Shown: piece by piece, positions 1 to 13,329 of the stretch | How positions within the stretch are numbered: the stretch's first letter is position 1 | Layout: each line of letters opens with the position of its first letter | Origin: Planctomycetota bacterium | Lineage (GTDB): Bacteria > Planctomycetota > SZUA-567 > H5-PLA8 | DNA length: 13,329 nt | Assembly (NCBI GenBank): GCA_038227875.1 | Contig: JBBRPR010000113.1 | Location: 1-13,329, forward strand | Direction of reading: 5' to 3' | Translations under genes and position numbers: made by a program | Notes under the pieces: model-generated | What the model saw: only the letters and a program-made list of their open reading frames with translations | Told to the model about the DNA's origin: nothing | Databases searched by the model: none

Positions 1-153
1 AAAATTGCGCCGGGCAAATCCGACCGCCCCCTCGACTACGCCTTTTTCATTGCCGCGAGCCGGTTGGCAGAAATGTGCTTTATATAAATAGTGGCTTTGT
101 AGCCTTAAAAAGCCGGTCGTTAGTTCCCGCTCACGCCCGGCGATCTCTTTGAC
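1..153 (-). mobile_element. istA: Internal fragment of an IS21-family transposase (IstA), in frame with the upstream beta-helix ORF; runs off the window edge
   Basis: Minus-strand translation of 153->1 is [51 protein letters not shown]. This matches the IstA core pattern F..L.SHY.....FC.P.RGNEKG.VE..VG..RRNF, which contains the catalytic Glu of the DDE triad. No IS end is visible at the junction. Confidence 0.85.
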
Positions 154-1962
154 ACCGATGAAACTGCAATTCGTGATCGTCGCGTTGCAGCCGGAAAGCA
201 GGCCTAGCGCGCCACCTCCCACTGACGACTCGTTGGTGAATTTACAATCGGAGATCTCCGGCGCGGATCCGCTCGCATAAATCCCGCCGCCAACTGTGAC
301 GGCGCTATTCTCCGAGAACAAACAGTTGGATATCCGCGGTGCGCCGTTCTGCAGGAAGATCCCGCCCCCGTTTGACATGGCAACGTTGCTCTTGAAAGTA
401 CAATTGGCAATGGTGGGTGAGGCAGAATCGATAAACAATCCGCCACCCGATCCGTCTATGATCGGACCATCTGCGTTACCTGCTGTCACCGTCAAACCAT
501 CCAGAACGGTCGTCGCATCACTGCCCGGATACGCCTTCACTACGTGGTATGTGTTGTCGACTGGATTGCCGGTCTGTCCAATGTCGCCGCTCAAGATGGT
601 GACGTGAGTATTCCAGTTTCGCTGCGAGCGGGCGGTTTCGTTGCCTGCAAATCCGCCGTAGAGCGCCACACCCTTCTTCAAACCAAAGTAGTCCCATTGC
701 AGCGTGCCGGGTCGGTAGGTTCCGTCGGCAATCCAGATTTCGGTTCCCACGCCGGCCAGCGCCAAGCCACCCTGCAACGTCCGGAAAGCCGTCGCCCAAG
801 CCAATCCGTCTTCTGTCAATCCTGACGAATGCGCGTCCACAAAAATGATTTTGCCGGCGAAGGTGCCCTGATTCTCATAGGCACCCATGTCGGTGTACGC
901 CGGCGTGCCGATCCCGGTGTTGGTTATTGCGGTCACATCGACGCGGCCATTACCATCAAAGTCGGACAGCGTTGCGGCCGTCCCGTTGGCTGCGTCGATA
1001 CAGGGCGAGGTGTTCTGAAGATGATAGTCGCCGCTGGCGGCGTCGACGAATAGAGGATCCGCATTGATGTTGCCGGGACCCGCAAAGCCGCCCTGAATGT
1101 CGCTATAGGTAACATTCGGCGTTCCCGATAGTTCTCCGCCAACATCGTTCCAAAAAATGCAATTGGCAACGTTCGTCATGCCACCGTTGTGGCGAATCCC
1201 GCCGCCGTTTCCAGCTGGCGCTGTGTTTCCGATGAAAATGCAATTGGTCAGGTTGCTGGTGATGAGGTCAGAATAAAATCCGCCACCCGAACCGCTCGAC
1301 GCATTCCCCGTGAAAATACAATTGCTGATGTTGGCGGCGACCGGGCTGTTGTAGCACCCCAATCCGCCGCCAGCGAGCACCGCGAAGTTGTTGATGAATC
1401 GGCAGTTTGAAATCGTCGACGCGGTGTTGAAGTCGATCATACCTCCACCGCCAGATTCCGGACCGATACCAGTGGCGTTTCCGTCTCGAATCACAAATCC
1501 ATCGATGATGCCGCCGGTGGCGCCCTTGACGACGTGGTAGCTATTGTCGGTCTTGTTGCCGGGGGTCCCCAGGTCTCCGCTCAAAATGGTTGAGTTCAGT
1601 GCGGGTGCGCGTTGACCGCGGGATAATTCGGAACCCGTAAATCCACCATAAACGCCAACACCGTTGCGCAGCGTGAACGTTTTGCTCCGGTTGTCGGCAG
1701 GATTCGGGTTGTCCGTGGCATCCGCGACCGGCAAATACGTTCCCTGTTTCACCCAGATCTCATCGCCTGAGACTGACGTGGCCAGCGCGTGCTGCAGTGA
1801 CGCTGCATTCGTAGTCCAGTCCGCGCCGCTGCCCGTGTTACTTCCCGTCGGCGTCACGCGCCACGTCGTCGCGGCACGGGCTGCGAAAGTCAGGCATAGC
1901 GCTGAACACAGAACGATCCGCAGACACGATCCATATCTGCCTTTTCGCGTGGAGTTTTCCAT
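154..1962 (-). CDS. Secreted right-handed beta-helix repeat protein (pectin-lyase-like, choice-of-anchor-Q-like motif), paralog of 1992..5168; C-terminally truncated/fused to IstA at about 153
   Basis: Not in the ORF track because the frame has no stop before the window edge. ATG at 1962 with GAGGT RBS. N-terminus [36 protein letters not shown] is signal-peptide-like. Motifs [46 protein letters not shown], repeated NCxFxxNxAxx[27 protein letters not shown] and DMGAYENQG, followed by a second module ([28 protein letters not shown]). About 603 codons up to the junction. Confidence 0.9.
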
Positions 1963-1991
1963 GGTGGATACCTCGCCAGGAGAGCCGGCAT

Positions 1992-4900
1992 CTATTTCGT
2001 CACGCCGCCCTTGTCCTTCTTCGCCACGTACGATTGCGGGACGCTCTTCTGCCACACTTGCCCGTTGAAGATGACCGTCACCAGCACATTCAGTTTCGCC
2101 GTGGTGGTGGCATTCACCAACCCGGCGGAGGCAAGCGTGTCGGCGAAGGTCCCCTTGCTGAATTTGGCGCTGTACTTGGAGATCTGCAGCGGCGTCCCGG
2201 CTTTTCCAGACTTCACCGGCACCTTGATCGAACTACCGCCGCTCGTCGCCGAGCCCTTGGCATCCAGCGTGAACGATTTCACCACACCGCCGATATCGAC
2301 CACGAACATCTGCCCGGAGACCTTGAATCCATCCGGAATCAATATCAGGCCGCTCAGGCCGATGCTGTCATTGCCATGCTTGCTGAAGTCCAGCTTGACG
2401 TTCAATTTGCTCACCGACAGATTCTGCAATTCTGTCATCTTGCTCATGCCCGTCGGCAGACTGGCCGCGTCGAAGGCGTTGGAGCCCAGCGCGACTTCAA
2501 TCTCATCGAGCACGCCATCACCGTCACTGTCACCGGCAAATCCGGAGTTGGGATTGACGATGACCGTGACCGTTCCGGAATTGGTTGACGTTGCGGTCAA
2601 CGGGTCGCCGGCATTGATGGCGACTACTTTGACCACGAAATAACCGGCAGCGGCAAATGCATGCGTCGGTGTTGCGCCAACGGCGCTGGAGCCGTCTCCG
2701 AAATCCCAATTGTAGATGACCGCATCGCCGTCGGCGTCGGTGGCCGCCGCACTGAAGACCACCGATTGTCCGACGATGCACGGATTGGGCGTCGCTGAAG
2801 GCTGTGAAATCAACACTGGCGAAGTCGAATATTCATAGGCACCCATGTCGAATCCGGCGCCTCTCGGCCGCGCCGTACCCAGCACATCGGTGACAGGCGC
2901 GCCGACGGCCGTACCCGCATCAATGCACGGACTGCCTGCCTGCAGGCGCAGGTCTCCGAAGGACGTAAATCGCGGATCGGTGTTGATGTTCCCGATTCCC
3001 GAAAGCAAAGTGCCCTTCACGCAGCTGAAGTTTGTTGGAGCAGTTGCGGGAGCCATAACGTCCAGATCAGGATTGGCTGGTGAGGAATTGCCCCACAGAA
3101 TGCAGTTCGTGAGCGCTACATTCTCCACCCCGGTCAGACTCAATCCGCCATCCGATGTGCCGCTGCTATTGCCGGAGAAAGTGCAGTTCATGACGGTTCC
3201 AGGCGAGTTGCTCATTCCAGCACCTCCGCCAGTTGCCGACGCGACGTTGTTCTGAAACACGCAGTTGGTGATCGAGGTGGAAGTGTTGACAAGTGTATAC
3301 AGACCGCCGCCGTTCAAGGCAGTATTGGATTCGAAGGTACAGCCCGCAAGATTCAGCGAAAAATCTGCGACGGACGCAATCCCACCGCCCAGCGCAACCG
3401 CCGTGTTCATCGCAAATGTTGACTTCTTCACCGTTATAGTGGACGTGCTTGAGAAAATACCGCCACCGAAGCCCGTGGCATTGTTGCCGAGGAACGTGCA
3501 ATCCTGAATGGTTGGCGCCGATAGTAGGAAGGTGGCCCCACCGCCGTGACCCGCAGACGAGGTATTGCTGAAGAATGTGCAATGGGTAAGTTGTGGCGCG
3601 GCGTTGCTGGAAAATAGGGCGCCACTACTGGTGCCGCTGTTTGAAACCAGGATGCAATTTGAAATCGTGGGCGCGGCGGAATCGATGTAAATTCCCGCTC
3701 CGGTGCTGTAGATGCCGGCGCCGTTTGCGAGGCCCCCGGTGAGAGTGAATCCATCCAGAATGGCCGTTGGGCCAACGCCTGCAATCGCGGTGACGAGGTG
3801 AAAAGTGCCCGCAGGAGCTAGTCTTCCGTTCAGCACCGTCAGCGAGGGATCCGAATTGCGCTGGGCACGGGCAGTCTCCGATCCTGCAAATCCGCCGTAA
3901 ATGCCCACACCATTTTTCATGGAGATTGTGTCGGTTGGTATGGCTCCGATTTTATAGATGCCGGCCGCGACCCAGATCTCCGAAGTCGCACCAGCCACAA
4001 CCAGAGCCGACGGAAGATTGTTGAACGCCGTCGACCACGACTGGCCATCCTGCGTGGGCGAAGTGTTCTGGGAATTCACATAGATGATCTTGCCGGCGAA
4101 GCTGCCTTGATTCTCGTAGGCACCAATATCGAAGTAAGCGATTGGACCGACACCCGTGTTCGGTATGGATGGGACATCGACGCGGCCATTGCCGTCAAGA
4201 TCCAGCAGCGGTGCAACCGGACCAATGGCAGCATCGATACAGGGAGAAGTAACCTGCAGATGAAAGTCACCCGCTGCTGCGTTTACGAATTGGGGATCGA
4301 GATTGATGACAAGCGGCCCTGCAAAACCTCCCTGAACATCACTGAAACCAATGGCAGGCGCATTTCCTGCTTCACCGCCGGTGTCACCCCACAAAATGCA
4401 ATTGCTAAGAGTAAGTCCGCCACCATTGCGGTAGACGCCACCGCCTGTGACCGCCGTGTTTTTTGAAAAGGTGCAGTTGTTGATGCTGACGTTGATCAGA
4501 TCTGAATAGAACCCGCCGCCCAGGTTGCCCGACGTATTCCCGGTGAAAAGGCAATTGGTGACGCTCGCCGCAGTGACATTATTGTAGCATAAAAGTCCAC
4601 CTCCTGCTATCGACGCAGAATTGTTGATAAACTTGCAGTTCATAATGATCGACGCAGTATTCAAGTCGATCATTCCACCGCCACCGGCATCAAGCACCGG
4701 TCCGTTGGCGTTGCCATCTCTGATCGTAAATCCATCGATCGTGCCGCCGGTTGCGCCGCGGACGACATGATACGAATGTGCGCCACCCGATAGAGCACCG
4801 CTCAAAATGGTTGGGTTTTGTGCCCAGTTGCGTTGAATGCGTAATGTTTCTTTCCCGTTAAAGCCGCCGTAGACGAAAGCTCCAGCGACCAGTGTGAAGG

Positions 4901-5168
4901 ATTTGGTGACGTCCGCCGTGCTCGTCGGCCTGTACGTTCCGGCTGCGACCCAGATCTCATCACCACCGACGGCCACGGCCAGCGCCGACTGCAGATCGGT
5001 GTAAGCATTGTCCCACGTCGTACCGTTGTTCAATCCACCGGCGGAGCCATTGACGTATCGCACCGTCCCGGCTTGTGCGCCCAACGCAAGAAAGAGGGTC
5101 AAGCCGAGTAACAATGACTTCAAGGTGCTTGAACTACCGGATGTGTACGTGCATGTGGAGTTTATCAT
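1992..5168 (-). CDS. Large secreted/surface protein: signal peptide, two beta-helix modules each ending in an SPCIDA...D.GAYE motif, PKD domain, DxDxDG Ca-binding-like motif, Lys-rich C-terminal domain
   Basis: Track ORF 1992..5210. ATG at 5168 is preferred (AAGGGA upstream; hydrophobic [16 protein letters not shown] signal). Duplicated EIWVAAGxY / YGGFxGxETxRxQRN / NCxFxxN-GGG repeats; PKD signature [27 protein letters not shown]. Confidence 0.92.
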
Positions 5169-5550
5169 GACGGGCCATCCCTTCCGATTTGCGCATATTC
5201 TCAAACTCACGCCGTGAGTTGATCTTTATAAGTAAAGCGATGCAACGATTGTGCCGCACACGTGCTCATCGCGGGCGGCATCACTGCGCACTCACAATCG
5301 ATGCGCCCCCCATGATTTGCAGGATTCCGCGCACACTGCAGGCTGCTCAACGTCGCAACTCACGACGTTTGAGTTCGCAGGAATGCAACAACGCCTCGTT
5401 AAGATGGGAAATCAAACTTGTACGGCTATTCCGACTCCGTTACTGAAGTCCAGAACTTGAATTATTGATATTCGGGTCTATATCTATTTATTTCATGATG
5501 TCACAGGCGAGGATTGGATGTCGGATGGCAACCCACTCCGGGGATCGAGC

Positions 5551-6579
5551 ATGACTCCACGAGAACGAATGGATCTGGTCTTCGCCTGCAAACACGCCGA
5601 TCGCGTTCCGTTTGTTCCCGCCATCTACGAACACAAGGCCTTCCTGCTGAACAAAACCCCATCTGAAGTGGCGCAAAGTGAAGACTTGATGGTCAACGGT
5701 GGCCTGGCGGAATTCGACACCTACCGGCCCGACTTACTGACCGTGGGTCTGGATGTCTACAACGTCGAAGCCGAAGCGCTGGGCTGCAAAGTCAAATACC
5801 ACGGCACCACTGACGTTCCAGGCGTTGAATCGCATTTCAGCAGCATCGATGGGCTGGTTGGAAGAAATCACGTCGATCCGGAACGCTCCGGACGCATGGG
5901 TCTATTTCTGCGCGCGGCCGAACGGCTCCACCAGCAACTGCGGGCTCAAGTCCATGTGCGCGGCGCGGTCTCCGGACCATTCAGCCTCAGTTGCGAATTA
6001 ATCGGCTGCGAGAACATGCTCATCGCGCTGCTGGAAGACACCTCAACAGCGGTCGACGTACTGGAAATCGCCGCGCAAACCTGCGGCGACTATGCCTGCG
6101 CGTTTATCAAGAGGGGCGTGGACGCCGTTATTTTTGACAGTCGCGCCGCTCCGCCCTTTGTCTCGCCGTCCACGTGGGAACGGCAACTCCTCCCCTGCTA
6201 CATGAAACTGACGGCACAAATGCGGCAGGCCGGCGCGCGCCATATTCCGCTGGTAATCGGCGGTAACACCACGTCTATTGTGCCGGTTCTCATTCGCACC
6301 GGCGCCACTCAATTCCTCTGTGATTGGGGGAGTAATTTCAATACATGGCGCGACACCTGCGCCGGGATTACGGCACCGTTTCGAGCGAATCTTGATGCGC
6401 GTCTGATTCACACCGGGACTGTCGCTGCGATCACCGCTCAAACGCAGGCGCTGCTCGAACAGGCTGCGAGTGTGCCAGGATTCATTTTGGGAACGGGTGT
6501 GTGCGCCTACGACATCAACCCCGCGAACATCCTGACCGTTCGCGAGATTCTGGAAACCCGTGCGCTCAAAGGGTCGTAA
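5551..6579 (+). CDS. Uroporphyrinogen decarboxylase (URO-D)/MtaA-CmuA superfamily TIM-barrel protein, function unknown
   Basis: Typical N-terminus MTPRERM.....DRVPFVP, plus YNVEAEALGCKV, DPERSGRM, GAVSGPFSL and the C-terminal GFILGTG...DINPANI. Start 5551 is preferred over 5518 because it matches the family N-terminus. Confidence 0.85.
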   Translation: MTPRERMDLVFACKHADRVPFVPAIYEHKAFLLNKTPSEVAQSEDLMVNGGLAEFDTYRPDLLTVGLDVYNVEAEALGCKVKYHGTTDVPGVESHFSSIDGLVGRNHVDPERSGRMGLFLRAAERLHQQLRAQVHVRGAVSGPFSLSCELIGCENMLIALLEDTSTAVDVLEIAAQTCGDYACAFIKRGVDAVIFDSRAAPPFVSPSTWERQLLPCYMKLTAQMRQAGARHIPLVIGGNTTSIVPVLIRTGATQFLCDWGSNFNTWRDTCAGITAPFRANLDARLIHTGTVAAITAQTQALLEQAASVPGFILGTGVCAYDINPANILTVREILETRALKGS

Positions 6580-6598
6580 AGCAGAGCAAAGGCCTCGA

Positions 6599-7750
6599 CT
6601 ATACTGGAATCGAAGTTTCACGCGCGGCCGCCAGCATGCGGATAAAATTTTTCGCTGGCACGCCGCTATGAATTGAATTCGACGAGCCCAGGATGTAGCC
6701 GCCCTGCCCAGCCAATCCGTGAATCAACCGCTGCACTTCATTGCGGATCTGCGCTTCCGTGCCGTCCACCAGCACCTTGCCGCAACTCATCCCGCCCCAC
6801 AACGTCAACTTCGGATAGCGCGTGCGCAATTTCATCAAATCCATTCCTGCATCGACATCAATTTCCCCATAGCCGTGAACTCCAGCCTCCAGGAACAGCA
6901 TGTCCGCGATACTGTAGGTGTCGCCGTCCGTGCGGAAGACATACGGTTTGCCCAGTTGGTCGGCCAGCGCGATGATTCGCTTGAGCGGCGGAAGCAGGAA
7001 TTCCCGGAAGGCCTTCGGGCCATAGACCACGCCGCGGTTGTCGGCCAGATCTCCTCCGGCCCAGAAACAGTCCGCGCCATGCGACGCATACTGCCTCATC
7101 GCAATCAGATTCATCTCGCAGAGACCATTCAAGTAACGATGAATCAACTCCGGCCCCTCAATCATCGCCGCAAGCCATTCTGCGTGAAACGGAACCGCCA
7201 GCCCTCCGCAGGGCGCACAGACGTATCGGTCAGTACCTGCTTTGCGCGTCAGGAGGTCGAATTCCAGCAAAGCCTGAGCGTCTGGTGTCCAACCGTTGGC
7301 CAGACTTTTTTCCATCGCTTCGACCTGCTCCTGGATCGCCGCCGCGCCGCGCTGCTTGACCGCATCGTCGCTGCAATCAAAGATGTCGCTGGACTCGTCA
7401 TAGCGATAGATCGAGAAGGATTTCTTCGGGTCTCCGTAGAGATACGTCGTCTCATCCAGTTTCTTTGTCGGCCGTTCAGTGTGACGCCACGGCATGCGGA
7501 TCAGATCGAAGTCCACGGTCTTCACCAGCGCAGCCACGTCGTCGATCATCGTCGCGACAAACTCCGCGTGGGCCGCCTCGCCCTTGAGCCACGCCTCACT
7601 CTCCCCGCGGCGCAGGCTCCCGCCGCCCGTCAAGGCGCTTCGCCCCAGGACCTCCGAAGCCACCGCCGAACACACGCTCTGCTCGAACACGGGCACACGA
7701 TCGGGCGCACGATGTTGAAAAGTCAGGCGAACCCGTTCTTTGGATGTCAT
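6599..7750 (-). CDS. URO-D superfamily protein, function unknown
   Basis: MTSKERVRLTFQHRAPDRVPVFE, GGDLADNRGVVYGPKAFREFLLP, GMDLMKLRTRYPKLTLWGG and GGYILGSSNSIHSGVPAKNF. Strong GGAGGAG RBS upstream. Confidence 0.88.
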   Translation of the reverse strand: MTSKERVRLTFQHRAPDRVPVFEQSVCSAVASEVLGRSALTGGGSLRRGESEAWLKGEAAHAEFVATMIDDVAALVKTVDFDLIRMPWRHTERPTKKLDETTYLYGDPKKSFSIYRYDESSDIFDCSDDAVKQRGAAAIQEQVEAMEKSLANGWTPDAQALLEFDLLTRKAGTDRYVCAPCGGLAVPFHAEWLAAMIEGPELIHRYLNGLCEMNLIAMRQYASHGADCFWAGGDLADNRGVVYGPKAFREFLLPPLKRIIALADQLGKPYVFRTDGDTYSIADMLFLEAGVHGYGEIDVDAGMDLMKLRTRYPKLTLWGGMSCGKVLVDGTEAQIRNEVQRLIHGLAGQGGYILGSSNSIHSGVPAKNFIRMLAAARETSIPV

Positions 7751-7776
7751 TGATCTCCTCCGGTCGTATCGCGATA

Positions 7777-7782
7777 AGTATA
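7777..7782 (-). promoter_or_regulatory. Candidate -10 box (TATACT) for the minus-strand URO-D gene
   Basis: TATACT on the minus strand in an AT-rich intergenic stretch about 27 nt upstream of the ATG. The adjacent palindrome TATCGCGATA is at 7767-7776. No clear -35. Confidence 0.4.
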
Positions 7783-7896
7783 CCTTCTTATCTTAAATTT
7801 CATCGTATAATTTGAATTCGGACTCGGCTTGTCCATCACTTAGCTACAGGTGAACGGATCGCGCGCTGCCTACGTGGGCAGGAACAGATTCACGCG

Positions 7897-9117
7897 CTAT
7901 TTCGCGCGGATGTTGTTCATGAAGGCCGACACGCTGCTGCACAGACGTTCAGCCTGCCGCGACAGTTCTCCCGCGGCGTCCTGAATCAGCGTAACTGAAA
8001 CTCCCGTTTCATGCGCGGCGGTATTCACGCCGGCGATGTTCCGGGTCACGTGAACCACTGCCTGAGCGGCGCGCTGCGTGTTTCGGCTGATCTCTTCGGT
8101 GGCGCCTTTCTGCTCGGCGATGGATGAGGAAATGAGGTTGGTGGATTCATTGACGCTCAGAATCGCCTTCGAAATCCTGGCAATGGCCGCGGCCGCTTCC
8201 GTCGAGGCCTTGTTCAAGGCCCGGATTTCCGTCTCAATATTGTCCGTCGCAGCGGCCGTTTCCTTCGAGAGCGCTTTCACTTCCGAAGCGACCACGCCAA
8301 AGCCTTTGCCCGCGGCGCCAGCGTGGGCCGCCTCAATCGTCGCGTTCAACGCCAGCAGATTGGTCTGGGAGGCGATGTCGTGGATCAGTTTCACCACGCT
8401 ACCGATGCGGGATTGCGCCTTGCAGAGCTCCTGTATTACGGCGTCCGTGCGGGTGGCTTCGGTGGCGGCGCTGTGAATCAGTTGCGCCGACTGCTGCGTC
8501 TGGCGGTCGATTTCCGCGGCCGAGGCCTGGAGTTCCGTGGCGGCCGAGGCCACCGAATCGACGCTGGCGGAACTTTCCTGCGAGGCGGACGTCACTGCTT
8601 CGGCACGCTCGGTCGTCTCATGGGACTGATCCGCCAGGGACTTGGCCGTCGCTTCGAATTCCGTCGCGGCGGACGCCACTGAATTGACCACCGTCTGCAC
8701 CGTCGTCTCGAATTCGTTGGCCAGCTGGTCCTGGCGCGCGCGAGCCGCGGCCAGCGCGGCGGCGCTGTTTTTCATTTCTTCGGTACCGGCGTTGATCAGC
8801 CGCGCGCCGTTCCGGAACGAACCGGGCAGCCCGCGCAGAATCACGCGGCGGTAGAATTTGCCCTTGGCCGCCGCATCCAGCGATGCGCTGGATTCCCGCA
8901 CGTAGGCATCGGTGATATCCAGCAGATGATTGATGGCGTCAACGCAACGGGAAAGCGGGCCGTCCGTGGGGCCGGTCAGCGCGCGAACTTCCAGATTGCC
9001 CCGGGCCGCCGCTTCGCAGACGCGGGCCAGTTCCAGCAATCCCGTCTCGAGCGTGGAATCCGTGGGCGGAGCGCTGGTGGCCGTATGCAGCGTCGATTCG
9101 GCAGTGAGCGTGGACAT
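7897..9117 (-). CDS. Soluble methyl-accepting chemotaxis protein (HAMP-like N-terminus plus MCP signalling domain, no TM helices)
   Basis: Signalling hairpin [37 protein letters not shown]; heptad coiled-coil flanks; N-terminal AARGNLEVR...AINHLLD HAMP-like segment; no hydrophobic span. Confidence 0.93.
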
Positions 9118-9135
9118 TGTCGTTGTTCTCGTCAG

Positions 9136-9660
9136 CTAAAGTGAGAATACGAATTCGTCATAACAGACTTTCTGACCTTCAAGCACCGTCTTGAGCAACT
9201 CTGCGGCGGCGATCATGCCCGCGTGCGGATCCAGCCCGGCTGCTTCTTTTGCGCAGAGCGCTTTATAAATGGGAATGACCGCATCGACGGCTTTTCGTTC
9301 GGGCACGCGGCGATTGGAATGGTAGCCAACGATTTTTCCGGCATCGTCGAAACTGGGCGTCACGTGCGCGAAGACCCAGTAGTGATCTCCGTTGCGGGAC
9401 ATGTTGACCACGTATGCAAAGATTTCGCCGCCGGACATAATCTGGCTCCAGAGCAGCGCAAAGACGCAACGGGGCATATCCGGATGCCGGATGAGGTTGT
9501 GCGGCTGCCCGAGCAATTCGTGCTGGCTATATCCAGAAACGCGCTCAAACACCCGGTTGGCATAGGTAATGATGCCCTTGGTGTCGGTCTTGCTGACGAT
9601 GATTTCTTCATCGCCGAATTGTCGTTCGATACCCGTTGGAATCACGTGCGGGCGCGCCAT
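9136..9660 (-). CDS. Stand-alone Aer/CetB-type PAS domain protein (probably FAD-binding)
   Basis: IIVSKTDTKGIITYANRVFERVSGYSQHELLGQPHNLIRHPDMPRCVFALLW...YVVNMSRNGDHYWVFAHVTP is the Aer PAS signature. Likely start ATG 9660 (MARPHVIPTG) with GGAGGA RBS rather than the track start at 9750. Ends 18 nt before the MCP gene. Confidence 0.92.
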   Translation of the reverse strand: MARPHVIPTGIERQFGDEEIIVSKTDTKGIITYANRVFERVSGYSQHELLGQPHNLIRHPDMPRCVFALLWSQIMSGGEIFAYVVNMSRNGDHYWVFAHVTPSFDDAGKIVGYHSNRRVPERKAVDAVIPIYKALCAKEAAGLDPHAGMIAAAELLKTVLEGQKVCYDEFVFSL

Positions 9661-9860
9661 ACGATCCTCCACTCTGCAAATTCTGCCCGATAAGACCTCC
9701 GGCAACATGGGCAATGCATCTACAACAGATCCTATGCCAAGTAGTCGCAACAGGGCGCGGCGTCAGATACGAAAATTGGATTCTGCAAATTATGCGAGGG
9801 AGGCAGAGCGGGCGTGCACGCGGCCCAGGCGGCCGCGCGGTTGTCCATCGAAGAAAAAAA

Positions 9861-9885
9861 CGTCCCTGCGGGGATTCGAACGCCG
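9861..9885 (-). mobile_element. 3' fragment of a tRNA-Glu-like gene, probable att site (left boundary of an integrated element)
   Basis: Minus strand reads CGGCG-TTCGAAT-CCCCG-CAGGGAC-G-TTTTTTT: T-loop, 3' T-stem, acceptor 3' strand and discriminator G, as in tRNA-Glu (...GGGACG-CCA). The matching 5' acceptor strand GTCCCTG is absent upstream, so this is not an intact tRNA. Confidence 0.72.
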
Positions 9886-10010
9886 CTGGCGCTTGCGCCG
9901 CCGACTTGAAAGTTTCTGGAAACAAGTCGATATCTTCCTATGAAGAAGCTGAAACTCAGGCTCCAAACCAGAGCGCGGGTAATAGTCTTCCCGGAAGCAT
10001 TCCAGAGCCT

Positions 10011-10042
10011 TTTATACATAAAAACTATGCAGGGTTTATGCA
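10011..10042 (+). repeat. Three short direct repeats (TTTATACA, ACTATGCA, TTTATGCA), candidate integrase arm-type sites
   Basis: Repeats at 10011, 10024 and 10035, in an AT-rich patch about 130-160 bp inside the putative att core. Confidence 0.4.
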
Positions 10043-10142
10043 CGCCTTCCCTGACGACCTCGCAACTGTGGTTTCGAGTTGGGCGAAGCTGCCTGACGCG
10101 TTAAAGGCTGGCATCGTGGCAATGGTGAAGGCGGCGACCTAG
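10038..10142 (+). CDS. Short amphipathic peptide/ORF tail PDDLATVVSSWAKLPDALKAGIVAMVKAAT; start uncertain
   Basis: 3' end of track ORF 9636..10142. I recall this DLxxVVxxWxxLPxAxxAGIxAMV motif from att-adjacent ORFs in Planctomycetes (recollection, not searched). The frame stays open across the att fragment. Confidence 0.55.
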   Translation: MHAFPDDLATVVSSWAKLPDALKAGIVAMVKAAT

Positions 10143-10202
10143 CCTCAGAGCTCCTGATCCGAACGTGTAGCCTGCCGAACGATCTACCGCTACAATGCCC
10201 AC

Positions 10203-10337
10203 ATGTCCGCCAAGAAACCCCGCTCACTGTCGCCGCCAAAGCCCGCGCGCGTCACCTGCCTGCGCTGTGAACTGAAGTTCATGTCGCCGGATCGACGACA
10301 TATCCGGCTGTGCCCGAAGTGCCGGCAGCGGAGGTAG
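10203..10337 (+). CDS. 44-aa zinc-ribbon microprotein (CxxC-x14-CxxC)
   Basis: MSAKKPRSLSPPKPARVTCLRCELKFMSPDRRHIRLCPKCRQRR. TAGCCT(10168)-17 nt-TACAAT(10191-10196) lies 6 nt before the ATG, consistent with a leaderless transcript. Not in the ORF track. Confidence 0.7.
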   Translation: MSAKKPRSLSPPKPARVTCLRCELKFMSPDRRHIRLCPKCRQRR

Positions 10338-10338
10338 C

Positions 10339-10479
10339 GTGACCCTGGCATCGTTCCTCGACTTCACCGCCGACGTTTCCTTGTGGCCATTCCTGCCTCT
10401 TGCGCTTGCGCTCGTCGTTGCCATCGTAGCGTTTAGGAAGAGCCCGCCGCCCGGGCAGTACGCGCTCGCCATTACTTAA
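10339..10479 (+). CDS. 46-aa single-pass membrane peptide
   Basis: GTG start 1 nt after the upstream stop, with GGAGG 4 nt upstream. MTLASFLDFTADVSLWPFLPLALALVVAIVAFRKSPPPGQYALAIT has a hydrophobic span followed by RK. Confidence 0.45.
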   Translation: MTLASFLDFTADVSLWPFLPLALALVVAIVAFRKSPPPGQYALAIT

Positions 10480-11701
10480 CGGCATTCACGATTCGCCCAA
10501 TCTCCGACTGTATCGATTCCTTGTCCGTCGGCATTTTGATGAACCCCTGAACCGATAGCCTCACGGCTCGTTCCGCAACCGCGTCATTCATGTCTACGTC
10601 TCCGACAAGCAGGATGGGAATCTTGCGAGTGGCTTTGTCCGCGCGAACTTTCTCGGCCAACTTCCAAGGCTCGAATTCTTTTGCACCCAGATTGATCACG
10701 AACAACGCCGGGTAGTGGTCGAGCGACTTGAGCAAGGCGTCGACATGGTTTCTTGCGAGAATCGGCTCATGGCCCAGCGCCCGAACCGCATCGACGACAA
10801 CATTCATTCGACCGTCCAGCGCGTGTGTAATGAGCACACGTCGTCTGCCGACATCGTTGCGCGCCCTTAGAAAAGCCTCGAAGTCCCGCACCCGAACTTT
10901 CCAGAATCCGTTCGCCAACTTAACGGCGGGCAGTCGTCTCGTGTGGATCCACTGTTTCACTGCCTCGCCCGTCACGTTAAGAATCTTGCCGATGTCGTTC
11001 GGTGACAGGAGTCGCTCTGTGTCGGTCGGCGCTTTCGGCGACTGAACCCTCTGCGCTGCGGTGGTGACTCGATCCAGCATTGGTTTTACTGGTTCGGCTG
11101 TCGGCCGGTCCTCGATGGTCATCGCTTTCAGTCTCGGTATTGGGTTGGCAATCTGGTCGAACAGGGTGCGGGACTGCGAGAGCAAACGATAATGGCGCTT
11201 GCATAAGCCGCGAGCGACGACCTCCCCCGCGCACTGTGAATACTTTTCGTCTGAATACTCCCGCACGACGCAGCGCCCTTTCTGTACCTCGTGGCCGCGG
11301 GCGTACACGATGGTCGGCTGTGGCTTGGAGAAGTCGTTGAGGTTCAAATCGGGTCTCTGCCATATGCCGGCATAGTGATGCCTGCATAGGCCCCGGCGGG
11401 TCGCTGGCGCTTTGCAGGGGATGTCGTTTTCAAGGAGGGCGCAGATGCCTTCCCGCGCATTGGGATTCGGTTTGAGGTCTATCCTCCGGCTTTGACGCGG
11501 CAGCGCGTACGTCTCAAGCAATCCTTTGCGCGTCATATAACTGCGATGGCGATTGCAAAGCCCACGAGACGCCACGGGGTTGGAGCATGGAATGTCATCC
11601 TCGATCAAGATGCACAGTCCCGACGATGGGTCCGCCTTCTTCGTGAAGATTCGCGTTCGCTGCTCCGATACCGCCGAGCTACCAACAACATCTTTCTGCA
11701 T
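10472..11701 (-). CDS. Regulator fusion: three C-C-C-H (RGLCxxH) putative zinc fingers, excisionase-like HTH, atypical receiver domain
   Basis: Ligand sets C30/C39/C49/H52, C87/C96/C106/H109 and C144/C157/C167/H170. HTH_17-like segment LLSPNDIGKILNVTGEAVKQWIHTRRLPAVKLANGFWKVRVRDFEAFL (about 231-278). CheY-like fold from about 287 (RRVLIT...PALFVINL...KIPILLVG...GFIKMP). Confidence 0.85.
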   Translation of the reverse strand: MQKDVVGSSAVSEQRTRIFTKKADPSSGLCILIEDDIPCSNPVASRGLCNRHRSYMTRKGLLETYALPRQSRRIDLKPNPNAREGICALLENDIPCKAPATRRGLCRHHYAGIWQRPDLNLNDFSKPQPTIVYARGHEVQKGRCVVREYSDEKYSQCAGEVVARGLCKRHYRLLSQSRTLFDQIANPIPRLKAMTIEDRPTAEPVKPMLDRVTTAAQRVQSPKAPTDTERLLSPNDIGKILNVTGEAVKQWIHTRRLPAVKLANGFWKVRVRDFEAFLRARNDVGRRRVLITHALDGRMNVVVDAVRALGHEPILARNHVDALLKSLDHYPALFVINLGAKEFEPWKLAEKVRADKATRKIPILLVGDVDMNDAVAERAVRLSVQGFIKMPTDKESIQSEIGRIVNAVK

Positions 11702-11731
11702 GTCATTCGCCTCGTAACAATAAGGTTCCAG

Positions 11732-12025
11732 CTAGGGCGCAGCTTTTCGGAGTCGTTCTTTCAACTCCGATTCGGCCATCAAGATCATTGTCCCTTCAAC
11801 TTTGAAACTCAGTCCATCTCGACGAAGTTGCTGCAACACAGCGCACGTGGTCTTGTACTTCCGGATTGCGTCTCCGGCGGGGATCCAGCCAGCGGGAGGG
11901 ACAATGCGCCCCTTGGGGCGGCCCTTGCAGTTGGGATTCGCCTTCTTGAACCCCTTGCGCCAGCGGAGAAGGCTCCGCGGGTCCACGCCGAGATTCCGTG
12001 CGTACTTCTTCAAGTCTTCGTCCAT
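11732..12025 (-). CDS. Small basic DNA-binding protein: HTH, GRPKG linker, excisionase-like HTH (paralog A)
   Basis: GGAGG RBS. ARNLGVDPRSLLRWRK is HTH-like. Gap-free similarity to 12414..12719. Confidence 0.8.
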   Translation of the reverse strand: MDEDLKKYARNLGVDPRSLLRWRKGFKKANPNCKGRPKGRIVPPAGWIPAGDAIRKYKTTCAVLQQLRRDGLSFKVEGTMILMAESELKERLRKAAP

Positions 12026-12038
12026 GCGTCCTCCCGCT

Positions 12039-12317
12039 CTACGCGCACCTCACCCGCAGCGCCATCAACCGCCCAGCCTTGAACTTTACGCGCCGGCGTG
12101 CAGGCACACGTACTTTCACACCCGTTAGTGGATTCCGTGCCGTACGCGGCGTGGTGGTGCGCGTTTCAAACACGCCAAAGTCCCGCAGCTCGATCCTACC
12201 ATCCCGCGCCAGCGCTTCGACGATGTGGTCGAACGTGAGCTGAACCACCGCTTGGACCTGCTGATGCTGGACGCCGGTTCGGACTGCAATCTGATTCACG
12301 ATGTCGGCCTTGGTCAT
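12039..12317 (-). CDS. HU/IHF-family histone-like DNA-binding protein (IHF-beta-like)
   Basis: MTKADIVNQIA...GRIELRDFGVFE...PRTARNPLTGVKVRVPARRRVKFKAGRLM. ATG 12317 with GGAG 6 nt upstream. Confidence 0.95.
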   Translation of the reverse strand: MTKADIVNQIAVRTGVQHQQVQAVVQLTFDHIVEALARDGRIELRDFGVFETRTTTPRTARNPLTGVKVRVPARRRVKFKAGRLMALRVRCA

Positions 12318-12340
12318 CAATGTCTCCGCGCGGGGCCGAC

Positions 12341-12405
12341 AGTTTACGGGCAGCGCGGTTTGTGGTGCAAGCGGCTATTGCACGCCAACACCCGCGCCTT
12401 ACCAT
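12341..12405. promoter_or_regulatory. Back-to-back divergent sigma70-like promoters whose -35 boxes form an inverted repeat (GTGCAA-N7-TTGCAC)
   Basis: Rightward: TTGCAC 12378-12383, 16 nt, TACCAT 12400-12405, ATG at 12414. Leftward (minus strand): TTGCAC 12370-12365, 18 nt, TAAACT 12346-12341, then RBS and the IHF/HU start. Confidence 0.62.
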
Positions 12406-12413
12406 CACGTCAG

Positions 12414-12719
12414 ATGCGCAAACCACTCACCCCCGCTGAGCTCAAAGCCATGGCCGCGCGCCTGGGCGTGCCGCTGCAGGACGTGGCACGCTGGCACCGG
12501 GTCGAGGGACCACGCTACGTCTCAAAGTTGCCTGGCCGCCCAAAAGGTAAGCCTCAGCGGCCGGCCGGAACGTTAACGGTGCGGGACGCGATGGTGAAGT
12601 TTGGCATCACTGCGGCGGAGTTGAGGAAGTGGCGCGAGCAGGGGCTCCCGTACCGGACGGTGGGCACGATGATATTGATGAAGGAAACCGACTTGAAGGC
12701 GTGGATTCAGAAGCGGTGA
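12414..12719 (+). CDS. Small basic DNA-binding protein: HTH, GRPKG linker, excisionase-like HTH (paralog B), probably leaderless
   Basis: MRKPLTPAELKAMAARLGVPLQDVARW...GRPKGKPQRPAGTLTVRDAMVKFGITAAELRKWREQGLPYRTVGTMILMKETDLKAWIQKR (101 aa). Start reassigned from 12225, which would overlap the IHF gene, based on alignment with paralog A. Confidence 0.82.
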   Translation: MRKPLTPAELKAMAARLGVPLQDVARWHRVEGPRYVSKLPGRPKGKPQRPAGTLTVRDAMVKFGITAAELRKWREQGLPYRTVGTMILMKETDLKAWIQKR

Positions 12720-12817
12720 GCGTAGCTGGCGGGCAACTACGGTCCGAGGATCCGCCCCGTCTGACCAACGACATTAGTAAATCCCGGCGCACCAAGGATA
12801 GTCGATAGCTTGATCAG

Positions 12818-13012
12818 CTACGTGTGGCCTTGCTTATCAGTGGTTAACTTTTGCACCGCTTCGCGCAACATTGTGGCGACGTCCTGACCGCTCTTCTCGG
12901 CAAACAGATGAACGGCACGGATCTCTGATTGAGAAATGGGGAAGCTAAGAACGATTGAAGTCGCTGTAGCTCTGCGCTGATGAGCTGATATCTTTGATCT
13001 TGAACTGGCCAT
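12818..13012 (-). CDS. Putative ribbon-helix-helix (CopG-like) protein
   Basis: Alternating strand IVLSFPI, helix SQSEIRAVHLFAEKSG, helix DVATMLREAVQKL. Start is 13012 or 13024. Confidence 0.55.
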   Translation of the reverse strand: MASSRSKISAHQRRATATSIVLSFPISQSEIRAVHLFAEKSGQDVATMLREAVQKLTTDKQGHT

Positions 13013-13068
13013 GTTAATACCCATATCCCAGTCTGATCATATATGACGGCAGTCCATTTCAAGCCAAT

Positions 13069-13260
13069 TCATGGTTCCAGTTTCACTCCGTTGCCGAGGT
13101 CCAGTGTCTGCGTGGGCGGCAAGTTCACGCGCTTGGCGTAGTCGGCGACGGACTCCACGCCGTCCCAGAGCGGAAAGGCCCGCGCAGGTTCGGCCGCCGA
13201 CAACGAGGCTGCGAACGCCAGCACGATCAGAGGCAAAATACGCAGATTGCAGCAGTTCAT
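13069..13260 (-). pseudogene. Truncated N-terminus of a secreted formylglycine-generating enzyme (FGE/SUMF1)-family protein
   Basis: Signal peptide LRILPLIVLAFAASLSA|AEP, then FPLWDGVESVADYAKRVNLPPTQTLDLGNGVKLE-P-stop. TLDLGNGVKLE normally continues as (L/M)VLIPAGxFxMG into the FGE domain; no such continuation is seen downstream. Start could be 13260, 13284 or 13287. Confidence 0.68.
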
Positions 13261-13329
13261 ACGATTGGATGCTCGGCCATGCATCATCCACGCTTTATAC
13301 CCCTTTGCTCGCTACGCTCGCAACGGCAA

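Follow-up and report, generated by a model that had tools for sequence, protein, structure and literature searches.

A 3.2 kb segment (9861-13074) of a Planctomycetota contig, which was analysed at its full length of 13,329 nt (the window), most probably represents what is left at one end of an integrated mobile island and not a complete, working island. The best explanation, which is favoured tentatively, is that it formed the tRNA-proximal end of an island integrated in the chromosome, since rearranged or cut down, with its DNA-binding control cassette kept. The initial annotation had read the segment as the control cassette of an integrative element or prophage with its own DNA-bending kit and a signal-coupled regulator, or else as a decayed remnant. 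Of this interpretation the att-type edge and the IHF-like and excisionase-fold genes held, but signal coupling and a working element did not: integrase, intact tRNA and second att copy were found nowhere in the contig. The remnant reading is the one now favoured, due to the truncation of an FGE-sulfatase gene at the right end.

Gene content of the segment

All gene products of the segment 9861-13075 are small and DNA-binding, and it lies between a tRNA-like scrap on the left and a broken enzyme gene on the right (Table 1). The inventory comprises one IHF/HU-family protein, three excisionase-type (HTH_17) proteins, one CxxC..CxxC microprotein, one hydrophobic peptide and one CopG-like protein. 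The ORF positions of the initial annotation were reproduced and its genes stand, but it had overlooked the 78-aa gene and the FGE-sulfatase breakpoint. As it had stated, no enzyme, integrase, replication or structural genes were found at 9861-13075 by Pfam, phrog and further profile searches; transfer genes were not found in the segment either (Pfam, phrog).

Table 1. Features of the segment and its edges (aa, amino acids)
Feature	Position	Strand	Remarks
tRNA-type T-arm and 3′ acceptor strand fragment (21-mer)	9861-9881	-	unique in window; T-arm-like match
~78-aa protein	9906-10142	+	proposed start TTG; a start at ATG 10038 would leave 34 aa
44-aa CxxC...CxxC zinc-ribbon-like microprotein	10203-10337	+	Cys at 19, 22, 37, 40
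46-aa peptide, one putative hydrophobic helix	10339-10479	+	Kyte-Doolittle mean 2.39 over 19 residues
409-aa fusion protein	10472-11701	-	zinc modules, disordered linker, HTH_17, pseudo-receiver
97-aa protein: N-terminal helical pair, basic GRPKG linker, C-terminal winged HTH	11732-12025	-	paralogue of 12414-12719
93-aa IHF/HU-family DNA-bending protein	12039-12320	-	first gene of putative minus-strand operon; PF00216
Divergent intergenic region, IHF-like operon/second double-HTH gene	12321-12413		read from sequence
101-aa protein with helical pair, GRPKG linker and HTH_17 winged helix	12414-12719	+	HTH_17 27.7 bits
68-aa CopG/ribbon-helix-helix-like protein	12818-13024	-	Atlas language-model features
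N-terminal stump of ~350-aa FGE-sulfatase (PF03781) gene	13075-13287	-	right boundary, outside cassette

The cassette ORFs have coding-type GC3 values of 0.68-0.80, and the CopG-like ORF has a GC3 of 0.52. No compositional contrast between the segment and its flanks was detected in GC, GC3 or tetranucleotide use, and the cassette proteins searched gave 0 matches in phage and plasmid collections. Both results count against an island and favour a somewhat unlikely alternative, namely a resident, non-mobile chromosomal regulon (a BldC-like/nucleoid-associated module), one of those built from the HTH_17 and IHF/HU paralogues that are expanded in planctomycetes; the 21-mer would then be an old relic or a coincidence.

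For the 44-aa microprotein (GC3 0.80) the four cysteines of the proposed Zn-ribbon were confirmed, but Pfam support is weak (E 0.017-0.08; HypA 0.017, Zn_ribbon_19 0.052); a phrog_13335 match was found at E 0.0049. The 46-aa ORF (GC3 0.745) starts 2 nt past the stop of the 44-aa ORF and matched no family in Pfam, phrog or further profile models; its proposed transmembrane character agrees with the hydropathy of the 19-residue stretch. The proposed RHH-like protein gave no Pfam match, but its language-model features lie near CopG, RHH_1, RHH_5, TacA1 and NikA-like Atlas clusters (similarity 0.93-0.95), so that its CopG/RHH identity is treated as a lead only. No partner toxin gene adjoins it.

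Left and right edges

The segment begins, as had been claimed, at a tRNA-type 3′ fragment. The 21-mer occurs once, none of 200 shuffles matched at ≤3 mismatches, and seven consecutive T (9854-9860) follow it directly on the minus strand. The T-loop 10-mer alone is within chance (2 matches at ≤1 mismatch vs 1.19 expected), and the T-stem, read directly from the sequence, has one C-C mismatch. Only a T-arm/acceptor-like 21-mer is present, and the Glu identity given to it by the initial annotation is putative, no result of the analysis pointing to it. No tRNA was called by ARAGORN at default settings; at the 80% threshold the sole call was a poor 95-nt 'tRNA-Gly' pseudo-tRNA. Rfam likewise gave no tRNA and only a truncated match to the T-arm of the tRNA-like mascRNA (15 bits, E 0.2). 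A second copy of the 21-mer, which had been expected in an intact tRNA beside an integrase, was not found within the contig, and no integrase is present there. The fragment is taken as the left boundary and as an attR-type relic.

The neighbouring 78-aa protein is, by its sequence, a member of an uncharacterised planctomycete small-protein family which recurs beside tRNA T-arms. Homology extends upstream of the ATG at 10038, the C-terminal motif is DLAxVVxxWxxLPxAxKAGIVAMVKA, and 75 HMMER hits were obtained at E ≤0.001, mostly of 38-161 aa; the nearest Atlas clusters are Planctomycetota hypotheticals of 70-76 aa (0.90-0.91). Back-translation of over-extended metagenomic ORFs revealed a strict T-arm upstream of the motif in 19 of 73 family hits; all 19 belong to the 45 hits whose motif is preceded by at least 40 residues. 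In 100 shuffles the mean was 2.5 and the maximum 9. Peptides typical of tRNA read-through can be seen in the relatives. The adjacency is read from protein read-through, in which whole tRNAs and fragments look alike, and the T-arms occur in both orientations (8 sense, 11 antisense). These recurrent neighbours support an att adjacency of the segment and argue against a resident cluster. T-arm and motif lie 37-82 codons apart in the relatives, with 18 of the 19 falling at 45-82, and ~72 apart in the window.

The right edge at 13075 is a gene-truncating breakpoint, at which an FGE-sulfatase gene is cut at codon 57 of ~350. The stump encodes a signal peptide and ~57 conserved codons, followed by a stop at 13069-13071. 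It has 112 longer relatives, nearly all with PF03781, and is 79% identical to residues 1-57 of a 346-aa homologue (P0066); the homology stops exactly at 13075, and no further piece of the gene was found in the window. A truncated gene at this edge speaks against a resident cluster and favours a decayed remnant.

The window, which is the whole contig, ends at 13329, 255 bp beyond the edge of the stump. Two other explanations draw on this proximity. According to the first, which is unlikely and corresponds to the main reading of the initial annotation, an intact and active integrative element or prophage is present, of which the window covers only the distal control arm; integrase and intact tRNA would lie past 13329, and the stump would represent a scar within the element or a pseudogene of its cargo. 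Reasoned from the strand and position of the fragment, a 3′ relic at the integrase-distal end fits such a geometry. Lambda-type tyrosine-recombinase excision uses an excisionase and IHF, and the excisionase-type fold and IHF-like gene of the segment correspond to this toolkit. However, a host-type gene broken off 3.2 kb into the element points to decay, replication, structural and transfer genes are absent from the segment, and the remainder would lie outside the contig, invisible.

The second, an assembly chimera, is very unlikely. Here the metagenomic contig would join unrelated loci at multi-copy sequences, namely FGE-sulfatase paralogues (13075), the tRNA-like T-arm (9861-9881) or both, and the module boundaries would be artefacts. 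T-arms are repeats in every genome, and FGE-sulfatase N-termini are highly conserved among many paralogues, most of the 112 matches being 60-90% identical over the stump. However, the spacing between the fragment and the 78-aa gene agrees with that in the relatives, so that the left join looks natural, and independent relatives of the fusion protein (78%) and the double-HTH protein indicate that the cassette genes themselves are real.

DNA-binding proteins of the cassette

The IHF/HU subunit proposed by the initial annotation was confirmed (PF00216, E 3.8e-27; phrog_379, 2e-24). IHF alpha/beta models scored 68 bits, under their cut-offs of 111-115, and HU models 33-35 bits; in the PDB, single-chain IHF (2iif, 4.4e-20) matches best. 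In the intergenic region upstream, GTGCAA-7 nt-TTGCAC (12365-12383) forms a 6-bp inverted repeat that may serve as an operator; no sigma-70-like site was found in this region.

The two double-HTH proteins share 39% identity (E 6e-17). HTH_17 of the 101-aa protein lies just above the Pfam cut-off of 27, and phrog_66, 'excisionase and transcriptional regulator', matched at 7.8e-5. With its AF2 model (pLDDT 82), Foldseek retrieved RdfS excisionase, terminase DNA-binding domains, BldC and Tn916 Xis (E 0.1-0.2, probability 0.97-1.0). The 97-aa protein, whose GRPKG linker we take to be AT-hook-like, gave nothing significant in Pfam (HTH_Tnp_1 at 0.011 only). Of the three excisionase-like HTH proteins that had been described, two thus exceed the HTH_17 cut-off and the third lacks a Pfam match but is a paralogue of the second; their excisionase/MerR-type winged-helix fold is supported by Pfam and Foldseek. 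Since the developmental regulator BldC, RacA and the DNA-binding domains of terminases share this fold, it does not imply an excisionase function, and its occurrence in BldC and RacA suits a resident regulon. By contrast, close relatives of the 101-aa protein are very few (only P0065, 78%, besides itself among 5 candidates), which counts against one.

The 409-aa protein contains three DUF5763-like C-x-C-x-GxC-xx-H modules (residues 30-52, 87-109 and 144-170), HTH_17 at residues 231-281 (30.3 bits, cut-off 27; weak sequence match to 6ama_A, E 0.29) and a receiver. In its AF2 model (pLDDT 84) the receiver has the CheY fold (Foldseek TM 0.85), and by sequence the C-terminal domain best matches PleD residues 154-265 in the PDB. 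Alignment to PleD revealed that the phospho-acceptor Asp is replaced by Asn. The domain is closest to the non-phosphorylated D2 domain of PleD, and the proposed signal-coupled regulator is not supported. The Asp is also mostly absent from the alignment columns of a ~225-aa planctomycete HTH-receiver family.

Recurrence, putative function and closest known systems

Judged by its place in the tree and the loci of its relatives, the HTH-receiver half branched off from this chromosomal planctomycete family and evolves fast; it is not a typical mobile-element gene. It nests within the family and forms a long stem with its 78%-identical relative P0002, which fits a captured, fast-evolving paralogue. 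In 22 of the 23 fetched loci the relatives stand in housekeeping contexts (anthranilate synthase, SNF2 helicase, AdoHcy hydrolase, Tex) without integrase, HU or double-HTH genes, in line with a resident cluster. The combination of IHF-like, double-HTH and HTH-receiver genes, for which recurrence had been proposed as a check, was found in the remaining locus (L022) but not in the other 22. There it adjoins a defence island (methyltransferase, LmuB/DndD-like ATPase, HmaC defence gene), a setting unfavourable to the resident reading; no integrase was found within 10 kb on either side in L022, and its absence from both L022 and the window agrees with that reading.

If the segment is a leftover island end, an att-type tRNA 3′ relic would survive there, with the 78-aa gene as terminal small gene reading inward. 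The minus-strand genes would form an operon in the order IHF-like bender, HTH/AT-hook-like/winged-HTH protein and zinc-module/HTH_17/pseudo-receiver protein, and the cassette would also retain the divergent paralogous double-HTH gene and the CopG-like gene. The IHF-like protein would bend the DNA, excisionase-fold proteins may bind nearby repeats, and together they might exert repression at this end of the island or otherwise shape its transcription and recombination. Via the shared intergenic region the divergently encoded double-HTH protein may regulate its own expression, and the pseudo-receiver would work through protein contacts or dimerisation and not through phosphorylation.

The segment resembles tRNA-targeting islands and prophages that use a tyrosine integrase, a Xis-type directionality factor and IHF (lambda/P4-type; RdfS of ICEMlSymR7A) in its incomplete copy of a tRNA 3′ end at one edge, its IHF-family bender and its small winged-HTH proteins of excisionase/MerR fold (best Foldseek match RdfS, 8dgl; Tn916 Xis, 1y6u, also listed). 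Unlike these, it has no visible integrase, second repeat or intact tRNA, carries its IHF-like gene aboard instead of relying on the host, and ends on the right in a broken host gene; moreover, its HTH proteins have two domains and an AT-hook-like linker, and one of them carries zinc modules and a pseudo-receiver as fusion partners. Streptomyces BldC, a small MerR/Xis-like regulator, shares the HTH_17-type fold (6ama and 6amk among the top Foldseek matches of the double-HTH protein) but is single-domain and chromosomal, whereas the HTH of the segment has a second helical module and basic linker, or a receiver fusion. The adaptor receiver (D2) of PleD likewise has the CheY fold and Asn at the phospho-acceptor position, but the output of PleD is GGDEF and that of the 409-aa protein the N-terminal HTH_17 and zinc modules. 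Plasmid pCAR1 carries the HU-like Phu, and an HU/IHF-family gene within a putatively acquired segment is comparable; phages also carry this family, as the phrog_379 match indicates. In contrast to Phu, the IHF-like gene appears to head an operon with two HTH_17 proteins, and a 'stealth' or silencing role would here be hypothetical.

Boundaries of the segment

The window is a complete metagenomic contig of 13,329 bp, and coordinates are compiled in the table. All ORFs listed for the segment (9861-13075) in the initial annotation were recovered from the window, and domain searches of the window ORFs confirmed its statement that no enzyme, integrase, replication or structural gene is present there.

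Features of the window and, in the last row, of the related genomic locus L022 (coordinates of that locus)
Feature	Position	Strand	Description
Large secreted surface proteins	1-5210	-	tandem paralogues with overlapping ends; 685 aa (open at contig start) and 1072 aa
URO-D family genes	5518-7750		two adjacent, convergent genes; the second matches the C-terminal half of the profile only
Methyl-accepting signalling-domain gene	7897-9117	-	406 aa; no obvious membrane segment
PAS gene	9136-9750	-	directly upstream of the methyl-accepting gene
tRNA-like 21-mer	9861-9881	-	T-stem, TTCGAAT loop, T-stem, 7-nt acceptor strand, discriminator G, followed by T7
Small W..LP gene	9906-10142	+	approximately 78 aa; alternative ATG at 10038
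409-aa protein gene	10472-11701	-	putative zinc modules, HTH_17, CheY-fold domain
Double-HTH gene	11732-12025	-	paralogue of 12414-12719
IHF-like gene	12039-12320	-	PF00216
Inverted repeat	12365-12383		GTGCAA-7 nt-TTGCAC
Double-HTH gene	12414-12719	+	divergently oriented
CopG-like ORF	12818-13024	-	68 aa
FGE-sulfatase stump	13069-13287	-	72 aa
Defence island of L022	13069-20322		type II methyltransferase, unknown 440-aa gene, LmuB/DndD-like SMC ATPase, HmaC AAA+ ATPase (E 9.6e-249)

In the left flank, DUF5123 and Chlamydia-PMP-repeat signatures are found in both surface proteins, with PKD and TSP3 signatures also in the 1072-aa one. The URO-D pair probably represents paralogues of methyltransferase type instead of haem enzymes. 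The 21-mer and its T7 run lie approximately 100-200 bp upstream of the PAS/methyl-accepting operon.

The 21-mer is single-copy in the window at up to three mismatches, and matches were obtained in 0 of 200 shuffles. No second copy or direct repeat of it was found in the window, and no repeat family convincingly includes it. Its T-stem, as read off the sequence, contains a C-C mismatch, and the 10-mer T-loop motif by itself occurs at chance level in the window. The initial annotation had described a tRNA-Glu-like 3' fragment; the T-arm/acceptor-like 21-mer is indeed present, while no tRNA gene was called in the window by ARAGORN at default settings and no tRNA by Rfam in the whole window and two short stretches. 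Relaxed ARAGORN settings returned a poor 95-nt cloverleaf, a truncated search gave a weak match (E 0.2) to the T-arm of the tRNA-like mascRNA, and a blastn comparison of 60 nt with E. coli genomes, meant to obtain a named tRNA, gave no match. Taken together, the support for a tRNA-derived 21-mer, which its sequence order would suggest, is thin; indirect support comes from the tRNA read-through in 19 of 73 relatives of the neighbouring small protein, described below. The heptamer CTTTCAA about 30 nt upstream was considered as a Glu anticodon loop and rejected for want of a stem, and the T7 run was rejected as a terminator since the scanner calls none there.

At the right edge, the 72-aa ORF corresponds to the N-terminus of an FGE-sulfatase protein. 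It has 112 longer relatives, nearly all with PF03781, and shares 79% identity with residues 1-57 of the 346-aa database relative P0066, the homology ending exactly at 13075. Since no other piece of this gene was found in the window, the right boundary is regarded as a breakpoint, 255 bp short of the contig end, at which the gene is cut off. A clean tRNA integration would not truncate a gene; the breakpoint points to deletion or rearrangement at a later time, to a scar within a larger island or to a join made in assembly. The reading that we tentatively favour, though it falls somewhat short of an even chance, is that the segment is one end of a tRNA-associated island, rearranged or shortened, in which a cassette of DNA-binding genes has been retained. 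An intact element continuing past the contig end is an unlikely alternative. No integrase domain was found among the window ORFs, a search that reaches to the contig end at 13329. An assembly chimera, in which the breakpoint at 13075 would be such a join, is considered very improbable.

The small gene beside the tRNA-like fragment

A small gene that was missing from the initial list lies directly beside the 21-mer. The reading frame crossing the 21-mer terminates in MHAFPDDLATVVSSWAKLPDALKAGIVAMVKAAT. A HMMER search with the 86 residues following the fragment against 1.84 billion representatives yielded 75 matches at E ≤ 0.001 and 0 at E ≤ 1e-10; nearly all relatives are 38-161 aa long and are matched through the C-terminus. 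Several alignments extend upstream of the ATG. The TTG at 9906 is the likely start and was proposed because the resulting 78 aa fit the nearest Atlas clusters, which are Planctomycetota hypotheticals of 70-76 aa.

At the start of many of the longer predicted relatives stand peptides of the kind that tRNA genes give on translation, among them GFDSPRLH, WGFESPLRH, AGSNPAP, MEAGGIEPPS, GGFEPPR and RWESNPH. A strict T-arm can be back-translated from a heptapeptide in 19 of 73 relatives (all 19 among the 45 that have 40 or more residues in front of the W..LP motif), compared with 2.5 on average and at most 9 when the upstream regions were shuffled 100 times. The strict criterion was adopted because a looser one gave 26 of 75 against a high background of 13.5. 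The 19 T-arms divide into eight sense and 11 antisense cases, which means that the small gene is not always located at the same end, and the distance from T-arm to motif amounts to 37-82 codons (45-82 in 18 of the 19). The window shows the antisense arrangement, with approximately 72 codons to the motif. Acceptor pairing by back-translation did not discriminate a whole tRNA from a fragment, as 6-7 of 7 pairs were also obtained at wrong spacings. From this adjacency, read from protein sequences only, we infer that the unit of tRNA T-arm and small gene recurs, as would be expected of a gene at the end of tRNA-targeting islands. No relative of the small protein was detected in the 23 genomic loci fetched around relatives of the HTH-receiver half of the 409-aa protein (best E 0.19, within an unrelated gene of locus L020), and no match was obtained in the phage collection.

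DNA-binding proteins of the cassette

The assignment of one gene to an IHF/HU subunit was borne out by a PF00216 (Bac_DNA_binding) match at residues 2-88 (E 3.8e-27). The protein scores 68.1 bits against each of the NCBIfam models IHF-alpha and IHF-beta (cut-offs 111 and 115) and 35.5 and 33.4 bits against HU-alpha and HU-beta (cut-offs 162 and 157); by these profile scores it is nearer to IHF than to HU, yet an equivalog of neither. PDB matches comprise both IHF and HU, single-chain IHF being the closest solved structure.

The two double-HTH proteins are paralogues with 39% identity, and both consist of an N-terminal helical pair, a basic GRPKG linker, which we take to be AT-hook-like, and a winged helix. 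HTH_17 in the protein encoded at 12414-12719 is barely over the Pfam cut-off. In the structural model (pLDDT 82, built on a four-sequence alignment) the winged helix is located at the C-terminus and the linker is unstructured (pLDDT 60-69). Foldseek neighbours in the PDB are the RdfS excisionase, terminase small-subunit DNA-binding domains, BldC, Tn916 Xis, RacA and a MerR regulator, with probabilities of 0.97-1.0 but E-values of only 0.1-0.2; a PDB search with the family profile gave nothing significant. The excisionase-like HTH domains proposed earlier are, with HTH_17 above the cut-off in two proteins and these fold neighbours, upheld as a small winged-helix MerR/Xis fold. The modelled fold does not imply excisionase function, and no cognate integrase was found in the window. 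The double-HTH protein has no match in the plasmid collection. Membership in a defence system was considered with PADLOC and rejected, the HTH matching mad1 only weakly (E 4e-5 to 8e-5).

The 409-aa protein carries HTH_17 at residues 231-281, preceded by three C..C..GxC..H modules, which are modelled confidently (pLDDT approximately 90) and are putative zinc modules. Against DUF5763 (PF19067) it reaches 17.5 bits, below the gathering cut-off of 26.3, compared with 52 bits for its aligned relative P0006. P0006 and three further database relatives (P0054, P0055 and P0060) are proteins of approximately 500 aa with five or more DUF5763-type modules; their conserved C-terminal domain appears PIN-type nuclease-like by eye in the alignment (YLDKNVLFD ... 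FVTxDxxF) and has no Pfam or PADLOC match.

The C-terminal domain of the 409-aa protein adopts a CheY fold (Foldseek TM 0.83-0.89 normalised to the target, E approximately 1e-8). Its best PDB match is the non-phosphorylated D2 adaptor domain of PleD, and both have an Asn at the same position; the Asn of the 409-aa protein occupies the phospho-acceptor position, aligned with PleD D53. Beta-1 ends in LITHALD, and the combination of a phospho-acceptor Asp with an acidic pair after beta-1 was not found. Pfam reported no PF00072 at E ≤ 0.1. The signal-coupled regulator of the initial annotation is not supported by this substitution of the phospho-acceptor Asp.

The HTH_17-receiver half has 63 relatives, mostly stand-alone proteins of approximately 225 aa, and most members of this family carry N, C or S in the phospho-acceptor column of the alignment. 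Among the fetched loci, from which the window's own genome is absent, 22 of 23 have housekeeping neighbours, including anthranilate synthase, SNF2 helicase, AdoHcy hydrolase, Tex, GlnD and Ser/Thr kinases, and lack any HU or double-HTH relative. The neighbour ORFs of 15 of these loci were scanned and comprise no integrase, and the PAS, MCP and FGE genes that flank the segment occur in 0 of the 23. The approximately 225-aa HTH_17-pseudo-receiver is a conserved planctomycete gene in L001-L019 (for example L001, 9959-10612; also L002, L005, L006 and L010). In several MAGs it is flanked by an anthranilate-synthase-like gene on one side and, on the other, by an unknown 259-aa gene plus a 1218-aa SNF2 helicase; several MAGs contain two to four paralogues. 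The N-terminal part of the family consensus contains a KRKRGRPR motif, presumably AT-hook-like.

In a quick, midpoint-rooted tree, in which branch placements are approximate, the 409-aa protein is paired with P0002, a relative of 78% identity (support 100), and the pair lies on a long stem nested in the chromosomal clade. The 409-aa regulator has the appearance of a gene of the host lineage, captured or duplicated, that lost the basic N-terminus of its family and gained zinc modules otherwise seen in the approximately 500-aa DUF5763 proteins. It has no match in the phage or plasmid collections.

Two of the short ORFs are of coding type by GC3, namely the 44-aa CxxC..CxxC ORF (0.80) and the 46-aa hydrophobic ORF (0.75). 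The sole indication for the CopG-like ORF is a similarity of 0.93-0.95 between its Atlas language-model features and CopG/RHH_1/RHH_5 clusters; no Pfam, NCBIfam or PHROG match was obtained.

Recurrence of the gene set and possible function

The gene set recurs in only one of the 23 loci. L022 encodes a pair of HTH_17-HTH_17-receiver proteins, an IHF/HU protein that shares 41% identity with that of the window and a 153-aa double-HTH_17 protein, the cluster being positioned between a type II secretion operon and the defence island. Its HTH-receiver copies fall in a distant clade of the tree, and no integrase or tRNA was found within 10 kb on either side. The neighbourhood search suggested earlier retrieved one similar set and none in the other 22 loci, so at least one further copy of the three-part set of IHF-like, double-HTH and HTH-receiver proteins exists, and it lies in a variable region. 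A resident regulatory cluster, for which the housekeeping neighbours of the HTH-receiver relatives speak and against which the T-arm enrichment beside the small-gene family and the breakpoint speak, is considered rather unlikely.

The IHF-like gene, the minus-strand double-HTH gene and the gene of the 409-aa protein form, in this order, a presumed operon. A 93-bp region between it and the divergent double-HTH gene would control both. The inverted repeat read off its sequence is a candidate operator. Under the favoured reading of a reduced island end, the winged-HTH proteins would bind this control region and sites near the island end, the IHF-like protein would bend the DNA, and the pseudo-receiver would work through protein contacts and not phosphorylation, so that the island end would be repressed or architecturally controlled. 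The DUF5763 modules, the W..LP protein and the AT-hook-like double-HTH proteins are uncharacterised; the logic is familiar. In a literature search DUF5763 was found in no paper, and no paper on planctomycete integrative elements was found among the listings and abstracts.

Planctomycetota mobile elements are poorly described. It is doubtful, and decidedly so, that Planctomycetota harbour an undescribed family of tRNA-associated islands, with ends marked by the approximately 75-aa W..LP protein and an architectural kit of its own that would replace host IHF and classical Xis in recombination direction or island silencing. In this joint reading, at the same low likelihood, the kit would comprise the IHF-like bender, the AT-hook-linked excisionase-fold double-HTH proteins and a zinc-module/HTH/pseudo-receiver protein captured from a core host family. 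If the island reading holds, the W..LP protein would serve as a cheap marker of tRNA-adjacent island ends in Planctomycetota, and the cassette would exemplify an island with its own IHF-like protein plus excisionase-fold regulators; if not, planctomycetes having expanded their HTH_17 and IHF/HU paralogues, the segment would be no more than a further cluster of these. Under either reading the copy looks truncated and would thus be a poor experimental model alone.

All named relatives of the window proteins come from Planctomycetota MAGs. GC content varies between 0.51 and 0.66 along the window, and by composition the segment is not distinct from its flanks. GC3 is approximately 0.52 in the genes at either end of the segment (the small W..LP gene and the CopG-like ORF), 0.68-0.80 in the genes between them and 0.64-0.77 in the flanking genes, a difference that hints at different histories of the segment ends and its middle.

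Follow-up and report, generated by a model that had tools for sequence, protein, structure and literature searches.

The genes for two small proteins with predicted DNA-binding folds, A and B, flank an IHF/HU-family gene on a planctomycetotal contig and belong to a family that is real, unnamed, rare, and lineage-restricted. With moderate confidence, we interpret A and B as small chromosomal DNA-binding regulators or architectural proteins that would act together with an accessory IHF paralog encoded between them. The window analyzed here is the whole contig of 13,329 nt, which stops about 600 nt past the B gene, and gene neighbors are visible only up to that point.

A and B are paralogs with a three-part architecture

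The gene for A (97 aa) is located at 11732..12025 on the minus strand, and the gene for B (101 aa) at 12414..12719 on the plus strand, within an open reading frame spanning 12225–12719; both were found exactly where the original prediction had placed them. The start of B at 12414 is consistent with the N-termini of P0002, P0007, and P0009, and a Shine-Dalgarno-like motif (GGGAGGA) is located immediately 5' of the ATG of A. Comparison by BLASTP revealed 36 identical residues of 92 (39%), 57% positives, and one gap (E 5e-17). In the gap-free block from GRPKG to LK, 26 of the 55 residues are identical, as recounted by eye on the BLASTP alignment. Thus, judged by sequence comparison, A and B are distantly related paralogs, in agreement with the original prediction.

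The AlphaFold models of A and B (pLDDT 85.2 and 88.8, respectively) show one common topology with three parts. An N-terminal two-helix hairpin (helices 3–12 and 16–27 in A) is followed by a disordered, basic Pro/Gly linker (residues 28–46 in A), which contains GRPKG and then the better conserved RPxG, and by a C-terminal winged helix of the MerR/excisionase type (HTH_17), represented in A by a beta-alpha-alpha-beta-beta-alpha unit at residues 47–95. Of the predicted layout, the C-terminal winged helix stands, based on the HTH_17 match of B, the AlphaFold models, and the VIA-align superpositions, whereas the supposed N-terminal helix-turn-helix (HTH) is no more than a hairpin of two helices whose sequence pattern is reminiscent of an HTH. 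Residues 54–101 of B match HTH_17 (PF12728) at 30.1 bits, above the gathering cut-off of 27. For A, no HTH_17 match was found at E ≤ 1, and it remained below every Pfam cut-off, including a weak match of residues 6–28 to HTH_Tnp_1 (E 0.011); its assignment to HTH_17 therefore rests on the paralogy with B together with the fold. The predicted recognition-helix residues are not the same in the two proteins. In both A and B, no more than about 10 residues follow the winged helix, and the long dimerization helix and the effector domain of MerR-type proteins are absent.

The core of an AT-hook is defined as Arg-Gly-Arg-Pro (RGRP) flanked by basic residues. In A and B, the residue preceding GRP is Lys and Pro, respectively, and this position is variable across the family; the Pfam AT_hook profile yielded no match at E ≤ 1. 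Because the RGRP core and a profile match are both absent, GRPKG is AT-hook-like, as had been proposed, but not a canonical AT-hook, and it is less conserved family-wide than the RPxG motif that follows three residues later.

Organization of the locus

The IHF/HU-family gene (12039..12320, minus strand, about 92–93 aa) opens a string of minus-strand genes, in which it is followed, after 13 nt, by the A gene and, after another 30 nt, by the gene for a 409-aa protein with an HTH_17 domain and a receiver-like domain (10472..11701, minus strand), the probable operon partner of A. The B gene is divergent from this string and is separated from the IHF-like gene by 93 nt. A and B are indeed divergently transcribed and bracket the IHF-like gene, as originally described, but the minus-strand geometry makes A a downstream operon partner of the IHF-like gene and not a separate divergent unit. 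The IHF-like gene, the A gene, and the gene for the 409-aa protein are probably co-transcribed. In the region 9700–13329, no sigma-70-type promoter was matched, and one weak terminator-like site is present; scans for tRNA genes and Rfam families gave no match.

The 93 nt that separate the IHF-like gene from B (12321..12413) form the presumed shared control region. A script scan revealed that its sole inverted repeat is a palindrome with 6-nt arms, GTGCAA-N7-TTGCAC (12365..12383), which is a candidate operator; repeated operators were not found in this region. No element resembling the palindrome was found upstream of the four other family copies of the genome, and the upstream regions of all six copies have no motif in common.

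Among the contigs of three DNA sequencing runs, an independent one of 4.8 kb covers positions 9700–13137, and none from a relative spans A, the IHF-like gene, and B. At about 13072, the 5' fragment of a truncated gene indicates a junction, and contig C33 carries decayed copies of the IHF-like gene and of B. These remnants show that the segment has been rearranged or duplicated; a mobile origin would fit them, too.

The IHF-like protein matches Bac_DNA_binding at 94.8 bits (cut-off 22.4), so that A and B indeed bracket a member of the IHF/HU superfamily, as predicted. The IHF alpha and beta profiles score about 68 bits (68.1), under the NCBIfam equivalog cut-offs of 111 and 115, and the HU profiles score 33–35 bits. 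By these scores, the product of 12039–12320 is nearer to IHF than to HU, and it represents an accessory IHF-like paralog. Its closest paralog, 77% identical, is encoded on C33 and is likewise divergent from a MerR-family regulator gene. No close ortholog was found in 20 relatives, the best match being 58% identical. Eleven of the relatives' best-match IHF loci were fetched; sigma-factor genes flank at least six of them, and an HTH_17 or MerR neighbor within about 1.5 kb was found at none.

An IHF ortholog (P0095, 76% identical) and an ortholog of A (P0008, 79% identical) each come from an ENA contig with a length of 1478 nt, and a second IHF ortholog (P0100, 71%) and the B-type protein P0003 each come from an ENA contig with a length of 3389 nt. 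These coincidences, which are based on equal nucleotide sizes and not on sequence, suggest that the adjacency of IHF and A, and of IHF and B, recurs in two other metagenome contigs. The association of family members with IHF genes thus probably recurs on these two contigs, but the four other copies of the genome and the one locus found in a metagenome scan (L023, where a lone family gene is accompanied by CobT-VWA and AAA_5 genes) have no IHF gene next to them. The link to an IHF-like gene looks specific.

A rare family of stable chromosomal genes

A profile search of 1.84 billion representatives yielded 86 matches at E ≤ 1e-3, and a search of 61 further genomes from this class found no family member; the notion of two copies of one novel family, which is both unnamed and rare, was therefore correct. 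The genome itself contains six intact copies at five loci, beside housekeeping or signaling genes. The four copies other than A and B are single genes with no IHF neighbor and no integrase nearby. A and B belong to different clades, and A, B, and the copy on C30 each pair with their own metagenomic ortholog (support of 100/99, 97/82, and 100/99, respectively). Thus, A and B did not arise by a recent local duplication.

At least 90% of 36 family members keep R49, P50, G52, W27, R74, G77, and E91 (B numbering), and several have an extra C-terminal GRPR motif. At E ≤ 0.01, 21 of the 36 match HTH_17, 7 match MerR_1, and 5 match HTH_Tnp_1 (best E 2.8e-5). A pattern search of 185,579 species genomes, based on the alignment A2 (A1 and A4 being too diverse) and on P0014, a tandem member sourced from NCBI, found no relatives, which is weak evidence given the narrow patterns. 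Family relatives were also not found among phage records, plasmid records, and viral contigs.

The genome has 19 matches to the integrase profile PF00589, none of them on C113 (the contig of the window), C3, C100, C130, or C33; C30 has one, at a distance of 58 kb from the family copy there. Accordingly, no family copy has any of the 19 matches within 50 kb. The family genes are chromosomal and stable. Literature searches found no paper that combines "GRPKG" with "helix-turn-helix", and nothing relevant on Planctomycetes with IHF, excisionase, and MerR, or on the AT-hook with excisionase, winged helix, and MerR.

Structural comparisons and closest known systems

The C-terminal segment of about 50 residues was superposed by VIA-align on winged helices of Xis, MerR, and DNA-packaging proteins with Z scores of 5–6.9, a range that is common for small domains according to VIA-align itself, and rmsd values of 1.6–2.3 Å. 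The best superposition was with 6hn7, an entry on packaging redirection by an E. coli pathogenicity island (Z 6.9, rmsd 1.6 Å), followed by Xis of mycobacteriophage Pukovnik (4j2n, Z 6.5) and 7lxs, a viral DNA-packaging motor entry (Z 6.2), to which the closely related entries 7lw0 and 7lwr, designated small terminase subunits, belong as near relatives; MerR-type regulators reached Z 5.3–5.8. Because excisionases and packaging proteins are as numerous as transcription factors among the best matches, the fold does not discriminate between functions. Foldseek against the PDB gave no row at E ≤ 1e-3, a sequence search of the PDB gave nothing under E 0.06, and the ESM Atlas returned generic HTH_17 neighbors only (scores 0.86–0.88).

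A close parallel to the proposed role is BldC of Streptomyces, which is described as a MerR-like protein of 68 residues that lacks dimerization and effector domains and forms cooperative multimers on direct repeats (PMC5859096). Like A and B, BldC (6amk, 6ama) is a small, stand-alone MerR-like winged helix without an effector or coiled-coil domain, and it is chromosomal and regulatory; it superposes on the fold of the A/B family with Z 6.1 and rmsd 2.2 Å over 50 residues. However, BldC has neither the N-terminal helical hairpin nor the GRPKG/RPxG arm, and the sequence identity is 14%. To our knowledge, BldC has no pairing with IHF.

The winged helices of Xis and other recombination directionality factors (Pukovnik Xis 4j2n, GIsul2 Xis 8c3t, RdfS 8dgl, Tn916 Xis 1y6u), proteins that classically cooperate with IHF, have the same fold (Z 5.2–6.5), and B exceeds the HTH_17 cut-off. 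A and B differ from them by 45–50 extra residues N-terminal to the fold, and no integrase or att site was found in the window or in the vicinity of the other copies. The DNA-binding winged helices of the MerR regulators SoxR (2zhh), TipAL (2vz4), and CueR (6xh7) also superpose (Z 4.4–5.6), but A and B stop after the winged helix, carry their extension at the N-terminus, and have no dimerization helix or effector domain.

Hin/Gin recombinases and paired-like transposase domains contain a minor-groove GRPR arm beside an HTH. A and B resemble them in having a basic Gly-Arg-Pro arm right before the HTH, which suggests reading of both the minor and the major groove; in contrast, they have no catalytic domain, their HTH is winged and of the MerR/Xis type, and none of the libraries searched gave a sequence match. 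Over the whole length, the top Foldseek row was TraN of the Enterococcus plasmid pIP501 (4p0z), which comprises about 110 residues of excisionase-like HTH units, but this match is not significant (E 0.068, TM 0.42, rmsd 13 Å), and TraN belongs to a conjugation operon, which is not present here.

Proposed role and alternative explanations

A and B represent two old sub-lineages of a family of small, approximately 100-aa, putative DNA-binding proteins. The C-terminal HTH_17 winged helix would read a major groove, and the basic GRPKG...RPxG arm, which in the models enters the first strand of the winged helix directly, would be placed for the adjacent minor groove. The N-terminal two-helix module could add either a second DNA contact or a protein–protein contact. 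An IHF-like DNA bender, A, and the HTH_17 protein with its pseudo-receiver are probably produced from one transcript, and B is expressed in the opposite direction out of the shared 93 nt. We regard a chromosomal module with a regulatory or architectural function as most likely: the small winged-helix proteins, together with the IHF-like protein, would come together on bent DNA in this control region, and probably elsewhere too, and would set transcription in a manner similar to BldC and other MerR-like proteins without an effector domain. A bolder version, which we consider improbable, is that the three proteins form an intasome-like complex without an integrase, in which two different, bipartite, Xis-derived winged-helix proteins heteromerize on IHF-bent DNA; this would be a domesticated excision apparatus, and a conserved module of one uncultured lineage, that serves as a chromosomal architectural switch for the HTH_17 regulator with the pseudo-receiver and for further targets.

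If the regulatory reading of A and B is true, they represent a compact, previously unnamed extension of the MerR/Xis-type winged helix by a minor-groove arm and a small helical module, with a dedicated IHF paralog, and another family of MerR-like regulators without effector domains, a group best known from BldC. They would also open a way into the gene regulation of an uncultured lineage from sediment that has received little study. For a tiny family made of known domains, the wider impact is modest.

The original prediction had offered two other functions, one of them that of a pair of recombination directionality factors. A and B would then be excisionases that build an excisive intasome with the IHF-like protein, and the integrase of the element would be located beyond the contig end. 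Indeed, the winged helix matches Xis of Pukovnik, Xis of GIsul2 (Z 6.0), RdfS (Z 5.5), and Xis of Tn916 (Z 5.2), and PHROG 66, "excisionase and transcriptional regulator", is matched at E 7e-5, while the excisionase profile TIGR01764 reaches 15.6 bits compared with a cut-off of 28.8. The presence of an IHF-like gene fits as well, IHF being the classical cofactor of lambda-type excision, as do the junction at about 13072, the decayed copies on C33, the proximity of B to the contig end, and the location of several integrase genes elsewhere in the assembly at contig ends. However, the 13.3-kb contig contains no integrase, no tRNA, and no flanking direct or att-like repeats, and the nucleotide composition of the region from 9.7 to 13.3 kb does not deviate from that of the rest of the window. 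Each of the four other copies stands alone, has housekeeping genes around it, and has no integrase within 50 kb on the same contig; phage, plasmid, and viral-contig collections yielded no relatives; and separate lineages of orthologs have been retained for A, for B, and for the copy on C30. We therefore regard a role in excision as unlikely.

The other function, a bistable switch of the cI/Cro type, would have A and B repress each other from operators in the 93-nt region, possibly with competition or heterodimers. Two paralogous DNA-binding proteins that are divergent across 93 nt, an intergenic palindrome, and different recognition-helix residues would suit such a switch. Yet this one palindrome is not a set of multiple operators, A is the second and not the first of three genes in its string, and the other family members are single. 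Moreover, the window contains no prophage immunity region and no phage structural or lysis genes, phage or viral matches are missing, and the divergence of A and B long predates any local duplication that could have given the present arrangement. A switch of this kind is thus quite unlikely.

Very unlikely, in our view, is a role of A and B as higher-order DNA organizers, comparable to winged-helix proteins of the centromere, anchoring, or packaging type such as RacA, pSK1 Par, or the small-terminase N-domain, which would coat repeated sites together with IHF and would not be gene-specific regulators: the fold matches to 7lxs, RacA (Z 5.0), and the DNA-binding domain of pSK1 Par (Z 5.3), and the packing of three HTH_17 proteins and an IHF gene into 2.2 kb, point in this direction, but such Z scores are common for small domains, and the neighborhood contains no repeat array, no ParA, and no large subunit of a terminase. 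Domesticated transposase DNA-binding domains (paired-like HTH-GRP-HTH as in Tc1/mariner/IS630, or IS3 OrfA-like) are highly improbable: the layout, in which a basic GRP linker joins an HTH-like module to another DNA-binding module, is similar to that of paired-like transposase domains, the hairpin of A weakly matches HTH_Tnp_1, and five of the 36 family members match it, but every score is under the Pfam cut-off, the C-terminal part folds as a winged helix of the MerR/Xis type and not as a homeodomain-like HTH, and neither a DDE domain nor terminal inverted repeats surround any copy.

Two further roles were considered and rejected. PADLOC gave only a weak HTH match to mad1 (E 4.5e-5), with no defense genes around, and an AbiEi_4-like match, which would indicate an antitoxin, was below the cut-off (E 0.0018), with no adjacent toxin gene.

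The 409-aa neighbor of A

The 409-aa protein consists of three Cys/His repeats, an HTH_17 domain (Pfam, residues 231–281, 30.3 bits), and a receiver-like domain at residues 281–397, which matches the NCBIfam PleD-type receiver (E 8.9e-7) but not Pfam Response_reg at E ≤ 1. When this domain is aligned by MAFFT with three canonical receivers from the genome, an alignment that is approximate at 15–17% identity, the column of the phospho-acceptor Asp is occupied by Asn, and there is no acidic pair. Paralogs of about 210 aa, which have no Cys-rich part, are encoded on C26, C55, and C1.

Organization of the locus

The 97-aa protein A (11732–12025, minus strand) and the 101-aa protein B (12414–12719, plus strand) are both encoded as described in the original prediction, and their paralogy was confirmed by BLASTP (36 identities over 92 positions, 57% positives, one gap, E 5e-17). 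In the gap-free block from GRPKG to LK, 26 of the 55 positions are identical, as counted by eye on this alignment. The gene located between them (12039–12320, minus strand) belongs to the IHF/HU family (Bac_DNA_binding match with 94.8 bits), and its product scores 68 bits with IHF profiles versus 33–35 bits with HU profiles, remaining under the IHF equivalog cut-offs. On the minus strand, this IHF-like gene is followed after 13 nt by A and, after another 30 nt, by the gene for a 409-aa protein (10472–11701), and the 13-nt spacer contains a Shine-Dalgarno-like GGGAGGA. A is a probable operon partner of the IHF-like gene and not a separate divergent unit. The proposed divergent pair bracketing an IHF/HU gene is thus present with respect to bracketing and divergence, but A belongs to the gene string of the IHF-like gene, which is separated from the divergent B by 93 nt.

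The 409-aa protein has three Cys/His zinc-ribbon-like repeats, weakly matches DUF5763 as well as HNH-endonuclease PHROGs of phages, and also contains an HTH_17 domain followed by a receiver-like domain. In the latter, the phospho-acceptor position aligns with an Asn and an acidic pair is absent, so that, judged by its sequence, it resembles a pseudo-receiver. Three paralogs of about 210 aa are encoded on other contigs of the assembly (C26, C55 and C1), all without the Cys-rich part.

Architecture and predicted fold

AlphaFold models built on an alignment of 36 family sequences have an identical topology for B and A (mean pLDDT 88.8 and 85.2, respectively): two N-terminal helices, a linker of about 17 residues, and a beta-alpha-alpha-beta-beta-alpha unit. 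The linker has lower confidence and no secondary structure, and it bears basic Pro/Gly motifs. The last 50 residues were superimposed on an E. coli pathogenicity-island packaging-redirection entry (6hn7, Z 6.9, rmsd 1.6 Å), Pukovnik Xis (Z 6.5), a viral DNA-packaging motor entry (7lxs, Z 6.2) with near relatives named small terminase subunits (7lw0, 7lwr), BldC (Z 6.1), GIsul2 Xis (Z 6.0), MerR-type regulators (Z 5.3–5.8), RdfS (Z 5.5), and Tn916 Xis (Z 5.2), values that fall under the tool's own caution that Z scores below 8 are common. Foldseek returned no row at E ≤ 1e-3. Pfam HTH_17 matches B with 30.1 bits (cut-off 27) as well as 21 of the 36 family members. The superpositions together with these matches support the predicted Xis/MerR-like winged HTH at the C-terminus, which in itself is unremarkable within a very large superfamily.

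In its sequence pattern, the N-terminal helix pair corresponds to helices 2 and 3 of an HTH, and it has only weak matches to transposase HTH profiles; the module is termed HTH-like here. The best conserved positions across the family are W27, R49, P50, G52, R74, G77, and E91 (numbering of B). RPxG, which runs into the first strand of the C-terminal unit, is therefore better conserved than GRPKG, and some members have an additional GRPR motif near the C-terminus. GRPKG, the AT-hook-like GRP motif of the original prediction, lacks the first Arg of the canonical AT-hook core.

No family in Pfam, NCBIfam, PHROG or PADLOC spans the full length of the protein, no solved structure was matched by sequence, and nothing was found in the literature on the motif or the arrangement. 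What is novel is the N-terminal hairpin with the basic arm, as well as the accessory IHF as a probable partner.

Distribution of the family and ancestry of the pair

A profile from eight sequences was searched against 1.84 billion representative proteins and yielded 86 matches at E ≤ 1e-3, 30 at 1e-10, and 4 at 1e-30. The ten clusters examined contain one or two sequences each, all from metagenome-type sources and all named only "hypothetical protein". No family match was present among 40 relatives, among 61 other genomes of the class (G017, a genome flagged as unpublished, counts in these tallies as having no family match and gives one IHF match), or in 400 genomes sampled from the phylum, with 12 candidates scored per genome.

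In the genome itself (9.3 Mb in 176 contigs, 88% complete), of which the window is one entire contig (C113, 13,329 nt), the family is represented by six intact copies and a fragment. Four of the intact copies lie outside the window, each as a single gene and none adjacent to an IHF gene or an integrase. One adjoins a GFO/IDH/MocA oxidoreductase gene downstream of a large putative mutL, read from its N-terminal sequence (C3); one is immediately preceded by genes for a hybrid histidine kinase-receiver and for two stand-alone receivers (C100, locus L009, 5702–8449); one is near an adenosine deaminase gene (C30) and one near a cytochrome P460-like gene (C130). Including the window, two of the five family loci in this genome have receiver-domain neighbors. 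The one metagenome locus with a family member that the scan yielded (L023) likewise has a single copy without IHF, beside genes for a 761-aa CobT-type VWA protein (2984–5269, minus strand) and an AAA_5 ATPase (7610–9039, minus strand). The ATPase is seemingly split over two overlapping ORFs, and a relative of the CobT-like protein, 54% identical, is encoded on C144 of the present genome.

In a maximum-likelihood tree of the 36 members, A and B fall into different clades and pair with their own orthologs (A with P0008, support 100/99; B with P0002, 97/82), as does the C30 copy (with P0004, 100/99). The linker of A has a distinct form that also occurs in the C130 copy. Hence, the pair did not arise by recent tandem duplication; it brings together two old sub-lineages, each retained in at least one related organism.

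Association with the IHF-like gene

None of the five single loci has a divergent pair beside IHF, the arrangement to be checked for homologs under the original prediction. Contig sizes point to a probable recurrence of the partnership. In a word-based homolog search that lists the size of the longest contig per protein, an ENA contig of 1478 nt was given for both an A ortholog (P0008, 79% identical) and an IHF ortholog (P0095, 76%), and one of 3389 nt for both a B-type protein (P0003, 63%) and an IHF ortholog (P0100, 71%); for P0002 (78% identical to B, contig of 4343 nt), no IHF partner is listed. Given about a dozen family and seven IHF contig sizes, the number of equal pairs expected by chance is, as a rough estimate, well below one. 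Therefore, the adjacency of IHF with A and of IHF with B probably recurs.

The only close relative of the IHF-like protein is a paralog on C33 (77% identical); in 20 relatives the best match is 58% identical, similar to the copies on C20 and C89 of this genome. Sigma-factor genes flank at least six of the 11 best-hit IHF loci fetched from relatives, and none of the 11 has an HTH_17 or MerR neighbor within about 1.5 kb. The C33 paralog diverges from the gene for a MerR_1 regulator of 169 aa and is followed by a gene for a BLUF blue-light sensor (C33 76199–77828, locus L012 2200–3829). The pairing of an accessory IHF with a MerR/Xis-type winged-helix gene thus occurs repeatedly in this genome. 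Further along C33 are two IHF fragments and a B fragment (82% identical), remnants of a duplicated module, indicating that the module was duplicated and decayed at least once.

Proposed function and alternatives

On balance, we lean toward a chromosomal regulatory or architectural module. From sequences and models we infer DNA binding, a role for the arm, co-transcription, and cooperation with IHF: in both small proteins the winged helix would recognize a major groove, the RPxG/GRPKG arm would occupy the neighboring minor groove, and the N-terminal hairpin could supply a second contact, with DNA or protein. DNA bending by the IHF-like protein, presumably co-expressed, would allow A, B, and the HTH_17 pseudo-receiver protein to come together on the shared 93-nt region, and probably at other sites. 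BldC, an effector-less MerR-like domain, is reported to regulate through cooperative multimer binding (PMC5859096), and in RdfS the same fold is reported to serve excision and transcription alike (PMC11963761).

That A and B are instead an excisionase pair with an unseen integrase, as in the predicted recombination directionality factors, appears unlikely. The contig end would suit a mobile origin: C113 stops 600 nt past B, and an FGE/SUMF1-like gene of a multi-copy secreted family is represented there by its first 71 codons (13075–13309 within 13069–13309, minus strand), which cover the signal peptide region and are 92% identical to the end of C135. Similarity and reading frame both end at about 13072, indicating a truncated 5' fragment at a rearrangement junction. 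The repeat terminates both C113 and C135, and a Logan contig assembled independently from what is probably the source sample covers 9700–13137, so that the junction is not specific to one assembler. However, the window contains no tRNA, Rfam match, integrase, or flanking repeats, the GC content of 9.7–13.3 kb resembles that of the remainder, and phage, plasmid, and viral-contig collections contain no relatives of the family.

The suggested cI/Cro-like switch, with mutual repression by A and B, is quite improbable: the candidate control region (12321–12413) has a single palindrome, GTGCAA-N7-TTGCAC (12365–12383), and no upstream motif is common to the window and the other family copies. We give even less credence to array-forming organizers. 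Domesticated transposase DNA-binding domains would fit the weak HTH_Tnp_1 matches (five of the 36 members, best E 2.8e-5) and are very improbable.

Additional small genes

Just downstream of B, a 68-aa ORF (12818–13024, minus strand) was matched by none of Pfam, NCBIfam, PHROGs, and PADLOC; from the look of its C-terminal half, it is a candidate small ribbon-helix-helix or antitoxin-type protein. The apparently empty gap 9751–10471 holds two small conserved ORFs on the plus strand without a Pfam match, of 34 aa (10038–10142) and 44 aa (10203–10337), the latter zinc-ribbon-like with two CxxC pairs. Both are copied on C11 (about 20.1–20.4 kb), and the zinc-ribbon ORF also on C33 (about 77.97–78.09 kb), adjoining an IHF fragment. 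The window also contains pairs of URO-D-like (uroporphyrinogen decarboxylase family) genes (5518–7750), and by eye similar genes adjoin the C11 copy of the two small ORFs (C11 20603–22831), hinting at a larger duplicated segment.
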